From positions 11,899-75,898 of the IMG/VR virus record IMGVR_UViG_3300048686_000449: a stretch of 64,000 nucleotides of DNA, one strand, 5' to 3'. This DNA comes from a virus. This document shows, piece by piece, positions 1 to 64,000 of this stretch (position 1 is the stretch's first letter; each line of letters opens with the position of its first letter). The notes beneath the pieces are model-generated. The model had not been told where the DNA came from. It made no database searches and was given only the letters and a program-made list of their open reading frames with translations. Made by a program: the position numbers and the translations under genes.

Positions 1-90
1 AAGGCTAATCGAATAATCGCTGCCATTGAGAGACCATAGTGCGCCGAAAGCTGTAACAGCTTTTCATAGTCGGACACTTCCATCAATGTA

Positions 91-609
91 TCAAACTTTT
101 TGACGAGTCGTGCCACGCTTCTTCGTCTCCTTCACTGAAGTGTCAACTTTGGTTGCTTCCTTCAGATCAAAGGGTAATGTTGGGAAGGCTTCCTTAGCAA
201 CAGATGCCGTCAATCCATGAATACACTCTGGCACTTTCTTTTGTAGCAGGGCGCACAAAATCTTGGCTTCTTCTGGATGTAGATAGGACAGAATCTGCGT
301 CAAAATTGTTTGCTCTTTCTTTTCAGTTAACTTTGATACCCGTCTTGGATGCCCGTCTATAAAGATATATAACCGTGAAAGCTCTCCGTGTAAGTAGGTG
401 TCGTTCATTCCCGCTGGCATCAATGATGGTTTATATTTGGGAATTTGCGAAATATCAAACTTCACGGTAGGATTGAACGCGGCATTCAGGAATTCGGGCA
501 ACCGTGATCCGCCGCGCGACATTGCAAAGTTTCTCAAAATTATGATTTTCTCTTCTCGCGTCTTTGCAGACTGAAATTGTTCAAACACTTCATGATAGAG
601 TTGATACAT
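91..609 (-). CDS. conserved hypothetical T4-like phage protein
   Basis: ORF. ATG at 609 is preceded by GGAGG. Resembles a family conserved in cyanophage-like myoviruses. Confidence 0.6.
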   Translation of the reverse strand: MYQLYHEVFEQFQSAKTREEKIIILRNFAMSRGGSRLPEFLNAAFNPTVKFDISQIPKYKPSLMPAGMNDTYLHGELSRLYIFIDGHPRRVSKLTEKKEQTILTQILSYLHPEEAKILCALLQKKVPECIHGLTASVAKEAFPTLPFDLKEATKVDTSVKETKKRGTTRQKV

Positions 610-657
610 ATGACCTCCTAATAATATATTCACACAACCTACTGATATTTAGTGACC

Positions 658-2658
658 TCATTTACTCGTCGCCACATAGACGCCCGTCCAATTTGAAGGG
701 CATCCTGCAGATAATCGCTGTGTCATGATGGTATAATACTCTTTCAGTGTAGGATTTGATTGCGATAATCCATCAGCTAAGTGAAGAGCTTTTTTCCATT
801 CTCCCGAATAATACAAGTCTAAAAATTGTTGATGGACTGTATCATGTTCAGCTACGGTGTAAATATGAACACCCTGCTTCTTACCTTTCACAGCTAAACA
901 ATCAAGTTCTGTTACTGAGATTCGCGATTTCACTATCTCAGCAGTCTGTGGCCCAAGAATCAACTTGACCCCATATGATTTGCTCTGACCTTCCAATCGT
1001 GAGGCGAGATTGACCGCATCACCTAGACAGGTATAATCAAATCGTTGAGTGCTGCCCATGTTCCCGACAATCACAGATCCTGTATTGATGCCGATACCCA
1101 TGCCAAATGGTGGAACGCCTTCCGCAGCAATCTCCTCATTGAAACGATCCAAATCATGAAGCATTGTTTGGGCTGTCAGAACGGCATGATACGCATGATC
1201 CGCATCATTCAACGGTGCATTCCAGAAGGCCATCTGGGCATCTCCGATGTACTTATCTAATGTTCCCTGTTGAACGAGAATAGTTTCAGTCATGGCTGTC
1301 ATATACCGATTCATAATCTGCGTCAGCCCTTCAACATTCTCTCCATAATGTTCTGAGATCGTGGTGAATCCGCGTACATCAGTAAACATAATACTCAGTT
1401 CTCGTCGTTCACCACCCAAACGTAACAGCGCAGGATTTTGTTGGAGCTTCTCCACCATTGCAGGTGACAGATAAGTTCCAAATTGTTTTTTGATTTGTTG
1501 CTTTTGCAGAAACTCAGAGAGGAACTTGACGCCATACGCATGTAACGCAATCAGAATAAATCCTGCATCCAACATCGTAACATCAAGCAGCCATTTCTCT
1601 TTCGTATAGAACCAATAGGTGAATGCTGGCGCACTCAAAATCAGAAGAACTGTAAACCCGAGTCCCACATAGGTCCAGCGACTGAGCGCAATAATTAGAA
1701 GACCCCCCAGACACAGCAATGATAATTCAAGTCCCATGGCCCAATCGGGTCGTTGAATGGAGATGCCATTGATCAGAGTACCAATGACCGCTGCTTGGAC
1801 ATCGTGCGGCCACACTGATCCAAGACTGGTCGGCACAGGATTGGCCACGCCTGTCGCAGTGACACCCAGAATGACAATGGCACCGTTGAGATCGGGAATG
1901 GGATCAAGAAAAGAGTGTGTTTGAGCCGTCTGTGTCCAATCAATCCACACTCGTCCGAGTTCATCAGTCGCAATCGGTCCAAATTGAGGAATACGCAACT
2001 TCTCAATCCCGCCCGAGAATAACTTGACCTGAATCGTTGTATCATTAGCTAAGAGACGAAGAGTTTCCAGTGGCACCGAAGGATACAACACGCCCTGCGC
2101 ACTCGCGACTAATGGCATTCGACGAACCACACCATCAAGTTCGGGTAATGTATGAATCGTACCGACTCCAGCGGCAGCCGTTTCTAACAGAGGAATATTT
2201 GAGAGCATACCTGGATAAGTGATGAGTTGTGTGAGATATTCGGGATTGAGCACTACGCTTCCAGGGTAACGTGGTACATTCTTTTGTTCTTTGGCTGGCG
2301 CATTCACTAAGAGCACGGGATAACGATCCATCGTTTTTGCAAATAATTCATCACCATGATGTGGATCTGGGTCGGGCATCAAAATGGTGCTGATAACAAG
2401 TCCAGCACCGTGTGCATAGAGTTGTTGAATATACTCTGCATACACTGAGCGATTTAATGGATATTGCCCATAGCGAGTAATTGTCTGATCATCGATTTGA
2501 ATTGTATGAATCTGCGTGGCGACAGCAGGACCCGATGTCACCAATGTATCAAAGTATCGTAATCTGACTGATTCTAAAAATGATGGATCAGATTCACGAA
2601 CAGCAACCATTAAACATAATGTGAGAATTGCCCACCAGGGTGTTAACCAACGAATCAT
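658..2658 (-). CDS. CHASE2-domain class III adenylate cyclase
   Basis: N-terminal TM, CHASE2-like periplasmic region, three TM helices, then cyclase motifs MFTDVRGFT, DKYIGDAQMAFW and FDYTCLGDAVNLASRLE. K and D specificity residues indicate ATP. Confidence 0.92.
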   Translation of the reverse strand: MIRWLTPWWAILTLCLMVAVRESDPSFLESVRLRYFDTLVTSGPAVATQIHTIQIDDQTITRYGQYPLNRSVYAEYIQQLYAHGAGLVISTILMPDPDPHHGDELFAKTMDRYPVLLVNAPAKEQKNVPRYPGSVVLNPEYLTQLITYPGMLSNIPLLETAAAGVGTIHTLPELDGVVRRMPLVASAQGVLYPSVPLETLRLLANDTTIQVKLFSGGIEKLRIPQFGPIATDELGRVWIDWTQTAQTHSFLDPIPDLNGAIVILGVTATGVANPVPTSLGSVWPHDVQAAVIGTLINGISIQRPDWAMGLELSLLCLGGLLIIALSRWTYVGLGFTVLLILSAPAFTYWFYTKEKWLLDVTMLDAGFILIALHAYGVKFLSEFLQKQQIKKQFGTYLSPAMVEKLQQNPALLRLGGERRELSIMFTDVRGFTTISEHYGENVEGLTQIMNRYMTAMTETILVQQGTLDKYIGDAQMAFWNAPLNDADHAYHAVLTAQTMLHDLDRFNEEIAAEGVPPFGMGIGINTGSVIVGNMGSTQRFDYTCLGDAVNLASRLEGQSKSYGVKLILGPQTAEIVKSRISVTELDCLAVKGKKQGVHIYTVAEHDTVHQQFLDLYYSGEWKKALHLADGLSQSNPTLKEYYTIMTQRLSAGCPSNWTGVYVATSK

Positions 2659-2659
2659 A

Positions 2660-3334
2660 TTAGTGTTGAGTCACACTCGCCGAACAACCCGCAGGATTCA
2701 AACAATTTTGTGTTAACGAATAGGATTTATTCGTTGATCCACTCTGCGAGAGATTCAGTGAAGATGACCCCCCTCCATTTGTAAGTTCAATGATAGCTGT
2801 ATGCGATCCGCTCCCCGTTTGTGAGGAGGTCACGCTATTACCATTACCATTGAGTGTGACTGATAATGAATGATTCCCCGCATCTTGTTGGACCGCAGAG
2901 ATCATATTTGTATTACCATTAATGTTGAGAGTTTGAATTTTTGTCTTGGCATCTTTTTGCAACGCTGATACTTGATTGGCATTTCCTAAAATTGTTGTAT
3001 TGAGAATATGCCCCGAATCAACATCTCCCATATTAAATTGTGTGACATTGAGAATATTATCCACCCCATTTATATAAATGTTTGATGTGTGACCACCACT
3101 GTCTAACGCACCACCTTGGGTGACGTTAACACTATTTCCTTGATTATATAACTGAACCGACGCAGTTGACGAAGGAGTTTCTTGTGTTATGGTGATTATA
3201 TTGTTATCGCCGACTTGATCCACATACACTGAATTCTCTGCGAGTGCAGGAGGATTAACTATAAAAAGAATCGTCAAGATCCAGTTAGTTAGACTGACGA
3301 ATCGTAATTGTCGTGCTGCCGCCCTGATTAACAC
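2660..3334 (-). CDS. curlin-repeat protein (CsgB/CsgA-like), secreted
   Basis: Repeats of N-x-V/I-x-I/V-x-Q-x-G-x-x-N. Likely GTG start at 3334 after GGAG, giving a signal peptide ending PALA. C-terminal C-x5-C. Confidence 0.75.
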   Translation of the reverse strand: MLIRAAARQLRFVSLTNWILTILFIVNPPALAENSVYVDQVGDNNIITITQETPSSTASVQLYNQGNSVNVTQGGALDSGGHTSNIYINGVDNILNVTQFNMGDVDSGHILNTTILGNANQVSALQKDAKTKIQTLNINGNTNMISAVQQDAGNHSLSVTLNGNGNSVTSSQTGSGSHTAIIELTNGGGSSSLNLSQSGSTNKSYSLTQNCLNPAGCSASVTQH

Positions 3335-4418
3335 GGTTTGTAATCTCCACGCTACCTTGGATTTGAGTGATGGTACTATTTTGATTTGTAGGAGTCTGAA
3401 TACATTGAATATTAGACCCATCATTTCGGCATAATTCTACACTTGGTTCATCAATCGCCACAACAACTCCAGAAGATTTCACATAATCTGGTAAGAGTCC
3501 ACCTTTGGTACGAGCTAATGCATCCGCTTTTGCTGCGAGTTGTTCATTGATTTGATCAAGAATATTTTGTAAAAAGTCTTGATCTAATGAATTCTGTTCC
3601 AGCTTATTGACATACATTTTTTGAATTTCTTTATTTGATTGATCGAATGCATTCACGAGTCCTGTGGAAGCCAAAAAGTCAATATCTAATGCACCTTTGT
3701 TGAGATTCAATCGTGCGTCTTTTTTATCCTGTAGTTCCTGTGGTGGAGCAAATAGAATCATATTATGAATCGCATCTTCGCTGAGATTGAGAATGACGGG
3801 TGATTTGGGTTTTGTTTCTTTAGTCTCCACACGTGTGGCTTGAAATGCTTGATTCATTACAACAATACCTTCCGATGTCTCTACAGAGATTTCACCCACC
3901 TTACAATCACGTTCAATTGAGATCCAGCCACGTGGACAACTGGGTAACAAGATAATCGTGCTGCGTCCCAATTCATCAACTGATGCAGTAAAATCCGTCC
4001 CGCGCACACCGATTGTTGCTGTGGGAGTCGTAATCGCTACAGCTTGAGGATTGCGTTTCGCAATTGCTCCAGAGGCATATCGTACTGTTCCAAGTGCCAC
4101 TTTCATCGCTAATTTTCCACCAGTAGATGATTTTGGATCATAGACAAACTCATCAATGACTAATCGTGAATTATCAGTTACCTGTACTTTAGTTTGATCG
4201 TCAAAGACAATTCCGATTTTTCCTTGCGCAGTACGAATCGCATCCATCATCTCAACTCCACTACCCTTCTTCCCCTCTAAAAATTGGGTTGAGCGTTTAA
4301 TTTGCGCGGGTTGATTGATTTGTTCTGTAATCGTTCCGATGGACGCACTGACCATCACTGGAACAGTCAGTGCGATCCACAGATTAATTATGAGAATTGA
4401 TACTAAGTGTATTCCCAT
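3285..4418 (-). CDS. FecR-domain protein, secreted/periplasmic
   Basis: Signal peptide. FecR motifs DAIRT, F.DQT.V.V..NS.L.IDEF and ITTPTATIGVRGTDF. Confidence 0.85.
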   Translation of the reverse strand: MGIHLVSILIINLWIALTVPVMVSASIGTITEQINQPAQIKRSTQFLEGKKGSGVEMMDAIRTAQGKIGIVFDDQTKVQVTDNSRLVIDEFVYDPKSSTGGKLAMKVALGTVRYASGAIAKRNPQAVAITTPTATIGVRGTDFTASVDELGRSTIILLPSCPRGWISIERDCKVGEISVETSEGIVVMNQAFQATRVETKETKPKSPVILNLSEDAIHNMILFAPPQELQDKKDARLNLNKGALDIDFLASTGLVNAFDQSNKEIQKMYVNKLEQNSLDQDFLQNILDQINEQLAAKADALARTKGGLLPDYVKSSGVVVAIDEPSVELCRNDGSNIQCIQTPTNQNSTITQIQGSVEITNRVNQGGSTTITIRQSN

Positions 4419-5157
4419 TTCCAACCGATGTAATAGCGACATGGGTATCAATAGTGCCGCTTTGTGTAATGGTTGCGCTGTTACTAGATCCCGTCACACT
4501 TAATTCAGTCGTATGACCTGTCGTTCCTGCGGTGCCGCTTTGCGTTAAAGAGACGGTATTACTCGCACCCACTGTCGTGATGGTACTGGTACCTTTATTA
4601 CTTGTGAGATTAAGTGTTGCGCTGTTACTCGCACCACCCGTCATTGATGTAGTATTAGTAATATTCGTTCCTGCAATAGTGGCTGAAAGTGTTTGATTAT
4701 TACCACCCGTTTGTGTAGCAGTTAACGAGTTACTGGTACCAGTCATTGTCACGTTAGTTGAAGCATAGTTTCCTCCTTGCGTGATGGCTACTGTATTCTC
4801 ATCAGAGATAGAGGATCCATCGTTGTTCATATTAATGGTAGCTGAACCGTTACTTCCTGTAACTTCATATGTCATTGAGTTTGAATCACCCAACCCACCA
4901 TTAATACCTAAATTCAGTTGGTTTCCTGTACCCGTTTGGGTCACAGAAACTGTTGTATCTGATCCATAAATTTTAGCTTTGGTATCACTAGCGGCTCCAA
5001 TTCCCTTGACTGTATTTGTTGAACCATTCTGTTCAATCGTAATCGTCGAGGTCGATCCGATTTGATCAATATAAACTCCATTATCTCCAGCCCACGCTGT
5101 CACTCCAATCATACATGATAACAGCAGCGTGAAGATAAAATGACTGAAACGTTTCAT
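4384..5157 (-). CDS. curlin-repeat protein (CsgA/CsgB-like), secreted
   Basis: Signal peptide ending AWA. Thr/Ser/Gly/Asn-rich repeats such as NTVAITQGGN, NTVSLTQSGT and NSATITQSGT. Directly downstream of csgG. Confidence 0.8.
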   Translation of the reverse strand: MKRFSHFIFTLLLSCMIGVTAWAGDNGVYIDQIGSTSTITIEQNGSTNTVKGIGAASDTKAKIYGSDTTVSVTQTGTGNQLNLGINGGLGDSNSMTYEVTGSNGSATINMNNDGSSISDENTVAITQGGNYASTNVTMTGTSNSLTATQTGGNNQTLSATIAGTNITNTTSMTGGASNSATLNLTSNKGTSTITTVGASNTVSLTQSGTAGTTGHTTELSVTGSSNSATITQSGTIDTHVAITSVGNGNTLSINSHN

Positions 5158-5981
5158 TGATCCTCCTGTGGGGTAATTGAATCAGGGGGATTCCCCCAAA
5201 TTCCCTTTCGTGTTCCTTCCTTAATAAGTTCTAATACAGCAGCTTCAATAGTATATTTGACGGCAAATGTACCAGGCTCATTGACAGTCAATCCGATTTC
5301 TCCTTCAAATGCTTTTGTTCCTTGATCAAAAAACTTTAATGCAGTCGCATGATCGGCCACTGAGAGTAAGTTTTTTTGTACATTTACTGATGCTAACACT
5401 TTCCCTGTTGACACTGATACAACACGCAAACTGACGGTCACGACATCTTCTGAAAATTGTGTAGATCCGCCGACCCCTAAGTATCTCGCCCCAATCCCAC
5501 CACTTTTGGTCGTTGTATCATAACCAATGACTCCACCTTCAATTAAAATTCCAGCAAATAATAATGGTTGAAGTGGTTTTGAACTAGTCCCTTCATAGGC
5601 ATCGCGCATCTGACGAATCAATTGACGTTCTCGTGTCAATCCATCGACGCCAATACGTTCTAATACTGTGAACCATTCACCTCTTCCTACATCTTGCAGA
5701 GCTTTAATTAAAAAGACTTCAGCTCCTTGGGTCAATGCAGTGCTAAATGATGCCATGTTATTGGAGGGTCGTCGTTGTCCCGTTTTATCTAAAAATGAAT
5801 ACACCGCCACCGTAATTGGTTTGCCCATTGGTGGACCAGTGATACTATCAAACTCGCGTTGTAATAAATTTTTCGTCACTTCTGGTTTTTGGGGTAATTG
5901 ATCGACCAAGACTGCGCATCCTGTCATCAACCAGAGATGCAGGATAATCATCAGCGTGAGTATAATTGAGAGAATATTCAT
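5154..5981 (-). CDS. csgG: curli secretion channel lipoprotein CsgG
   Basis: Lipobox LMTGC. Motifs VAVYSFLDKTGQR, FSTALTQG, WFTVLER, LTRERQLIR, EGGVIGYD and GARYLGVG. Confidence 0.93.
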   Translation of the reverse strand: MNILSIILTLMIILHLWLMTGCAVLVDQLPQKPEVTKNLLQREFDSITGPPMGKPITVAVYSFLDKTGQRRPSNNMASFSTALTQGAEVFLIKALQDVGRGEWFTVLERIGVDGLTRERQLIRQMRDAYEGTSSKPLQPLLFAGILIEGGVIGYDTTTKSGGIGARYLGVGGSTQFSEDVVTVSLRVVSVSTGKVLASVNVQKNLLSVADHATALKFFDQGTKAFEGEIGLTVNEPGTFAVKYTIEAAVLELIKEGTRKGIWGNPPDSITPQEDQ

Positions 5982-6433
5982 TAGAATTGAAAACTTCCCA
6001 ATGGAATCGTGACCACCGTGCGAGTCCCATTGGTGTCAATCGTAGTAAGTTGAATATTTGTGCCATCTTTAATCCACGAAATCGTATTTCCCTCAAACAC
6101 CAAGGTGCCTTGATTTGTCCCACCATTGGCAAACATGGCTGTAGCCAAATTTTGGGAGATTTGTGCGTAAATACGACTTTCCAGGTTATTGAGAAACTTG
6201 GAGAGATTGGTATTGTTGGATTCAGCTTTGGCTTTATCCAAGGCTGCTTGAATCTCAGCTTTGAGTTTATCACGACGAGTAGCTTCAAGATTCTCAATCG
6301 TCAGGGTATGACTGGAGTACCCTATACCATTGAATGCAGGACTAAGAAACTTGAAATCTTCAATAGGAGCAGCAAAAGAGAAATAAGGAAAGAGTAGCAA
6401 GAGAAGTATAACAATAGTGCGGGGGGATAACAT
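5981..6433 (-). CDS. csgF: curli assembly protein CsgF
   Basis: Signal peptide followed by F.F.SPAF.G. Also FLNNLESRI and C-terminal GTRTVVTIP. Adjacent to csgG. Confidence 0.85.
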   Translation of the reverse strand: MLSPRTIVILLLLLFPYFSFAAPIEDFKFLSPAFNGIGYSSHTLTIENLEATRRDKLKAEIQAALDKAKAESNNTNLSKFLNNLESRIYAQISQNLATAMFANGGTNQGTLVFEGNTISWIKDGTNIQLTTIDTNGTRTVVTIPLGSFQF

Positions 6434-6479
6434 CGAGAACTCCTTATGTTATCATCATATTTGAAAACCTCACGCTCGG

Positions 6480-6731
6480 TTATTGCTCATTGTGTTTTTG
6501 TTTTTTCAATTCTAAAACAACATTGACTTTTTGATGAAGACGAATCAAATCATTATCAAGCATTCTAACTCGGTCAATCAACCCAACTAATGTCTTTTTC
6601 GTTTCATTAAGTACGGGTTCAATAGTTTCGGTCACCCAAGTCCAGACATACCAAATCATATAGAACATCCCACCTGCTGCCACGATGGGGAATCCATATT
6701 TATTGATAAGTTCGACTGGATTAGTTTCCAT
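6480..6731 (-). CDS. small membrane protein with coiled-coil tail (YvrJ/holin-like)
   Basis: GFPIVAA TM helix followed by a coiled coil. Paralog of the upstream ORF. Confidence 0.6.
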   Translation of the reverse strand: METNPVELINKYGFPIVAAGGMFYMIWYVWTWVTETIEPVLNETKKTLVGLIDRVRMLDNDLIRLHQKVNVVLELKKQKHNEQ

Positions 6732-7009
6732 TAGTCTTTCCGAGCATCTTCTTTTCCATCAGATCGCGATAAACGATCTAGATCTGGTTGTAAGCGTAAC
6801 GCATGGGAAATTAATGTATCAATTCGAACAATATCAGAGTTCATCGTTTTGACGCGGTTATCAAGTGCCATAATGATGCCTCGCATACTCTCAATCGTTT
6901 GCTGAACGCCTTCAAGAAGAATCTTGATTGTCAAGAAAACAAAGTATCCAGCCCCACATGCAGCAGCAATTGGGAATCCAACTTCCAGTAATGTCAGAAA
7001 CAGTTCCAT
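6731..7009 (-). CDS. small membrane protein with coiled-coil tail (YvrJ/holin-like)
   Basis: GFPIAAA TM helix followed by a coiled coil. Its stop abuts the next start. Confidence 0.6.
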   Translation of the reverse strand: MELFLTLLEVGFPIAAACGAGYFVFLTIKILLEGVQQTIESMRGIIMALDNRVKTMNSDIVRIDTLISHALRLQPDLDRLSRSDGKEDARKD

Positions 7010-7014
7010 AAGAG

Positions 7015-7022
7015 TATTTATA
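7015..7022 (-). promoter_or_regulatory. T4-type late promoter TATAAATA driving the curli operon
   Basis: Exact TATAAATA 5 nt upstream of the ATG at 7009. Confidence 0.7.
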
Positions 7023-7040
7023 GTCTACTAGAACTACCAA

Positions 7041-7220
7041 TTACCGCACAGATTCGCTTCCGTAAGGAATTGATGGTTCTCCCTCGCAAAGTCCGCTGTG
7101 TACACAGAGATGAGATTCCAGAGATTCATCTTCATCTTTCATCACGAAACAATGAAGAACAATCAAAAGCACAAATGATATGACAATCACACCTGAAATT
7201 AATAGTAGTTTTTTAATCAT
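7041..7220 (-). CDS. small membrane protein
   Basis: Hydrophobic N-terminus. AGGAG Shine-Dalgarno. Confidence 0.5.
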   Translation of the reverse strand: MIKKLLLISGVIVISFVLLIVLHCFVMKDEDESLESHLCVHSGLCEGEPSIPYGSESVR

Positions 7221-7228
7221 AAATTCTC

Positions 7229-8077
7229 CTAAAATTCTTGAATACATTCTACTAACCTGGTACATTTACAAGCAATCAAATATGACAAGAACTCTTGCAT
7301 GGTGGCGGGTTTGATGCGTTCAAAGGCTTCCTGAATCTGTGTTGCTACAGAGTCAGGAATCTTAGATAAATCAATTAATTGTTCATTTCGTTTATAATTA
7401 CGCAACAGATCAGAGGAGAGCGCACTGACAGGCTGTTCCATCATCTCTGCTAAACGCTTTTGTGTCATTGGCTTCTGTCTGGTTCCCTTCACAAACGTAT
7501 CATCGGCTGAGAGAATATTAGGAATCCCATCACCCTTATCACCCGTCAGAATGAGTTCCTTGAGATATTCTTGAGGGTGTGTTTTACCAATCATTGTCTT
7601 TTTAGCGGGGGAATACTGAACCACTCGCGTACCATATGTATGAAGCTGAATAAAGTCTTTGTCAGATGAGACAATCAGAATTGGTTCATGAGGGGCATAC
7701 TTTATGGTTAATATTCCAATGATGTCATCAGCTTCAACTCCATCTAAACGAATCGTTCGATAGGGAAGTGACGCAGGGAACTCAGTCTTCAATGGTTCCA
7801 GAAGTTCAAACACTTTAGACCAATCTTGGCCCGATGATTCACGCTGTTCCTTGCGCTTATACTTGTAATGCGGAAACACATTTTTTCTCCAATAATTGCG
7901 ACCATCCATCGCAATGACTACCTCGGGTCCAAAGGTGCCTTTATGACGGGCGGTGATCGCTCTGATACTATTGAGTATCAAATGTCGGAGAAGATCCGTG
8001 CTCGGCGTCTCTCTCAGAGAGGTCGTCATTTCTAATGCGCAGGAAAATGCCACTCCACTATAATCAAATAGAATCAT
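7229..8077 (-). CDS. rnh: T4-like RNase H (5'-3' exonuclease, FEN family)
   Basis: Motifs ILFDYS, YWRK..FPHYK..R, EADDIIG, SSDKDFIQL and GDKGDGIPN. Confidence 0.93.
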   Translation of the reverse strand: MILFDYSGVAFSCALEMTTSLRETPSTDLLRHLILNSIRAITARHKGTFGPEVVIAMDGRNYWRKNVFPHYKYKRKEQRESSGQDWSKVFELLEPLKTEFPASLPYRTIRLDGVEADDIIGILTIKYAPHEPILIVSSDKDFIQLHTYGTRVVQYSPAKKTMIGKTHPQEYLKELILTGDKGDGIPNILSADDTFVKGTRQKPMTQKRLAEMMEQPVSALSSDLLRNYKRNEQLIDLSKIPDSVATQIQEAFERIKPATMQEFLSYLIACKCTRLVECIQEF

Positions 8078-8337
8078 AACGAAGACTCCTTCTTATCAGA
8101 TACAGGTTTGAATGGGGTAGCTTCTTTGCGCATTTCTCGTTCAATGCGCGAACGTAACACCAAAAACACATGATCAGGCACCTTCTGCCCACAATCACGA
8201 ATGTTGATCAGAATATCGACTGCTTCAGTAGCAGAACAATTATACCAACTATTCTCCATGCCATCATGGATATTATACCCGTAGTCAGTGGCGTAGGCAA
8301 AAACATCACAATTATTGGACCAACGACAGAGTGCCAT
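8074..8337 (-). CDS. hypothetical protein
   Basis: ORF tightly coupled to its neighbours. Confidence 0.5.
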   Translation of the reverse strand: MALCRWSNNCDVFAYATDYGYNIHDGMENSWYNCSATEAVDILINIRDCGQKVPDHVFLVLRSRIEREMRKEATPFKPVSDKKESSL

Positions 8338-8339
8338 TC

Positions 8340-8957
8340 TCAAACCTCACAATGCGTTTCTTTCCACTTCAAAGACTTTTCTAATTCTTTATCAAAAATC
8401 ATCAGGAACCGATGTTTTCGAGTACGATCTCTCCATTCACCTTCCAATCCCTTGACAGAACCACGTGAATGCTTGGTGCCATCCGCATAGTAGAAATCTT
8501 TCTTAGGATCGGTGAGTCCATAATATTTGAAATTACATGCACGATAAATCGTTCCAGTATGGCGAGAACTATCCGCATAACTCAGAATCACTCGAACATC
8601 CGATTCACTACGAAATTTACGAATACAACGACTCACGAACCATGAGGTGATATTGTATTCCGTCTGCTGTAATTCTGGATGAACACAGAGACGTGAGAGT
8701 TCATAGAGTCCTTCTTGTTGATCTCGTCGAAGACCAAAAGCCCCGACCGCTATTTCTGGCACGGGAATTTTTGTAAAGATACAGACTCCTAGACATTCTC
8801 CCACGTGTAGAATATCAGTGACGGCATTTCGATATAAGCCATATGAGTAGGGACTAAACTTGAAATCTTTCGATTCATCTTTGAGGTAATGGAAGGTGGT
8901 CAGTAGACCCTTGACCTCAGACTTTTTCACATTATCAATAAAGAACTCAGACTTCAT
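8340..8957 (-). CDS. Mom-like GNAT-fold DNA modification protein
   Basis: Motifs FHYL, ELSRLC, SWFVSRC, ILSYAD and HTGTIYRACNF. Confidence 0.75.
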   Translation of the reverse strand: MKSEFFIDNVKKSEVKGLLTTFHYLKDESKDFKFSPYSYGLYRNAVTDILHVGECLGVCIFTKIPVPEIAVGAFGLRRDQQEGLYELSRLCVHPELQQTEYNITSWFVSRCIRKFRSESDVRVILSYADSSRHTGTIYRACNFKYYGLTDPKKDFYYADGTKHSRGSVKGLEGEWRDRTRKHRFLMIFDKELEKSLKWKETHCEV

Positions 8958-8958
8958 A

Positions 8959-9510
8959 CTACTCTTCGCACGAATAGGTCTGCGTTTGCAATTTGATTTC
9001 CGTAGGCCACTGCGGGTTCTTCACGAATGAACGTTCACACATCAACAGATGATTTGTGGGTTGTACGGTATAACGACCATTTTCGAGAGCCACAAAGGAG
9101 AACTCTTTGGCTTGTTCAGGTCGAGAGGACCATCCATCATATAGTGGAGCTACAGTGAACAGATAGCGACCTGGATATTCATGTACATTAGCTTGCACCA
9201 GACACACACTGTCTTTTAAGAACGCATACTCAAGTACAGCAAAGTGATAATCATAACAATCCCATGTCTGAGCATCTTTCGGCGTCCACACCCACTCAGG
9301 GTCTGCTTTCCAGGCTAATGCATGAATAGGCACATTCCGATACACGGCCCCATTCTGAAACAAGACATTACACCCCCAGACTCGTCCAGGATACGAGACT
9401 AATCCAAACCAGATGCACGGCACAAATCCCTGTGCTTCTTTATAGGTGAACGAGGAATCCACCAGTGCGTATTGATGCACTGGAAGATCACCAATGAACG
9501 TGTATTCCAT
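8959..9510 (-). CDS. hypothetical phage protein
   Basis: 183-aa ORF in operon context. Confidence 0.6.
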   Translation of the reverse strand: MEYTFIGDLPVHQYALVDSSFTYKEAQGFVPCIWFGLVSYPGRVWGCNVLFQNGAVYRNVPIHALAWKADPEWVWTPKDAQTWDCYDYHFAVLEYAFLKDSVCLVQANVHEYPGRYLFTVAPLYDGWSSRPEQAKEFSFVALENGRYTVQPTNHLLMCERSFVKNPQWPTEIKLQTQTYSCEE

Positions 9511-9514
9511 ATGA

Positions 9515-10612
9515 TTATTTGTGTACTCGTATAATCAGAGTTTCTTTATTCAACCGATTGCGATACTTGGTCGGTTTCGTTGTCAAAGAATCCATCAACT
9601 TCTTCGTAATAGTTTTGCCTCCATTCAAGACTTCTTTCAATGTCTCTTGTGGCTTGCGTAATTTCTTTGAGATACACATCGTTTGACTAGTATTAAACAC
9701 CGAGGTGCCTTTGAAAGTTAGACCAGAGGCATCATCTGCAACATGAAGAGTCAATACACGAGTCTTTGTGTGATAAGTCCACGCATAGAGGGCACCCACC
9801 ATTTGCGCAGGTTCTATTGATTTCACCCCCAACTCATCATCGACTGATTGATACTGCACACGCTTGGCAATCTGTTCTGGCAATTTCTTCTTTTTCTTAC
9901 GAGGCGACCGCGTCTCCATGGATTCTTTGACAAGCAATAATCCATCCGTCATAATCTGGTCACAATAGTTGGCCAGTTTATTCAGTTCGGGTTTACTAAA
10001 GTTGGAATACGCCTCCCGCATATCAGGATCTGCTGCACTATGAGCAAGGCGATATTCATCGCGAATCTTTTTGAACCAATTAATAATCTGTTGCGCCTGG
10101 GGTCCTTTGATCTGATGTTCGCGCATGATCTTGATTGGCGGTTTTGCAGTCTTGAATTCAGAAAGAATCAATTCATCTAGACAACCTTCCAGTTCCCCAA
10201 GACACTTGGAAATCTGTTGCTTCATTCGTTCTTGTACACTGACGATGGGTTTCTCAATCTTCACGGATTCTTTCGGTCGATCATTATACGCATCCAACGG
10301 CTTGACGAATGTTTTGAATTCTTCTATTTGGTTCTTCAGCCATCGTTGAGAAGATTCGGGTAATTGGGCTCCGCGCATCTGAATGCGACAGAGATATCCT
10401 ACATTTGGATGATAGGTAATAAATCCAAGAACAGAATCTTGATCGTATTCAATCTGTTGACTTTTTAGATACTCGTTAAAATACTTGGCTGACATATCTG
10501 ATGTGTAATTGGCGGCATACCAATTCAATAAACTAATGAGTTGATTCTTCGTTAGTTCAGCAGTCAACGTAGGAATCTGAGGCTCCGATGACTTATATGA
10601 AGTCTTACTCAT
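9515..10612 (-). CDS. conserved hypothetical T4-like protein
   Basis: Long ORF. Start moved to MSKTSY. The C-terminal KKLRKP...RLN..TLI motif is typical of T4-like myoviruses. Confidence 0.65.
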   Translation of the reverse strand: MSKTSYKSSEPQIPTLTAELTKNQLISLLNWYAANYTSDMSAKYFNEYLKSQQIEYDQDSVLGFITYHPNVGYLCRIQMRGAQLPESSQRWLKNQIEEFKTFVKPLDAYNDRPKESVKIEKPIVSVQERMKQQISKCLGELEGCLDELILSEFKTAKPPIKIMREHQIKGPQAQQIINWFKKIRDEYRLAHSAADPDMREAYSNFSKPELNKLANYCDQIMTDGLLLVKESMETRSPRKKKKKLPEQIAKRVQYQSVDDELGVKSIEPAQMVGALYAWTYHTKTRVLTLHVADDASGLTFKGTSVFNTSQTMCISKKLRKPQETLKEVLNGGKTITKKLMDSLTTKPTKYRNRLNKETLIIRVHK

Positions 10613-10820
10613 TGTAGTCCCCTTCAAACGAATTTGATTCACGCACCTGATTGACACGAGATAGAGGATAATGATAGGTGTGTTCGACCTTTTTCTTTTC
10701 GTATAACCAAGACACTGAGACCACATCATTCGCCACAAATACATTTGTGACATTCGTCAGCGTGACAGGCTCTTTACCGTCATTGAATTCAATCCAGACT
10801 GAATGTTTCTTCCAGGTCAT
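10605..10820 (-). CDS. hypothetical protein
   Basis: Strong AAGGAGG SD, downstream of an early promoter. Confidence 0.55.
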   Translation of the reverse strand: MTWKKHSVWIEFNDGKEPVTLTNVTNVFVANDVVSVSWLYEKKKVEHTYHYPLSRVNQVRESNSFEGDYNE

Positions 10821-10838
10821 TATTTCCTCCTTGTACTT

Positions 10839-10867
10839 ATTGTATATGTTTGACCATCAAAAGTCAA
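10839..10867 (-). promoter_or_regulatory. sigma70-type early promoter
   Basis: TTGACT-17nt-TACAAT. Confidence 0.7.
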
Positions 10868-10868
10868 A

Positions 10869-11993
10869 TTATTCATAATCACGAATTGCGATACCAACAG
10901 GAAAGATCGGAATGCCATCGTCACTATAATTTTGAAATTTGACAGTCAACATCTTATTCAAATACTTCTTATGATGCTTCCACTGTTCTTGGCGTTCTTC
11001 GTCGGTGCCTTTGCATCGCACCTCAAACTCTTTCTTATCTTTGGTAATACAACGGAAGGTAGCTTTCCCTTCGTCCTTCCCGACACCTTCCTTCGCTCCA
11101 ATAATCTCAAACTCGTTATCCAGAAAGTCTTTGAGCTTGAGCAGCGTGGGTGAACGATACTGAAACCGATACGGTTCTTGACCACCAGACCGCACCATCG
11201 TGCCTTCATAGCCTTGGTACATAAATGTGTCATGACACGCCATGATTTCTTCTTCCGTTTTGGCGAGCCAAGTCGTCACTTTCACAATATGCACATAACT
11301 AACTAGACGCTCGGCTCGCTCGTGAAATGGCGCATCAATGCAAATATCATAGTTATAGAACTTGACATACTCCTGCAACATCTTCGCATTCTGTTCTTTG
11401 TTCTTATCGTTCTTGATCAATGAGACGAGTTCTTGAAAGGAAATCTTCTGATGACAATAGAGTTCACCATCCAGAATCTCGCCGTCTTTCATTACTTTCA
11501 ATGCGTCTTCTTTGATATGATCCAGTGTCGTAAACTGTTTGCCACCACGAGAATGAAAGATAATTTCGTCGCCATTGCGTTCCATCAAACAGCGCACACC
11601 ATTGAGCTTTGGTTGAACATACACTGGCCACACCAAATCGTGCTTGCGATCTTCATACTTCAGTGCCAGCATCGGTAAGCGTGAGCCCGTTGTCTTAGAC
11701 GGCGCAACAGTCAGCAGACTTGAGCGATCCTGAACATAACCTTTGTCCTGTTTCTTATTCCAGAAGGCTTCTGCTTCAAGTCGGGCTTGTTCAGCCGCCG
11801 TCGTCTCATTACTGCGCCCGATGTTTTTACCTGCTTTGATTTTGCGAATGGTTTGTTGTTGTTTGCCATTTTGAATTCCATGGTGAATAATAATGTGAGA
11901 TTCGTTCTTGTGGTCTTCTACGGCAATCGACCACACTTTGATTGTTCCGTGGGAGGCACGTCCATACAGAACAGGATAGGTCGTGGTGCTCAT
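10869..11993 (-). CDS. ATP-dependent DNA ligase
   Basis: Motifs QPKLNGVR, LDGELY, GYEGTMVR, LLKLK and IPIFP. N-terminal WGR-like domain. Confidence 0.9.
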   Translation of the reverse strand: MSTTTYPVLYGRASHGTIKVWSIAVEDHKNESHIIIHHGIQNGKQQQTIRKIKAGKNIGRSNETTAAEQARLEAEAFWNKKQDKGYVQDRSSLLTVAPSKTTGSRLPMLALKYEDRKHDLVWPVYVQPKLNGVRCLMERNGDEIIFHSRGGKQFTTLDHIKEDALKVMKDGEILDGELYCHQKISFQELVSLIKNDKNKEQNAKMLQEYVKFYNYDICIDAPFHERAERLVSYVHIVKVTTWLAKTEEEIMACHDTFMYQGYEGTMVRSGGQEPYRFQYRSPTLLKLKDFLDNEFEIIGAKEGVGKDEGKATFRCITKDKKEFEVRCKGTDEERQEQWKHHKKYLNKMLTVKFQNYSDDGIPIFPVGIAIRDYE

Positions 11994-12163
11994 TATTTCA
12001 CCTCAAACGCATCAGCCCAATCACCAGGCTCTGCGACAATGGAACCGCAGAACTCACACGAAGTGGTCAGTGAGTCATCCTCTGCGTATTCACCGAGCAC
12101 AGGTTCCTGACATTTAACACAGAAGAACACAGGCGTATAGTGATCTAAGAACGTAGCCATCAT
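11993..12163 (-). CDS. small zinc-ribbon protein (56 aa)
   Basis: Hand-translated MMATFLDHYTPVFFCVKC...CEFCGS. AAGGAG SD. Confidence 0.55.
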   Translation of the reverse strand: MMATFLDHYTPVFFCVKCQEPVLGEYAEDDSLTTSCEFCGSIVAEPGDWADAFEVK

Positions 12164-12171
12164 TTACTCCT

Positions 12172-12387
12172 TTAGGTAGTGATTTTTGGATTCAATTGTT
12201 TGAGCCAGTCTCTGGTCACTAATTGGTAAGATGACTTATTTCCGCACGCCACAGGAAACACTCGCTGCTTCGCAACCTTGTCACCACAAGACAAGCAATC
12301 ACGATAACCGAGTTCCCAGCGTTTGGGATGAACCTCATACAGCGAACATTTGACGCAATAGTGTTTCACAATTCCTCCTTTCATCAT
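12172..12387 (-). CDS. small zinc-finger protein
   Basis: CxxC...CxxC. True start may be the internal GTG after AGGAGG. Confidence 0.55.
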   Translation of the reverse strand: MMKGGIVKHYCVKCSLYEVHPKRWELGYRDCLSCGDKVAKQRVFPVACGNKSSYQLVTRDWLKQLNPKITT

Positions 12388-12395
12388 ATAGAAGA

Positions 12396-12424
12396 ATTAT
12401 ACTGTATTCGATATGAAAAGTCAA
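12396..12424 (-). promoter_or_regulatory. sigma70-type early promoter
   Basis: TTGACT-17nt-TATAAT. Confidence 0.75.
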
Positions 12425-12469
12425 GCATTATTTTTGAGGGGAAAGATGAAGAAAATCAAGAGGTTAGAG

Positions 12470-12543
12470 TGGCGAATTCGCGAGGATTTGAACCTCGACC
12501 CTTAGTTTTGGAGACTAAGATGCTACCATTACACCACGAACTC
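12470..12543 (-). tRNA. trnW: tRNA-Trp(CCA)
   Basis: Cloverleaf. Anticodon loop CT-CCA-AA, T-loop TTCAAAT, encoded CCA end. Confidence 0.92.
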
Positions 12544-12566
12544 GCAAAGAGAAAACATAAAATGAC

Positions 12567-12650
12567 TAAATAGATGTGGGTCGCGATGTTATCAGCATCC
12601 ACCCACTCTAACACTATAGATTTAGGAGGAGTGCCAGCTATGTCTATTTA
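12567..12650 (+). repeat. conserved structured leader element, copy 1 (before the HNH endonuclease)
   Basis: TAAATAGATGTGGGTCGCG...CACCCACTCTAAC...GGAGTGCCAGCTATGTCTATTTA. Matches 43733-43824 and the reverse complement of 57317-57410. Confidence 0.85.
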
Positions 12651-12699
12651 TTCTACTAAAACTTATTCATTCGCATATCTCACGAGAGGTGGGATATGA
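12640..12699 (+). CDS. 19-aa leader ORF MSIYSTKTYSFAYLTRGGI, coupled to the HNH gene
   Basis: ATG lies in the conserved leader with a GGAGGAG SD. TGA overlaps the HNH ATG (ATGA). Confidence 0.5.
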   Translation: MSIYSTKTYSFAYLTRGGI

Positions 12700-13409
12700 A
12701 CTACAAAAAAGTTTACTTCTCTTTGATTGAGAAACGAAAAACCACTCCAGTTTTGGGATATTCCGAATCTCACCATATCACACCAAGAAGTCTAGGAGGT
12801 TCAGACGCTCCAGATAACATCGTTGAATTGACGGCGAGGGAGCACTTCTTCGCTCATCTACTTCTCACAAAAATACACAAAAGAGGTCCGGCGAAATATA
12901 AGATGGTCAGAGCTTTTATTATGATGCTTTGTGTTGCGGGTCAAAATCAACAGAGATATATCTCATCAAAAAGATATGACCAATTACGAAAACAATTTTC
13001 TATTGCGCAATCATTATCACAATCAGGCGAAAGAAATTCTCAGTTCGGAACTTGTTGGGTCGTTCACGATCTATTCGGTCCAAAAAGAATAGAAAAATCC
13101 CTATTCTGTGAATATGTAGAACAGGGATGGTATCTTGGAAGAACTTTCAATTATATACAAGAAAAGAAAACGTCAGTTCAGATAAAAGAAAGAAGAAAAC
13201 AAAAAACTCTAAAAAAGTATCCCAATCTTGATGAGTGGTATCGCATATATGATGCGAAAGGATTTGAAGAATTTGTTAGAATTACTGGATACCCTCATTC
13301 AAAACCTAATTTGGTTACGTTATTCGCAAAATATGTTCCGTCTTTTGTCCCACAAAATAGAAAAAGAAGAGGTTGGCTGGCGGGGCAGGCTTCGATCCTG
13401 CGACATTAG
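12696..13409 (+). mobile_element. free-standing HNH homing endonuclease
   Basis: Motif ESHHITPRSLGGSD...NIVELTAREHFFAHLLL. Opposite strand, AT-rich, inserted in the tRNA cluster. Confidence 0.88.
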
Positions 13410-13450
13410 GAGTAACAATCCTACGTTCGTACCATCTGAGCTACCCGACA
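13374..13450 (-). tRNA. trnN: tRNA-Asn(GTT)
   Basis: Cloverleaf with anticodon GTT and CCA end. Atypical T-loop ATCGAAG and one acceptor-stem mismatch. Confidence 0.75.
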
Positions 13451-13467
13451 TCAGCACATCTTATAAT

Positions 13468-13542
13468 TGGTAGCGGGGGCTGGAATCGCACCAGCGACCT
13501 TTAGGTTATGAGCCTAACGAGCTACTCCTGCTCCACCCCGCT
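13468..13542 (-). tRNA. trnM: tRNA-Met(CAT), initiator-like
   Basis: AGCGGGGTGGAGC...CT-CAT-AA...CCCCGCTACCA, similar to bacterial tRNA-fMet. Confidence 0.88.
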
Positions 13543-13570
13543 ATATTATATCTACAGACGCACTATTTAG

Positions 13571-13720
13571 TGGAATGGTGTTGGACTTGATACCAACTCT
13601 GGACAGCCGCCGTTCTTCCAGACAAGTAGCCGAGGTGTTAAGCGGTATCCCGCAATCCACCTGTGCTTGCGCTCGATTCGTCGGTCTTCTATAGCACGTC
13701 CTTCCGTGCTGCCCATTCCA
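13571..13720 (-). ncRNA. tRNA-like non-coding RNA (YrlA/Y-RNA-like)
   Basis: Terminal stem GGAATGG/CCATTCC. D-like arm AGCACG-GAAGGA-CGTGCT. T-like arm GTTGG-TATCAAGT-CCAAC. An ~95-nt structured insert replaces the anticodon arm. Confidence 0.65.
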
Positions 13721-13725
13721 TTTTC

Positions 13726-13923
13726 TTAGAAATGCGTCACTTTCTGTAGCACATCCAAGACCGCTTGAACCTGTGGATTTGATTCCAACATCGCCAAGGC
13801 TGCGTCAAGTTCATCCAATCGCCTCTTCACATCAGCCCGTTCATTCTTCAATCGTTCTGTCATTGTCGGACGATAGCAATCAACTGCCTTCGCAGGAACC
13901 TTAGCATCATACTCATAACTCAT
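13726..13923 (-). CDS. hypothetical coiled-coil protein
   Basis: AAGGAG SD. Confidence 0.55.
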   Translation of the reverse strand: MSYEYDAKVPAKAVDCYRPTMTERLKNERADVKRRLDELDAALAMLESNPQVQAVLDVLQKVTHF

Positions 13924-13960
13924 TGGAATCTCCTTTGTTAGTTTTTCTGAACCGTCTTAT

Positions 13961-14119
13961 CTAGTATTGCCAATTTAATGTTACAAGAGGAAGAGAAATA
14001 GCAATGACAGCACTCGTGGTCGCAAGTCCATAGTATTCAAAACTCACGAAAATACCAGCAAGAGACGCAATTCCTGTAACGATTAGCACATCTATCACAT
14101 AGCCCCACTGAATCGTCAT
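13961..14119 (-). CDS. small membrane protein (52 aa)
   Basis: Hand-translated MTIQWGYVIDVLIVTGIASLAG..., with two hydrophobic segments. Confidence 0.45.
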   Translation of the reverse strand: MTIQWGYVIDVLIVTGIASLAGIFVSFEYYGLATTSAVIAISLPLVTLNWQY

Positions 14120-14133
14120 CGTATTTCTCACTG

Positions 14134-14457
14134 TTACAAGTAATGCCCACCTTTATTTTTGGGGGCTTCTATTAGCGTGGCCAGTTTTGCGAGATCCCAC
14201 AGATCCACACGCCCCAACGGAATATAGGAATTACATTCGTGAATATCATTCTCGACCACTCGATCAATCTTGCGACAAAACACTGTCATCTCATTCCGAT
14301 ATTTGCGAATATGAATATGCCCACTCTTACACTGTTCGCAGAGATTATGCGGTTTATTCTTGAAGATGATCTTCGACCGATTACTATCAGTCAGAGCATC
14401 CCCGACCGCATTCACCTGATCATAGATCTGTTCTGTCTCTTCGGTGTCTCTCATCAT
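14134..14457 (-). CDS. hypothetical Cys-rich protein
   Basis: LCEQC...FC...EC pattern. Confidence 0.55.
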   Translation of the reverse strand: MMRDTEETEQIYDQVNAVGDALTDSNRSKIIFKNKPHNLCEQCKSGHIHIRKYRNEMTVFCRKIDRVVENDIHECNSYIPLGRVDLWDLAKLATLIEAPKNKGGHYL

Positions 14458-14633
14458 TCCTCTGATGGCTGGTGTCTTTCAATTTTGACTGCGTTGATTC
14501 CATCACAATAGACGTAAATAAACTCACCAGGAATAATTGGAATACCTAATGCCTTGAGAATATCTTTCTGATCATAAATGAGAATGGTAGAACGCTGTAT
14601 TGTTCTTGGTTTTATTTTGTTATTAGTAGCCAT
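14454..14633 (-). CDS. hypothetical protein (59 aa)
   Basis: Hand-translated MATNNKIKPRTIQR.... Fills the gap and overlaps both neighbours. Confidence 0.45.
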   Translation of the reverse strand: MATNNKIKPRTIQRSTILIYDQKDILKALGIPIIPGEFIYVYCDGINAVKIERHQPSEE

Positions 14634-14823
14634 TTCGTTTCCACTCGTGCTGACAAAAAGGACATCGCCACGCCACGGTACAATCTTCTGTCATATCATA
14701 GATGCCAATCACCGTGCTCCAATGCGTCTTATCACCATAATATCCCGCATCAATATACTCTTGAGGAATCGGATCACCTTGAAAGGACACAAGACAATTG
14801 GGGCACGATGTGGGATCACTCAT
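14623..14823 (-). CDS. zinc-ribbon protein
   Basis: CPNC...WRCPFC. Confidence 0.6.
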   Translation of the reverse strand: MSDPTSCPNCLVSFQGDPIPQEYIDAGYYGDKTHWSTVIGIYDMTEDCTVAWRCPFCQHEWKRNGY

Positions 14824-14826
14824 TTC

Positions 14827-15702
14827 TCAACTCTTAATCCAAGTATTTCCGCCGATTTGTTTCTCTCCATAGATCTCGGCATCTCCAGAGATCCAAGTAT
14901 ATCCATAGACCCAAGCATCTCTAGAGACCTGAGCATCTCCAGAGACACGAGCATTTCCATAGACCCGAGCATTTCCATAGACCTGAGCCTTTCCAAAGAC
15001 CTGAGCATCTCCAGAGACACGAGCATTTCCATAGACCCGAGCATTTCCATAGACCTGAGCATCTCCAGAAACCCGAGCATCTCCAAAGACCCAAGCATCT
15101 CCATAGATCAGAGCATTCCCATAGACCCAAGCATCTCCAGAGACTTGAGCATCTCCAGAGACACGAGCATTCTCATAGATCCGAGCCTTTCCAAAGACAT
15201 GGGCATTTTCGGAGACTTTAGCGTTTTTAGAGATCCAAACATCCCCATAGACCTGAGCTTTTCCATAGACCTGGGCGTTGTCGCAGATCCAAGCTGTTTC
15301 AGAGACCCGAGCATTCTCGTAGACCTCAGCATTTCCAAAGATGCAAACATCATCGTAGATGTGAGCATTTCCAGAGATCCGAGCACTTTGAAAGATATGA
15401 GCATTTCCATCAATAGCAGCACGTTCAGAAACCTTCGCCTGTCCAAAAACCCAAGCATTAGGTCCCACAAACGCAGATTCTTCTACCGTCGCCGTTTCAG
15501 CAACCCAACCACCACCATTCTTATGTTGATGGGCTGGAACAGGTCCATTCCCATCCAAAAAGTCAAACATCAGAAGAGATGATGAACTTTGTTTCGGTAA
15601 CTCCTCAATGCTAGGTGGCTTCGGTGACGCAGCAGTGACGCTCGGCAAGGCTACAGTCGCAAGCGATCCCAATACTACTTTGAAGAAAGTTCTACGATTC
15701 AT
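14827..15702 (-). CDS. hexapeptide-repeat (left-handed beta-helix) protein with Tat-like signal
   Basis: More than 30 repeats of [VI][YSF][GE][ND]A[RQWK]. N-terminus MNRRTFFKVVLGSLATVAL. GAGGA SD. Confidence 0.8.
   Translation of the reverse strand: MNRRTFFKVVLGSLATVALPSVTAASPKPPSIEELPKQSSSSLLMFDFLDGNGPVPAHQHKNGGGWVAETATVEESAFVGPNAWVFGQAKVSERAAIDGNAHIFQSARISGNAHIYDDVCIFGNAEVYENARVSETAWICDNAQVYGKAQVYGDVWISKNAKVSENAHVFGKARIYENARVSGDAQVSGDAWVYGNALIYGDAWVFGDARVSGDAQVYGNARVYGNARVSGDAQVFGKAQVYGNARVYGNARVSGDAQVSRDAWVYGYTWISGDAEIYGEKQIGGNTWIKS
14860..15480. repeat. degenerate 18-bp tandem repeat encoding the hexapeptides
   Basis: Recurrent units such as gagcatttccatagaccc and gagcatctccagagacac. 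Confidence 0.85.
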
Positions 15703-15886
15703 TGGAATCCTCATTCAATCCAAAGACTTCACGAATCTTCTGAGCCGCACCGCCACTGGTCATCTGAGTGGCTTCACCCTCTTCACAAATTCTCGCGCAT
15801 TCCTCTGCGACCGCTTGAGTATAATGAATCATATCTGTCGTGGAAGAATGATCTAGAATCAAATTAATCATGAGATCTTCGTTCAT
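15692..15886 (-). CDS. hypothetical protein
   Basis: GGAG SD. EECARIC motif common in phage proteins. Confidence 0.55.
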   Translation of the reverse strand: MNEDLMINLILDHSSTTDMIHYTQAVAEECARICEEGEATQMTSGGAAQKIREVFGLNEDSNES

Positions 15887-16028
15887 AGTGTAATCTCCGT
15901 TAGAGAGGCTAGAGCCGCCCAGTCTTGGGGACCGGACGGCTCCGTATGCTCATTTCCTACGCATGGTAGGCGAGCCGTTAATTCGTCTCCCGAATGCACT
16001 CAGTAGACGAACCCTGTCTACCTAAGAA

Positions 16029-16304
16029 TTAGGCAGACTTCCGAAGGCGGGCATAAAAGCGGTTCTTGCGAACACTCTTGGTCGGCGTACCGAGACGATA
16101 GATCGCAAGCTTTTCACCGCTCTTCGACCGCACAATGTTGGTATAGATCGGATGACCTTCCCGACGAAGCTCAGAGATCCGAGCGGAGACGTTCTTCACG
16201 CCAAACATCCGCTGTGCCTGCTTCACCGTAAAGTTGTTGTACGGTCCTTCCTTCTGAAGGAAATTCAACATCCGCTCATTTACCGTCATCGTAGCACTAG
16301 CCAT
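16029..16304 (-). CDS. helix-turn-helix DNA-binding protein
   Basis: FTVKQAQRMFGVKNVSARISELRREGHPIYTN...YRLGTP. Confidence 0.75.
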   Translation of the reverse strand: MASATMTVNERMLNFLQKEGPYNNFTVKQAQRMFGVKNVSARISELRREGHPIYTNIVRSKSGEKLAIYRLGTPTKSVRKNRFYARLRKSA

Positions 16305-16377
16305 AACAAACCTCACTATAAAATAATATTGATCGCACTTGGTGGGAGGGGCGACCATTGCCTCACATTCTTTAGAT

Positions 16378-16406
16378 AGTATATACTATCATACCCTAGA
16401 TGTCAA
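16378..16406 (-). promoter_or_regulatory. sigma70-type early promoter
   Basis: TTGACA-17nt-TATACT with an upstream A-tract. Confidence 0.75.
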
Positions 16407-16620
16407 ATTTTTTGATTTTTTTCGTCTTCTTTTTTGAAGACACTTTCTTCTTTTTTGGTTTATCCTCTACAATCACATCTTTCCCAAGACAAAGATCATC
16501 AATATTATCATCCATTTTAGACTCATTATATTCAGTTGGTGAAAAATTGAATTCATTCTTCTTATCTTTACTGCGAAAAATATTTGAGATCTTTTCCATA
16601 AATTCTTGTACCCAGCTCAT
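16396..16620 (-). CDS. hypothetical Lys-rich protein
   Basis: GAGGAG SD before MSWVQ. Confidence 0.5.
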   Translation of the reverse strand: MSWVQEFMEKISNIFRSKDKKNEFNFSPTEYNESKMDDNIDDLCLGKDVIVEDKPKKKKVSSKKKTKKIKKFDI

Positions 16621-16634
16621 TTTTTCTCCTCTTG

Positions 16635-16949
16635 TTAAGAATAAAGTAACCAACGGACCATACCAACACTATCAATAACCAAAAATGTACCATAGATAAT
16701 TGTAAAACCTGTTGATCCGCGATTAATAGATGTTACAATCAAACATGATGATCCGATCATCCACAAAAGATAACACACTCCAATATTTGGATCAGGTACT
16801 GTGACAGCCAATACAAATGAAGCGAGAATCGACGCGATCATTCCAATCATCTCCAGAACGAATCGACGGCTGTTATGATAATAATCATCTGAGATGAAAT
16901 TAATAGCCACTCCAACACGTTCACTCACCTTTCCTAATATATCATACAT
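16635..16949 (-). CDS. small 3-TM membrane protein (PnuC-like half)
   Basis: Three hydrophobic helices. Confidence 0.5.
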   Translation of the reverse strand: MYDILGKVSERVGVAINFISDDYYHNSRRFVLEMIGMIASILASFVLAVTVPDPNIGVCYLLWMIGSSCLIVTSINRGSTGFTIIYGTFLVIDSVGMVRWLLYS

Positions 16950-17128
16950 TATAAAATCCTTTTAACATAGTTACTAATCATCATTAATTGACTTGACAGA
17001 ATCTCTTCTTCAGCCTTTCTCTTTTTATATTTCGCAAACGCATATATCGCACACCATCCTATTGCAATTATCGCGATTGAGATATAATATGTAACAGAAG
17101 AAATATGTAACAGTTCAAATAACGTCAT
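16949..17128 (-). CDS. small membrane protein (59 aa)
   Basis: Hand-translated. TM helix then a basic tail. Immediately after a promoter. Confidence 0.45.
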   Translation of the reverse strand: MTLFELLHISSVTYYISIAIIAIGWCAIYAFAKYKKRKAEEEILSSQLMMISNYVKRIL

Positions 17129-17134
17129 AATTGT

Positions 17135-17163
17135 ATTTTACTCTATCATGAGATAGAAGTCAA
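17135..17163 (-). promoter_or_regulatory. sigma70-type early promoter
   Basis: TTGACT-17nt-TAAAAT. Confidence 0.65.
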
Positions 17164-17709
17164 ATTTTTTATCACATACCAATCGGGAACCGAACGATTT
17201 TTCCAATGGGCCAGATGTTGCTTCTTTTCACGATAATAAGTTCGATAGGCTTCCACAGCATCAGAATGTTTACACTCATCAGGCATTGCTTGCGCTGGTT
17301 CAGTCCATCCTTGCGATGGGAAATATGCAGGAGGAACCCACAACATAGAGATCAAACCATCTCGTTCACACTTATGCGTTTTTCCATAACGATAAGAATA
17401 CTCTTTTGCGAGCGCATTCGTGAGACTCCACAACCACGTATAATTTTCAATCGAATTGCGACACCACACTGCACAGGGATGATTGATGTGGGTGGCATGG
17501 TATAGCATTGAATCATACGTCTGTTCTGAGAGCATATATCGTGTAACACGTCGATTCGTCTTGGTGCGATCTTCAAAGGGAGTCCCATCATTGACTCGAT
17601 GCGCTGTAGACAACAATTGACACGATTCGAGCACCATTTTGATTACATGAGAATTATTGTGATACCGAGCGCATGTCACAGTGTTGCGATCTAAGTGAAA
17701 GATGTTCAT
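17146..17709 (-). CDS. pyrimidine-dimer DNA glycosylase (DenV-like) family protein
   Basis: MNIF.LD...A..H...HV.KM.LES.QLL, TH.NHPC..W, EY..RYGK.H and QAMPD. Confidence 0.75.
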   Translation of the reverse strand: MNIFHLDRNTVTCARYHNNSHVIKMVLESCQLLSTAHRVNDGTPFEDRTKTNRRVTRYMLSEQTYDSMLYHATHINHPCAVWCRNSIENYTWLWSLTNALAKEYSYRYGKTHKCERDGLISMLWVPPAYFPSQGWTEPAQAMPDECKHSDAVEAYRTYYREKKQHLAHWKNRSVPDWYVIKNLTSIS

Positions 17710-18308
17710 AACAATAGCTCCGTCAACATATCCTCGCTACCGAGTGTCCCCTTGACGATGGCATTAAATGCTAAACTGATACGTTCGCCGTCATTCAGTT
17801 TCGTTTCAACCTGATGAAACAGATACGAGGGGAATACAATAATCTCATTCGTGGCTGGCTTGAAGGAACATTTCTCAGCATTATGATTATTATTGATTGC
17901 GGGTGGAATAGCAAATAATTTCCGTTCAGGTTGTATAAAGGTAATAGAATCCTGTTCAGTTTCAATATAGAATACACCCGAGAGCAGACTATTCGGATGA
18001 TTATGCGAATGATGCATCTCACCTTTTCGTGTGATATTCGTCCAGGATTGTGTCAGTGAGATAATAAGTTCATGTTTCGGTTGTAGGACTGAATCCACAT
18101 AGGATTGTAATGTTTCAACACAAAACGATTTAATCGCAGCCAACTCAGGGCAATCAAGAACATGCGTATTCACGCTTCGTTGATTTCCAACATTCCGTGT
18201 CATTTTCAATTCGCGAATAAAGGTTAACTCAGAGTTAGTGATTCCTTGCGCATAATATGAAAAGAGTACAGGAGTCGGAAACAATTCAATCACATGTGTT
18301 AACTGCAT
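17706..18308 (-). CDS. 2OG-Fe(II) oxygenase (TIGR02466-like)
   Basis: LFPTP, SW.N, HHSHNHPNSLLSGVFY, FPSYLFHQV and RISLAFN. Confidence 0.88.
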   Translation of the reverse strand: MQLTHVIELFPTPVLFSYYAQGITNSELTFIRELKMTRNVGNQRSVNTHVLDCPELAAIKSFCVETLQSYVDSVLQPKHELIISLTQSWTNITRKGEMHHSHNHPNSLLSGVFYIETEQDSITFIQPERKLFAIPPAINNNHNAEKCSFKPATNEIIVFPSYLFHQVETKLNDGERISLAFNAIVKGTLGSEDMLTELLL

Positions 18309-18328
18309 CGTCAACCTCACAGAGGAAA

Positions 18329-18353
18329 CGGTGGGGGATTTGGTCCCCCACCG
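18329..18353 (-). terminator. GC-rich hairpin, probable intrinsic terminator
   Basis: CGGTGGGGGA-ccaaa-TCCCCCACCG followed by TTT. Confidence 0.55.
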
Positions 18354-18360
18354 AGATTAG

Positions 18361-18570
18361 TTACTTCGTGGCGGGTGCAGCAGGAGCGGAAGGAACAGCG
18401 GGAGCGGATGTCGGAGCAGGACTAGTAGGAGCCGCAGCAGCTGCTTCAGGAGAGACAGTCGTTGCAGCAGGAGCTTGCGTCACTGGAGCTGGTGTAGCAG
18501 CTTCCTCTTTCTTTCCACAAGCTGACAATCCAAGAATACACAACGCAACAATCATAAAACGAAACTTCAT
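18361..18570 (-). CDS. Ala/Pro-rich lipoprotein
   Basis: MKFRFMIVALCILGLSAC lipobox. AGGAGG SD. Low-complexity APA tail. Confidence 0.75.
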   Translation of the reverse strand: MKFRFMIVALCILGLSACGKKEEAATPAPVTQAPAATTVSPEAAAAAPTSPAPTSAPAVPSAPAAPATK

Positions 18571-18593
18571 AAAACCTCCTAAAAAGTAAATAG

Positions 18594-18668
18594 TGGAGCT
18601 GACGATAGGACTTGAACCTACAACCTGAGCTTTACAAAAGCCCCGCTCCGCCATTGAGCTACGTCAGC
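18594..18668 (-). tRNA. trnT: tRNA-Thr(TGT)
   Basis: Cloverleaf GCTGACG/CGTCAGC, anticodon TGT, CCA end. Confidence 0.92.
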
Positions 18669-18682
18669 GTTGTTTCATAGTA

Positions 18683-18711
18683 ACTATAACGCAGCGGAGA
18701 ACAAAAGTCAA
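18683..18711 (-). promoter_or_regulatory. sigma70-type promoter for tRNA-Thr and the lipoprotein
   Basis: TTGACT-17nt-TATAGT. Confidence 0.65.
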
Positions 18712-18715
18712 ATTT

Positions 18716-19324
18716 TTATGTCCACAGAGAACTGCGCAAGTCCATGAGCTTTTTCAACTGATCGTTGTCTTCTTGATAATACTGTTCTTCTAAAAGATTC
18801 GCAGCGTCCGATTGCTTAGTCCAGAGAGCAAGTTGTCGTTTCTCTTCATCTGTCAAAGGTTCATTATTTCCCCACCACGCCCAATCAAATTTCACATCAA
18901 TCTTACTATAGGGATCAACTCGCTTAGGTCGCATAATCGTCCACCACCAGTACAGATCATAAATCTGTTTCGCTGTTGTTGCTTGTGGTGTTGGTTTGCC
19001 ATTATCATCTCTCAGATCGCTTTCCCACTGAAGGTACTTCGTGCCGTGCCGCCGTGATCGTAGAGTTCCTCCGCATATCAAATACAGACGTTGAATCAAT
19101 GGCAACTCATTCCATTCATCCGAGGAGAATACGATGTTCATCCAGGCGCATTCTTTCTCCACATAATTCACCAAAATCTGGAAATTGGCATGGAGAATCT
19201 GCTCATCTGAATCGTGCCATCCACCCCGCAGCGTCTCAATCGTCATTCGAAGCGGAAAAAGTTTCTGAAACATTCTTCGCAGACTCCGACATTTTTGACG
19301 CATCATTCTATAAATCAATCCCAT
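18716..19324 (-). CDS. hypothetical phage protein
   Basis: Trp-rich ORF. Ending LMDLRSSLWT is typical of phage proteins. Confidence 0.6.
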   Translation of the reverse strand: MGLIYRMMRQKCRSLRRMFQKLFPLRMTIETLRGGWHDSDEQILHANFQILVNYVEKECAWMNIVFSSDEWNELPLIQRLYLICGGTLRSRRHGTKYLQWESDLRDDNGKPTPQATTAKQIYDLYWWWTIMRPKRVDPYSKIDVKFDWAWWGNNEPLTDEEKRQLALWTKQSDAANLLEEQYYQEDNDQLKKLMDLRSSLWT

Positions 19325-19344
19325 TATCTATCCTTTTCCTGTTC

Positions 19345-19851
19345 TTATTCTTGTTCTTGTTCTTTGACAAATTTTTTATACGCACAAAGCAATGGGCCTT
19401 GTGTTGCGTAGGCATCTTTTTCCCATGGCAAATCCCTATAGGCATACTGTGTCACATCAATTATCTTCCTACGCCATCGAGTCAAATCACTATTGGCCGC
19501 GTAATCGAACAACTGATTAGTCACAAATTGTTTCACATGGGTCAATTCGTGGGCTAACGTCACCATTCTTTGGTTTTTTGTCTGACGAGTTGAGATTCGT
19601 ATCAAAAACTGACGTGGTCCGATATTATCATCCAACCACTCACAATCCCCAACATAATTTCCGAGATGTGGAACAAACCGAACAGTCAAATCAATATTTT
19701 TGACTAGTCGAGTTCCCACGAGTGCAGTAAGCATCCATTCGATTGCATGACGAAACTGTTTTCGATCAGTCTTTCCGATACCTGTGATACTGAGTCGAAG
19801 CAGTGATGTCGGAGTCGCTCCACCATCGAATAATAATCGACGTTTTGGCAT
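19345..19851 (-). CDS. zincin-like metallopeptidase domain protein
   Basis: TLAHELTHVKQ...PWEKDAY. Confidence 0.75.
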   Translation of the reverse strand: MPKRRLLFDGGATPTSLLRLSITGIGKTDRKQFRHAIEWMLTALVGTRLVKNIDLTVRFVPHLGNYVGDCEWLDDNIGPRQFLIRISTRQTKNQRMVTLAHELTHVKQFVTNQLFDYAANSDLTRWRRKIIDVTQYAYRDLPWEKDAYATQGPLLCAYKKFVKEQEQE

Positions 19852-19877
19852 AGAAACTCCTTTCTCAGATTCCTTTC

Positions 19878-20180
19878 TTATTTATTGAGAAGTTTTTTAG
19901 CTTTTCGAACGGAAAGAATCAACGCATTATACATGATATTCCGAACAACTGTCTGAAATTGTTTCACAATACGCGGTTGATCAAGAAACAGTTTCTTTAT
20001 CGCCTTTGGAATGCGCAAGAAATCATACTGAAACGACAGATTATTACCCCTAAAGGTGATCGAATGAATCTTAAAGGAAACACCTTCAAATTTTCCACTC
20101 GTGAGGCGCACAGACATTGTATTCGCTTTACCTTTTCTCGCAGAATAGGTGGGAATGACTCTCAATCGTGACGCACTCAT
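19878..20180 (-). CDS. hypothetical basic protein
   Basis: ORF with GGAGG SD. Confidence 0.55.
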   Translation of the reverse strand: MSASRLRVIPTYSARKGKANTMSVRLTSGKFEGVSFKIHSITFRGNNLSFQYDFLRIPKAIKKLFLDQPRIVKQFQTVVRNIMYNALILSVRKAKKLLNK

Positions 20181-20476
20181 TTCAGACCTCCATCACGTTG
20201 AACATCATACCACACTTGCCCACCCGCCGAAGTAATGAGCTTCACGGAATCCCAACAAAATGAACGCCATTCGTCTAGAGTCACATCAAAAATAGGACAC
20301 GCGGCTCCCACTGCGTTTGATTCTGATTCTTCCTTAATTGAGATGGGAAGTTTATGAAACGGAATGCGAGAAGGATCTTGTGTGCCCGTAATCGTGCGCT
20401 CCGTGCCATCTTTCTTCGTAAACGTGACAGTCAACACCCCTGTCCACAGTTGCCCCTTCACTTCTGATCGCGTCAT
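20177..20476 (-). CDS. SH3/WYL_2-like beta-barrel protein
   Basis: VTFTKKDGTERT..GT and FD...EWRSF.WD. Confidence 0.75.
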   Translation of the reverse strand: MTRSEVKGQLWTGVLTVTFTKKDGTERTITGTQDPSRIPFHKLPISIKEESESNAVGAACPIFDVTLDEWRSFCWDSVKLITSAGGQVWYDVQRDGGLK

Positions 20477-20480
20477 AATC

Positions 20481-20990
20481 TTACTCCTCCTCAGGTTGTT
20501 CCTTCGGCATGATACCAAACCACATTTTAATCCGAGTCCACAACGGAATCTGCTTATGCTCTTCCTTCATGCGACTCATAATCAATTCACGCATAATATC
20601 TTCACCTTCACGTTCAACACCCTTGATGAAGGACTGCGCTTTCTTGACATCCCGCACAATGAATCCAAACATCTGCGTTTGTTTCCGAAGCATATGCGCG
20701 TATTCTTTAGGATCAGAAAAATGCGCACGAAACGTTTCAAAAAGTTCTACATCTTCGTTGCGAATAGAGTACAGAGACACATGGCAGGGAATGCGCTCAT
20801 CTTCTCTATGTACCACTCGTTTTCCCGATAAACAAAAATATTCAAAATACATTTGCGAATGTGTGGGATAGAAAATGACTCCATCATACATCTGTGGGGT
20901 CAGTTCTTCCTCATTATTCGCAGCGACTGTCACGGTCATGTCCTTCTTTCGTTTGGGCATGAATCTGTCCCTTTTCTTTGTGACGGGCAT
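20481..20990 (-). CDS. hypothetical protein
   Basis: 169-aa ORF. Confidence 0.55.
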   Translation of the reverse strand: MPVTKKRDRFMPKRKKDMTVTVAANNEEELTPQMYDGVIFYPTHSQMYFEYFCLSGKRVVHREDERIPCHVSLYSIRNEDVELFETFRAHFSDPKEYAHMLRKQTQMFGFIVRDVKKAQSFIKGVEREGEDIMRELIMSRMKEEHKQIPLWTRIKMWFGIMPKEQPEEE

Positions 20991-21162
20991 AAAGTTTTTT
21001 AGATGTCACAATTCGTTGATGAAATTGACGTTCTCGCAAAGAGGCTGCAACTGGATTTTTCTTTGTAAGAATTTTACTCATCGTCATCATCCAATCGACT
21101 CAGTATTAATCCCGTGGTTATCAAAATCATAATAAAGAATGTGGGAATAAGTGCCCGCAGTG

Positions 21163-21597
21163 TCATGATACAACTATCATACTATCTGTAAGGCGAGAAG
21201 TCAAATTTTTTAGATGACTACGATGGACTTTACAAGAAGTCCATTGATTATAATAGTTGGATGAGAGTAAAGCATGGGAGGCAAAAATCTCATAGTTCTC
21301 CCAATAGGTGCATTCTCCTCGCGAAGTGCAGAGATGCAGAATTTCTTTGGTGAAATGATCTTCTCCGAGTTGTTGAATATCTGATAAGAGTTGATCGTTA
21401 GACCCCCAGTAGGTCTGCCAATCAGATTGAACGCGAAGTTTTTTATTACGTTTTTTACGACGAAGCGTTTTGGCTTTGGTGAAGAATTTACGACCTATAT
21501 AGTGTTTATTCGTCAGAGTATTAGTGATGCGATATACATATCCATACGAATCTCCTATCATGTCTTCTGTGAAGGGATTTCCCTTATAAATCCACAT
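21163..21597 (-). CDS. GIY-YIG nuclease (conserved T4-like type)
   Basis: GYVYRITN...YIGRK, W..YWGS, F.KEILHLC and YYN.W. Confidence 0.8.
   Translation of the reverse strand: MWIYKGNPFTEDMIGDSYGYVYRITNTLTNKHYIGRKFFTKAKTLRRKKRNKKLRVQSDWQTYWGSNDQLLSDIQQLGEDHFTKEILHLCTSRGECTYWENYEIFASHALLSSNYYNQWTSCKVHRSHLKNLTSRLTDSMIVVS
21176..21204 (-). promoter_or_regulatory. sigma70-type early promoter
   Basis: TTGACT-17nt-TATGAT with an upstream A-tract. Confidence 0.65.
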
Positions 21598-21650
21598 TAG
21601 AAATCCTCAAATAACTAATATGATAAAGGTGATGTCTCCTGTTTCTATTT

Positions 21651-21827
21651 TTATAACTCCACGTCATCGTCATCTACGAATCCTCTCAAACTTGGAGGGT
21701 CGTCACGATGTTCCGCTGTGTATTCTCCACAAAAAACGCAATAATCAGGCGTCTCCTCAATTACCTGATCATCATAGAGAATTTTAAATTGGCTTTCGCA
21801 GTGTTCACAGGTTACTAGATGTGTCAT
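21651..21827 (-). CDS. small zinc-ribbon acidic protein (58 aa)
   Basis: Hand-translated CEHC...YCVFCGE with an acidic tail. Confidence 0.6.
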   Translation of the reverse strand: MTHLVTCEHCESQFKILYDDQVIEETPDYCVFCGEYTAEHRDDPPSLRGFVDDDDVEL

Positions 21828-21829
21828 AG

Positions 21830-22258
21830 TTATTTTAGATGCGACTTGAGCATCCAGGCAAACTTGTCATGCTTGTCGATACGATCTTCCAAGAAATTAA
21901 TGATCCCCGCTTCACTGACTGCATCTGCTTCCCCACGAGCCCGATACAAACTGGCTCGAACCAGATCGTTGGCAACGATCAATCTTGTAATCATCTCACG
22001 AGTTTCATAGACACTCGTATCTTCCGAAATCTCACAATTCGTCATCAGACTAGTGAGCGATACTGGTGCATAGACACCCAACGCACGAATATGTTCAGCG
22101 ATTGGATCCACCGCAGCATGAAGATCTTCATAGAGTGTGCCAAAGAACTCATGAAGTGACGCGAATAACATGCCCTCCACATTCCAGTGAGCGGCATGTG
22201 CCTTATAATAAAACATGAATGTGTTTGATAAAACTTTCTTCATTTCATCAGCTAACAT
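21830..22258 (-). CDS. dps: Dps-like ferritin family protein
   Basis: KAH.AHWNVEG..F..LH..F..LYE, D.IAEHIRALG and HDKFAWML. Confidence 0.9.
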   Translation of the reverse strand: MLADEMKKVLSNTFMFYYKAHAAHWNVEGMLFASLHEFFGTLYEDLHAAVDPIAEHIRALGVYAPVSLTSLMTNCEISEDTSVYETREMITRLIVANDLVRASLYRARGEADAVSEAGIINFLEDRIDKHDKFAWMLKSHLK

Positions 22259-22261
22259 AAC

Positions 22262-22753
22262 TTACCTCTTCGGTTGAAAAATTTCAGCCCCGTCCCAATT
22301 GATTATCGCACCTTTGGGTCGTTTTTCAGGACTCGTCGCGCCGTTCTTGTATAACTCGTAGTATAACACCAGATCTTTACAGCTACCTTCATTAGCTTTC
22401 CCGCTTACATCTATGTATATGAGATCTGGAGCACCATCTTGGGGCTCAAAATCAATCTCATAGAGAATGCCGACGCCATGCACGACTTCAATATCATCGG
22501 GATCTCTCTGCTCTATAATGCCATAAGAGGGCGAATAGAGCGCAAGATCGGGACGGCCATCGCCATTAATATCATACAGTTCAGAGAACAAGCCATTTTG
22601 TGACAATCGTGTATCGATAATCTCTGGTTCTCCATGAGGATGCAGCGGCTGAAAAATGGAACACCGCAAGATATCTTTGGAGATATGGGCTTCTGGAGAT
22701 TGACCAGGAATCATCAAACAAGACAACAGAATGAGCGTTTGAAGCAGTTTCAT
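22262..22753 (-). CDS. secreted hypothetical protein with DxNGDG Ca-binding-like motifs
   Basis: Signal peptide. YDINGDGRPDL and DGAPDLIYID. Confidence 0.55.
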   Translation of the reverse strand: MKLLQTLILLSCLMIPGQSPEAHISKDILRCSIFQPLHPHGEPEIIDTRLSQNGLFSELYDINGDGRPDLALYSPSYGIIEQRDPDDIEVVHGVGILYEIDFEPQDGAPDLIYIDVSGKANEGSCKDLVLYYELYKNGATSPEKRPKGAIINWDGAEIFQPKR

Positions 22754-22794
22754 GGTACTCCTAGATGATAGGATGATACCACTATTTATGGTTT

Positions 22795-23784
22795 CTAGTT
22801 TGCCGCACCCCAAACCTCATCCCACGATCCGCTCAACGCACCTTTGGCATAGTCACTGCTGCGATTTTCGAAAAAATTAGTGTGTCCAGGTGCATTAATA
22901 AGTCCTTCCACCCAAGGCAAAGGATTCTTTTTGACCTTGAAAATCCCCTTCATACCCATAGAAATCAAGCGACGATCCGCGATATACCGAATGTATTGCT
23001 TGACTTCATCAGCTGTCAATTCAGGCATCGGACCCATTTTATACGCCAAATCAATAAACTGATCTTCCAATTCCACCATCTTTTCTGCAATGGTATAGAT
23101 ACCTGACTTCAGCTTATCATCCCAAATTTCTGGGTGTTCTTCAATAAACGTGCGGAACAGCTTGATCATACTTTCGCAATGTGCGCTCTCGTCACTTATC
23201 GACCAAGAAATAATCTGCCCCATCCCCTTCATCAATCCGTGCCGAGGAAAATTGAGCAACATAATAAACGAAGAGAATAACTGTAGTCCTTCCGTGAACG
23301 CTGAGAACGCTGCAATCTGAAGCGCAGTAGAATCTTTAGAGACCGCGCGATCACTAATCTTCAACAAATAATCGTGCTTGTTCTTCATCTCCTGATATTC
23401 AAGAAATTCATTATAGGTGGACTCGGGCATTCCGAGCGTTTCAATTAAGTGCGAATAGGCTGCGATATGAACCGCTTCGCGTGAGCTGAATCCCAGCAAC
23501 ATCATTCGCACTTCAGGCGACTTGAAATAAGGAAGATAGTGTTTCACATAGCCAGACGCAACGTCTATATCTCCCTGAGTGAAGAATCTGAAAATATTTG
23601 TCAAAAAATACTTTTGTTCTGGAGTAAGTTTCGTTTTCCAATCTTTGACATCTTCAATCATAACCACTTCAGTGTGAATCCAATGAGATTTTTCATGCGC
23701 TAACCATGCGTCATACGCCCAATTAAAACTGAACGGTTTAAAAGCAGTTCTCTCATCCGTTAATAATAATTTCTTTTTAGACAT
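22795..23784 (-). CDS. nrdB: ribonucleotide reductase class Ia beta subunit
   Basis: FFTQGD, REAVHIAAY, EGLQLFSSF, DESAH and NFFE. Confidence 0.95.
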   Translation of the reverse strand: MSKKKLLLTDERTAFKPFSFNWAYDAWLAHEKSHWIHTEVVMIEDVKDWKTKLTPEQKYFLTNIFRFFTQGDIDVASGYVKHYLPYFKSPEVRMMLLGFSSREAVHIAAYSHLIETLGMPESTYNEFLEYQEMKNKHDYLLKISDRAVSKDSTALQIAAFSAFTEGLQLFSSFIMLLNFPRHGLMKGMGQIISWSISDESAHCESMIKLFRTFIEEHPEIWDDKLKSGIYTIAEKMVELEDQFIDLAYKMGPMPELTADEVKQYIRYIADRRLISMGMKGIFKVKKNPLPWVEGLINAPGHTNFFENRSSDYAKGALSGSWDEVWGAAN

Positions 23785-24041
23785 TATCTATTCTCCGTAT
23801 CCAGCCACTTCGCCGCAGCAAGTTCATAAATTTTGTTGAATGCTCGTTCAATCGCGGTAAACTGTTCGGGCGTAAAATCCATATCCTTTTTCAGAAAATG
23901 TAGATCCATCAGTTCTTCCTCATAATCTTCGTGTGAGAGCACCTCATACTGAAGTTTTGTTTCGAGTTGAATCAACCGCTTGATGAGTTTAGACGTTCTA
24001 CAAGGCGGATCTTGATGTAGTATATAGATAATCGCATCCAT
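23784..24041 (-). CDS. hypothetical protein
   Basis: GAGG SD. Stop abuts the nrdB start. Confidence 0.5.
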   Translation of the reverse strand: MDAIIYILHQDPPCRTSKLIKRLIQLETKLQYEVLSHEDYEEELMDLHFLKKDMDFTPEQFTAIERAFNKIYELAAAKWLDTENR

Positions 24042-24065
24042 AATAAGTCCTCGAAGAGTAAATAA

Positions 24066-25283
24066 TTAGAAAAACCATTGCGCTTGTAAACGAATTAATT
24101 CACTAGAAAATGCTGTTTGAGGATCAGTATTTGTAATAGCTACTCCAGGTTGTGTTTGAAAGGTATTTAATCCATCTTTATGCATATATTCTATCACAAA
24201 TCTCCAAGATGTTGGTTCCCATACAATACCAAGATTAAATGTTTTCGTTGTTCCATCCATGCCATTGATGGACTTTATTCCACCACTATATTCTCCATAT
24301 CGTGTGTATACAGTTACGCTTCCTTCTGATGAATAGACCCATTTGTAATATGGTTGAGCATAAAATCCTCGTAATGAATCGCTGTGTAGGTATCCTTGTT
24401 CGTCTCGTTTTGGTCCTCTTCCAATGCTGTATTCGGCTAAAATTCCCCATGGTTGGGCTGGGGTCCATACATATATAGTTGCTCGTTCATCAATTGTTTC
24501 GCATCCTTTAGATCCTTGATCGCTACCGTATACTGATTTTTCAGCTCCACAACGAAATGCATTTGAATAAGGAACTACAAATTTTCCTGTGTATGCATGT
24601 ATACCAGTTTCTATAAATCTTCCTGTTGGCAGTTCAAATGGATGACCTACTCTTATTCCAAGATGTTTATTAGCATTTAATTCAGGTTTATTTCTTCCCT
24701 GTCCATTATACAGAATAATTCCAAAGTTTCCATAATCACCAGGACCATTATAATATCTTTTTAAAATTTCATATCGTTGTTGCGCGATTTCTGATGTCCA
24801 CATATAAGAGACACCGAGATCTCGTTCACCTACAGCACCGCTTTGAACAGATTCATGACGATCTAATTCTTGACGTTGACTACTTGAACGATATGTGTCG
24901 AATGAGTTTGCAACACGTTGAATACCAAATCGTATTCGATTTCTTTTATCAGTCGTGAGATGAAAATCGCCATATGCATCAACTACATCAACTGAATTTC
25001 CAGTGTTATATCCATCACCTTCAAATGCTGGCTGAAGATAAAAAGATAATCGATCAGAGACATCACCAGAAATCGGAAGACGAATGCGACGAATATACAA
25101 TGACTGTGGCGACTTTGTGGCCTGTTTATCCCCTAATGGAATATCCATCATGGGATCTGAACTCATCGCATATCGTGTTTGTACATATCCATTAATAGTG
25201 AGATGTTCATACCAAGGTTCAGCAGAATATGATACTGTGGGAAACAATACTAGTAATAATAAAACAGATAAAAATAAATTCAT
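24066..25283 (-). CDS. outer-membrane porin, OprO/OprP (phosphate-selective) family-like
   Basis: Signal peptide. Motifs GYVQTRY, IRRIRL..SG, DAY.D, GERDLG and YNGQG.N. C-terminal beta-signal RLQAQWFF. Confidence 0.8.
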   Translation of the reverse strand: MNLFLSVLLLLVLFPTVSYSAEPWYEHLTINGYVQTRYAMSSDPMMDIPLGDKQATKSPQSLYIRRIRLPISGDVSDRLSFYLQPAFEGDGYNTGNSVDVVDAYGDFHLTTDKRNRIRFGIQRVANSFDTYRSSSQRQELDRHESVQSGAVGERDLGVSYMWTSEIAQQRYEILKRYYNGPGDYGNFGIILYNGQGRNKPELNANKHLGIRVGHPFELPTGRFIETGIHAYTGKFVVPYSNAFRCGAEKSVYGSDQGSKGCETIDERATIYVWTPAQPWGILAEYSIGRGPKRDEQGYLHSDSLRGFYAQPYYKWVYSSEGSVTVYTRYGEYSGGIKSINGMDGTTKTFNLGIVWEPTSWRFVIEYMHKDGLNTFQTQPGVAITNTDPQTAFSSELIRLQAQWFF

Positions 25284-25371
25284 ATTCAGTATACCTCTAA
25301 TTAATAAATCTAGAAGTATTTACTGAATATAAGTTACTAAACAGTTATCTCTATATTACGAATATGTAAAT

Positions 25372-27162
25372 TTATTCACACGCCAAACACGTATCTTCGC
25401 CAGATGCCAAAGCCTTCAGATCAATCTCCTCAATGACTTTGCGCTCAATCTTCTTCGCGACTTTATCAGCCTTGGCGAGCTTTTCACTGCGACAGTAATA
25501 GAGCGTCTTCAGTTCGCTCATCCAGGCTTGAAAGTGAACCGCATGAAGATACTTGATATTCACATCAGGGCGAAAGAAGAGATTGATGGACTGGGCTTGA
25601 TCAATATAGACTTGTCTGTCTGCGGCGTGCTGAATCACCCAGCGTTGATCAATTTCCATCGCCGTCTTGAATACGGCTTTTGTATGATCATCCAAAAAAT
25701 CTAAATGTTGAACCGAGCCATCATTGGCAGTAATGGATGACCAGATATCATCATAATCCAGTTTTGAATTATCTGTACAGAGCTTTTTAATGACGGCATC
25801 CAAGTACCGATTCTTATTCAAAAACGATCCTGACAGCGTATCTTGGCGATAACAATTCGCACGAAAGGGTTCAACACTGGGCGAGGTGTTTCCCATAATG
25901 ATTGAGCTTGAAGCATTGGGGGCAACGCTGGTCATATGTGAGAATCTTCGTCCTGTTCCTTTCGCGTCAGGAGCTTCGCCACGTTCCTTCCCGAGTCTAA
26001 AATTCGCATCCTCTAATTGTTTACGAATGTGTCTAAAAATATTTTTGTTGATACCAGATGCCACAGCAGATTCCCACGGCACATTTTTCTTCTGAAGATA
26101 GGCGTGAAAGCCGAGTGCCCCGATTCCGATACTACGTTCACGACTCGCGGAGTACTTTGCACGATGAATCTCTTTAGGCGCATGATCAATGAAATATTGA
26201 AGCACGTTATCGAGCATCTCAGCGATGTCTGACAAGAAGTGTGGGTCTTTCTTCCACTCATCGTAATATTCAATATTCACCGAAGAGAGGCAGCAGACAG
26301 CCGTTCGTTCTTTACTTACTGGCAAGACCACCTCTGCACAGAGATTGGATTGCTTGACGCTCAAGCCCAGCTTCTTTTGCCATTCAGGAAGATGCTGATT
26401 AGAGGTATCAATGAAATGAAGATAGGGTTCACCAGTCTGCATGCGAATTTCTAGAATGCGTTGCCATAGATCTTTCGCAGAGACCACTTCACGCACCACT
26501 CCAGAATGTGGATCTTTCAATTCCCAATCATCACTCGCAGAAGGATCAATCATACACTTCTCAATAATCTCCATGAACGCATCAGAGATATTGATGCCGT
26601 GATGAAGATTTTGGCAGCGCATATTCGGATCGCCCGTGGGCTTGCGCATTTCTAAGAACATCAGAATGTCAGGATGGGAAATATCCAAATACATTGCATA
26701 GCTTCCACGACGGGTCTGCCCCTGACGATATGCAAGACAGGAAGCATCATACGTGCGCAAATGAGGCATAATACCAACCGACTTGTTATCGGTGGAACGA
26801 ATGCCGACACCAACACCTACTCCTCCGCCCAACATTGATAACCAATTCACTTCAGAGAGTGTGTCTACCAATCCTTCGGCTGTGTCGTCTAAAAAAGAAA
26901 GATAACAGGAAATTGGTAACTGACGCTTTCGTCCCGCAAACGACAAAATGGGCGTCGAATAACTCAACCAATGCTTTGACGCATAGTTATAGAGCCGTTG
27001 GGCGTGCTCAGGATTACTACTAAACTGTTGTGAGACAAACGCAAACCGATCTTGCGGAGAGCATTCGTTCTCTGTCATATACGATTCTTTGAGTCGCTTG
27101 ATGCCCAGTTCATCAAACAAACTATCGCGAGTATAATCAATAGTGACAATTTTGTTGGTCAT
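25372..27162 (-). CDS. nrdA: ribonucleotide reductase class Ia alpha subunit (no ATP cone)
   Basis: PISCY, GGGVG, SNLCAE, APNASSS, DQAQS, KTLYY and C-terminal CLACE. Confidence 0.95.
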   Translation of the reverse strand: MTNKIVTIDYTRDSLFDELGIKRLKESYMTENECSPQDRFAFVSQQFSSNPEHAQRLYNYASKHWLSYSTPILSFAGRKRQLPISCYLSFLDDTAEGLVDTLSEVNWLSMLGGGVGVGVGIRSTDNKSVGIMPHLRTYDASCLAYRQGQTRRGSYAMYLDISHPDILMFLEMRKPTGDPNMRCQNLHHGINISDAFMEIIEKCMIDPSASDDWELKDPHSGVVREVVSAKDLWQRILEIRMQTGEPYLHFIDTSNQHLPEWQKKLGLSVKQSNLCAEVVLPVSKERTAVCCLSSVNIEYYDEWKKDPHFLSDIAEMLDNVLQYFIDHAPKEIHRAKYSASRERSIGIGALGFHAYLQKKNVPWESAVASGINKNIFRHIRKQLEDANFRLGKERGEAPDAKGTGRRFSHMTSVAPNASSSIIMGNTSPSVEPFRANCYRQDTLSGSFLNKNRYLDAVIKKLCTDNSKLDYDDIWSSITANDGSVQHLDFLDDHTKAVFKTAMEIDQRWVIQHAADRQVYIDQAQSINLFFRPDVNIKYLHAVHFQAWMSELKTLYYCRSEKLAKADKVAKKIERKVIEEIDLKALASGEDTCLACE

Positions 27163-27164
27163 GT

Positions 27165-27833
27165 TTATTCCTCTTCCAATGCTTCTACAATACTAGGAAA
27201 TTCTTGTTTGAGGATTTCCCAACAACCTTCAGCAATTGCTTGATGTTCGAGTTGCGTTCCATTCTTTCTTCGGAGATCGCAATAATGCACCCAACTACGA
27301 ATACTACCAGCCATATATAGTCTACTCATCGTACACCCTTCGGGAAACACCGCACGAGCTTGCTCCTTAGCAATACCATTTTTAATAGCCCATTCATATG
27401 TAGTCTGCGCTCTGAGAATCACTCCTTGCTGTCTCGCTTCCCATTCTTCCTTCAATTTTTTATTTGTTGTCGTAATACTATTTTGCCGATTCTTGGTATC
27501 TTGAAGCCGTGCGTCTTTCGTAATGAACTTCAAATCCTTTGTCGGATCCGCATAGCGTTGACTAAATTCCTGAAACGAAAATGACCGATGCCGCAAAATC
27601 TGTCGCGCAATATCTCGTGTAGTATTGATCTCTACTGTCATGTTCACCACCTCCAGAGGACTCCAATGCTTGTTCTTGATCAGATACCGAATCAATTTAG
27701 GACCCGTGTCCATATTGGCTTGATTCGCAGGATTGGACACACGAGCACAATACGCAATCAATTCCTCTGCGGTCATATTGGGAAATTCTGGCAACCGAGG
27801 CGCGGAGACACACACGAGCGACACTGAATTCAT
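27165..27833 (-). CDS. thyX: flavin-dependent thymidylate synthase
   Basis: RQILRHRSFSFQEFSQRY signature. Confidence 0.95.
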   Translation of the reverse strand: MNSVSLVCVSAPRLPEFPNMTAEELIAYCARVSNPANQANMDTGPKLIRYLIKNKHWSPLEVVNMTVEINTTRDIARQILRHRSFSFQEFSQRYADPTKDLKFITKDARLQDTKNRQNSITTTNKKLKEEWEARQQGVILRAQTTYEWAIKNGIAKEQARAVFPEGCTMSRLYMAGSIRSWVHYCDLRRKNGTQLEHQAIAEGCWEILKQEFPSIVEALEEE

Positions 27834-27835
27834 AC

Positions 27836-28861
27836 TTACACCTTCTTCCAAAATGAGAGTTTAGTTTGTGCGGTCAATCCTGATGCTGAATCGCGGTAGA
27901 TTGCTTGAGTTAATTCTTCTACTGTATGACCATTGAGAATCATTTCATTGACATCTTTACCACGAATCGTTTCGGACCAGAACATCACACGATAACCTGC
28001 GTGAATTGCTTTGCGCATGGACTCAACGATTTCTTTATTACGTCGTTCGTTATCAAATACCAAATACACATCATCGTGTGTCGCTCGTTGGGCTGCGAGC
28101 ATCAAGTTTGCATCACCTGACGCCACTGCATTTGGAAAGAACAAACTATCCAGGGGTCCTTCTGTGACAATCAGTGGTTGGTCAGATTTGACTCGCTCCA
28201 TCCCATAGACTAATTTATCTTTTCCCTCTGCGAGACGAATCGTCACATAACGAAGCTCTGATGCCCCCAATGCACGCCCAGAGATTGCCGTGATTGATCC
28301 ATAGCTATCATAGAACGGAATCAGTAGTCGAGTATCGGGACGAACCTTATTGATGTTCTCTGGTGAGAGGTGACGAATCACTGTCTCATAATTATCTGTG
28401 TAATGAAGCAATGACCACCGCGAAAAGGGAATTTGTCTTCGCGTCAAATACAACCGACAATGATGTTGTTCAGGAAGATAATCACATCGTTCAGCGCCCT
28501 CAATTGCGGTCTGCTTGACCGTATCAAAACGAACAGCTGGGATACTCTGCACTCGTTTCTGAAGTGATTTGTGCTGTTGATGATGCGGGTCACTATACGA
28601 CTCTAACACATATTCTTTATAGAGAGTCGGATCGAGATGTCTAAGAATCGTCGAGATCTTGTGACTTCGTGAACAGTTATGACACTTATAGACGAGGCGC
28701 TCTTTCTCTCTAAAAAAATATCCCCGCATTTTCGTCTTTTTTACGTGGGAATCGCCGCACAAAAAGCAGCGACAATTCCATAAGTATTCAGATTTCTTAT
28801 GGAATCCCTCTAGACGAGTCGAGAGTAACTGGAGATATTTGATGTCAGTGTATAGAGCCAT
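27836..28861 (-). CDS. gp61: DNA primase (T4 gp61)
   Basis: Zn finger RCFLCGDS...CHNC. TOPRIM motifs EGPLDS, FDNE and KDVNEM. Confidence 0.93.
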   Translation of the reverse strand: MALYTDIKYLQLLSTRLEGFHKKSEYLWNCRCFLCGDSHVKKTKMRGYFFREKERLVYKCHNCSRSHKISTILRHLDPTLYKEYVLESYSDPHHQQHKSLQKRVQSIPAVRFDTVKQTAIEGAERCDYLPEQHHCRLYLTRRQIPFSRWSLLHYTDNYETVIRHLSPENINKVRPDTRLLIPFYDSYGSITAISGRALGASELRYVTIRLAEGKDKLVYGMERVKSDQPLIVTEGPLDSLFFPNAVASGDANLMLAAQRATHDDVYLVFDNERRNKEIVESMRKAIHAGYRVMFWSETIRGKDVNEMILNGHTVEELTQAIYRDSASGLTAQTKLSFWKKV

Positions 28862-28897
28862 TCATCCATTATATAATAATCACGCATCAAAGGCAAA

Positions 28898-29353
28898 CTA
28901 TTTCAAAAGAAACTCAAACATTGGCTGGATTTTTGCTGTGTAGTACCCTATAAAAAATACTATCACAATGATCGCCCAGACAAATTTTCCTAATTTGTCT
29001 ATATTGAACAAAGAAAAGATGCTCTCATTATTCTCATTCTTCTGTTCGCGACTTAAAATACAATCTAAGATTTTTTGTTCTTTCTTCTCAATCATCTCTT
29101 GGATTTCACGAGCAACAGTAGTAATTCTTGAGTGAAGGTCTTTGATATCCTGTTGAAACGTGTTCTGAAATCTCTCATGTTGTTCATGCTTCTCATCGTG
29201 TAGTGCAATCATCCGCAACAAATTAACATTCACTTCCTGGATTTTCTCAATAGACTGCGAGAGGCGATCAAAGAGTATCCTATTCTGTTGGGTATCACGC
29301 TCCAACAAGCCCATTTGTAACTTCATGTCTGCGAATTCTTCTGGTCCTGTCAT
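28898..29353 (-). CDS. coiled-coil protein with C-terminal TM
   Basis: Conserved position upstream of primase. AAGGAG SD. Confidence 0.6.
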   Translation of the reverse strand: MTGPEEFADMKLQMGLLERDTQQNRILFDRLSQSIEKIQEVNVNLLRMIALHDEKHEQHERFQNTFQQDIKDLHSRITTVAREIQEMIEKKEQKILDCILSREQKNENNESIFSLFNIDKLGKFVWAIIVIVFFIGYYTAKIQPMFEFLLK

Positions 29354-29361
29354 GGCACTCC

Positions 29362-29787
29362 TTATTTCTTTCCGTAGCGAAGATAGCACATCGCGCCAGT
29401 CCGTTCATCCTGAATGATGATTGGACGACTGTAATCTTCATTCCCATAGGCGCGAATCGCTTCACCGATTTCATCATTTCCAACATAATGCTCGTATCTC
29501 GCATGTTTCTTTTTTCCAAATCGCGCACGTTGAAACCAATCAGCGTTGACCTCAAAGACATCCATGCCAGCAAACTTTTTACGTTTCAGCATTGTGGAGT
29601 GTGAGATGCCAGGTTCACCTTGAGGCCCGATCCCAATTCCCGCAATCGCTCCACTGCCTGCTGACATCGCGGGAGCATCTTCTTTTTGAAGTCTGTTTCC
29701 ACTGATTGATTGTTCTATTCCTGTATCTGCTTGTTGAAATGCAGGCGTATAGGATTGTGTAGAAGATTTCTTTTGCGGTCTTTTCAT
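29362..29787 (-). CDS. conserved hypothetical protein
   Basis: EDAP.M.AG.G.IAG.G and IIIQDE.TGAM..LR. Confidence 0.6.
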   Translation of the reverse strand: MKRPQKKSSTQSYTPAFQQADTGIEQSISGNRLQKEDAPAMSAGSGAIAGIGIGPQGEPGISHSTMLKRKKFAGMDVFEVNADWFQRARFGKKKHARYEHYVGNDEIGEAIRAYGNEDYSRPIIIQDERTGAMCYLRYGKK

Positions 29788-30173
29788 CGTAGTTCTCGTA
29801 GTTTATTAGCAACGAACATATCGACTGCTATTGACGAAGATTGAATATCTGCGTTTCGAATGCCTCGTATTATATTGGGCATATAATTCAAAAACAATAA
29901 ACACGTTTTTAATATCGAATACTCTGATGACCGAATATAGAAAAACAATAATCGTGTCGTGGGTTCAACACCAAAAACGTTGTACAACACGACCAAATGA
30001 TTCAAAATTAATCGCTCTCGTAACTCTCCTGTTTTCTTATAACGACGAAACAAGCGGCCCAGATAACTGAACCGCTTGAAGTCATCTTTGAATTCACTTT
30101 TGATACAGTTAGGGCGTTCATACGCTTTTACTGCATACAAAAATACATTATCTTCTGTTAGCACATTAAACAT
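29784..30173 (-). CDS. conserved hypothetical T4-like protein
   Basis: LTEDN..LYA.K.Y..P.C...EF..D.KRF.Y..RL...LRERLILNH. Confidence 0.75.
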   Translation of the reverse strand: MFNVLTEDNVFLYAVKAYERPNCIKSEFKDDFKRFSYLGRLFRRYKKTGELRERLILNHLVVLYNVFGVEPTTRLLFFYIRSSEYSILKTCLLFLNYMPNIIRGIRNADIQSSSIAVDMFVANKLRELR

Positions 30174-30176
30174 TAC

Positions 30177-30584
30177 TTAGATGTCGAGCGTCTCATCCTC
30201 ATCCGTTGAGGTCAAAAAATCATTGAGATTCTGCTCGTCCATAATTTCCGCATAAAACTCATACTGTCCCATGTCTGTCTGAAAATATGCAGTATACAAA
30301 AACCACTGTTGTGACCCATCGATTAAGTATATATGTTCTCCCTGCTCAGGATCTAATGGATATGCAAATAATGGCAGGGCCAGATGATAGGGTGCCATGA
30401 GTTCATAAACTCGTTTATATCCAATGTCAGGACTGAGCATCGGGGATTCAAATGCCTCAGCAAACTGGTCATTCAATTCATCATGCCAGTCATTCCCGAG
30501 GGTCATATCCATGGGTCCTCTTTCAGGACCCATGGTAACAATATGATCTTCATCGATGGCAAATTGTTTGAACGAAATTGCCAT
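30177..30584 (-). CDS. acidic hypothetical protein, possible head protein
   Basis: N-terminus MAISFKQFAIDE resembles the T4 capsid-targeting sequence. Confidence 0.55.
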   Translation of the reverse strand: MAISFKQFAIDEDHIVTMGPERGPMDMTLGNDWHDELNDQFAEAFESPMLSPDIGYKRVYELMAPYHLALPLFAYPLDPEQGEHIYLIDGSQQWFLYTAYFQTDMGQYEFYAEIMDEQNLNDFLTSTDEDETLDI

Positions 30585-30610
30585 ATCGTGCTCTCCTACG
30601 AAGTCATAAA

Positions 30611-30937
30611 TTACTGCGGCAAGACTGCATCATCTGATGTGCCATCATTCTGCGAACCCTGCGCCACGATTGTTTCATAATGGACACGACCCGCACGACC
30701 GCCAGTACCTTGTTTGCGAAGCACCCATCCCGCATGAGATACCTTGATAGATTCGCCTGTGGTATTTGCCTTTTCTCCAGCTGACACTCCAAATACGCCA
30801 ATCGCTGCACCAGTGACGAATGCACCAGAAGTGGTATTGCCGTATAACGTATCACCATTACCAGAGACTCCCAATCCACCAGCGACGGCAAATTTTGGTG
30901 CTCCTGTGTTTGCATCTGTTGCTGACCAAAGTGACAT
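30611..30937 (-). CDS. putative virion structural protein
   Basis: MSLW...D....PK, HAGWV and GGRAGRV..ET.VA, typical of T4-like small structural proteins. Confidence 0.65.
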   Translation of the reverse strand: MSLWSATDANTGAPKFAVAGGLGVSGNGDTLYGNTTSGAFVTGAAIGVFGVSAGEKANTTGESIKVSHAGWVLRKQGTGGRAGRVHYETIVAQGSQNDGTSDDAVLPQ

Positions 30938-30956
30938 GATACTCTCCTTGTAAATG

Positions 30957-31457
30957 TTAATGATAACCGAGTTGTCTCAATTCATTTAATGTCTGATTCA
31001 CATTCATATGATGAATAGCGATTCCGCCAGCACGACGAAATTCTTCAATGTTATTCCGAAAATCATCAATCAAGAGATTCGGACCCGTTTCCGACTGAGC
31101 ATAGTCTTGTTTCTCTGAACGTCTCACAATATGCACTCGTGTTAATGGAATACCAAGATGCTTCTTGACCCACATCATTTTTCCGATTCGTGAATACCGC
31201 ACTCCTGCGTCACGATCCCAAGATGCTTTAGCTGAAAGAATATGCGATTGATATTTGGAAATTACTTTCCACAATCGCATCATCTCGGGCATTGGTGGCA
31301 GATTCGTCCAAAACTCATCTTTCAGTTGAAGAATCTTTTGACGATCTTGTTGCTTCGCCGAATCTAAGATTGATGAATCAAATGGATGACCCACAGCGAT
31401 TTCTGCACCTTTCTCAAAGTTAACTAAGACGCCATCCATGTCGCAATAAATGATCAT
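30957..31457 (-). CDS. HAD-family 5'(3')-nucleotidase
   Basis: IYCDMDGVL.NF, FW.NLP.M and LLIDD...NI. Confidence 0.85.
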   Translation of the reverse strand: MIIYCDMDGVLVNFEKGAEIAVGHPFDSSILDSAKQQDRQKILQLKDEFWTNLPPMPEMMRLWKVISKYQSHILSAKASWDRDAGVRYSRIGKMMWVKKHLGIPLTRVHIVRRSEKQDYAQSETGPNLLIDDFRNNIEEFRRAGGIAIHHMNVNQTLNELRQLGYH

Positions 31458-33109
31458 TGTTGTGTAATCACCAATGGATGATATTCAGGATCTTTTTCAA
31501 ACTCCGACTTGCCGCCGATCTTCTGTTTCTGTTTCTCTTTGGCAGATTTCATAACATCTTTGAGAATCTCTTGCTTCCGCGTACTCTTGGGAGCTGTATC
31601 AGATCCCGTGACGGTCTTTGTAGAGATATCGCCGCCCATCGGAACACCTGCGCTCTCAGGACCACCAACGCCACCTGAGGGCGTCTGTTCATTGACAGGG
31701 ACGCAATTCGGCACTTTCTTGCCACCTTTTTCTTTCATTCCAATCGCCTCAAAGCCTTTCCAACAGGCATCTTTCAGACTCGCTTCTTCCAGTTTCACTT
31801 CTTCATTCTGTGTTTTTGGAAGATGTGGCGTCACTTTGAAGACATGGAGTTTTCCGCCATGAGTTTTGTGAGCTTGAATGCGTACATGCTTGCCGTCGTT
31901 CTTCGTCACTTTCCCGCTTATTTTATCTCCTGTACCAGACGCATAAAAATCGATTTCGCGACCAGTTTTCTGATGAATCGGAAGTCCTGCATGCTCTGGA
32001 TGCATCAACCCATGGGATGCATATTGGCGTCCATTGATGAACTTCTCATCTAGCTGAGTTTCTTCAGTCTTCATCGTAGTTGATGGCATAATCGAATGAT
32101 GTTCAGCATCGTGGACTTTATATCCACTATTTCTATAAAATTTCTTTGCCTTTTCGACTGCACCTTCTTTGGTATGACTTTTTACTGCCACACGTTTTGC
32201 AATCAATTCTTTTCGTTTATGGACCATAGGATGATTCGGGTCGGATACTGTAACCATGACTTTATGAGTCTGAGGTTCTGATTCATCCAGTTCTACTTCT
32301 TCCTTCGTCGGACGCTCCATCGTTTTGCCGTGTGACATCACCTGCCAACGAGACCCATACTTCACATCCAGCGGTTTCTTCTTCATGAAGGATTCTTTCC
32401 CCTTCATCGTCGTGTAACCTTCTTCAACGCTTTCTTTATGGACTTGTTGAATATGCTGATGAATCTTATCAATTTCCTCTGGAGACATATTCTTATTGTG
32501 TTTGGCTACATGCTCCCGAGATGTTACCGTGCTATGTGATAACGGCTTTTTATGCTCAGGTTCAAAGGAGGAGTATGTAGCATGAGGAACCACATACGTT
32601 TTCCCGCCGATCTTTCCTGTATATTGGTGCGATCCTTTGTGTGATGGCGCCATTTCTTCATCTAAAGATTCTTTGGTCACATGATGATGGGGGGCAATAA
32701 TCTTGCGCGGTCCAAATTTATCATGTGGGTCCTTATCTAATTCGACGTGGACATGTCCATTTCCATCCATCTTTTTCACAACACCACGAAACCCTACACC
32801 ACCTTTAGAACCAAACCCCGCATGAACACGATCGCCAACTTGAACGTGATCTTCATTCATCTTCTTACATTTACATGGATCACAGCCACAATCAGGGCAC
32901 GCAGCAGACTCCGCAACCGTATGAGGATTGAGATGATGCGGCTGGGCTGTTGTCGCCCCCATGCGATACCGATTCCGCTTGCCTGTCAATCCCTTCGGCT
33001 TGATATTCACTTCACCAGTGCTGTGAACATGAATCACCGTATGTGGGTGTCCTTTATGTGGTCCGATCGTCGGAACCACGGTATCCCCGACTTTGTATGA
33101 GTGTGCCAT
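31454..33109 (-). CDS. His/Lys-rich modular protein, probable protease-processed internal head protein
   Basis: Basic modules separated by acidic linkers SLDEE, EEVELDE, EETQLDE and EEVKLEE. Confidence 0.6.
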   Translation of the reverse strand: MAHSYKVGDTVVPTIGPHKGHPHTVIHVHSTGEVNIKPKGLTGKRNRYRMGATTAQPHHLNPHTVAESAACPDCGCDPCKCKKMNEDHVQVGDRVHAGFGSKGGVGFRGVVKKMDGNGHVHVELDKDPHDKFGPRKIIAPHHHVTKESLDEEMAPSHKGSHQYTGKIGGKTYVVPHATYSSFEPEHKKPLSHSTVTSREHVAKHNKNMSPEEIDKIHQHIQQVHKESVEEGYTTMKGKESFMKKKPLDVKYGSRWQVMSHGKTMERPTKEEVELDESEPQTHKVMVTVSDPNHPMVHKRKELIAKRVAVKSHTKEGAVEKAKKFYRNSGYKVHDAEHHSIMPSTTMKTEETQLDEKFINGRQYASHGLMHPEHAGLPIHQKTGREIDFYASGTGDKISGKVTKNDGKHVRIQAHKTHGGKLHVFKVTPHLPKTQNEEVKLEEASLKDACWKGFEAIGMKEKGGKKVPNCVPVNEQTPSGGVGGPESAGVPMGGDISTKTVTGSDTAPKSTRKQEILKDVMKSAKEKQKQKIGGKSEFEKDPEYHPLVITQQ

Positions 33110-33113
33110 AGTG

Positions 33114-34055
33114 TTAGTCCTTCTTGGCGATTTTTGTTGCCGTCGCGTACATGACTTCTTTCGCTCGCTCACCGTAGCGTTCCTTGAAGCCCGGCAATTT
33201 CTTCTTCATACTCTTGACGACTTCTTCCTTCTTCTTCGTTTCCGCAGGTGTCAATTCACGTTCCTCAATCTGTTCTACTTCTTCCTTAGCAAGTTTCTTT
33301 ACTGCAGTGGCAATACCCTTTTCTCTTTTTTGTGATTCTTTTGCAGCGATATGTTTTGGGACACCAGGTTCAGGGTGACGCGCCATATACATCTGTTCTT
33401 TATGAGCTTTTTGAGTGTACGATGCTAGTGTGGACTTCTTCAATTCGTCCAACTGCTCTTCCTCAAGCTCTTCCACTTCTTCTTTCATCTCATGCCCACC
33501 ACGCAATGCTTTCAAATCATGTTGATCAATCTTGTGTGGATCACCAGCAATCTTCGCAATCTTTTTCTGCTTCGGAGACAGTTCCGCTTCCTCAATGCGC
33601 TCCAGCGATTCCTTGCGCAACGTCTTCAATGTTTTCGCGAGTCGCGCACGCTTGCCCATCTTTCCAGGTTCTTTCGCCGCTTTCTCAAGTTTTTCAGCAG
33701 GAATCTTTTCACCTTCAGGCACCCCCAAGGCTTTATGCAGCGCACCAGGTTTCTTGATCGCACCGGCAATCCACTTCTTTTCTTCTCCAAGCGTTTCCAC
33801 GGTAACACCATTGATCGCATCTGCGTCATACATCTCCACTTCTTCATTCTTGACAGCCTGCACAGAAGGCTTGGCGACTTCAGCTTTCTTCCCCTTACCC
33901 TGCGACTTCGCTTCAGCCGTCTTGACTTCTTGCGTAAACTGGTCGTTGTCAGGCTCTTCTGTCAGCGGTTCCAGCTGACCCTGCATCCGATGTTCCATGA
34001 TCTTCTTGTAATCAAACTGCCCATCTGTCATGAATTGTTTCGTAAACTGTGCCAT
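33114..34055 (-). CDS. Glu/Lys-rich modular protein, probable internal head protein
   Basis: Linkers LTEE, IEEAE, EEQLDEL and EEVEQIEE. Modules WI..AIKKPGALH and YG...K.VMYATATK.A. Confidence 0.6.
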   Translation of the reverse strand: MAQFTKQFMTDGQFDYKKIMEHRMQGQLEPLTEEPDNDQFTQEVKTAEAKSQGKGKKAEVAKPSVQAVKNEEVEMYDADAINGVTVETLGEEKKWIAGAIKKPGALHKALGVPEGEKIPAEKLEKAAKEPGKMGKRARLAKTLKTLRKESLERIEEAELSPKQKKIAKIAGDPHKIDQHDLKALRGGHEMKEEVEELEEEQLDELKKSTLASYTQKAHKEQMYMARHPEPGVPKHIAAKESQKREKGIATAVKKLAKEEVEQIEERELTPAETKKKEEVVKSMKKKLPGFKERYGERAKEVMYATATKIAKKD

Positions 34056-34065
34056 ACATGGCTCC

Positions 34066-35358
34066 TTATGTGAGTGTATTCCAAGAAATAATCGCGCCAA
34101 CATCTGCGCCATTTGTATCAGATTGTACAACGACTGTGATAATATCACTCGTATTATTTAATGATGCACCTAATGTCGAGCTGAAATCTTCAAGCGATCC
34201 AATACTAATAGACCCACCCTTCAATGCGGTACTGAAATATCCTCCATCCAGTTCTATTCCCCCCGTAATCGTATTTGCCATGAGATCATATTGCACCGTA
34301 TTAGCAGAATGTGTCGTCCATGAAGTGTTCGCAAGAGTGCCATTTTTAATAATTCTATACTTATAGAATGCACTCGTATTATTGCTGCCCACTAATTCAA
34401 TATTAATTGGGTTTACCACACTCTCTTCGCGACCAGGGGCCAGACGAATGGATGTAATCGGATACCAAGTACCCGCTGTTTGCAAATCTTTTAATTGATT
34501 GATGTGTTGACCCGCATGGTGTGGTTCTGAACGACCTTGATATCCACCCTCAGAGATTACAGTGGAACAGATTTGTTTCATGAAGGCATTAGATGAAGCT
34601 GTCCCTGTATTAAAAACTTCATATCGTAATGGCAAACAGGCAGTGGTTATATATGCGCCCGTCGCCAGATTATCATGATGAAATACATGCGCAACAATCG
34701 GTAAACCGTCAACCACAAACCCACACCGCACATCACCAACACCAAGCCATTCAATATCCAACCAGAAAATTTGAGTCTTCGTTACATCTAATGATGTAGA
34801 ATGATTTGAATTTACTGAATATGCAACTCCAGATCCGTCAAATCGATCAGTATTCCAATCTGTCTGAGGTACACGAGTTTCTACAATTGTTCCACTTGAA
34901 TTGGAACGAAGAACAAGATTGACAGTACTATCGGCGCGTTCAAGATAGACACCATTATTCGCACCATAATATCCAACACGCATAGTTGTATTGGCTTGTT
35001 CTGGTCCCATGACAAAGGTATTCATCACAAGAAGCGATTTTCCTGGTTGATAGGCGAATCGTCGATAGGTTTGACGAATAACACTATCAGTGTTTGCAGT
35101 TGAAATCTTTAAATTTACAGACGATTCAGATTCTATAAATGTGATTGTACCCGATCCAGCAGTTGCAGTATCCCATTTTTTATTTTGTTCATATCGATGT
35201 ACTGAGTCAAATAAGGTAAAAGGTTCTGATGTGCGCAATCGACCAAAGGCATCAGTTGTCGTGCCGTTAGGGGTCAATCGACTAGACAACATCATTACTT
35301 CGTAATTCGTTTTTCCTTCGGGACGAATGAGATTTTTGTCAATACGATATTGTGCCAT
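34066..35358 (-). CDS. putative virion structural protein (beta-rich)
   Basis: DAFGRLRTSEPFTLFD, YQPGKS and WLGVG.VR.GF. Confidence 0.6.
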   Translation of the reverse strand: MAQYRIDKNLIRPEGKTNYEVMMLSSRLTPNGTTTDAFGRLRTSEPFTLFDSVHRYEQNKKWDTATAGSGTITFIESESSVNLKISTANTDSVIRQTYRRFAYQPGKSLLVMNTFVMGPEQANTTMRVGYYGANNGVYLERADSTVNLVLRSNSSGTIVETRVPQTDWNTDRFDGSGVAYSVNSNHSTSLDVTKTQIFWLDIEWLGVGDVRCGFVVDGLPIVAHVFHHDNLATGAYITTACLPLRYEVFNTGTASSNAFMKQICSTVISEGGYQGRSEPHHAGQHINQLKDLQTAGTWYPITSIRLAPGREESVVNPINIELVGSNNTSAFYKYRIIKNGTLANTSWTTHSANTVQYDLMANTITGGIELDGGYFSTALKGGSISIGSLEDFSSTLGASLNNTSDIITVVVQSDTNGADVGAIISWNTLT

Positions 35359-35368
35359 AATTCTCTCG

Positions 35369-35641
35369 CTATTGTAAATATTCGTAAATTGAAAGACTTA
35401 ATTTTGTTGTTCCGCGATGTAGTCGGTGATACACATTCTTGGGAATCACATATGTTTTACCAACATTCAATAGAAATGGCATATGATCTTCTATCTGTAA
35501 CTTCCAATTTTTCCCTTCTTTGATCTCAATGAAACGAGTATGATGATCGCGATGCCAAATTAATTCATCATCATTAACTGATACATCAAATACACGAATC
35601 CAAGAATCTTGCGTTTTACAATCTGTATAAGTCATCACCAA
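35369..35641 (-). CDS. cupin-like small protein
   Basis: ELIWHRD...W.LQ...IPK..YHRL..G. Confidence 0.6.
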   Translation of the reverse strand: MVMTYTDCKTQDSWIRVFDVSVNDDELIWHRDHHTRFIEIKEGKNWKLQIEDHMPFLLNVGKTYVIPKNVYHRLHRGTTKLSLSIYEYLQ

Positions 35642-36192
35642 AAAAAATTCCCCCCTCCAGATAATCCTAATGCCTTTGCATAACGAGGAGTATTACATGC
35701 CCAATATGCAGCACTCGTTCGATCTTTCTGTGTAGAACATTTATGTCGTGCAGCGAATGACTTTCTTCGTTCAGGATTATTCATCTTTACACTTAATCCT
35801 GTGGTATCACCCCAGGTTACTTTTTTGACGCCACCATCTGGCTTGCGCACATACACATAAAACTTCTTAGGACCTCCGCGTTTTGGCTTATTTAATGGTG
35901 GGGTCGCTTCGTCTTCTTCCGCAATCATTGGACAATCCAATGGAACCATCGTTCCTTCATAGAGTTCAAATTCGCCAATATCAGTTTCTTCTAATAAGAT
36001 TCGATCCAGTTCAGATAATTGAATCACACCCTCTAATTGTAATTCGCGAGCCGTCCGAAATAGTTCAAAATACTTTTCAGATCCTACGCGGAAAATATTT
36101 TCCTGAAGCGGAACTTGATTAGTGAGATGCCAATCAAGTGCTTCCGCAATAGTTTGATCGGGTGCTGTATAATAGAATTTAAAAGATTTCAT
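35635..36192 (-). CDS. conserved hypothetical phage protein
   Basis: LNKPKRGG.KKFYVYV...KV.WGD...RRKSF.ARH.C...A.YWAC. Confidence 0.65.
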   Translation of the reverse strand: MKSFKFYYTAPDQTIAEALDWHLTNQVPLQENIFRVGSEKYFELFRTARELQLEGVIQLSELDRILLEETDIGEFELYEGTMVPLDCPMIAEEDEATPPLNKPKRGGPKKFYVYVRKPDGGVKKVTWGDTTGLSVKMNNPERRKSFAARHKCSTQKDRTSAAYWACNTPRYAKALGLSGGGNFFW

Positions 36193-38042
36193 GATTTCTT
36201 TATTAAAAACGTTTTACTTTTGACTGGAGCTCCCGCTCGTCCACCCATTTTCATATTCCATTCATCCTTATCAGGACCCCATTGTTGTGGTGTCGTTTCA
36301 TCATACCCATAGGTGGTTTCTTGCATTTTCTTTTTCACTTGTGCAAATGACAATTTCTGTTTAGGCGACTGTTCTAAGGTTTTCAATTTCGTATAGTAAT
36401 CGGGACGTTCTTTCAAATGATCTAATGCAATCTTGAGTGCAATATCCTGATCTTTCGTGTGTTCCATTTCTACTTCAATGCCCATTTCTAACTGCGCCAT
36501 AATAGACTTGTGGGAGACTCCATGTTTTTTCGCTAACTGGTCAATCATGGTTTCGCTTTGCTCCTCGATTATCTGCGATTCTTTGATACTGCGTTTTGGA
36601 TAGGAATCTACGGGTATCAAACGATTTTCGTGAAGATGATGTGTGATCAGACCGTGTGTGCCATACCGTCCAAATCCATAATATCGCAATCCTAGTTCAG
36701 CAATTTCATCAGAGAGATCTGGTCTTGGATGATCGGGAAGTGCAGGACGAATTGATTCAAAAAGCTGGTATGCGATTGGATCTTGGGAGTCGCGTGTAAG
36801 AAACTGATCAATGCGATGACGAATTTGCGTCAATTCAATGTTTTTTGATTCTGTAATCGTCAAATCAATCTGGGGATTCAACAGATCAATTGAGTTATCA
36901 AATACAATCAAATCTTCTTCAAACAAATCTTTAAAACGATCTAAGGCTTGTTGAGATCGTTCCCATTTTTCATGACGAATTGATTCTGTCATACATCGAC
37001 CACCGCGATGCCCACGAAGTTGATTACGATGTTGAGAACTTTCATCTGTAGTACTCACAAATGTCATCGCTGTGCTATATCCGACTGACTCCAATAGTTC
37101 AGCAATATGCACAATCTTATCCGCATCCTCAGCAGATCCGTTGACAATAATTCCTTGTGACCCTTCCAAGACCAACCGCGATCTCAAATCTGAGATCATC
37201 AATTTAGAAAGAGATTTTGTGGTTGAGTGCATCAAATGATCATAGATTTTTTCTGCACTTATTTCTGTCAATCCACATCCCTCAAAGACTCGTTTCAAAA
37301 GAAAATCTTTACCTGATCCTGGTCCGCCAACCAAAAACATGGCTTTATAGAGAGGTGGTTCAGGTGTATGAACTGATTCGGTAAGTTTCATGCTATGACG
37401 CACATCATGATAGAGTTCTTTGGCATGTTGATCCGAGACATGTGTGGGAACACCTTTACGAAATTCTTTGAAGTTGCCCGACTTCGCATGTTCTCGCATC
37501 TTTGATGCACTCATACCTTCGGCTCCTTCAGCATCGGGGTCTCTCTTTCCCGCTGACACTACTTTGATGGACTTGAACTTGTATTCTTTTCCATTATACT
37601 TGTTCAGGAGTTGCTTATACTGATGCGTGCGATCACTTCCTGCGACAAAGACTAAATGTTGATGCCCTGCCTGGTTCAATCGTTTGGCATGATGAATCAG
37701 TGTTGGCTCGTCTTTTGATGCAGCGGTAATCTTAGTGCCAGGAAAGTATCGCTTGAGATGCTTTATTTTTTGACTTGGCGACAGTGGATTCTTTTTAGAG
37801 TCCTGAGAATGGGAGACGACGAGTTCTTTATGATGACCCTCACCCACCTCATGGATCTTATCGACGAGTTTAGCGTGTCCAGTCGTTGGGGGATTCAGCC
37901 GCCCAAATGCCAGAACCGCTGTTGATTCTTTACCTTCAGAATACAGTTTCGGAAAAACTTCGGTGTAGGGCTGCGGAACTACTGAACTGGTGGCAGTGTT
38001 CGCTTTAGGGGAAAATATAGGTTTAGTGCTAAATTTTGACAT
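36189..38042 (-). CDS. cytidylyltransferase-like (HIGH) / P-loop kinase / DUF5661-like fusion
   Basis: FGRLNPPTTGH, VAGSDR and MSASKMR; GGPGSGKD; LEMGIEVEMEHT...ALDHL.E.PDYYTKL. Confidence 0.75.
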   Translation of the reverse strand: MSKFSTKPIFSPKANTATSSVVPQPYTEVFPKLYSEGKESTAVLAFGRLNPPTTGHAKLVDKIHEVGEGHHKELVVSHSQDSKKNPLSPSQKIKHLKRYFPGTKITAASKDEPTLIHHAKRLNQAGHQHLVFVAGSDRTHQYKQLLNKYNGKEYKFKSIKVVSAGKRDPDAEGAEGMSASKMREHAKSGNFKEFRKGVPTHVSDQHAKELYHDVRHSMKLTESVHTPEPPLYKAMFLVGGPGSGKDFLLKRVFEGCGLTEISAEKIYDHLMHSTTKSLSKLMISDLRSRLVLEGSQGIIVNGSAEDADKIVHIAELLESVGYSTAMTFVSTTDESSQHRNQLRGHRGGRCMTESIRHEKWERSQQALDRFKDLFEEDLIVFDNSIDLLNPQIDLTITESKNIELTQIRHRIDQFLTRDSQDPIAYQLFESIRPALPDHPRPDLSDEIAELGLRYYGFGRYGTHGLITHHLHENRLIPVDSYPKRSIKESQIIEEQSETMIDQLAKKHGVSHKSIMAQLEMGIEVEMEHTKDQDIALKIALDHLKERPDYYTKLKTLEQSPKQKLSFAQVKKKMQETTYGYDETTPQQWGPDKDEWNMKMGGRAGAPVKSKTFLIKKS

Positions 38043-38073
38043 TTTTCGCCTCTACAGCAAATAGTCTCTACTA

Positions 38074-39048
38074 CTATTTAGTCTTTTTGAGAGTTGCCAC
38101 CGCTAAAATATCATCAACAGTATTCCCTATCAAATGGGTGGAGTGAAGGCGGCGAGATCCTGCCACCAGTTGTTCACAATTCACGGTGTAAGTCTTTAGA
38201 ATCTCCTTTAATTGAGATTCGGACTCATAGACTGTTCCGAACTGTTTCAATAATCGCGCTCCCGCAATATTACGAGCAATCCAAGGAGTCTGATTTAGCA
38301 TACACTCTAATAGAACCAATCCAAAACCTTCTTCGCTTGAGTTCATAATATAGACATCCGCATCGGCAATAGCATTCGCTACATCGCTCTCCCTTTCTAA
38401 CATCAACGGAAGCACACGAGATGAGGCGGTTGGCATCAGATCCATTGAATTGTCATATCCAGTCGTGACCAGAATCGCATTTTCAAGATTCGCTTGTTCA
38501 AAGGTCTGAGCTAATTCCCGCATCCGTTTATTGGGCCAATACCCACCACAGGACAAAAAGAGTCGTGTTGTATTTGGAATTCCGTATTTCTCGCGAAAAA
38601 GTCCACGGGTTCCTGTACGTCGATTCGGATCAATTCCATGACGCACGACATAAGCGCGATCCCCAGCCTTATACTTAGAGACATGATCCCAATCTTCAAT
38701 CGTTGAACATCCAATCGCTGCAGCATAATTCATGGCCAACTGACACACAGGACTATCAGAGGGTTTAATAATCAGATATAACACCGGCGAGGTCAGACGA
38801 GGAATGGCTGACAATACAGCGTTTTGAACATGAACATCTCCACCATGGACCACGATCAAATCAAATGACTCATTAAAGATAATTCCATCTGAGGTGACTC
38901 GAACGCCATTTAAATCCCCATCGTGTTTCCCCGTAAAGACTGTGACCTCATGACCTCGACGTTGACATTCTTCAGCCATCCATTGGACATAATATTCAGA
39001 TCCCCCAGGGAATGGAGCATAACGATGAACCACAAAGCAGAGTTTCAT
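38074..39048 (-). CDS. glycosyltransferase, GT-B (GT4-like)
   Basis: PGGSE.Y and ADVYIMNSSEEGFGLVLLECM. Confidence 0.85.
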   Translation of the reverse strand: MKLCFVVHRYAPFPGGSEYYVQWMAEECQRRGHEVTVFTGKHDGDLNGVRVTSDGIIFNESFDLIVVHGGDVHVQNAVLSAIPRLTSPVLYLIIKPSDSPVCQLAMNYAAAIGCSTIEDWDHVSKYKAGDRAYVVRHGIDPNRRTGTRGLFREKYGIPNTTRLFLSCGGYWPNKRMRELAQTFEQANLENAILVTTGYDNSMDLMPTASSRVLPLMLERESDVANAIADADVYIMNSSEEGFGLVLLECMLNQTPWIARNIAGARLLKQFGTVYESESQLKEILKTYTVNCEQLVAGSRRLHSTHLIGNTVDDILAVATLKKTK

Positions 39049-39197
39049 TTGGATTCCCCTATCTTTTCGTCAATCAGTTCCCAGATCAATTCTCGCAAGT
39101 CTTTGAGTCCATCTTGACTAATGGGCGATCCAAAACGAACGGAGGAATCAAGAGACTGATGCCACTGTCGCAGTTGTTTGAGTTGAACGTCGGTCAT
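39045..39197 (-). CDS. hypothetical protein (50 aa)
   Basis: Hand-translated. Overlaps both neighbours by ATGA. Confidence 0.45.
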   Translation of the reverse strand: MTDVQLKQLRQWHQSLDSSVRFGSPISQDGLKDLRELIWELIDEKIGESK

Positions 39198-39901
39198 ACT
39201 TTTTCCGTTCTCAACCAGAGCCATTGTGGATGCTCATCTTTACATGGTTCCGTCAGCACAATATCCGTATGGTGAAATCCAGCCGTTTCGACATCCTGCG
39301 TCAAGACAGACAAATCTTCGACTCGCACATCCTTATTCACAAATTCATCATCGTGCGCAAACGTCTCAGCAAAATAATCAACCGAACGAGGATGTCCAGG
39401 TCCATATCCAGTTTGAAAACAGAAATACCCACCTGGCTTCAGCACGCGATTGACTTCTTTATAAAGATTGAGTCGAACTGCGCGTGATGTAATGTGTTGA
39501 TGAGAAATCACCATAAACACAATATCATAACTGGCATTCCCAATCATCGGAAGCGACTTGCCATCCATGGCCCATAGATTCGGAATCGGCACTCCTGCGT
39601 CTGTTAGATTGATTCGTGCTTTGATCAAGGTATCAGGAGCGATATCGACGCCATCAATCCGCGCAAACCAGTCACGAAAGAGAATCATATTGCGTCCAGG
39701 ACCACACCCGATTTCCAAGACCACTTTATCTTTCGTATTCTGAATTCCACGAAACAGATGAGTCTTATAATAGGGGAAACTATTATGGAAATCATACCAA
39801 CCGACAACAGGATTCTTATTCTGTAGGGACCAGGTTTGAGAAATCCCATTCCAGAAATCTGATTGTCGTTTCAGAAACGATCCTTCACTCATCTTAGACA
39901 T
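39194..39901 (-). CDS. class I SAM-dependent methyltransferase
   Basis: VLEIGCGPGR, GVDIA and RVLKPGG. Confidence 0.9.
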   Translation of the reverse strand: MSKMSEGSFLKRQSDFWNGISQTWSLQNKNPVVGWYDFHNSFPYYKTHLFRGIQNTKDKVVLEIGCGPGRNMILFRDWFARIDGVDIAPDTLIKARINLTDAGVPIPNLWAMDGKSLPMIGNASYDIVFMVISHQHITSRAVRLNLYKEVNRVLKPGGYFCFQTGYGPGHPRSVDYFAETFAHDDEFVNKDVRVEDLSVLTQDVETAGFHHTDIVLTEPCKDEHPQWLWLRTEKV

Positions 39902-40700
39902 AAAGCCCCCCATTCAAATATTTCGTTGTAAACCACGGATACCAATCGATCTCAGGAATCTGCGATGGAGTGGTGTATTGAATCATACTCCCAATCCCAT
40001 TGATGCCATTTCCTGGCGCATCCCATTTCGCTTTGAAATGCGATTGTGATTGGTGTAGAGCAGTGTTTCTTCGATTCAATTTTCCTTCTGTTTCTTCGTG
40101 CTGATTCACATAGGTAGAATCAACAGCCTTGGCGTGAATATCAGTCGGAATAATTCTTCCCACGCCAATATCATTATGCGTAAATCCCCAGTCGTGACTG
40201 TCTGTCACTGAGAGACGATCACGATCATAACTGATCCAGATACGTTTGAGGAAATCCGCATCCCCACAATAACATCCCAAATAGCGTTCATCAAACCATC
40301 CTGCCTTTTGTAACACAGATTTGGTCAGATAAAAGAACTGATCTCCCGCAGGACCCCAAATCAGATCATACTTGGGCATATTCTCTTCGAGCAACGCACG
40401 AAATGCTGCAGGATTCGTGATGCAAGTATCATCCTGAATACAAATTATTCGTTCTTCCGTTTTGAATGCTTTGAGAAAGATGTTATTCCAAGATCGCGCA
40501 CAATACGAATTCGATTCTGGATCTGACAATGTATTATAGATGATATGGAGTCGTTCTTGTTTCAATAACTCGTGATTCTCTTCAGTCAATTCAATGACTG
40601 GATGATTAGAAAAAATATGAACATCAGCCCAATCCTTGAACGCATTGATCTGCCGGTTGAGAGCTTGAGGACGATTGAATGTCAAAATCCAAACTTGCAT
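39894..40700 (-). CDS. glycosyltransferase, GT-A (GT2-like)
   Basis: ILTFNRP, ARSWN, QDD and GWFDERY...D.D. Confidence 0.75.
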   Translation of the reverse strand: MQVWILTFNRPQALNRQINAFKDWADVHIFSNHPVIELTEENHELLKQERLHIIYNTLSDPESNSYCARSWNNIFLKAFKTEERIICIQDDTCITNPAAFRALLEENMPKYDLIWGPAGDQFFYLTKSVLQKAGWFDERYLGCYCGDADFLKRIWISYDRDRLSVTDSHDWGFTHNDIGVGRIIPTDIHAKAVDSTYVNQHEETEGKLNRRNTALHQSQSHFKAKWDAPGNGINGIGSMIQYTTPSQIPEIDWYPWFTTKYLNGGLYV

Positions 40701-40712
40701 TCTTTACTCCCA

Positions 40713-42086
40713 TCACTTATGATGTTGAAGAAACACTTGTAAATCTTCAGGTACACCGAGTCCCCACATTTCTTCAACAGACTTGACACGAATCCGTTTT
40801 CCATCCTCAATCGCTTGGTTGAACACGGGGCACACATAAAATTCATTATTGAATCGAATATTTCGTTCAATCATCTGTTCGGCATACTTGACATAATCCG
40901 AACCTTTACGCCAATAGTAGATACCTACCGTTGCAATATTGGAGATCGGTTTCTTTTCTGCAACCTCTTTCACAAATCCGTGTTCATCCAACGCCGCATA
41001 GGACCATTTAGGATGGGTCGCGGTAAAGGTCAGAATGCCACCATCAATCCCATCAGCGGTAAACGCATAGAGACATTCATTAGAGTTCCATTTCACAAAT
41101 TGATCGGAGTTCGCAATCACCAAGGGATTGTCATTGTTGATAAACTCTTTTGCTAAAAGAGTGGTACACGCAGCACCCTGCGTGACGCCATCGACTTGCA
41201 CAATCGTCACATTATCGGACAACAGATTCAACAAATACTTGAGATTATACTTTTCATAATGTTCTTTCTGAACCAGAAAGATATAATTGGCTTCAATGTT
41301 CAGGTTTTCGACTACCACCTGAATCATCGGCTTGCCGTTCACTTCAATGAGTGGCTTAGGAAACGTATATCCTGCTGCCGCAAATCGTGATCCAGCCCCA
41401 GCCATCGGAATCAACACATTCATCTTTTTGTCGCGCCACGGAATCGACTGCGACCGATCTTGGTGTTCAAACTGATCCATCCATGCCATAAAACGATCCT
41501 CCTTCAAATCAGCAACATTTTCTACAGGATACAGATGCGCACCAGAATCCAATGCGCCTTGACGACCAATATGACTATCTTCAATAATGACTGTATGTTT
41601 AGGCAACACTTTCATCGCCGTCATACATTGCCAATACATTTCTGGAAAAGGTTTCGGGTGACCCACATCCTCATTGCTCACAATATGATTTACATAAGGC
41701 AGCAAGCCAATCGCATTGAGTGCAGTCTTGATGGTCTCCCGAATCGCATTACTGGCGACTGCGATTTTCCATCCACGCTTCTGTAACGCAATCGCAATAT
41801 TGATCGCAGTCACATTCATCTGAAGATTGGATAATAATTTGACGGTGTACTCTTGTTTCAATTTCCAAATCACATCAAACAGAGTGCGAGGCAACCCTCT
41901 GGTCTCTGCTAATTTTTCCAGCTTCTTCGTGGTGGGTAATCCATCAAACACACTCAGGTGATCTTCACGACTAATCACATAGGATTCATCGAATGCCGCG
42001 AGTGCGTGATTCAGAGCTTCAAAATGTGCGTCACGTGAATCAATCAAGACTCCATCCAAATCAAAAATCAACAGTTTAGTGAGCAT
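40713..42086 (-). CDS. HAD phosphatase / sugar nucleotidyltransferase fusion
   Basis: FDLDGVLID, KP.PE and EDS; LIPMAGAGSRF...PKPLI. Confidence 0.88.
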   Translation of the reverse strand: MLTKLLIFDLDGVLIDSRDAHFEALNHALAAFDESYVISREDHLSVFDGLPTTKKLEKLAETRGLPRTLFDVIWKLKQEYTVKLLSNLQMNVTAINIAIALQKRGWKIAVASNAIRETIKTALNAIGLLPYVNHIVSNEDVGHPKPFPEMYWQCMTAMKVLPKHTVIIEDSHIGRQGALDSGAHLYPVENVADLKEDRFMAWMDQFEHQDRSQSIPWRDKKMNVLIPMAGAGSRFAAAGYTFPKPLIEVNGKPMIQVVVENLNIEANYIFLVQKEHYEKYNLKYLLNLLSDNVTIVQVDGVTQGAACTTLLAKEFINNDNPLVIANSDQFVKWNSNECLYAFTADGIDGGILTFTATHPKWSYAALDEHGFVKEVAEKKPISNIATVGIYYWRKGSDYVKYAEQMIERNIRFNNEFYVCPVFNQAIEDGKRIRVKSVEEMWGLGVPEDLQVFLQHHK

Positions 42087-42699
42087 CGCGATGTACCTTA
42101 TTATGACGCACAATAGCGTTTCCGTTACAGACCAATTTACAAGTTTTTCTCACACGAAGAGACCACTCAATATCTTCTGCTGATCCCCACATCATCTGTT
42201 CATTCAGTGGATATTGAATCGCAATTTTCTTTTTTAGAAGATAGTATCCCCCTGAGATGTACATATACTGCGTCAGTTCCCATTCATTATAATCAATCGG
42301 TGTATAACGAGGGATGGTCGGATGATCCCACATGACCCAATCGGTGAAGTGGCGTTTTCCCGTAATCAACAGCTGCTGATTGGAACAAATATCCCAGTCC
42401 TCACCAAAAGTTAAAAATTGATCATACCAGTTCCGATCAAAGACATAATAATCATGCATCAAGACAATATTGTCATACTCAGCTTGTTGACAAAGAATAT
42501 TTTTCTTTCGAGTAATCCAACCAGGGCGAACAGATTCATCAAATCCAAGACACCGCACCCGTCCATTTTTTCCATCTCGACCAGGACCAATAATCAAGAC
42601 TTCATAATGAGGGATGTGTAAATTGCGAATGGAGTTGACGATTTCATCCAGTCGCCCTTCATTAGAATAATCAGTAGTGATTGCAAAGGTAAAATTCAT
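42076..42699 (-). CDS. glycosyltransferase-like (GT-A)
   Basis: ITRKKN, VLMHDY and WG.AED.EWS. Confidence 0.65.
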   Translation of the reverse strand: MNFTFAITTDYSNEGRLDEIVNSIRNLHIPHYEVLIIGPGRDGKNGRVRCLGFDESVRPGWITRKKNILCQQAEYDNIVLMHDYYVFDRNWYDQFLTFGEDWDICSNQQLLITGKRHFTDWVMWDHPTIPRYTPIDYNEWELTQYMYISGGYYLLKKKIAIQYPLNEQMMWGSAEDIEWSLRVRKTCKLVCNGNAIVRHNKVHRDAH

Positions 42700-43562
42700 T
42701 CAGCATACTTCGCGTCAATCATCGACTTCCATTCTGGCACTCGATCATATTGATGCACAAGATAGTAGGGATCACCATGTTCAGTACAAATCAATCCATC
42801 TTTGAGAATTGGTTCGCCCTCAGTCAGGAAGGGACGAAACTCAGACACTTTATTAGGATCTTTGGTGGTACCTAACTGCGCAGCCCATGCTTCATTAGCA
42901 GCGGTGAATCGAGTGATGCTTTTATAGGCGCGAGTATTTAACAATATATTTACAGCCGCTTGATCTGCTCCTCCGCCACCAGGAACATGAAGAGGTGCGC
43001 CTAAACAGGTTAAGTAAACATTCAAAAAGAAATCCAGAAGATGAGAGAATCGACCAGAGATAGTCCCAGCATTATAAATGAGATTATTCTGAAACTGATC
43101 ATAGATTAGAGGCCCAAATGATTGATAAAGATTATTCCGACCCCATGGTTCATCTTTATAATGAATCGATTCACAAGCCACATTGATCTTCCACGGATCA
43201 ATAAGATTATCTTCAAGCCACTCTGAAGGATTGCGCTGAAAGATCACATCTTTGACATCCGTTGCGATCACATACCGATAGTCAGATTTGTTTTCCAGAC
43301 GATTAAGAAAATACCAAAGATGCAGAAAGCGTTCTCGCACGATATTGAATTCACCTGAATATACGAGATCTTTCGTTTCTGGATCTTGATTGAATGCAAG
43401 AATCGCATAGCCACGCCGTGCAAGTTCCTGCGCCACGTCGAACTTGATATTATAACACAGCATCGCCTTGGTTCCTTTGAACCCACAGCGATCTAATGAA
43501 TTGACCCAATTCTTAATTTGAGAAAAAGAATACCCTGTTACTGCACCAATCACAAGATCCAT
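42696..43562 (-). CDS. glycosyltransferase-like (GT-A)
   Basis: RF, TDVKDVIFQ.NP, NAG..G, DQA..N and VHQYDR. Confidence 0.7.
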   Translation of the reverse strand: MDLVIGAVTGYSFSQIKNWVNSLDRCGFKGTKAMLCYNIKFDVAQELARRGYAILAFNQDPETKDLVYSGEFNIVRERFLHLWYFLNRLENKSDYRYVIATDVKDVIFQRNPSEWLEDNLIDPWKINVACESIHYKDEPWGRNNLYQSFGPLIYDQFQNNLIYNAGTISGRFSHLLDFFLNVYLTCLGAPLHVPGGGGADQAAVNILLNTRAYKSITRFTAANEAWAAQLGTTKDPNKVSEFRPFLTEGEPILKDGLICTEHGDPYYLVHQYDRVPEWKSMIDAKYAE

Positions 43563-43582
43563 AATTACCTCATTATCTACTC

Positions 43583-43720
43583 TTATTTAGTGGACTGCCC
43601 TGGAGTCTCCTCTTGATACTTTTTGACCACTTCAGACCGACCCCATTCCCCTGCTCCTGCTTTGGACACAAAATCCTGCTTGGGTTTATACTTTGCGATA
43701 TATTTCTTGAACTGAAGCAT
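43583..43720 (-). CDS. small basic protein (45 aa)
   Basis: Hand-translated MLQFKKYIAK...GAGEWG...YQEETPGQ, with a CTS-like N-terminus. Confidence 0.5.
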   Translation of the reverse strand: MLQFKKYIAKYKPKQDFVSKAGAGEWGRSEVVKKYQEETPGQSTK

Positions 43721-43732
43721 AAAAACTCAAAT

Positions 43733-43824
43733 ATTATAAATAGATGTGGGTCGCGATGCTACTAACATCCACCCACTCTAACACCATAGCTTTAGAAGGG
43801 AGTGTCAGCATGTCTATTTATAAT
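43733..43824 (+). repeat. conserved structured leader element, copy 2
   Basis: Perfect 12-bp inverted repeat ATTATAAATAGA/TCTATTTATAAT enclosing TGTGGGTCGCG...CACCCACTCTAAC...GAGTGTCAGCATG. Confidence 0.85.
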
Positions 43825-44472
43825 ACTACAAACAACATCTCAAGTCAAGAAACCCAATACAAGTTCTATGTCTACGCTTATCTGAGAAAGCGAAACGGAA
43901 CTCCATATTACATCGGAAAAGGTAAAGGTCGTCGTGTATATGCTACTCATAAAGGAATTTCTATTCCTTCAGATCGTTCTAAAATTATATTTCTAGAAAA
44001 GAATCTAAGTGAAGTTGGTGCGTTCGCATTAGAAAGAAGATATATCAGATGGTATGGAAGAAAAGATCTGGGAACAGGAATCCTTCTCAATAAAACAGAC
44101 GGCGGAGAGGGAACAGATAACATCTCACCTGAAACAAGAAAAAAGCGATCAGAATCAAGAAAAAGATGGTGTAAAGAAAATCCAAATTCAAATCCAATGA
44201 ATAATCCAAAATATCGCGAAAAAATCAGCAAATCTTTGACAGGAAGACATCATTCACCAGAAACTATAGAAAAACTCAAAAAGTCTCATAAAGGAATGAC
44301 TGGAAGAAGACACTCTGATGAAACACGAGCGAAAATATCAGAAACTAAGAAAAGAAAATGGCAAAATCCAGAATTCAGACAAAAAATGATGAGTGTGCTT
44401 CAAGGAACAGAATATAGAGAAAAAATGTCCAAAACTATGAAGGAACTCTTGTCAACGCAAGAATCTTCTTGA
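43810..44472 (+). mobile_element. free-standing GIY-YIG homing endonuclease with NUMOD3 repeats
   Basis: FYVYAYLR...PYYIGKG, LER..I.WYGR and [10 protein letters not shown]. Repeats HSPET.EK and [10 protein letters not shown]. Opposite strand. Confidence 0.88.
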
Positions 44473-44713
44473 TGACATCTTCTAGAATTTTGGCCCTCCC
44501 AGGCCAGTAGATATACGCCTTATCAGAAGTCTTCAACATCTTCACGAGAAACGGCATTACCATCTTTTCCACTTGCTGAAGGCGGTCTTTGAGTTCATCG
44601 ACGGTATCAGCAGATTCGTTGATAACTTTATTGTACTCTTCTTCTGAGACAGCAGAAAATCCAAATGCATCATCGTCGTATTCTTGAAGAATTTGTGAGA
44701 GATCAATCGCCAT
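44435..44713 (-). CDS. conserved hypothetical protein
   Basis: [10 protein letters not shown]...YIYWPGR. Confidence 0.65.
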
Positions 44714-45084
44714 TATTTTTTCTCCGGTTCGCACGACAAATTTGTGCCTGAAAGTTTTGAATATCCTACAATCACTGTAAAACCATACGGTCGAATGGGA
44801 TTAGGATCAATATACGCAAACAGAATCCGATAGCGTTCATCATCGACAGTTTTTCGATCCAGAGATGCGCTAATAATTCGCACTTCCACAACAATCTGCC
44901 CTGCAGAGTCTGGGGCCATCTCCTCGATAACCCACGTATAAGATCGAGGACCACCATGCTTTGTATTGTTCTGAATGAATCGTTCGATGAGCGTCGGAAT
45001 ATCGCGTTCCATTTCCGCAGGGGTCATAGCCCAAGCAGAAACGGAGAGAAGCGACCATATTAGGAAAACGAGTATCCAACGCAT
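44713..45084 (-). CDS. secreted hypothetical protein
   Basis: Signal peptide ending AWA. Confidence 0.55.
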   Translation of the reverse strand: MRWILVFLIWSLLSVSAWAMTPAEMERDIPTLIERFIQNNTKHGGPRSYTWVIEEMAPDSAGQIVVEVRIISASLDRKTVDDERYRILFAYIDPNPIRPYGFTVIVGYSKLSGTNLSCEPEKK

Positions 45085-45085
45085 A

Positions 45086-46315
45086 TTATTTCTCCCAATT
45101 TTTGGCGGATTGAAAATTGGCCCTGGAAAAAATCAGTCTGTCAATCAATTTTACAGCATTACCTTTCTTCAAGTTCACCGCCACAAAGCCTTCTGGTGTC
45201 GTGGCTCTGAACCCAGTATCGGTGCGCAGGAAGGTTCCGAGACTCTTGATCTGTTGTATTTTTCTGACAATCACCAACTTAGCTTGAACTAAGGCATTCA
45301 TCAATTCAATCATGACGATTAATGAGGCATAGTTCGTGCGCAAAAAGCCAATCGTTTGCGTCTTTTCTTTCGTGCGATTCGCTTTTGTTTCAGCTTTCTT
45401 CGCACTCAAAATCTCTTGATTCAGTTCTGTTTCATAGGTCCGAATAAACTGATTGATAAACAGAGGTGGCTTCTCAATACTCTGCCCCTGACGAATTTGC
45501 GCATTCTGAAACTTTTTGAGTGCAGCGATAATCTTTTCCTGAACCAATAATTGACCCATAAACCGTGAAGGAAGCTGTTTCACTAATCTCTGCGCCTCAA
45601 CAATATGATCTGTCACATCCTGCGTTTCTTCTTTGGTGAAGGTCGCGAGTCCACTTTCATCGACAAATGAGGCATCACGGAACCAGACCGATTTGATATG
45701 ATGAAGTGAACCGATATCGACGTTGAATGAGGCTTGCATATCCGCCATCGTTTTCCCATGATAGGAGGTATGGAACACAATTCCAATTTCAGCCTCAAGC
45801 ATCCGTTTGATCAGCGTTGAGTCCTTCGGGACCGCATAGACAATCGTATTTGGTTGGAAGGTGTAATAGTGCTCGCCATCGATGGTTTCTGATTTCAGAT
45901 CGCCTTTGGTGAATAACATATCACCTTGCAGCACACCCTTGATGCCAATCTCCGAGAGATATCGCAGCGCCACCTTGAGTTTCTTATTCAATCCTTCGGC
46001 GGGGTGATTTTTATCAATATCGGCATCAGTGAAGTTCAACTTCGGCGATTTCGCAAACACTGACTTGGTGCCGACGAAAAACTTTTTGGATTCAGGATCA
46101 ATACCGCAAACGATAGCAGGTGCGCCATCCCACTTGGTCGTGATATTGATTTGTTGATCAACATCACCTGACAACATATCGCGCAATGACCGCAAGAAAT
46201 TGACGGCATCATTGGCGCCAGCCAAGCCACGATTCAACACCTCATCTTCGAGGTGTTCCAGATGGACGTTTTTACCTTCTTTAGATTCTTTGAGGAACTG
46301 AGAGAATTTCATCAC
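45086..46315 (-). CDS. DUF6267-like protein, putative ligase-fold nucleotidyltransferase
   Basis: HLEHLED, TKWDGAPA, LQGDMLF, PEGFVA, AVKLIDR..FSRANF. Confidence 0.75.
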   Translation of the reverse strand: MMKFSQFLKESKEGKNVHLEHLEDEVLNRGLAGANDAVNFLRSLRDMLSGDVDQQINITTKWDGAPAIVCGIDPESKKFFVGTKSVFAKSPKLNFTDADIDKNHPAEGLNKKLKVALRYLSEIGIKGVLQGDMLFTKGDLKSETIDGEHYYTFQPNTIVYAVPKDSTLIKRMLEAEIGIVFHTSYHGKTMADMQASFNVDIGSLHHIKSVWFRDASFVDESGLATFTKEETQDVTDHIVEAQRLVKQLPSRFMGQLLVQEKIIAALKKFQNAQIRQGQSIEKPPLFINQFIRTYETELNQEILSAKKAETKANRTKEKTQTIGFLRTNYASLIVMIELMNALVQAKLVIVRKIQQIKSLGTFLRTDTGFRATTPEGFVAVNLKKGNAVKLIDRLIFSRANFQSAKNWEK

Positions 46316-46325
46316 GTGATGACCT

Positions 46326-46901
46326 CTATAAGTAATGCAGATACGTGCCTATGATATATTTAGGGTTGCTGATCGGTTTATTCCCAGCATGGAGAAACAT
46401 CCACATTGGTGGGAATATCAATAACTGTCCTTGAATGGGTTTCACGACCCGTGCGGATCCATTTGATAAGAATCGAGGAAACACTGTTTCTCCACCACTC
46501 TGAACGTCGTTCAAATACCAAAAGCACACCAAAAACCGTCGTGCCGAAGAATGATCTCCAACATCGACATGAAGCCGAAATTCATCATTCGTGTTTGGTA
46601 TATACCGTTTGATACGAATTTGTTCAAATCCATATTGCTCAGGTAATTGGCAAGAATCTAATCCAATATCTTTCGAATAAAGCTGCAAGACATCGATAGT
46701 TTTATTCACAAGGAGGTCGTGAATATCATGCCAATCAGATACTGAACTAACATTGATTTCAGTGAATGACCGATGACCTGGCATTGAAATTTTTTGTTGA
46801 TTCGCTGTATCCTGTTCAAACCGACGGATAATCATATTGCAGGTCTCAGCATCCAAAGAGGATGGGTATTCACGAACCAAACTGTTCAAGTCTTTTGTCA
46901 T
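46326..46901 (-). CDS. 2OG-Fe(II) oxygenase (prolyl-4-hydroxylase-like)
   Basis: F..HVD, WYLNDV..GGET.F, FPP.W...H.G..P and KYI. Confidence 0.88.
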   Translation of the reverse strand: MTKDLNSLVREYPSSLDAETCNMIIRRFEQDTANQQKISMPGHRSFTEINVSSVSDWHDIHDLLVNKTIDVLQLYSKDIGLDSCQLPEQYGFEQIRIKRYIPNTNDEFRLHVDVGDHSSARRFLVCFWYLNDVQSGGETVFPRFLSNGSARVVKPIQGQLLIFPPMWMFLHAGNKPISNPKYIIGTYLHYL

Positions 46902-47252
46902 AGAGTCGCAATCTTGAGTTTTTTATTCAGTCCCTCGCCTGGATGATTTTGATCAATATCCGCATCAGTGAAGTTTAACTTGGGAGATTGGGCAAAGACT
47001 GATTTGGTGCCGACGAAAAACTTTTTGGATGTGGGATCAATACCACAAAATGACCGCACGTGCGCCATCCCATTTGGTAGTGATATTTACTCGACGATCT
47101 GCGTCTCCCGACAACATATCGCGCAATGAGCGCAGAAAATTCACTGCATCAGTCGCTCCCGACAGACCACGGTTAATCACCTCGTCCTCAAGGTGCTCGA
47201 GATGGACGTTTTTACCTTCTTTAGATTCTGTAAGATATTGAAGAAATTTCAT
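46898..47252 (-). pseudogene. truncated, frameshifted duplicate of the 5' end of the DUF6267-like gene
   Basis: High similarity to ~45970-46312. One extra T (ATT-T-TGT-GGT) near 47047-47050. The restored frame ends ...KKLKIATL* at the oxygenase start. Confidence 0.8.
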
Positions 47253-48367
47253 TACAATTGAATCCCTAGTTTATCACGAACTCTATCCCAAGAGGCTTTA
47301 CTACGAAACGCATATTCGTCCCCCACATGATAAGTATCTAATTGAAATACTTTAGTAGCATCTGCGGTTGTCTGTAGGTGAAATTGAGGTATACCATCTT
47401 TCGTCAACCCCATTTTAATGATATTCAGATCTGGAAATAGAGCTTTCATGATATCATCAAATTTAAAATCTGATACTGAAGATATGTACTTAATCATCCC
47501 GAATACTACATTAACACTCAAAAATCCATACCCATCTTTATCTTTTTTAGCCATAGCTTTAGTTTCTTGCTTCTTCTGAGTAGAAATCTTATCAAATACA
47601 TACTCAGTTAAAAAAGATTCGTATGCTTTTTGATTAGATAACTTCAACTTAGAGATATACTCTTCTTTATTTTTTTCCAATTTAACGGCATCTGCTGCGA
47701 AATTAACGTTCCTAAAAATATTATAGACCTTCGAATCAAATCCTTCAGCCAACTTTTTCTTTTCCATCATCAACCCAAAAGCATTAACAACTCCAGAAAA
47801 CATCCCCCCATCCGTTAACGCCCTCAGCACATCTATCTCTACCTGAAAATTACGAAAGTCTGCCTGTGTTTTCATTTCGGTCATACGCTCAATAAACAGC
47901 CTCGGAACTAAGGGATTAGAACCACCCTTTAATGCCTTTGAGCTAAACCCATAATGAATTCCGTCTTTCACAAAGAAATCAAATATTTCATAATTTTGTC
48001 TAGTCGGAAACACAATATTATGCATCTTCTCTGATGTACTTTTTTGTAGAACAGTCAAAGCAAAAAAAGGACCAAGAACTTCACCGAAATTTTTAATGAT
48101 ATCGGTATCAGGAATATTATTTTTCTTGTACAATGATGCTAAAGGTATCGTTTTTTTCCCACCCATATATTCAACAAGGGCAATAAGATATTCTTTTGAT
48201 CCGCGATCCAAAGACTTAATAATATTAACCTTTTCCACCAACAGCTGTTGGTATTTACCGATAGGAATCACCCAAAACTTATCGTTCGATTTTCTGACCA
48301 AAGAGGGAATGTCTTGTGATCTTTCGCGTTCGAACAAACTAGAAGGTTGTAATGATTCCCAAGCCAT
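47252..48367 (-). CDS. hypothetical protein, possible PD-(D/E)xK-fold nuclease
   Basis: AT-rich 371-aa ORF. FGEVLG...FP...N..IFDF...FSSK pattern. Preceded by a late promoter. Confidence 0.45.
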   Translation of the reverse strand: MAWESLQPSSLFERERSQDIPSLVRKSNDKFWVIPIGKYQQLLVEKVNIIKSLDRGSKEYLIALVEYMGGKKTIPLASLYKKNNIPDTDIIKNFGEVLGPFFALTVLQKSTSEKMHNIVFPTRQNYEIFDFFVKDGIHYGFSSKALKGGSNPLVPRLFIERMTEMKTQADFRNFQVEIDVLRALTDGGMFSGVVNAFGLMMEKKKLAEGFDSKVYNIFRNVNFAADAVKLEKNKEEYISKLKLSNQKAYESFLTEYVFDKISTQKKQETKAMAKKDKDGYGFLSVNVVFGMIKYISSVSDFKFDDIMKALFPDLNIIKMGLTKDGIPQFHLQTTADATKVFQLDTYHVGDEYAFRSKASWDRVRDKLGIQL

Positions 48368-48388
48368 GAACTCTCCTTATTTACAAAG

Positions 48389-48396
48389 TATTTATA
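48389..48396 (-). promoter_or_regulatory. T4-type late promoter TATAAATA
   Basis: Exact motif upstream of the AAGGAG SD of the ORF at 48367. Confidence 0.7.
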
Positions 48397-48414
48397 ACTT
48401 AACCAATAATGAAG

Positions 48415-48816
48415 TTAAAGAGTCACGATCTCTTGAGTTTCAGTGGTATAATACACATGGCGAATTCCGAACTCTGCAATCGCTTTCTGACACCCTTCAC
48501 ATGGCTTTGACATTCCTAAACGAGGATTCAAACGATTATCATATTTAATCCGCACACTAATCAACATGGATCGTTTCAATTCCTTCTCAGATAAATGCCA
48601 AATCGCCCGTTTGATCGCAGCCACTTCAGCATGAAGATAGATGGCATCAGGACGCCGACGATATTTGATCTGAAACGGATGAGTTTTAAAATGATTGGTT
48701 CCAACAGCAACAATTCGATTGCGATACACAATCGCTGCAGCATGACGACTTCGATGATCATCAGCAGTTTCCGCTAACGCTTTCAACATCGGCATATGTC
48801 GAGCAACATCATACAT
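48415..48816 (-). CDS. cytidine/dCMP deaminase-like zinc protein
   Basis: HAE...SKPCEGC. Confidence 0.8.
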   Translation of the reverse strand: MYDVARHMPMLKALAETADDHRSRHAAAIVYRNRIVAVGTNHFKTHPFQIKYRRRPDAIYLHAEVAAIKRAIWHLSEKELKRSMLISVRIKYDNRLNPRLGMSKPCEGCQKAIAEFGIRHVYYTTETQEIVTL

Positions 48817-50189
48817 TATACAATTAATCCTGAATATTTTTCAAACTTCTGATGAACCTCTTCGTCATCCTGACCCGAATCAGTCAACTGCTGCGCAGAG
48901 TTTTCCACATCGTACAGTTTCATTTTTGCTCGATCAATCCCAATCACAAACCGTTTATTCGTAGAGGGATCGCCATACCGATTCTTCAACTGTTTGATCA
49001 TCACTTGATTCAACTGCTGCAATTCTTCCGTAACAATCATTGCAAACATAAAATCAGCCGTCGCGGGAAGCCCAAATGATTCGCTCGTATCAGTCAAGTC
49101 GGGGTCAGAATTCGCAAACCCGCTTCGTGTCGTCTGAGTCGCACTGACCAAGGGCACATCAAATTCTACTGCCAGTCCGCGCAACTCCTCGGCGATAGAT
49201 TTCACATAAGTGTAAGAGTTGATATTCGCTCCTGGTTTTACCCGAGCAGATGCACAAATATTGATGTAATCGACAAAGATAATATCAGGACGAAAGTTTT
49301 TCTTCAACTGAAGCTCATTCAACAATGATCTAAAATGAAGTACAGAGGCAGACGCCGTTGGATATTCCTTGATGATCAGTTTTCCTTGTGTTCGAGATCG
49401 AAGAGCTTGGAACTTCCTCTCGTAATCAGCTTTAGAAATTTTCTTCAATGTATCCAAATCTAAATTCAACAGATTCGCATCAACTCGTTCCGCAATCCGT
49501 TCTTCAGCCATTTCCATCGTCAGGTACAACACATTCAATCCTGCCGACAAACAGGATGCTGTCATATGACACATCGCCAAAGTTTTCCCGCAACCAGTTC
49601 CTGCGAGAATGATATTCAGTGTCTTTCTCGGCAATCCTCCATTTGTAATCTTGTTGAGGAACTCAAGATCAAACGCAATTCTCGCTTCTTTCTTATGATA
49701 AAACTCAAATCGTTGCTCAGCCTGTTCAATATAATCATGACCCACATGCGGATCAAACGAGACTCCCAGGGCTTTCTTGAGTAATTCTGGAATCTCACCC
49801 TTGGCACGTTTGGTTTTCTTATCTTCAAGAATCGCCACAGATTCTAGCACCGCATTATAGACTGCTTTGTCCTGGCAGAACGATTCTGTTTGCGAAATCA
49901 ACCACTCAAGATTCGTGTCATCCTGACGATGTTCATGAAGCGTCTTGATAAGATCGTGACTCTGCTGAACTTCATCTTCGCGTAATGAGGTATTCTCTGA
50001 CAAAGAGATAATGAGAGCTTCATACGTCGGACACGCTTTATAATCTTCAAGAAATCTACTGATACAGCGAAATAGCACCTTTTCCGAACGTTCAAGGAAA
50101 TATTCTTCTTTGAGAAACGGAAATACTTTTCGCGTGTAGTCTTCGTGATAAATGAGATGACGAAGAATAATGTGTTCAAGACGGGTCAT
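48816..50189 (-). CDS. gp41: replicative DNA helicase (T4 gp41)
   Basis: LAGTGCGKT, LTMEMAEE, DYINI, SATQTTR, SESFGLPATAD and QLKNRY. Confidence 0.95.
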   Translation of the reverse strand: MTRLEHIILRHLIYHEDYTRKVFPFLKEEYFLERSEKVLFRCISRFLEDYKACPTYEALIISLSENTSLREDEVQQSHDLIKTLHEHRQDDTNLEWLISQTESFCQDKAVYNAVLESVAILEDKKTKRAKGEIPELLKKALGVSFDPHVGHDYIEQAEQRFEFYHKKEARIAFDLEFLNKITNGGLPRKTLNIILAGTGCGKTLAMCHMTASCLSAGLNVLYLTMEMAEERIAERVDANLLNLDLDTLKKISKADYERKFQALRSRTQGKLIIKEYPTASASVLHFRSLLNELQLKKNFRPDIIFVDYINICASARVKPGANINSYTYVKSIAEELRGLAVEFDVPLVSATQTTRSGFANSDPDLTDTSESFGLPATADFMFAMIVTEELQQLNQVMIKQLKNRYGDPSTNKRFVIGIDRAKMKLYDVENSAQQLTDSGQDDEEVHQKFEKYSGLIV

Positions 50190-50523
50190 TCAATCCCAAC
50201 TCCTTAGTTTCAATCATTGAACAAAGAATATCACCAGCAGTGGTATGAAACTCGTGATCTAACTCACTGAATCCCGAACGATTCAAAATCTCTGTAGAGA
50301 AATGTAATGTTGCAAATCCTTCTGATTCTGTGACATAGGACCATCGATACCGATACCGCGCCCCCGCATACAGACCAGTCAACACTTCAATAAACTGGCC
50401 CGTATCATCTTCACAAATACGATAATCTTTATTCAGAATCTTCTTCGGTTGATCGGGTGGGAAGAATAGATCCGTAAGCCACTTCATACCGCTTGCGAAT
50501 AAATTCTTGAAATACTGTATCAT
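50176..50523 (-). CDS. gp40-like hypothetical protein
   Basis: Syntenic between uvsX and gp41. G.Y.G..Y.Y motif. Confidence 0.5.
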   Translation of the reverse strand: MIQYFKNLFASGMKWLTDLFFPPDQPKKILNKDYRICEDDTGQFIEVLTGLYAGARYRYRWSYVTESEGFATLHFSTEILNRSGFSELDHEFHTTAGDILCSMIETKELGLNDPS

Positions 50524-51463
50524 TCAACATATCTCCCCAAAATTCTTTGGTTTGTGTATCTTCAAAACGAAGTTTGGTAGTTTGTCCGTCTTTCTGATAC
50601 CAACCAGGTGACGGTTTCTTGACAAATCCGCCTTCTAACGCAACATCTAACAATCCTGAATATGGTTGAATGCCACCTTCAAATGAGACGGTAATCGGAA
50701 TCTTAGACTTCTCACGAACGAATCGTGACTTATCCACATTGATCACGAAATTGTAACCCGTCAACTCAGTGCCATCTTTATCTTGCTGACGACCAATAAT
50801 CCAGACGGTATCTGCGGAATACATCACACCAGTACCACCAGACACAATATCTTTGGGATACATACCAATTTCTTTGTAGGTATGATTCACCACCAACATC
50901 GGAATATCCTTGATACGCAGATGCGGAGTCACCATACGAAACAGTGATTTGATAGATTTTGATCGCGAAAAATCGGCAACGTTTTTACCCTCAATTGAAT
51001 CATCCACTTCTTTCTTAGATGCCAGATTCCCTAATGAATCTACAATAATCAGCACTCGTTCTTTTGCTTCAATAGACTGTAACTGCGTCATCACATCATG
51101 TTTCAACTGCTCAATATCAGTGATCGGCGTATGGAGAACACGCTTGGTATCAATTCCAAATGTATCAAAATATCCCTGCGGGCATCCAAACTCAGAGTCA
51201 TAAAACAAAATTACACTGTCTTCATATTTCTTCTGATGCGCAGCTGCCATCAAGAGCGCAAAACTGGTCTTGAAATGTTTAGATGGTCCAGCGAATACCG
51301 TCAATCCAGGCGTCAATCCACCATTCAGATGTCCAGATAATGCGACATTGATCATCGGCACATCCGTCTGAATTAGATCCGCATCAGTAAAAAACTTGGA
51401 CGATGACAACACGGAGGCAGAATCAATCGTCGTATTTTTCTTGAGTTTGTCAAGAAGACTCAT
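50429..51463 (-). CDS. uvsX: RecA-like recombinase UvsX
   Basis: AGPSKHFKT, FYDSEFG, DSLGNLAS and NHTY. Confidence 0.95.
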   Translation of the reverse strand: MSLLDKLKKNTTIDSASVLSSSKFFTDADLIQTDVPMINVALSGHLNGGLTPGLTVFAGPSKHFKTSFALLMAAAHQKKYEDSVILFYDSEFGCPQGYFDTFGIDTKRVLHTPITDIEQLKHDVMTQLQSIEAKERVLIIVDSLGNLASKKEVDDSIEGKNVADFSRSKSIKSLFRMVTPHLRIKDIPMLVVNHTYKEIGMYPKDIVSGGTGVMYSADTVWIIGRQQDKDGTELTGYNFVINVDKSRFVREKSKIPITVSFEGGIQPYSGLLDVALEGGFVKKPSPGWYQKDGQTTKLRFEDTQTKEFWGDMLNDTVFQEFIRKRYEVAYGSILPTRSTEEDSE

Positions 51464-51475
51464 ACAAGGCACCTC

Positions 51476-52222
51476 TTATTGAAATGTAGTAATGTTGGAT
51501 TTAGGAATCAATACACTTGATTGTACTATAGAAGGGTCATCAAAGTCAAAATTTTTACGATGCATCCAACTCATATTCGCAGCGATCAATAGCAAAATCG
51601 CTAATGGATCAAACACGGCAATGATCAACAAAATCACAATCCGAACCGCTTTATCAACAAATGACGGATCCGACTTGTCATAGAGAAACTCGGCAACATA
51701 CCGAATCGGTCCAATTTCACCCATCAAGGTATTTTCCTGTTGCTTCAATGGCAACTTAGTAGTACCAATGTCTTCTAATTGTTTCTGAAGACGACGTAAT
51801 TCACGAGATTCTGCTGGTGTTGGACCGTCTGGGCGTTCCGCTTGTTTTAGAATAAAATTCATACGTGATTGAAGCAATCGTTCACGAGTCTCTAGTGATT
51901 GAATCTGAATCGTGGTCGTAGACGAGACGGTCGTAGTTTGAAGATGTGCTGATGACAAAAAACCAAAAATCCCCATTGAGGTGATCAACATTAAGACCAA
52001 TACTGCTCCGGTGAAATAGGAGCGCAATCCCCAATGAACGACAGACCAATTACGATAGAGCCAAGACGCTGTGACTAACTTAGCCAGTTCTAATGTAGAA
52101 CCCATAATCATCACTGGCACAAACGCACCAGGAAAAATCTGTGTCAATCCGAGGACAGAGTAATATGCTGCCACTCCAGATAACATCAAGGCTGTCAAAA
52201 AAAGAATAATGATAAAGATCAT
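51476..52222 (-). CDS. membrane protein with coiled coil
   Basis: N-terminal TMs (A.YYSV.GL..IF, MG..LE..KLV), GPIRYVA and FDPLAILLLIA. Confidence 0.7.
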   Translation of the reverse strand: MIFIIILFLTALMLSGVAAYYSVLGLTQIFPGAFVPVMIMGSTLELAKLVTASWLYRNWSVVHWGLRSYFTGAVLVLMLITSMGIFGFLSSAHLQTTTVSSTTTIQIQSLETRERLLQSRMNFILKQAERPDGPTPAESRELRRLQKQLEDIGTTKLPLKQQENTLMGEIGPIRYVAEFLYDKSDPSFVDKAVRIVILLIIAVFDPLAILLLIAANMSWMHRKNFDFDDPSIVQSSVLIPKSNITTFQ

Positions 52223-52224
52223 AC

Positions 52225-54798
52225 TTATCCAAAGAATGTATCAAGGGTGTTACGTTGTTCCGTTTGCCATCCAATCGCATCCAGCACAATTTTCAAAGGT
52301 TCTACAAACGACTTTTCAAACTGTGTGTCATAATCAATAATGGATTCTAAGTGCCACTGTTTCGGAGGTTGCTGAATAAACGAAATCACAGGCGACTGAA
52401 ATGTATTCGGTTCTTTCAAATACACGAACTTGATCTTCTCGCCTTCTTGAATTCGTTCATACTGCGTCTCCAACTGATCTCGTTTCAAACGATGATTATA
52501 AACTAACGCACCCTTGACATGAATCGGGGTGCCTTTCGCTTTCATCAAATCTGCATCGTTAGACATCATCGTAGATGTGTGCGATGATTTTCCATACTTC
52601 ACCATACCATTGACTGAGCGAGGAAACGAGACTTCTTGTGCAGGAAGCGTTTTGAATTCCTGGCGAAACCGATTAATGAACTCAACCACTGCGGTCTGAT
52701 CACCCGTAAAGATCATTTTCAGGACGTCTTTGATCTTTTCACGACATGCCGATGGCGTCGAGGACTTCACCGCCTCTAATCCTTGAATCTTGAGTTGTGG
52801 TTCAGAAAATCGCACTCCCTCTAAATCATAGACATGAAGCAGATAGCGTTTCTTGGCAGTCCAAATCGCTTGATCGGCAATCGCTTCTCGCTTCATGTGC
52901 ATCTTTTGTGCATACGCATTGACATAGGTTGCCAATTCCTGATATGAGGCATCAATCTGCGGTTGAATCTTCTGTTGGCAGAATTGATCGAGGATACTCA
53001 CAATTTTATCTTTATCAATCCCAGGTTTTGTCAGTTTTTTCACTAGAGGACCCAAATTCAAATACACAGAATCCGTATCAATGGCGATCACATAATCGAT
53101 GTTGTCGGTCTTGAGCAATCGATTCAAATATTGATTTAAAGCTCTTTCAATCCATCGAATCGAAAGTTGTCCTGAGAGTGTAATCGCTTCCGCAATACGA
53201 ATATCAAAAAACCTAAAGTGCACGTTTCCGGTCGCTCCATAGGCTGAGTTCAACCCGACTTTCTTAGATAACTGAAGATTGTTATATCGTGAAATGTCAT
53301 AACCAAGTTGCTGAATGTGTGCGACAGGAGCCTTGGGATCTTTCTTTAGTGATTCAAGTTCTTTCTTTGCATCCAACATTTTCTTCTTATACAAACTACG
53401 ATCCGCAAACATCTTCTCCATGATTTCAGGTAAAAATCCTTGTGTCTTGGTGGAGAAGAGTTGCTGATTCGGTGTCACCGTCAGATCATATAACCCCGAA
53501 GTATCGACAGATTTTGACAGCAACGAATCAACAGTAATCGTAGATAGCCACGTGTCATAGTGTGTGGTGTCACAAAGAGTCTCGGGGGAAAGATTATACA
53601 TTTGGATCAAGTGGGGATACAACGACGCCAGGTCAAACGACACCACCCACTCAAACAATCCAATCTGCGGATCTTTGACATAAGCTCCCTCATATGATTC
53701 CTTTTTACTCTGCTCTTTTTTCGGTGGAATGACGATGTTCTTTTTTCGCAAGTGATTATAGCAAATGATATCCCACATACGGACTTGCGTATAGACATCT
53801 TCATAATTCACTTTATTATCATAAGCGAGCGTCATCGCCATTTCAATCAGTCGCCCTTTGGCATTTAGTTGTTCCACCAGCGCCACGTCATGAACGTTGT
53901 ATTCGATGAACTTTTGATGATTGAGTTTGTAAAGTTGATGAAGCGTTTCATACTCCTCATACGAGAGTTTTTTCTGCTTCAATTCTACATTCGCAATATG
54001 ATCCAATTTATAACTTTCTTGAGACGCATTGGGAGCATACTTACGAAACAACTGAAGATAATCCAGCGTAGCAATTCCCACGAGATCATAGGTGATAATC
54101 GTTTTCTGATAAAATTGTTCTTCATCCTCTAACACCACACCAAACGGCGACAATCGTTTCGCCATGGATTCGCCATAGAGATTGTTCAGTCGGCGATAGA
54201 GATAGGGAATATCAAAACTCTTGATGTTCCATCCAGAGACCACATCGGGTTCTGCTTCCACCCAAAACTGAAGAAAATTTTCCAGTAAGTCTTGTTCATT
54301 GACGCAATGACGGTAGAGGATATTATCTTGTGTACTACTGAATACACCAGTTCCCCACACATAATAGTTGGGAGAATTGGACAATTTGACAGTAATCGCA
54401 GTGACAGGATGAGCAGCCTCACGAGGTTCGGGAAACCCCTGTTCCGAGTAAGTTTCAATATCGATATACGCAATAAGAACGTGTGAGGGATTCCACTCAA
54501 TCACATCTTCGGGATGCTCGTCAGAAATATACGTGTACTCAAATCGTGTTTGCCCATAAATGGTAAATCCACTGACATCTTTATATTGCTTGATAAAGTT
54601 TTTCGCATCCCGAATGCTATCAAAAAACTTTGGTTCAACAGGAGATCCGTCTAAGGTATGAAACTCACTCTGTTGATTCTTAGAGGGAAGAAACACGACG
54701 GGAGCGTACTCCCGTCGTTCCTTGATTCGTTCACCATCACGGATACCTCGGTAATACAGCGTGTTTCCGAGGCATCTCACATTAGTATAAAAGTTCAT
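52225..54798 (-). CDS. gp43: family B DNA polymerase (T4 gp43)
   Basis: Exonuclease motifs DIET and GWNI..FD. Polymerase motifs SFDLASLYP, K..LNSAYG, DTDS and KKRY. Confidence 0.97.
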   Translation of the reverse strand: MNFYTNVRCLGNTLYYRGIRDGERIKERREYAPVVFLPSKNQQSEFHTLDGSPVEPKFFDSIRDAKNFIKQYKDVSGFTIYGQTRFEYTYISDEHPEDVIEWNPSHVLIAYIDIETYSEQGFPEPREAAHPVTAITVKLSNSPNYYVWGTGVFSSTQDNILYRHCVNEQDLLENFLQFWVEAEPDVVSGWNIKSFDIPYLYRRLNNLYGESMAKRLSPFGVVLEDEEQFYQKTIITYDLVGIATLDYLQLFRKYAPNASQESYKLDHIANVELKQKKLSYEEYETLHQLYKLNHQKFIEYNVHDVALVEQLNAKGRLIEMAMTLAYDNKVNYEDVYTQVRMWDIICYNHLRKKNIVIPPKKEQSKKESYEGAYVKDPQIGLFEWVVSFDLASLYPHLIQMYNLSPETLCDTTHYDTWLSTITVDSLLSKSVDTSGLYDLTVTPNQQLFSTKTQGFLPEIMEKMFADRSLYKKKMLDAKKELESLKKDPKAPVAHIQQLGYDISRYNNLQLSKKVGLNSAYGATGNVHFRFFDIRIAEAITLSGQLSIRWIERALNQYLNRLLKTDNIDYVIAIDTDSVYLNLGPLVKKLTKPGIDKDKIVSILDQFCQQKIQPQIDASYQELATYVNAYAQKMHMKREAIADQAIWTAKKRYLLHVYDLEGVRFSEPQLKIQGLEAVKSSTPSACREKIKDVLKMIFTGDQTAVVEFINRFRQEFKTLPAQEVSFPRSVNGMVKYGKSSHTSTMMSNDADLMKAKGTPIHVKGALVYNHRLKRDQLETQYERIQEGEKIKFVYLKEPNTFQSPVISFIQQPPKQWHLESIIDYDTQFEKSFVEPLKIVLDAIGWQTEQRNTLDTFFG

Positions 54799-54808
54799 AG
54801 AAATAAAC

Positions 54809-55123
54809 TTACTTCGTCAATCCTGAGGCGAGCACAATACCGCTTCCAAAAATACTATTATACTGATTCAGCAATTCTACCACAGGCGTTGTCATGGTCA
54901 AAATATCACTCCGATGAATCTTGATGCCCGTCTCAAATTCTTCAGTATAATTCAAAAACGGAGTAAACGCAATAGACGACGATTCAGAACGATCACGGGA
55001 AGGCACCAACATCACCATCACAGGATGTTTGACCACCACTTCAAAATCATTCTCACTATCGCAAATCTGCGCCATCATCGTATTCATCACACCCTTCATT
55101 GTCACACACTTCACATCAGACAT
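54809..55123 (-). CDS. conserved hypothetical (Sm-like) protein
   Basis: P...L..QY..IFGSGI motif, syntenic upstream of gp43. Confidence 0.65.
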   Translation of the reverse strand: MSDVKCVTMKGVMNTMMAQICDSENDFEVVVKHPVMVMLVPSRDRSESSSIAFTPFLNYTEEFETGIKIHRSDILTMTTPVVELLNQYNSIFGSGIVLASGLTK

Positions 55124-55141
55124 ACATCACCTCCCTCATAA

Positions 55142-55492
55142 TTAGATAAATGGTTCCAGATTCGGCGGACTAAAGGTGGCAGGTTTCAGGACTTTGCCAT
55201 CTTCACGCTTTTTTACTTTTCCAGTCTCAGGATCAATCTTGCTCATATTTGAACGAGCCACTTCATTCCACGCACCTTCGACATTGAATCCTCGCGCATG
55301 ACAATAGCCGAGAATCACCCAAATCAAATCCATGCAGGCATCCAGTTCCTCAATGCGTGTGGAGGAATTAATGAATTCGTTGAATTCCTCATCTATCAGT
55401 TTATAATAGAGAGAAGATTCTTCTTCCAGCACTTTCAACTGATCGCAAGCCAGCTGAAACTTCTTCACATCATCCGACATATCACAGGCCAT
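55142..55492 (-). CDS. MazG/PRA-PH-like NTP pyrophosphohydrolase
   Basis: LIDEEF.E, LDA..DL..V..G, EV.RSNMSK and REDGKVLKP. Confidence 0.85.
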   Translation of the reverse strand: MACDMSDDVKKFQLACDQLKVLEEESSLYYKLIDEEFNEFINSSTRIEELDACMDLIWVILGYCHARGFNVEGAWNEVARSNMSKIDPETGKVKKREDGKVLKPATFSPPNLEPFI

Positions 55493-55611
55493 AATACACT
55501 CCTTAGAAAAAAGAGGCAATAAAATCAATCACGGGGATCAAATAATACCCAAAGAGAAATCCTGCTATTGAAAGTGAGAGTACGATAAGATAAATGTTCA
55601 TAGAAAAATAA

Positions 55612-55678
55612 GATGGGCGATCTATCCTAGAGATTTCTAGGAACGCACACCATACGGTGACAGTTCAATCGCCCATCG
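55612..55678 (-). terminator. branched stem-loop followed by U-tract downstream of hsp20
   Basis: GATGGGCGAT/ATCGCCCATC closing stem with two internal hairpins, followed by TTATTTTT. Confidence 0.5.
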
Positions 55679-55686
55679 TTTAGAGG

Positions 55687-56148
55687 TTATTTCTGTTCGT
55701 TCAACAACTGCGGAGTGGAAGTTGTCAACGGAATCTTACGCGCTTTGCGTGATTCGGGCACGACATTTTCCAGTTCAATTCGCAACATACCATTCACCAG
55801 TTTTGCATCACGCACTTCCACTGAATCGGCTAACTGGAACGTCTTAATAAACGACCGATTAGCAATCCCACGATACACATACTCCAGTTTGTCCTCGTCC
55901 TTGGTATCTTTCAATCCCTGGACTGTTAACGTGAAGTTCTTGATCGTGACATCGATTTCTTTTTCTTCAAACCCAGCAACCGCCATTTCAATCACAAAAT
56001 GAAACTCATCCTGTTTCACAATATTATGTGGCGGGAACTTCGTGGGCTGAAGATCCGATTGAAGCATTCGTTCAACCGAATCAAAGAATCGATCAAATCC
56101 CACAGTGGTGGGAACGAGCGGACCAAACGACAAATGACCAACTGTCAT
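55687..56148 (-). CDS. small heat shock protein Hsp20 (IbpA-like)
   Basis: VGFDRFF, FPPHNI, IEMAVAGF, YRGIA.R.F...F.LA and A.L.NGML.I.L. Confidence 0.93.
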   Translation of the reverse strand: MTVGHLSFGPLVPTTVGFDRFFDSVERMLQSDLQPTKFPPHNIVKQDEFHFVIEMAVAGFEEKEIDVTIKNFTLTVQGLKDTKDEDKLEYVYRGIANRSFIKTFQLADSVEVRDAKLVNGMLRIELENVVPESRKARKIPLTTSTPQLLNEQK

Positions 56149-56212
56149 AACATCCTCCTTGGTTAAGCGAGAAATGCGTCGAATATGCTCACAATGAGCC
56201 ATATTCCGCACT
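56146..56212 (-). promoter_or_regulatory. ROSE-like RNA thermometer in the hsp20 5' UTR
   Basis: TTCTCGCTT-aacc-AAGGAGGA hairpin pairs the U(U/C)GCU motif with the SD. A second, upstream hairpin is present. Confidence 0.6.
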
Positions 56213-56222
56213 CATAGTGTAT

Positions 56223-56251
56223 AATATAATACTTGATCAATCAAAAGTCAA
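56223..56251 (-). promoter_or_regulatory. sigma70-type promoter for hsp20
   Basis: TTGACT-17nt-TATATT. Confidence 0.6.
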
Positions 56252-56664
56252 GTATTTGAAATCGTCTTATTTCCGATGGTATATTTGGCCACTAATGCCC
56301 AATCAGATTTTTCTTTGAAAGGAATAATTTTAATCTGATGTAGAGGGGCAAGATTACCTTCTATTTGGGCAGGTACCACAATATCAATCAATCCCCATTC
56401 CTGAAGGAGTTTAGCAATGGCATTTCGTCGAGCATAATCTGCATCACTAATATCAGAATGTTTTCCATCCAATAAAAAGATTTCTTTAAAATGTACGAGA
56501 TAATACTTACCTTTTTTATGAAGAATATGGCAGGATTGATAGAGCGTCTTATCTTTATGAGATGCCACACCGATTCGAGTGAGTGTTTCTTTGACTTTGA
56601 GGAAGTCTTCTGCAGAGGGTAGATGGATTTCAATAAAGGTTTTTACAATATCGTCAGTATTCAT
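56248..56664 (-). CDS. regA: translational repressor RegA
   Basis: DFLKVKETLTRIG...LYQSCHILHK.G.YY.VHFKE. Confidence 0.95.
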   Translation of the reverse strand: MNTDDIVKTFIEIHLPSAEDFLKVKETLTRIGVASHKDKTLYQSCHILHKKGKYYLVHFKEIFLLDGKHSDISDADYARRNAIAKLLQEWGLIDIVVPAQIEGNLAPLHQIKIIPFKEKSDWALVAKYTIGNKTISNT

Positions 56665-56668
56665 ATGT

Positions 56669-57328
56669 TTATTCCCTGAAACATTTCCATCCCTTATGAT
56701 GGGTGGATTTTCCTGATGAAACCCTACCCATATTACCTTGATCTAAATTGTTATTTCGACAAAATTCTTTTAAATTTTTGATCCTAAAACATTCGCCTGC
56801 GGGTGATATAATTTTCCAGTAAAGACTATTTTTATCATTTCTTTTATTTATGGTCTTCTCAGATTGTTTTAATCCTTTATGAGATTCACTCATTCTATTT
56901 CTAACTTCTAAAGAGAGAAATTTACCTTTTTTCGGTGAGGGTTTTCCTCGACGCTGTTCACTCCATTTCCTTTTTATTTCTTCGCTATATCTGTAACCTT
57001 TTCTTTTTTCGCTTATCAGTTTTCTTGTTTTATATGAAGGATTGGTTAATCCATCCCCGCCATCTGTTCTGTTTCTCAAAATTCCGGTTCCTAAATCTTT
57101 TCTTCCATACCAACGTATATATCGTCGTTCTAATGCTATTGCTCCTATCTCACTTAATCCTTGCTCTATAATAACAATACATTTTGAATTTTTCGGAAGA
57201 TGTATCGTATGATCTTTGCTCCAAGCTCTTAAGTTTTTACCCTTTCCGATATAGTAAGGGGTGCCATCTACTCGCAAATAAGCATAAACATAAAAACCTT
57301 TAGGCGGAAAAGAAGAATAAATAGACAT
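56669..57328 (-). mobile_element. free-standing GIY-YIG homing endonuclease with NUMOD3 repeats
   Basis: [45 protein letters not shown] and C-terminal HKGW. Inserted between gp62 and regA. Confidence 0.88.
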
Positions 57329-57410
57329 ACCTGACGCTCCTGGTTATATAACAGCGTTAGAGTGGGTGGGAATTCGTAGTTCCGCGACCCACATAATATA
57401 TCTATTTATA
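57317..57410 (-). repeat. conserved structured leader element, copy 3
   Basis: Minus strand TATAAATAGATAT...ATGTGGGTCGCGGAA..TTCCCACCCACTCTAACGCT...GGAGCGTCAGGTATGTCTATTTAT. Confidence 0.85.
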
Positions 57411-57441
57411 TATTTTAAGTTTTAGAATTGATATAAATCTG

Positions 57442-57834
57442 TCATTTGATTATCCCACCTGTATCAGTGATCCTTTTAAGATCTGCCAATTGTTCAGGAG
57501 TGAGCAGAGGAAGAATCTGACGAGATTTGGCGTCTGAATACCCATAAGCGAGTTTCACACATTCCAAATCGTCAGGAGACTCGGCTTTACTCCACTTGAC
57601 ATAGGGTCGTTTCCGACCCCTCACTGTATTTATAAGATAAGAAAATTGTAATTTCTTATCCAGGTGGTGGCGACGATTCATTTCGTTGGCAAACAACACA
57701 CAATCCTGATGATAGGACAAACTCCGATTGGTGAGAAAAGGTACATAGGATTTCTCACTTATATCATCAACGATCAGATCTTTCTTCCCATAACTAATCT
57801 GATTAACATAATCAAAGGGATTGATTTTATCCAT
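57442..57834 (-). CDS. gp62: clamp loader small subunit (T4 gp62)
   Basis: YVPFL.NRSLSY..D...ANEMN and YGYS..K...L. Confidence 0.9.
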   Translation of the reverse strand: MDKINPFDYVNQISYGKKDLIVDDISEKSYVPFLTNRSLSYHQDCVLFANEMNRRHHLDKKLQFSYLINTVRGRKRPYVKWSKAESPDDLECVKLAYGYSDAKSRQILPLLTPEQLADLKRITDTGGIIK

Positions 57835-57836
57835 GA

Positions 57837-58775
57837 TTAAACCCACTCAGCGGCAATCATAATCTCTGTCAAACACGCAACAATGTTGATCTCTTTATCC
57901 ATACAAAAACTGTCTTTATACTGGTAATCAGCAAGCAATACGACGATCTGAGGAATCGTTGCTGGTTTGACATACTCATACAATCCATCATAAATCCGAC
58001 GAAACAAGGTCGCTGAATCAGGATTACTCGTTGCCACCCACTTTCGCATGGCAGTAAAATCTTTTTTCTTGAGCATCTCAGTGAGATCTTTGATGGCGAC
58101 ATCACCGAGTTGCGTCAGAATGCCCGCATCAATCTTACCAAACTGCGCATACCGTTGGAGTTCATTCAGTACACGACGAAAATCAGGAAAATACTTGGTA
58201 ATTAGTTCTGCTACAACTTTATCATCATAGGGAATGGTTTCAGTTTTTAGAATCATCTGCACGCGCTTGAAAAACGCTGCAGCCATCTTCTGTTTTTCAC
58301 CATTACGCAACGTAAAATCAATCACTGAACATCGTGAATGAAGGGGTTCAATAATGCGAGATTTATAGTTACAGGTAAAGATAAAAGTACAATTTTCAGA
58401 AAACTCCTCAATCGCAGAGCGCAACGCCCCTTGAGTACTATTTGGATTTAGAAAATCTGCTTCATCAATCAGAATGATTTTGCGACCACCACTGAGCGAC
58501 ATGGAAGAGGCATAGTGTTTGATCTTGGTTCTGAAAACATCAATACCGCTTTCATCCGATCCATTGATGACTAGAATGTCCGATCCGATTTCACGCGCCA
58601 TCGCTTTGGCAACCGTCGTTTTTCCGACACCAGGACCACCACATAGCAACAGATTTGGAACTTTCTGTTGCTTGACATATTCTTTGAAGGGCACTTTCAA
58701 GCGATCAGGAAGAATACATTCGTCAATCGTTTGAGGGCGATATTTTTCAACAAACAGAAAATGATCCACATTCAT
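57837..58775 (-). CDS. gp44: clamp loader AAA+ subunit (T4 gp44)
   Basis: VEKYRP, GPGVGKTT, IDEAD, LHSRC and FPDFRR. Confidence 0.95.
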   Translation of the reverse strand: MNVDHFLFVEKYRPQTIDECILPDRLKVPFKEYVKQQKVPNLLLCGGPGVGKTTVAKAMAREIGSDILVINGSDESGIDVFRTKIKHYASSMSLSGGRKIILIDEADFLNPNSTQGALRSAIEEFSENCTFIFTCNYKSRIIEPLHSRCSVIDFTLRNGEKQKMAAAFFKRVQMILKTETIPYDDKVVAELITKYFPDFRRVLNELQRYAQFGKIDAGILTQLGDVAIKDLTEMLKKKDFTAMRKWVATSNPDSATLFRRIYDGLYEYVKPATIPQIVVLLADYQYKDSFCMDKEINIVACLTEIMIAAEWV

Positions 58776-58802
58776 CCTCACACTCCATCATCATAAAAAA
58801 TA

Positions 58803-58822
58803 GGGGCAGGAAACCCCGCCCC
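58803..58822. terminator. GC hairpin between gp45 and gp44
   Basis: Minus strand GGGGCGGGG-tttc-CTGCCCC followed by TATTTTTT. Confidence 0.6.
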
Positions 58823-58844
58823 TCACACTCAAACACACTCACAC

Positions 58845-59525
58845 TTACTTCTGTGTCTTAGATCCAACTTCCAAGGCTAACCAATACTTCAACTTTCTAG
58901 CAGCATTCTCAAACTTCGCAATTCCCTTGGAGGAAATACTCACCTGATAATCACCCAACATCATCTTCCAGTTTTCCGTGCGAAAGACCATGCGGCAAAC
59001 CTGATCAGTATTCTTCACCTCCACTGAATATTGATTAGATGAATCATTATTGACATCAATTACTGTCAGGCGAAGCACTGTTCCATCGCCTTCCACGACA
59101 ATATGCGGAGCACTGAGAATAGACGCTGCCTTGAGAATACGCGATAGCATTTCTTCAGACAACTCAAATTCAATATCAGATACACCAAGATCCAGATCCT
59201 TATTAGGAGGTGTTACCAGCATCTTCTCATCACAACACCGAAACTTCGTGATTTCAGTATCACGAATCTTGACCGTCAAATTCGGATCCTGATACGACAC
59301 AGCAGGAATCTGCCCACCATCAAATGTCAAGACGGCTAACAGATTATTGAGATCGTAGATGCCAAACGAAGATGGAATCTCATCCTCCAGTTGGACTTCT
59401 GCGAAGACCGTCTTGGTGGGTGAAATGGTGCGCTGTCGCTTTCCTTCACGAAACATCAATCCTGAATTGATGCTTGCGAAATTCTTCAACACTTCAATCG
59501 TAGACGACGATAACTGAACGGACAT
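58845..59525 (-). CDS. gp45: sliding clamp (T4 gp45)
   Basis: LS..T..VLKNFASIN, FGIYDL..LL and YWLALE. Confidence 0.93.
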   Translation of the reverse strand: MSVQLSSSTIEVLKNFASINSGLMFREGKRQRTISPTKTVFAEVQLEDEIPSSFGIYDLNNLLAVLTFDGGQIPAVSYQDPNLTVKIRDTEITKFRCCDEKMLVTPPNKDLDLGVSDIEFELSEEMLSRILKAASILSAPHIVVEGDGTVLRLTVIDVNNDSSNQYSVEVKNTDQVCRMVFRTENWKMMLGDYQVSISSKGIAKFENAARKLKYWLALEVGSKTQK

Positions 59526-59558
59526 ATGTCACCTCATAATAAAAATAATAATAATATA

Positions 59559-60194
59559 TTATACTAATACGATATGCTTGTCAACTATTTTCAACACTTT
59601 TTCACGAAGTTCGTCAAGTGTACCATTATTCTCAATCACATAATCAAATTCACACCCAATCCAGTCCCATTCTGATTGATGAATTCCCAGATCCGCCATA
59701 TGATGAATGGCATCAATATGACCACGATTGGCTTGTTCCGCAATCAAAAACCAATTCGGCTCTCCACCACGACGCACACGAACAATAATTCCATCCATAT
59801 CATGGATCGCCTGAACTTCATTTTGAAACCGAACATCCGAGACGACGAACTTCTGATGAGGAGACGTTTCAATCCGACGCACTAACGACTTCACCCAAAC
59901 ATCCCGATGAAAAACATTACGCATCGACTCTGTACCAAATTGTTGCAACACCAAACGCGGTGTCACTTCATACTTAAAGGAATTTGACCAATAGGCATCT
60001 GGTTGTTCGCGCCACTGTCGTGATTCTGTTGTAGATCCCTCTAACATGTTTCGATCCCACGAAAAAATCTGCGCCACAGCATCTTTCAATGGAGCAGCAA
60101 AAGAATCTTTCTGATATCCATTGACCATCAAAGTCTCAGCAACCGTATTTTTTCCTGATCCAATAAACCCAACGAGTCCAATCACATGCTTCAT
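59559..60194 (-). CDS. deoxynucleoside monophosphate kinase (T4 gp1-like)
   Basis: IGLVGFIGSGK, SFAAPLK, TPR..LQ.FGTE, SDVRF.NE and HQSE. Confidence 0.9.
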   Translation of the reverse strand: MKHVIGLVGFIGSGKNTVAETLMVNGYQKDSFAAPLKDAVAQIFSWDRNMLEGSTTESRQWREQPDAYWSNSFKYEVTPRLVLQQFGTESMRNVFHRDVWVKSLVRRIETSPHQKFVVSDVRFQNEVQAIHDMDGIIVRVRRGGEPNWFLIAEQANRGHIDAIHHMADLGIHQSEWDWIGCEFDYVIENNGTLDELREKVLKIVDKHIVLV

Positions 60195-60201
60195 ATTTTC
60201 C

Positions 60202-60996
60202 TCACAATCTTCCAGTATGTTCTGCAATCTTTGGCATATTGCCCGTAAATGCGTATGTTCCTACGTGTTGTGACTTCATCCATGGACACATCCACACACG
60301 GTACCCAATCTTTCGCGCCCACTGACAGAACATATAATCTTCAGACAAATAACGATGACTGACAGGATCGATGACCGTATCAAAATAGGCATGAATATAC
60401 CGAGATCCATCAAAGTTCGCTTGACCGACATGATCTGGCTTATATTGGAATTCGGGGTACGATTCTTTAAACTTGTCAAAGACCTGTCGCTTCACCATCA
60501 TATAACCCGTACCGATTTCCATCACTTCCAATGGTTCAGAGACTTGAAACTGTGAAGTGCCTTTCACTACATTGAATACATATTCACCGACTAAATTTTC
60601 TAATTCCTTCGGTTCAATATCGGGCGTTTTCTTTATTGCAGCTGCTATATTACCCCAATTAATTGACTTCTTAGGATATGGCGCACCAATAATATCACGA
60701 TCTAACGATAAGAGCGCAAGCACATCTTTCGGTTCAAAATGAATATCAGAATCCAAAAACAGCAAATGCGTAAATCCCGACCGTAGAAACTCATCAACCA
60801 AATAGTTTCTGGCTCGTGTAATCAGTGACTCATTAAATAGAAATGAAAACTTCATATCGACGCCATATCGAGCCATAGTGGTCTGCAGATCCAGACAGGA
60901 TTTCATATACATCCCATGACATTGACCGCCATACATCGGTGTAGCCACAAACAACTTATTTTTGCGCAAATCTTCAACTTTCACCTGAATTTCCAT
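60202..60996 (-). CDS. GT-A fold glycosyltransferase-like conserved protein
   Basis: ATPMYGG, ESLITRARN, LFLDSDI, GTGYMM and LSEDY.FC. Confidence 0.7.
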   Translation of the reverse strand: MEIQVKVEDLRKNKLFVATPMYGGQCHGMYMKSCLDLQTTMARYGVDMKFSFLFNESLITRARNYLVDEFLRSGFTHLLFLDSDIHFEPKDVLALLSLDRDIIGAPYPKKSINWGNIAAAIKKTPDIEPKELENLVGEYVFNVVKGTSQFQVSEPLEVMEIGTGYMMVKRQVFDKFKESYPEFQYKPDHVGQANFDGSRYIHAYFDTVIDPVSHRYLSEDYMFCQWARKIGYRVWMCPWMKSQHVGTYAFTGNMPKIAEHTGRL

Positions 60997-61035
60997 AAGA
61001 CCTCCATTATGTCAGTCACATTAATCAAATAACAC

Positions 61036-61683
61036 TCAAACCTTTCGACGAATTGAACCGCGTTTCATAGTATCATTTATTACAGTATCGGATTTGACAG
61101 TCGAATCTGTTCGTTCATATCGCGTTTTGATTGTCTGAATTCTTTCAATCTTTTTGAATAACTTCTGCTGTTTCTTGCGAGCCATCTGAAGTGTCAAATT
61201 ACCAACAAGATCAGTATACACGATTCCATTCAAATGATCTAATTCGTGTTGGAAACAACGTGCCGTCATCCCCATAAACTCATTTTGATGAACATTTCCA
61301 TTAGCGTCCTGATATTCAACTGCAACACGTTCAGAACGATAGACACGCAATAATAAACCAGGAAATGACAAACATCCCTCTTGATCGTGATTTTTAATCT
61401 CTGAAGCAGAAATAATTTTAGGATTGAAACAGACAACCCCACCCTCTAAAACAAATACGCGATAGTTCCATCCCACCTGATTCGCAGCCAATCCAACGCC
61501 ACCATAGTGCTTCATGGTGAAGTGTAGTTGCTTCGCGATAAGATGTGGTCCAATGGGTGGATTTGCAAAATCAAACGAAGGAGATTTAATTTTAAGTAGA
61601 AGATTCTTTTCATTGTACAAAACAAGAGGTTTTTCTACAACCAAACTATTTTCTTCAGTATTAATCGTCAATACTTCACTCAT
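61036..61683 (-). CDS. def: peptide deformylase
   Basis: GVGLAANQ, EGCLS and QHELDHLNG. Confidence 0.93.
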   Translation of the reverse strand: MSEVLTINTEENSLVVEKPLVLYNEKNLLLKIKSPSFDFANPPIGPHLIAKQLHFTMKHYGGVGLAANQVGWNYRVFVLEGGVVCFNPKIISASEIKNHDQEGCLSFPGLLLRVYRSERVAVEYQDANGNVHQNEFMGMTARCFQHELDHLNGIVYTDLVGNLTLQMARKKQQKLFKKIERIQTIKTRYERTDSTVKSDTVINDTMKRGSIRRKV

Positions 61684-63395
61684 ACAATCACCTGTGATGA
61701 AAAGTTATTTTGTTTACGGAATCGAATAACATGTTGGAATTTATCTTGCAACATATCTCCGCGATGAGAAATCACAAATACATTCGTACCCTCCAAGACG
61801 GTGAGAATTTTAAGTAATTCTTCTGTGCCCGTTAGATCTAATGAAGAATCAAACACTTCATCCAAAATCAACAGATTTGTATTCATGGAATTTTTAAGTT
61901 TCGCAACTGCTCTCCATGTAAGCATTAACGCCATATCAATACGTTGCTTTTCACCTTCACTAAACGAAGCATACTGAAATTCATCACGATACCGAGACTT
62001 GATCGTTTCATCAAACGATTCATCTAACATAAAGTTTACTGAAAAGTCTAACGTTAAGAGATACTTATTCACCAGAGTATTGATGACTGGCAAATATTGT
62101 TGAATGATTTTCGTCTTGATTCCCGTATCTTTCAACAATAATGATGCCGCATCACAATATTGTTTTTCAACCAACAATGTTTTTCGTGTTGTATCTAAAT
62201 CGATCACTGTTTGTTCATAGATCGCAAGTTGTTGTTGTTCTACAGCAGAAGAATGGGTATTGGAACGAAGATTTGTAATTTTGGTATCAATCGATTGAAC
62301 CCAATCACGAATCTGTTCAATAGAACGTTTCCATGACGCGATATCTGTTTCTAATGTTCGAATAGTGCGTTCAATTCCATCCAGATGTTGTAATTGTACT
62401 TCCAGTTCTTTCACTTTTTGTTCGAGCTTCTGAATGCCATCCAATGATTCGGCTGTCTTTTTTCGTAAATTAGTAATTTGTTCTTGGCGAAATGACTGGT
62501 CAATCCCCTGTTGACAGGTTGGACAATGATCATGTTCCTCAAAAAACGATAACGATTTTTGCTGCTTAGACAGAGTATGTTGAATCTGCGCTTCAAGTTT
62601 GTTCAGCTTTGTTAGCTTCGATTGTACATCTTTCTTATCACTCAATGAGTCAACCACTGCAGAAATTTTTGTAGTGGCTGCAGCGATAGCCTGTTCACAC
62701 TCATTCATTTTCTCTAGATTATCTGTACGTTCATGGCGCAATGAGTCAGCAAGACGATCATGATTTTCGGAAAGTGTAACGACATGTTTCTTCTGTAACT
62801 CAACCTTTTCGTGAGCTGATTCCAACATCAATTTATTAGCAGACAAGGATTCTTTATTGGTGGTAATATGTTCTTTCAGAAGAGAATTCATTGTGGAGAA
62901 AATTTGAATATCAAGCAAATCCTCGATAATAGCTCGACGCTCAGAGCTTGATAATTGCATAAACGGGGTAAAGGAGGCTGATCCCAACACCGCAATTTGC
63001 GTGAAAGATTTATAGTTCATCTTGAGAATGGCGGACTCCAGATACTCCTGGTAATCACGAGATTCTGCATCTTGATTGATGAGAATACCATCTTGATAAA
63101 TTTCAAAGATGTTTGGTTTAATTCCACGAATAATTCGATAGGCAACACCATCAATACTAATCAAGACTTCGACAAGACAATCACGACCATTGATAGAATT
63201 CACAAGACTAGGTTTATTGATCTTACGAAACGGTCGATTAAACAACCCAAAACACAACGCATCAAGAAGCGTCGATTTACCCGATCCATTTTCTCCAATG
63301 ATCAAGGTGTGTTCATGAGTAGTCAGAGGAATTTCTGTAAACGTATTACCGGTCGACAGAAAATTTTTCCATCTTACTGAACGAACAACGATCAT
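61680..63395 (-). CDS. gp46: recombination endonuclease subunit, SbcC/Rad50-like (T4 gp46)
   Basis: WKNFLS.GN, GENGSGKS, CPTC hook, FSEGE, LDEVFD and ISH. Confidence 0.95.
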   Translation of the reverse strand: MIVVRSVRWKNFLSTGNTFTEIPLTTHEHTLIIGENGSGKSTLLDALCFGLFNRPFRKINKPSLVNSINGRDCLVEVLISIDGVAYRIIRGIKPNIFEIYQDGILINQDAESRDYQEYLESAILKMNYKSFTQIAVLGSASFTPFMQLSSSERRAIIEDLLDIQIFSTMNSLLKEHITTNKESLSANKLMLESAHEKVELQKKHVVTLSENHDRLADSLRHERTDNLEKMNECEQAIAAATTKISAVVDSLSDKKDVQSKLTKLNKLEAQIQHTLSKQQKSLSFFEEHDHCPTCQQGIDQSFRQEQITNLRKKTAESLDGIQKLEQKVKELEVQLQHLDGIERTIRTLETDIASWKRSIEQIRDWVQSIDTKITNLRSNTHSSAVEQQQLAIYEQTVIDLDTTRKTLLVEKQYCDAASLLLKDTGIKTKIIQQYLPVINTLVNKYLLTLDFSVNFMLDESFDETIKSRYRDEFQYASFSEGEKQRIDMALMLTWRAVAKLKNSMNTNLLILDEVFDSSLDLTGTEELLKILTVLEGTNVFVISHRGDMLQDKFQHVIRFRKQNNFSSQVIV

Positions 63396-64000
63396 AACGA
63401 TCTCTCCGCAGCAAGAGCATCCTGATACAACTGACCCATAAATTCCTTTAGTTGATTTGGATCTACATCCATTTTGAGTCCATCAATATAAGAACGAAGA
63501 ATCGTCATCGTATCTTCTGCTTGATCGATCACCGCATCTTCAAAAGACTCAGAGATAGTTAGATAATTTTCAACGATTGACACATCAAGCGGACTAGATG
63601 CATACAACTTATCGAGAACGCTGTCAAACAAATATGGATTTGTTTTCTGTTTGACGACCACCTTTACGCAGGTATCTTTATAAGATGAAAAGTCTAAGGA
63701 ATTCCAATGTTCGAAATTCTGAATGGTATCATCATACTGAAGTTTATAGAACATTTTATATGGATTAGGAACAAAAGTCAAATTTCTCGTGTCAGTATCA
63801 AAGATATGAAACCCACGAGTATCATCATAATCTGCCCAAGTAATCTCATATGTGTTTCCAAGATACTGAATAGGACCATTTTTAGACCGATGATGGAAAT
63901 GCCCCGACATCACCAACTCAAACCGATCAAATAGTTCAGCAGACATACCGTCATGGCACATCATTCCCTTATCCATTTCAAACCCAGCAATCTCTAAATG
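63392..64000 (-). CDS. gp47: recombination endonuclease subunit, SbcD/Mre11-like (T4 gp47), 5'-truncated by the window
   Basis: HLEIAGF, SGHFH and YLGN.YEITW.D...RGFH. Confidence 0.92.
   Translation of the reverse strand, partial: HLEIAGFEMDKGMMCHDGMSAELFDRFELVMSGHFHHRSKNGPIQYLGNTYEITWADYDDTRGFHIFDTDTRNLTFVPNPYKMFYKLQYDDTIQNFEHWNSLDFSSYKDTCVKVVVKQKTNPYLFDSVLDKLYASSPLDVSIVENYLTISESFEDAVIDQAEDTMTILRSYIDGLKMDVDPNQLKEFMGQLYQDALAAERSL

What the first reader, a model, noticed from the sequence alone, without database searches (positions are those of the whole stretch)
658..7022. Late-expressed phage operon joining curli secretion (CsgF, CsgG, two curlins) to a FecR protein and a CHASE2 adenylate cyclase
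Seen: eight co-oriented, mostly abutting or overlapping genes follow a single TATAAATA late promoter. The order is two small TM paralogs, csgF, csgG, curlin A, FecR-domain protein, curlin B and CHASE2 cyclase. All six larger products carry signal peptides, a lipobox or TM segments, and the cyclase keeps its catalytic and ATP-specificity residues. Known: CsgG/CsgF form the outer-membrane amyloid secretion pore, FecR domains relay signals across the periplasm, and CHASE2 cyclases are inner-membrane sensors. As I recall, csgF/csgG have been reported in a few aquatic T4-like phages, so the pore alone is not new. No csgE, csgC or csgD is present. Inference: the phage builds a complete trans-envelope device (surface fibre or pore to periplasmic FecR to cAMP output). 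It could sense contact or superinfection, aggregate infected cells, or time lysis.
Basis: partly seen in the sequence, partly recalled or inferred. Interest (0 to 1): 0.88.

Follow-up and report, generated by a model that had tools for sequence, protein, structure and literature searches.

The report
Freshwater phage curli–FecR–cyclase gene block
A T4-like phage from lake water carries an intact copy of the already published "viral curli" gene block (outer-membrane pore, two fibre proteins, an exported FecR-fold protein, a membrane adenylate cyclase and two tiny membrane proteins); the block is real and conserved, but what it does in an infected cell has never been tested.

Summary
Eight co-oriented minus-strand genes (658-7009) follow one TATAAATA box (7015-7022). 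In order they are two paralogous small membrane proteins, CsgF, CsgG, curlin A, a FecR-fold protein, curlin B and a CHASE2 class III adenylate cyclase with all catalytic residues.

The kind is not new. Wittmers et al. 2022 (PMC9599517) described this same order, including FecR and the cyclase, in marine SAR11 phages. GenBank annotates it in HTVC008M and Melnitz. This scan has already noted it 367 times in at least 237 genomes.

What this window adds:
- It is a freshwater (lake) member.
- RNA-library contigs cover every gene of the block.
- The published "histidine kinase" label for the two small genes is not supported.
- The FecR protein lacks an anti-sigma domain. Its nearest bacterial relatives are N-terminal domains of RTX proteins that lie beside type I secretion genes; one of the four loci examined also has a CHASE2 sensor.
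- One bacterial copy of the block exists, in a Henriciella MAG.

Best reading: the block exports curli-type fibres and pairs them with a FecR/CHASE2 envelope sensor that makes cAMP. Function is untested. I class it as a new member of a known kind, of low to moderate interest.

The parts
7015..7022 (-). T4-type late-promoter-like box TATAAATA, 5 nt upstream of the tmA ATG, with no Shine-Dalgarno between them
   Evidence: The motif is enriched at the head of the block in related loci: 18 of 44 against 0.8% background. This is a consensus match only; the transcription start is not mapped.
6731..7009 (-). tmA: 92-aa single-pass membrane protein with a coiled-coil tail and a conserved C-terminus (...DRIARADGKxDARRD in relatives)
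   Evidence: phrog_18771 2e-29 and no Pfam family. Hydrophobic segment at residues 10-32. Alignment. Among 50,697 phage records it is found only in HTVC008M and Melnitz, the same phages that hold CsgG.
6480..6731 (-). tmB: 83-aa paralogue of tmA (shared GFPI..AA.G.GYF helix and LDNDLIRL-type helix)
   Evidence: phrog_18771 1e-27. Alignments. There is no conserved His and no HisKA, HATPase or HAMP hit in 31 members at E<=1.
5981..6433 (-). CsgF homologue with signal peptide; AGGAG Shine-Dalgarno upstream
   Evidence: Pfam CsgF 7e-12; phrog_35372 5e-51; N-terminal hydrophobic segment.
5154..5981 (-). CsgG outer-membrane lipoprotein channel subunit (lipobox Cys22)
   Evidence: Pfam CsgG 5e-48. 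E. coli CsgG structures match at 2e-48 over residues 10-263. C22 is invariant in 14 viral CsgGs. By my own reading of the alignment (E. coli residue numbering recalled from memory), the Phe of the E. coli Tyr/Asn/Phe constriction is kept while Tyr and Asn are replaced.
4384..5157 (-). Curlin A: T/S/G/N-rich curlin-repeat protein with signal peptide
   Evidence: Pfam Curlin_rpt 3e-8, 34 bits against a 20.7-bit cut-off. Repeats of the type x-S-x-T-Q-x-G.
3285..4418 (-). Exported FecR-fold protein. It has a signal peptide, a beta domain at residues 28-210, a low-confidence linker of about 100 residues, and a small C-terminal beta domain ending in a conserved ...I.I.Q.N tail
   Evidence: Pfam FecR 9e-10; phrog_37870 6e-134. 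AF2 model has pLDDT 83. PupR periplasmic domain Z 15.5, 4m0h Z 14. Tail conservation. The start was chosen at ATG 4418, which gives a plausible signal peptide; the ORF is open from TTG 4451.
2660..3334 (-). Curlin B: second curlin-like beta-solenoid protein with an invariant C-terminal Cys pair. Probable start is GTG 3334 behind a GGAG box, overlapping the FecR 3' end by 50 nt
   Evidence: Curlin_rpt 5.7e-4, 0.5 bit under the cut-off. BLASTP to curlin A 4e-10. AF2 pLDDT 86 and pTM 0.78 with 16 strands. Best fold match is Pontibacter CsgA 8c50 at Z 18.8, with the E. coli CsgA fibril at Z 13.2, tied with other beta-helices. C211 and C217 are invariant in 28 sequences. Start.
658..2658 (-). CHASE2 class III adenylate cyclase: N-terminal membrane helix, periplasmic CHASE2, membrane segments at about 307-349, cytoplasmic cyclase domain
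   Evidence: Pfam CHASE2 1.5e-35 and Guanylate_cyc 4e-19. PDB: Cya2-derived cyclase 3e-36, P. aeruginosa CyaB 8e-30. Catalytic D/D, K/T and N/R are present and conserved.

Best explanation
This is a freshwater member of the published viral type VIII secretion (curli) module of aquatic phages. It sits at the edge of the replication region of an uncultured T4-like phage.

Shown:
- All eight genes are intact, tightly packed, co-oriented and headed by a late-promoter-like box.
- The same gene set and order recur in most of 80 related viral loci and in the cultured phages HTVC008M and Melnitz.
- Contigs of lake RNA libraries cover every gene and bridge five of the seven gene junctions.

Inferred mechanism: late in infection all eight products are targeted to the envelope, the six larger ones by signal peptide, lipobox or membrane segments. 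CsgG (lipoprotein) and CsgF build the outer-membrane channel. Curlins A and B are exported through it and stack into beta-solenoid fibres on the infected cell. The exported FecR-fold protein and the CHASE2 domain of the cyclase form a periplasmic sensor pair that converts the state of the channel, fibre or envelope into cAMP. The two small membrane proteins are accessory inner-membrane subunits, not kinases.

The likely pay-off is a changed cell surface (aggregation, 'sibling capture', or exclusion of other phages) with a feedback signal to the cytoplasm.

My confidence by step: membership of the published module 0.95; fibre export 0.6; FecR-CHASE2 as a sensor pair 0.5; the ecological role is open.
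For: Domain identities.

Synteny: tmA-tmB-CsgF-CsgG-curlin-FecR-curlin-cyclase in viral contigs and in Melnitz and HTVC008M.

Catalytic residues are conserved in 30 viral cyclases.

Curlin B models as a beta-solenoid whose best fold match is a CsgA.

The FecR fold matches PupR at Z 15.5.

tmA occurs only in phage records that also hold CsgG.

The late-promoter motif is enriched at the head of the block.

RNA-library contigs at 99% identity or more lie over every gene and bridge the junctions tmA/tmB, tmB/CsgF, CsgF/CsgG, curlin A/FecR and FecR/curlin B.

Published description and metatranscriptome detection of the marine module: PMC9599517.

FecR-domain gene next to CHASE2 sensor genes in bacteria: the Burkholderia operon in PMC5192318, and a CHASE2-SpoIIE gene two genes upstream of a FecR-RTX gene in locus L172. 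PMC5498481 studies a FecR-domain protein (SMc02177) among the targets of the S. meliloti cAMP regulator Clr and uses a CyaD1 lacking CHASE2 that makes cAMP constitutively.
Against: No experiment exists for any step. Buchholz et al. saw no clumping of Melnitz-infected cells (PMC9004378).

No CsgE-like adaptor, no cAMP receptor and no transcription factor is in the record, which is 46% complete.

Curlin B falls 0.5 bit below Pfam's cut-off, and its fold match is tied with unrelated beta-helices.

RNA-library contigs can contain carried-over DNA and cannot show a single transcript.

Only the Phe of the E. coli CsgG constriction triad is kept (my reading), so channel properties may differ.

The tm genes are missing within 8 kb in the window's closest relatives L004-L010, L012, L019, L020 and L023.
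Confidence: 0.55

Rival explanations
1. Tether or retention model. The FecR-fold protein is not only a sensor partner but a physical anchor. Its folded N-terminal domain stays in the periplasm, its ~100-residue flexible linker threads through CsgG, and its C-terminal curlin-like strands join the fibre. Load on the fibre is then relayed to CHASE2 and cAMP. This would be analogous to the N-terminal retention module of LapA/MpIBP RTX adhesins lodged in their TolC-like pore.
For: Model residues 24-120 match PDB 5ix9, the MpIBP anchoring domain: Foldseek TM 0.73 on the target, VIA Z 7.2. The profile search also lists 5ix9, at E 0.29.

The nearest alphaproteobacterial relatives of the FecR domain are N-termini of 900-1230-aa proteins. 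Two of the four scanned carry RTX repeats. They lie beside an ABC exporter (L175), a TolC-type gene (L173) or a CHASE2-SpoIIE sensor gene (L172).

The model has a low-confidence linker at 215-310 and a confident C-terminal beta unit.

The tail weakly resembles a curlin repeat pair (hhalign E 0.0026 against a control of 0.55).

The LapA retention module was modelled on 5ix9 (bioRxiv 10.1101/198937).
Against: All structural and sequence signals are below the usual thresholds: Z 7.2 is in the range of chance for this tool, and hhalign probability is 12%. The C-terminal domain has no clear fold match (Z about 3.5). CsgG secretion signals known from E. coli are N-terminal (from my knowledge of the E. 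coli system, not tested here). Nothing shows that the linker enters the pore.
Confidence: 0.15
2. Pore-only model. CsgG/CsgF act as a gated outer-membrane pore (secretin- or pinholin-like) that times lysis, and the other genes are accessory or irrelevant (Buchholz et al. 2022).
For: Proposed from Melnitz structure models and gene neighbourhood (PMC9004378). The CsgG constriction differs from E. coli. tmB has a short, weak match to a holin PHROG (18 residues, E 4.5e-5).
Against: That paper assumed csgA/csgB were absent, yet two curlin genes with export signals are conserved in the block. An outer-membrane pore does not depolarise the inner membrane. FecR and the cyclase are co-conserved and remain unexplained. 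tmA/tmB occur only with the block, whereas every phage needs lysis genes.
Confidence: 0.1
3. Uptake or iron-signalling model. The open channel imports nutrients or siderophores, and FecR works as in ferric-citrate cell-surface signalling.
For: Suggested as one option in PMC7029224 and PMC9599517. The FecR domain fold is genuine.
Against: The protein begins with a signal peptide and has no N-terminal anti-sigma domain. No Sigma70_r2 domain is in the record. No TonB-dependent transducer lies in the block. The output domain next door is a cyclase, not a sigma factor.
Confidence: 0.05
4. Two functions that merely travel together: a fibre-export unit and an unrelated cAMP host-takeover enzyme with its FecR partner.
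For: In some podophage and myophage versions the second curlin and the cyclase are missing (PMC9599517). In several large contigs the cyclase and tm genes sit apart or inverted. FecR-CHASE2 pairs exist in bacteria without curli genes.
Against: The fixed order with overlapping reading frames (FecR overlaps both curlins) argues for co-translation and co-selection. The block moved as a unit between phage families (PMC9599517). All block-bearing CsgGs lie on one side of a well-supported branch.
Confidence: 0.12

Closest known systems
Viral T8SS (curli) region of pelagiphages with FecR and adenylate cyclase (Wittmers et al. 2022, PMC9599517; Zaragoza-Solas et al. 2020, PMC7029224); annotated copies in Pelagibacter phage HTVC008M (KC465899, 7181-13807) and Methylophilales phage Melnitz (MZ577098, 50118-56876)
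   Same: Same genes in the same order: one or two small upstream genes, CsgF, CsgG, curlin, FecR, curlin, cyclase. Same place between the replication and structural regions of a T4-like genome. Protein identities to the window are 35-55%.
   Different: This copy comes from lake water, not the sea. The 2020 paper reported the curli operon missing from the freshwater SAR11-type myophages it recovered. The window has 42% G+C against 34-37% for the HTVC008M and Melnitz loci. Its DNA polymerase is only about 50% identical to any cultured phage. It falls in a separate, well-supported CsgG clade of 23 viral rows. The published 'histidine kinase' label for the small genes is not borne out here.
Canonical bacterial curli system (E. 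coli csgBAC / csgDEFG)
   Same: CsgG lipoprotein channel (2e-48 to solved E. coli CsgG), CsgF, and curlin-repeat subunits with Sec signals.
   Different: No CsgE, CsgC or CsgD was found. A FecR-fold protein, a CHASE2 cyclase and two small membrane proteins are added. Two of the three constriction residues are changed (my reading). The nearest bacterial CsgGs (Alphaproteobacteria, 42-54% identity) lack FecR and the cyclase, and form the opposite side of a branch with 97% support.
FecR-domain protein plus CHASE2 sensor pairs in bacteria (Burkholderia LysM-FecR / CHASE2 histidine-kinase operon, PMC5192318; S. meliloti CHASE2 cyclase CyaD1 and the FecR-domain Clr target SMc02177, PMC5498481)
   Same: An exported FecR-domain protein is encoded beside, or studied in the same pathway as, a membrane sensor whose periplasmic part is CHASE2. 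For CyaD1 the output is a class III adenylate cyclase, and a construct lacking CHASE2 makes cAMP constitutively.
   Different: Those systems have no curli genes. Their FecR proteins carry other extra domains (LysM) or none. The signal sensed by CHASE2 is unknown in every case.
N-terminal retention module of LapA/MpIBP-type RTX adhesins (PDB 5ix9; bioRxiv 10.1101/198937)
   Same: A small folded periplasmic beta domain is followed by a flexible segment and an extracellular fibre-like part. There is a weak structural and profile match to residues 21-120 of the FecR protein. Bacterial relatives of this FecR domain head large proteins, two of four with RTX repeats, beside T1SS genes.
   Different: Those adhesins use type I secretion and a TolC-like pore, not CsgG, and are regulated by LapG/LapD and c-di-GMP. 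The match is below significance thresholds.

Membership tests
Viral T8SS (curli)-FecR-cyclase module of aquatic phages (PMC9599517) | Adjacent csgF and csgG in a phage genome | tested here: met
   Pfam 7e-12 and 5e-48. Phage context is shown by gp43 polymerase, gp41 helicase, gp46, RNase H and RNR.
Viral T8SS (curli)-FecR-cyclase module of aquatic phages (PMC9599517) | Curlin-repeat gene after csgG, then a FecR-domain gene, then (often) a second curlin gene and an adenylate cyclase | tested here: met
   The order is the same as in Melnitz and HTVC008M and in most of 80 viral loci.
Viral T8SS (curli)-FecR-cyclase module of aquatic phages (PMC9599517) | One or two small genes directly upstream (published as 'histidine kinase') | tested here: met
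   Two phrog_18771 paralogues lie upstream. Their presence is met, but the kinase identity is not (see the histidine kinase rows).
Viral T8SS (curli)-FecR-cyclase module of aquatic phages (PMC9599517) | Marine SAR11 (or OM43) host | tested here: not met
   The DNA is held at 91% or more of sampled words by 14 runs labelled lake water, freshwater or aquatic metagenome, from at least 9 study codes. The host is unknown. This is a habitat trait, not a structural one, so it does not bar membership.
Canonical bacterial curli system | CsgG, CsgF and curlin-repeat subunits | tested here: met
Canonical bacterial curli system | CsgE periplasmic adaptor, CsgC chaperone, CsgD regulator | tested here: not met
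   No match in the 75.9-kb record. The record is about 46% complete, so absence from the whole phage is not proven.
Canonical bacterial curli system | Secreted subunits form amyloid fibres | not testable with these tools
   Only a beta-solenoid model for curlin B is available.
FecR/PupR-type anti-sigma regulators (cell-surface signalling) | Periplasmic FecR-domain fold | tested here: met
   PupR 6ovm_R Z 15.5, rmsd 2.6 over 134 residues; 4m0h Z 14. Pfam FecR 9e-10.
FecR/PupR-type anti-sigma regulators (cell-surface signalling) | N-terminal cytoplasmic anti-sigma domain followed by a membrane helix | tested here: not met
   The protein opens with a signal-peptide-like helix (residues 3-18), and the beta domain starts at residue 28.
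FecR/PupR-type anti-sigma regulators (cell-surface signalling) | Partner ECF sigma factor and TonB-dependent transducer | tested here: inconclusive
   No Sigma70_r2 domain in the record, and no such genes in the block. The transducer family was not searched, and the record is incomplete.
Class III adenylate cyclase with CHASE2 sensor | CHASE2 domain between membrane helices, and a class III catalytic domain with two metal Asp, substrate Lys plus Thr/Asp, and transition-state Asn and Arg | tested here: met
   The window has Lys and Thr where the guanylate cyclase Cya2 (2w01) has Glu and Gly (alignment).
Class III adenylate cyclase with CHASE2 sensor | Makes cAMP | not testable with these tools
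   Needs an enzyme assay or cyaA complementation.
Histidine kinase (label given to the small upstream genes in PMC9599517) | HisKA/DHp helix with a conserved phospho-acceptor His | tested here: not met
   No His column is conserved in 46 sequences or in alignment A5.
Histidine kinase (label given to the small upstream genes in PMC9599517) | HATPase_c catalytic domain | tested here: not met
   The proteins are 83-115 aa. No HisKA, HATPase_c or HAMP hit was found in 31 members at E<=1. The PDB profile search gives only generic coiled coils.
LapA/MpIBP retention module | N-terminal anchoring-domain fold | tested here: inconclusive
   5ix9: Foldseek E 0.02 and TM 0.73 on the target; VIA Z 7.2; profile E 0.29.

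The most novel reading that the evidence does not exclude
The FecR-fold protein is a trans-outer-membrane tether. Its folded head, which resembles a retention module, stays in the periplasm against the CHASE2 domain. Its linker passes through CsgG, and its curlin-like tail is built into the fibre. A phage-made surface fibre would then work as a mechanical or contact sensor that reports to the cytoplasm as cAMP. The design would be borrowed from RTX-adhesin retention systems and re-plumbed onto a curli pore.
Probability: 0.15. Interest if true: 0.7.

Novelty: new member of a known kind. Interest (0 to 1): 0.3.

Why it matters
The block makes up about 8% of some phage genomes. It was found at all 65 ocean stations surveyed (PMC9599517), is now seen in lakes, and recurs in hundreds of windows of this scan. 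Even so, no one has shown what it does.

It gives an infected cell an entire surface-fibre export system that the published hosts (SAR11, OM43) lack, wired to a second-messenger enzyme. Showing whether it causes aggregation, blocks rival phages or senses the envelope would bear on three questions: how abundant plankton phages find hosts in dilute water, what the still-unknown signal of CHASE2 sensors is, and how FecR-fold domains work outside iron signalling.

For this window the added value is modest:
- a freshwater lineage;
- RNA-library cover of all eight genes;
- a correction of the 'histidine kinase' label;
- the link of the FecR domain to RTX-type protein heads.

Tried and rejected
- Near-identical DNA search of the block in 50,697 phage records gave no match.
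- Foldseek of the curlin B model against the PDB gave nothing at E<=0.001, only weak beta-helix rows. VIA-align then gave CsgA as top hit, tied with other beta-helices.
- I first took the 5ix9 hit to concern the C-terminal domain of FecR. VIA showed that it aligns to residues 24-120 instead. The C-terminal domain has only Ig-like matches at Z about 3.5.
- ESM Atlas for tmA returned only viral hypothetical clusters.
- Pfam at E<=1 on 31 tm proteins, and a PDB profile search, gave noise and generic coiled coils.
- Sigma-70 promoter and intrinsic terminator scans of 1-7600 gave counts equal to shuffled sequence, so they say nothing about internal starts or stops.
- A Melnitz gp33-like late coactivator was not found in the record. 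This is uninformative for an incomplete record.
- Search for a phage-type, ~370-aa FecR protein in bacteria: 1 of 101 genomes of the Henriciella MAG's family (that MAG itself) and 1 of 401 Alphaproteobacteria. These are 'not found in those searched', not 'absent'.
- In the RNA-library contigs, 7200-9000 (RNase H side) is almost uncovered while the block is covered. Since the runs were picked with the block as bait and are contigs, I draw no conclusion about relative expression.
- Host identification was not attempted beyond noting that one short module-bearing contig is binned with a Polynucleobacter MAG, which is not evidence.

Full report
**1. Observation**

All eight genes are present at the stated place, on the minus strand. 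Read 5' to 3', successive genes are separated by -1, +46, -1, -4, -35, -50 and +1 nt. A TATAAATA box lies at 7015-7022, 5 nt before the first ATG, with no Shine-Dalgarno between them.

Pfam supports each assignment:
- CsgF 7e-12
- CsgG 5e-48
- Curlin_rpt 3e-8 for the first repeat protein
- FecR 9e-10
- CHASE2 1.5e-35 and Guanylate_cyc 4e-19
- 5.7e-4 (20.2 bits against a 20.7-bit cut-off) for the second repeat protein

The two small proteins are paralogues. Both hit phrog_18771 at about 1e-28.

I adjust two starts. FecR most likely begins at ATG 4418. Curlin B most likely begins at GTG 3334, behind a GGAG box; this gives a basic n-region and an ...ALA/EN cleavage-type site.

**2. The cyclase**

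The catalytic domain aligns to solved class III cyclases: a Cya2-derived construct at 3e-36 and P. aeruginosa CyaB at 8e-30.

Both metal aspartates (D427, D473), the substrate lysine (K469) and the transition-state arginine (R554) are invariant in 30 distinct viral homologues. The second substrate position is T, S or D. The asparagine is N in 23 and S in 7.

Where the guanylate cyclase Cya2 has Glu and Gly, the window has Lys and Thr. By the established rules for class III enzymes this predicts ATP as substrate. Activity itself is untested.

**3. The curlins**

Curlin A passes Pfam's threshold. Curlin B is similar to curlin A (BLASTP 4e-10). With a 28-sequence alignment it models at pLDDT 86 and pTM 0.78 as 16 regularly spaced strands.

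The full-library structural comparison puts the Pontibacter curli subunit CsgA first (Z 18.8) and lists the E. coli CsgA fibril at Z 13.2. SufD-type beta-helices score within one Z unit, and Foldseek found nothing significant. So curlin B is a beta-solenoid of curlin type by sequence kinship. The fold match alone would not prove it.

Curlin B homologues share an invariant Cys pair near the C-terminus.

**4. The FecR protein**

The model (pLDDT 83) has four parts:
- a signal-peptide-like helix;
- a confident beta domain at residues 28-210;
- a low-confidence linker of about 100 residues;
- a confident six-strand C-terminal unit.

Residues 56-221 match the periplasmic domain of the anti-sigma regulator PupR (Z 15.5) and BDI_1681 (Z 14). 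There is no N-terminal anti-sigma domain, and the record holds no Sigma70_r2 domain. It has the FecR fold but is not a FecR-type anti-sigma factor.

The C-terminal tail (...G..T.I.I.Q.N) is conserved across 50 homologues. It aligns weakly to a curlin repeat pair: hhalign E 0.0026 and probability 12%, against a control E of 0.55 versus CsgG. I treat the 'curlin-like tail' as a lead only.

**5. The small membrane proteins**

Each has one N-terminal hydrophobic helix (GFPI..AA.G.GYF) and a coiled-coil tail. Wittmers et al. call the genes in this position histidine kinases.

Here they are 83-115 residues long and have no conserved histidine. In 31 members they give no HisKA, HATPase_c or HAMP match even at E<=1. 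PDB profile hits are generic coiled coils. The kinase label is not supported.

Among 50,697 phage records, tmA is found only in HTVC008M and Melnitz, exactly the phages that have CsgG. That argues the pair belongs to the block rather than to general lysis.

**6. Context, habitat and expression**

The window is the replication region of a T4-like phage: gp43 polymerase, gp41 helicase, gp46, ligase, RNase H and ribonucleotide reductase. The polymerase is only about 50% identical to cyanomyophages. The record is a 75.9-kb linear IMG/VR contig, about 46% complete.

The block is held almost completely (91-100% of sampled words) by 14 runs labelled lake water, freshwater or aquatic metagenome, from at least 9 study codes. 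Some of these may be the source sample.

Four lake metatranscriptome libraries contain contigs at 99% identity or more over every gene. These contigs bridge five of the seven gene junctions. This is compatible with co-transcription. It does not prove it, because contigs cannot show single transcripts and DNA carry-over cannot be excluded.

**7. Relatives**

CsgG relatives were confirmed in 164 viral stretches. In most of the 80 loci fetched, the gene order tmA-tmB-CsgF-CsgG-curlin-FecR-curlin-cyclase is kept. In several contigs, mostly large ones (up to 344 kb), the tm genes sit downstream on the other strand. In the window's closest relatives the tm genes are not within 8 kb.

The FecR protein has more than 7,000 90%-identity clusters of homologues in metagenomes.

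The late-promoter core ATAAATA lies within 40 nt of the tmA start in 18 of 44 distinct loci. The figure is 0 of 43-60 for tmB, CsgG, curlin A and FecR, 0.8% for random windows and 5% for other ORFs. In several loci it directly follows a terminator-like hairpin. Together with the T4-type context, this supports late expression from the head of the block.

**8. Prior art**

- Zaragoza-Solas et al. 2020 reported csgF/csgG with neighbouring unknown genes in SAR11 myophages and proposed 'sibling capture'.
- Buchholz et al. 2022 proposed a lysis-timing pore for Melnitz, stated that csgA/B were missing, and saw no clumping.
- Wittmers et al. 2022 described the full block (HK, CsgF, CsgG, CsgA/B, FecR, second CsgA/B, adenylate cyclase) in podo- and myophages. 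They detected it at all 65 GOV2 stations and in metatranscriptomes, and inferred transfer between phage families.
- GenBank annotates the same order in Melnitz and HTVC008M.
- This scan has 367 notes on the same block in at least 237 genomes, with follow-ups reaching the same verdict.

The kind is therefore known.

**9. Bacterial side**

The nearest bacterial CsgGs are alphaproteobacterial (42-54% identity), and nearly all lack FecR, the cyclase and the tm genes. In a quick maximum-likelihood tree, the 70 such bacterial CsgGs form one side of a branch with 97% SH-aLRT support. All block-bearing CsgGs lie on the other side.

Short MAG contigs with the whole block are most simply mis-binned phage. 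Three of them, for example, sit in one 'Rhodobacteraceae' bin.

One case looks truly bacterial. A 397-kb contig of a Henriciella MAG has CsgF, CsgG, a 504-aa repeat protein, FecR and a CHASE2 cyclase, set among a TonB-dependent receptor, an FAD oxidase, an FAA hydrolase and a dioxygenase. G+C dips locally from about 53% to 48%. Its CsgG sits on the viral side of the tree on a long branch, so the direction of transfer is open.

With the FecR protein as query, only this MAG matched as a ~370-aa protein, among 101 genomes of its family and 401 Alphaproteobacteria sampled. The seven other alphaproteobacterial matches are FecR domains near the N-terminus of open frames of 595-1954 residues. In the four such loci I examined, the proteins are 903-1230 aa. 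Two carry RTX repeats, and they lie beside an ABC exporter, a TolC-type gene or a CHASE2-SpoIIE sensor.

Published bacterial examples also place FecR-domain genes next to CHASE2 sensors.

**10. Mechanism**

The best-supported reading is a curli-type fibre export unit joined to a FecR/CHASE2 periplasmic sensor pair with cAMP output.

A more specific and more novel variant is that FecR acts as a retention-type tether through CsgG. Several weak signals support it:
- the 5ix9 match to residues 24-120 (TM 0.73 on the target, Z 7.2, profile E 0.29);
- the RTX-protein relatives;
- the long floppy linker;
- the curlin-like tail.

The analogy is to the LapA retention module, which was modelled on 5ix9.

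The lysis-pore and uptake readings fit fewer of the parts. No cAMP receptor was found in the record, so the target of the signal is unknown.

**11. Verdict**

This is a new freshwater member of a known, published kind. Interest is low to moderate, because the biology is unsolved but the discovery is not new.

Noticed in passing
L085:6466-12489 (Henriciella sp. MAG, contig CBFICP010000001.1, 397 kb): A bacterial chromosome-sized contig carries CsgF-CsgG-(504-aa repeat protein)-FecR-CHASE2 cyclase in the phage order, flanked by ordinary bacterial genes. There are no tm genes, and G+C dips locally. It is the only such case among the bacterial genomes sampled.
   Followed up: partly
L172:5230-11335, L173:3451-10751, L175:5155-9959, L177:6070-13428: In Alphaproteobacteria the nearest relatives of the phage FecR domain head 900-1230-aa proteins, two of the four with RTX repeats. 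They lie next to an ABC exporter, a TolC-type gene, a GAF-PAS cyclase or a CHASE2-SpoIIE phosphatase.
   Followed up: partly
window 2660-2730 (C-terminus of curlin B) and alignment A3: Two cysteines five residues apart near the C-terminus of curlin B are invariant in all 28 homologues aligned. E. coli curlins, as I recall, have no cysteines. In the window's clade the FecR C-terminal domain also has a Cys pair.
   Followed up: no
L084, L086, L096 (FZLS01 contigs of 'Rhodobacteraceae bacterium Water_Bin34'): One MAG holds three different short contigs, each with the phage-type block. These are most likely phage contigs mis-binned into a bacterial genome.
   Followed up: no
L016, L017, L025, L026, L029, L033, L034, L037 (source viral contigs of 23-344 kb): In these contigs, several of them very large, the tmA/tmB genes lie downstream of the cyclase on the opposite strand instead of heading the block. 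In L018, L030 and L038 the cyclase itself is inverted.
   Followed up: no
window 7041-7265 (-): A 74-aa ORF with one hydrophobic segment lies between RNase H and the block. It has no PHROG family.
   Followed up: no
window 91-633 (-): A DUF6433 protein gene follows the cyclase after 24 nt on the same strand, and may belong to the same transcript.
   Followed up: no
L060, L062, L067, L075, L077 (upstream of tmA): A G+C-rich hairpin with a T-run is followed at once by TATAAATA and, 5 nt later, the tmA ATG. The window has the same 5-nt spacing, which hints at a leaderless or near-leaderless late mRNA.
   Followed up: partly
OR851715.1 (phage collection): A 1,499-bp record named 'Salmonella phage S.Kent 1-2-1' consists largely of a csgG-like sequence (44% identity to the window's CsgG) and has no annotation.
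   Followed up: no
window 43735-43742, 43815-43822, 48389-48396, 57403-57410, 57627-57634: These are the other five TATAAATA boxes of the window.
   Followed up: no

Follow-up and report, generated by a model that had tools for sequence, protein, structure and literature searches.

What does a short element that recurs at dispersed sites of a phage genome do at the start of homing endonuclease genes, and on which of the two strands does it act? This question is raised by a cassette of about 85 bp that occurs in three copies, at 12567-12652 (+), 43735-43822 (+) and 57316-57410 (-), in an uncultured T4-like lake phage; all coordinates refer to the window, meaning the whole stretch of 64,000 nucleotides that was analysed. 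T4-like phages have homing endonucleases as their main mobile elements, and to our knowledge the known controls of these enzymes in such phages are single gene-specific hairpins and autorepression. A preliminary description of the locus had taken the element for a portable regulatory leader with several stems in the nuclease mRNA.

Three copies in a T4-like lake phage

The phage is T4-like, with gp47, gp46, gp45, gp44, gp62, cassette copy 3, regA, Hsp20, a MazG-like pyrophosphohydrolase and a family B polymerase following each other on the minus strand, and it further encodes a ribonucleotide reductase, a DnaB-like helicase and an ATP-dependent DNA ligase. This T4 order of the replication genes makes late promoters of the TATAAATA type plausible in the phage. 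The completeness of the record is given by IMG/VR as about 46%. The window also holds some features of separate interest. A full-length match to the Rfam DUF3800-IX RNA lies at 55608-55677 (-), between the Hsp20 and MazG-like genes of the replication module (64.4 bits, gathering score 36.8). A 666-aa protein with CHASE2 sensor and adenylate/guanylate cyclase domains, unusual in a phage, is encoded at 658-2658 (-), and a 617-aa fusion of cytidylyltransferase-like, Zeta-toxin/AAA_33 kinase-like and DUF5661 parts at 36189-38042 (-).

That a common element occupies three dispersed sites was borne out in two ways. The pattern GTGGGTCGCG-N(10-30)-CCACCCACTCTAAC occurs three times in the window (12576-12612 +, 43746-43782 +, 57356-57392 -) and not once in 100 shuffled versions of it, and a covariance model built from relatives found the same three sites and no other, both in the window and in the whole 75.9-kb record, with scores of 85.1, 74.4 and 67.5 bits, the best being that of copy 2 (85.1). 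TAAATA precedes each copy and YCAG-N-ATG TCT ATT TAT comes after each. Read on the gene strand, every copy starts with a TAAATA or TATAAATA box, followed after 3-10 nt by helix P1, of the form GTGGGT-C-G-C-[variable hairpin]-C-ACCCAC, and one base further by helix P2, CTAAC-[loop with a GGAG/AGGA ribosome site]-GYCAG; ATG TCT ATT TAT stands one or two bases past P2. Three of the six occurrences of TATAAATA in the window fall within cassettes.

In copy 1, the late-promoter-like TAAATA box lies at 12567-12572 (+, the gene strand), and its complement would form the U-rich tail of the antisense RNA predicted below. P1, with its outer GTGGGT/ACCCAC, two bulges, covarying pair and variable inner hairpin, spans 12576-12606 and P2 (CTAAC.../...GCCAG) 12608-12637, both assigned to the minus strand as the selected one, so that P2 carries the Shine-Dalgarno on the gene strand and its complement in the antisense direction. 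A late-promoter-like box AATAAATA on the minus strand (12645-12652) falls within codons 2-5 of a short ORF, a GIY-YIG remnant of 19 codons (MSIYSTKTYSFAYLTRGGI; 12640-12699, +) that keeps the M-x-I-Y start of the cassette. The ATG of the HNH-type homing endonuclease gene that follows (12696-13409, +; phrog_655, E 2.7e-42) overlaps the stop of this remnant as ATGA, which suggests that one nuclease replaced another behind the cassette. The claim that the element heads all three homing endonucleases is thus correct for copies 2 and 3 and needs amending for copy 1, which heads the remnant. Copy 1 and the HNH gene are surrounded by clustered tRNA genes of the minus strand (Met and Asn on one side, Trp on the other; 12470-13542), a place that recalls T4 segB in its tRNA region.

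Copy 2 has a perfect TATAAATA box at either end, one on the gene strand (43735-43742, +) and one on the opposite strand (43815-43822, -) within codons 2-5 of the nuclease gene; between them, P1 (43746-43776) and P2 (43778-43808) make up the core of the predicted antisense RNA (43746-43808, -). The gene itself (43810-44472, +) encodes a seg-like homing endonuclease of the GIY-YIG/NUMOD3 type (MSIY...YVYAYL...PYYIGKG). Copy 3 has the reverse orientation, with a perfect TATAAATA box at 57403-57410 (-, here the gene strand), P2 at 57331-57360 and P1 at 57362-57392 as the core of the predicted antisense RNA (57331-57392, +), and an antisense late-promoter-like box AATAAATA at 57316-57323 (+) within codons 2-5 of another seg-like GIY-YIG/NUMOD3 gene (56669-57328, -), which sits between the clamp-loader gene gp62 and regA.

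Eleven runs from lake water that are labelled as metatranscriptomes contain parts of the phage. Copy 3 is bridged by contigs with an identity to the phage of at least 99% (57075-57481, 57248-57592 and 57122-57610, from four runs), and one further contig ends at 43783 inside copy 2, most simply through an assembly break at the repeat; all of these contigs are unstranded and hence silent on strand, ends and level, and DNA carry-over is possible. A contig of run X4 matches only the core of copy 2 (43769-43821) and differs in its flanks, with another inner hairpin and another YVYAYL-type gene. It represents a further copy of the cassette, either from the missing half of the genome or from a relative.

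Relatives of the cassette and the strand of its conserved fold

Relatives were collected from uncultured viral contigs by four pattern scans, each anchored on another part of the element, which returned 7, 78, at least 119 and at least 119 loci. After filtering with a structural detector that took Watson-Crick, G.U and A.C pairs equally, at least 239 unique elements were obtained among the matches listed. Pfam domains in 148 downstream ORFs included NUMOD3 (54), GIY-YIG (13), SegE GIY-YIG (5), HNH_3 (10), HNH (7), the I-TevI DNA-binding domain (3) and the I-HmuI NUMOD-like domain (2), and the only near-invariant protein columns downstream of the cassettes are M1, I3 and Y4. With GIY-YIG, HNH and NUMOD-type ORFs all found behind it, the cassette is common to hundreds of unrelated nuclease genes in uncultured phages, and the portability proposed for it in the preliminary description is upheld.

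The element also matches no named family, as had been supposed: Rfam 15 gave nothing at gathering score at the three cassette sites when the whole window was scanned, and only two chance-level matches for copy 2 at E <= 10. Group I intron fragments were considered and rejected, the copies lying between genes or beside tRNAs and having no Rfam match, as were known ribozyme and riboswitch classes, again for want of an Rfam match. Searches of GenBank phages by blastn with the window copies and a common variant yielded no real match even at E <= 10, and no description of the cassette turned up in literature searches that covered antisense RNA, structured RNAs of phages and homing endonucleases. 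Among species-representative bacterial and archaeal genomes there were nine true matches, all on contigs of metagenome-assembled genomes (MAGs) and none in an isolate. These are a 49-kb contig of a Nitrosarchaeum MAG and eight further MAG contigs, and most likely they are phage DNA mis-binned into bacteria and archaea.

For the analysis of covariation, 150 elements less than 80% identical to each other were aligned in antisense orientation. Of the cells expected to pair, 98.0% do so, against 76.5 +/- 0.5% in shuffled alignments and at most 45% when the two sides are slid against each other, and 625 cells are double changes against 157 in the shuffles; none of 500 shuffles reached the observed values of either. 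RNAalifold predicted 19 pairs, 16 of them with compensatory changes. The compensatory changes first noticed among the window copies (GATG/CATC against GGAA/TTCC in the first stem, CAC/GTG against CGC/GCG in the second) are therefore real and extend, in a larger alignment and its covariance model, to strong covariation of both helices. When P1 was left free in the scan, its outer part was found as GTGGGT/ACCCAC, GTAGTT/AACTAC, GTCTGT/ACAGAC, GTGACT/AGTCAC and others. On contigs with several copies (L126, L173, L089 and L013 among them) the outer P1 often differs between copies, unlike in the window, where all three copies have an identical outer P1; this could bear on cross-talk between them.

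The helices contain a few fixed positions. What had been described as a constant CGC bulge consists of two single-base bulges, which are indeed invariant, and of a pair between them that covaries (on the gene strand G-C in 101, A-T in 21 and A.C in 28 elements). P2' is conserved as well as P1', and has at its base, in antisense letters, one G.U pair that is present in 150 of 150 elements, beside which two pairs alternate between A-U, G.U and G-C and between U.G, C-G and U-A. Two motifs considered along the way were discarded: CACUCU as a mimic of an anti-Shine-Dalgarno, as P2 covaries with itself and not with CACUCU, and CTCTAAC as an invariant single-stranded motif, as its last two bases vary and covary with RYCAG.

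The pairs that are not Watson-Crick reveal the strand on which this fold is selected. In gene-strand letters they comprise 341 A.C and 18 G.U, on the opposite strand accordingly 341 G.U and 18 A.C, so that the share of standard pairs is 98.0% in antisense letters and 86.6% in those of the gene strand. With P1 left free in the scan, the same picture was obtained for the outer P1, pair 8 and the inner helix together (48 A.C against 2 G.U in gene-strand letters). The antisense core also folds 5.5 kcal/mol better (-18.3 against -12.9 kcal/mol for the gene strand) and is the lower of the two in 228 of 238 elements (Wilcoxon p = 4e-40). Together, this asymmetry and the folding energies assign the selected fold to the strand that lies opposite the nuclease gene. 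The predicted opposite-strand RNA forms exactly two hairpins in 236 of 238 elements and has a median length of 68 nt; in its predicted fold, the anti-Shine-Dalgarno tetramer is only about half unpaired.

Facing promoter boxes and a candidate antisense RNA

Box statistics were taken from 62 elements found by patterns that fix neither box. A sense box NNTAAATA is present in 58 of them, in 33 as the full TATAAATA, 3-5 nt upstream of P1, and an antisense box NATAAATA occupies a fixed place in codons 2-4 in 41. Codon 3 is ATT in 41, ATA in 5 and ATC in 1 of the ORFs, against 274, 263 and 113 in the bodies of the same ORFs, and codon 4 is TAT in 50 and TAC in none, against 315 and 99. Such a bias among synonymous codons means that selection acts on the nucleotides and not on the amino acids. 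The inner box thereby forces the protein start to M-x-I-Y, and its retention at the nucleotide level accounts for GIY-YIG genes that read M-x-I-Y-S-I-Y-K, with a second IY before the true GIY motif, and for HNH genes that read M-x-I-Y-H-K-H-H. The earlier proposal that either end can be read, on its own strand, as a late promoter of the T4 type is thus well founded, both in the facing boxes of the relatives and in their conservation at the nucleotide level.

Beyond the boxes, 222 of 238 elements carry behind P1' a tail with five or more T in 8 nt, and this tail is still T-rich in 11 of 15 elements that have no sense box. A simple terminator scan did not flag the P1' site, because the stem is bulged. 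In one subgroup (L097, L141, L146, L190 and L193) the sense TAAATA box is replaced by GTCAACAAAAAT or GACAACAA; their antisense tail, still rich in T, has the sequence TTGAC(A), which resembles the -35 hexamer of sigma-70 promoters.

Transcription from T4 late promoters starts about 6 nt after the box, and with this spacing the predicted start of the mRNA falls at the edge of P1 or slightly within it, and that of the opposite RNA one base ahead of P2'. The reading that we favour, at a probability of roughly 0.55, is that a late cis-antisense RNA of about 70 nt with two hairpins covers the ribosome site and the start codon of the nuclease mRNA, as RNA-OUT does in IS10. The cassette would then be a self-contained control unit that travels with free-standing homing endonuclease genes of T4-like phages and that contains two T4-type late boxes pointing towards each other over a distance of about 75 bp. 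The nuclease mRNA would start from the outer box, and from the inner one an opposite-strand RNA made of two hairpins joined by a single base, with a U-rich tail behind them that is complementary to the outer box. This RNA would be fully complementary to the mRNA leader, the Shine-Dalgarno and the bases up to the start codon, and it would fold stably and pair with the weaker-folding leader, with a ribosome block, cleavage of the duplex or both as the consequence; promoters facing each other so closely would also interfere mutually. We infer in this the firing of the boxes, the position of the RNA end and the repression of the nuclease. Overall, a nuclease that may be toxic would thereby be held at a low level, and increasingly so when copies of the genome build up late in infection. 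Since a strong terminator before a divergent gene would be polar, the antisense RNA may in many cases form the 5' portion of a longer transcript, and it is possible that the invariant bulged G's and the invariant G.U are bound by a protein.

The neighbouring genes offer another role for the opposite-strand transcript, namely that of a late promoter with a structured 5' leader or stabiliser for the neighbour, which would make up for the polar effect of an insertion in reverse. Crude ORF calls placed a divergent gene upstream of 135 and a co-directional one upstream of 69 of 204 classifiable elements, and in about two thirds of the contexts a divergent gene starts at a median of about 50 nt past the tail, often within 5-60 nt of it. 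In the window, the predicted minus-strand transcript of copy 1 would run into tRNA-Trp 24 nt further on and that of copy 2 into a 45-aa ORF 13 nt further on, and nuclease genes of T4 are known to embed promoters for their neighbours (PMC2988022). Yet the cassette does not depend on such a neighbour: for copy 3, such a transcript would meet nothing but gp62 in antisense orientation, and in co-directional contexts the antisense box is present in 11 of 15 unbiased elements and A.C exceeds G.U by 23 to 0, so that box, fold and strand asymmetry are equally kept where there is no divergent gene to serve. Service to a neighbour therefore does not explain the cassette in general; moreover, two covarying hairpins with invariant bulges would be superfluous in a simple promoter, and a U-rich tail right after a GC-rich stem resembles a stop signal. 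We regard this explanation as unlikely, although one to be kept in mind. The backward promoter that had been suggested to re-drive an interrupted operon is accordingly possible for copies 1 and 2 and does not hold in general, and an antisense promoter that serves the neighbour may be a benefit in reverse insertions.

A bolder form of the antisense reading, which we consider improbable, would make the cassette the first small RNA family dedicated to homing endonucleases, with a late RNA of about 70 nt in which the two invariant bulged G's and the invariant G.U form a docking site for a phage or host protein and which, as the copies have their core in common, also acts in trans on other copies. 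If it were true, action in trans within a cell or between co-infecting phages would amount to a copy-number and competition network among selfish nucleases, comparable to the multi-copy inhibition of IS10.

It is doubtful, and quite improbable in our estimation, that the hairpins are mainly a transcription stop, an insulator or an RNA-processing site for transcripts in the antisense direction, with the inner box as an incidental feature. The GC-rich P1' stem and the T-rich tail behind it would suit such a role, but P2' would be superfluous for termination in spite of its equal conservation, the inner box is under selection at the nucleotide level, and a stop signal inside operons would be polar.

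The leader of the nuclease mRNA, which was the original interpretation, has become very unlikely. According to it, several stems hide the ribosome site on read-through mRNA, a late promoter relieves this block, and a protein or ligand possibly binds at the bulges. The late-type box directly upstream and the Shine-Dalgarno inside P2 agree with this, as do the minimum free energies of the long sense RNAs of copies 1 and 3, which beat those of shuffles (z -3.4 and -4.6), and T-even nucleases do use late promoters with hairpins that sequester the ribosome binding site (PMC2988022). However, the fold is the weaker one on the gene strand, where the non-Watson-Crick pairs are nearly all A.C, one of them invariant, and the sense RNA of copy 2 folds no better than shuffles. 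The outer inverted repeat, the sole pairing for which upstream sequence is needed, shows no covariation beyond the promoter boxes, the complementarity of the flanking bases being 0.30 against 0.27 and 0.39 against 0.35, which is not significant. Its 8-bp form TAAATAGA/TCTATTTA is confined to the lineage of the window phage (17 of 200 elements) and lacks covariation. The outer helix is thus best seen as a by-product of two facing promoters, and the helix between promoter and start codon that was thought to silence read-through mRNA finds no support.

Least probable is conservation on the DNA itself, as a site of recombination or cassette exchange like the PeSLs and possibly with single-stranded DNA hairpins: the apparent replacement of a nuclease gene downstream of the intact copy 1, the occurrence of one cassette before unrelated nuclease families and the implication of PeSLs, as portable promoter/terminator motifs, in shuffling (PMC4122927) would fit it, but homologous exchange wants identity and not compensatory changes that preserve helices, and the wobble pairs, with their bias to one strand, speak for a single strand that is transcribed or folded.

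Comparison with known regulatory systems

If the antisense reading is true, a widespread portable module of promoter, leader, start codon and opposing RNA would add a new layer to the control of homing nucleases, and its RNA would be a candidate for a new class of phage non-coding RNA, absent from Rfam. Such a module would explain how unrelated nucleases swap behind a constant 5' end, as copy 1 seems to illustrate. It is compact, and it could also serve as a late-timed expression part with built-in damping.

Among the systems with which it may be compared, the PeSLs are cassettes of an early promoter and a stem-loop in T4-like phages (PMC2839356; PMC4122927) and, like the present element, are short, conserved and portable motifs at gene boundaries that are tied to gene swapping. 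They differ in combining an early sigma-70-type promoter with a terminator on one strand, in having no tie to nucleases and in excluding the ORF start; the boxes of our cassette are late-type TATAAATA and lie on opposite strands. In cyanophage S-PM2, the antisense RNA CfrI of about 225 nt extends over the F-CphI nuclease gene and psbA (PMC2984593). It likewise overlaps, and is co-expressed with, a homing endonuclease gene in a T4-like phage, but it is about three times longer and bridges to psbA, and the covariance model has no match in S-PM2 (AJ630128) at E <= 10, so that CfrI and the cassette are not of the same family.

Another system is found in the nuclease genes of T-even phages and Aeh1 (I-TevI, I-TevII, I-TevIII, segB and mobE), in which a late promoter is combined with hairpins that sequester the ribosome binding site (PMC2988022). 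Here too a late promoter of the TATAAATA type directly precedes a free-standing or intron nuclease gene and an RNA structure at the ribosome site would limit expression, and a box of this kind stands right upstream of the nuclease start in nearly all relatives of the cassette (58/62) and is perfect in copies 2 and 3. However, those hairpins are single, gene-specific and formed in the mRNA with a 5' arm upstream of the late start, whereas P2 lies wholly inside the late transcript and needs no upstream sequence. The cassette is one homologous module of two hairpins shared by hundreds of unrelated genes; its fold is selected on the other strand, and codons 2-4 contain a further late promoter box that faces the first.

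A parallel to the proposed mechanism is offered by IS10, in which translation of the transposase mRNA is repressed by an antisense RNA of 69 nt that is complementary to its translation-initiation region, blocks ribosome binding and acts more strongly at high copy number (PMC5006887). RNA-OUT and RNA-IN share with the proposed scheme an opposite-strand promoter near the 5' end of a selfish gene, a short and stable stem-loop RNA, and coverage of the initiation region. There is no homology in sequence or structure between the two: the cassette is phage-borne, has late instead of sigma-70 promoters and two hairpins instead of one, is portable between unrelated genes, and has a regulatory function that is for now inferred. 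Two features of the IS10 type have their counterparts in the cassette, the candidate opposite-strand promoter near the ORF start at the level of sequence (NATAAATA, 41/62), and the stable antisense stem-loops, complementary to the ribosome site, in the covariation and folding that place them under selection.
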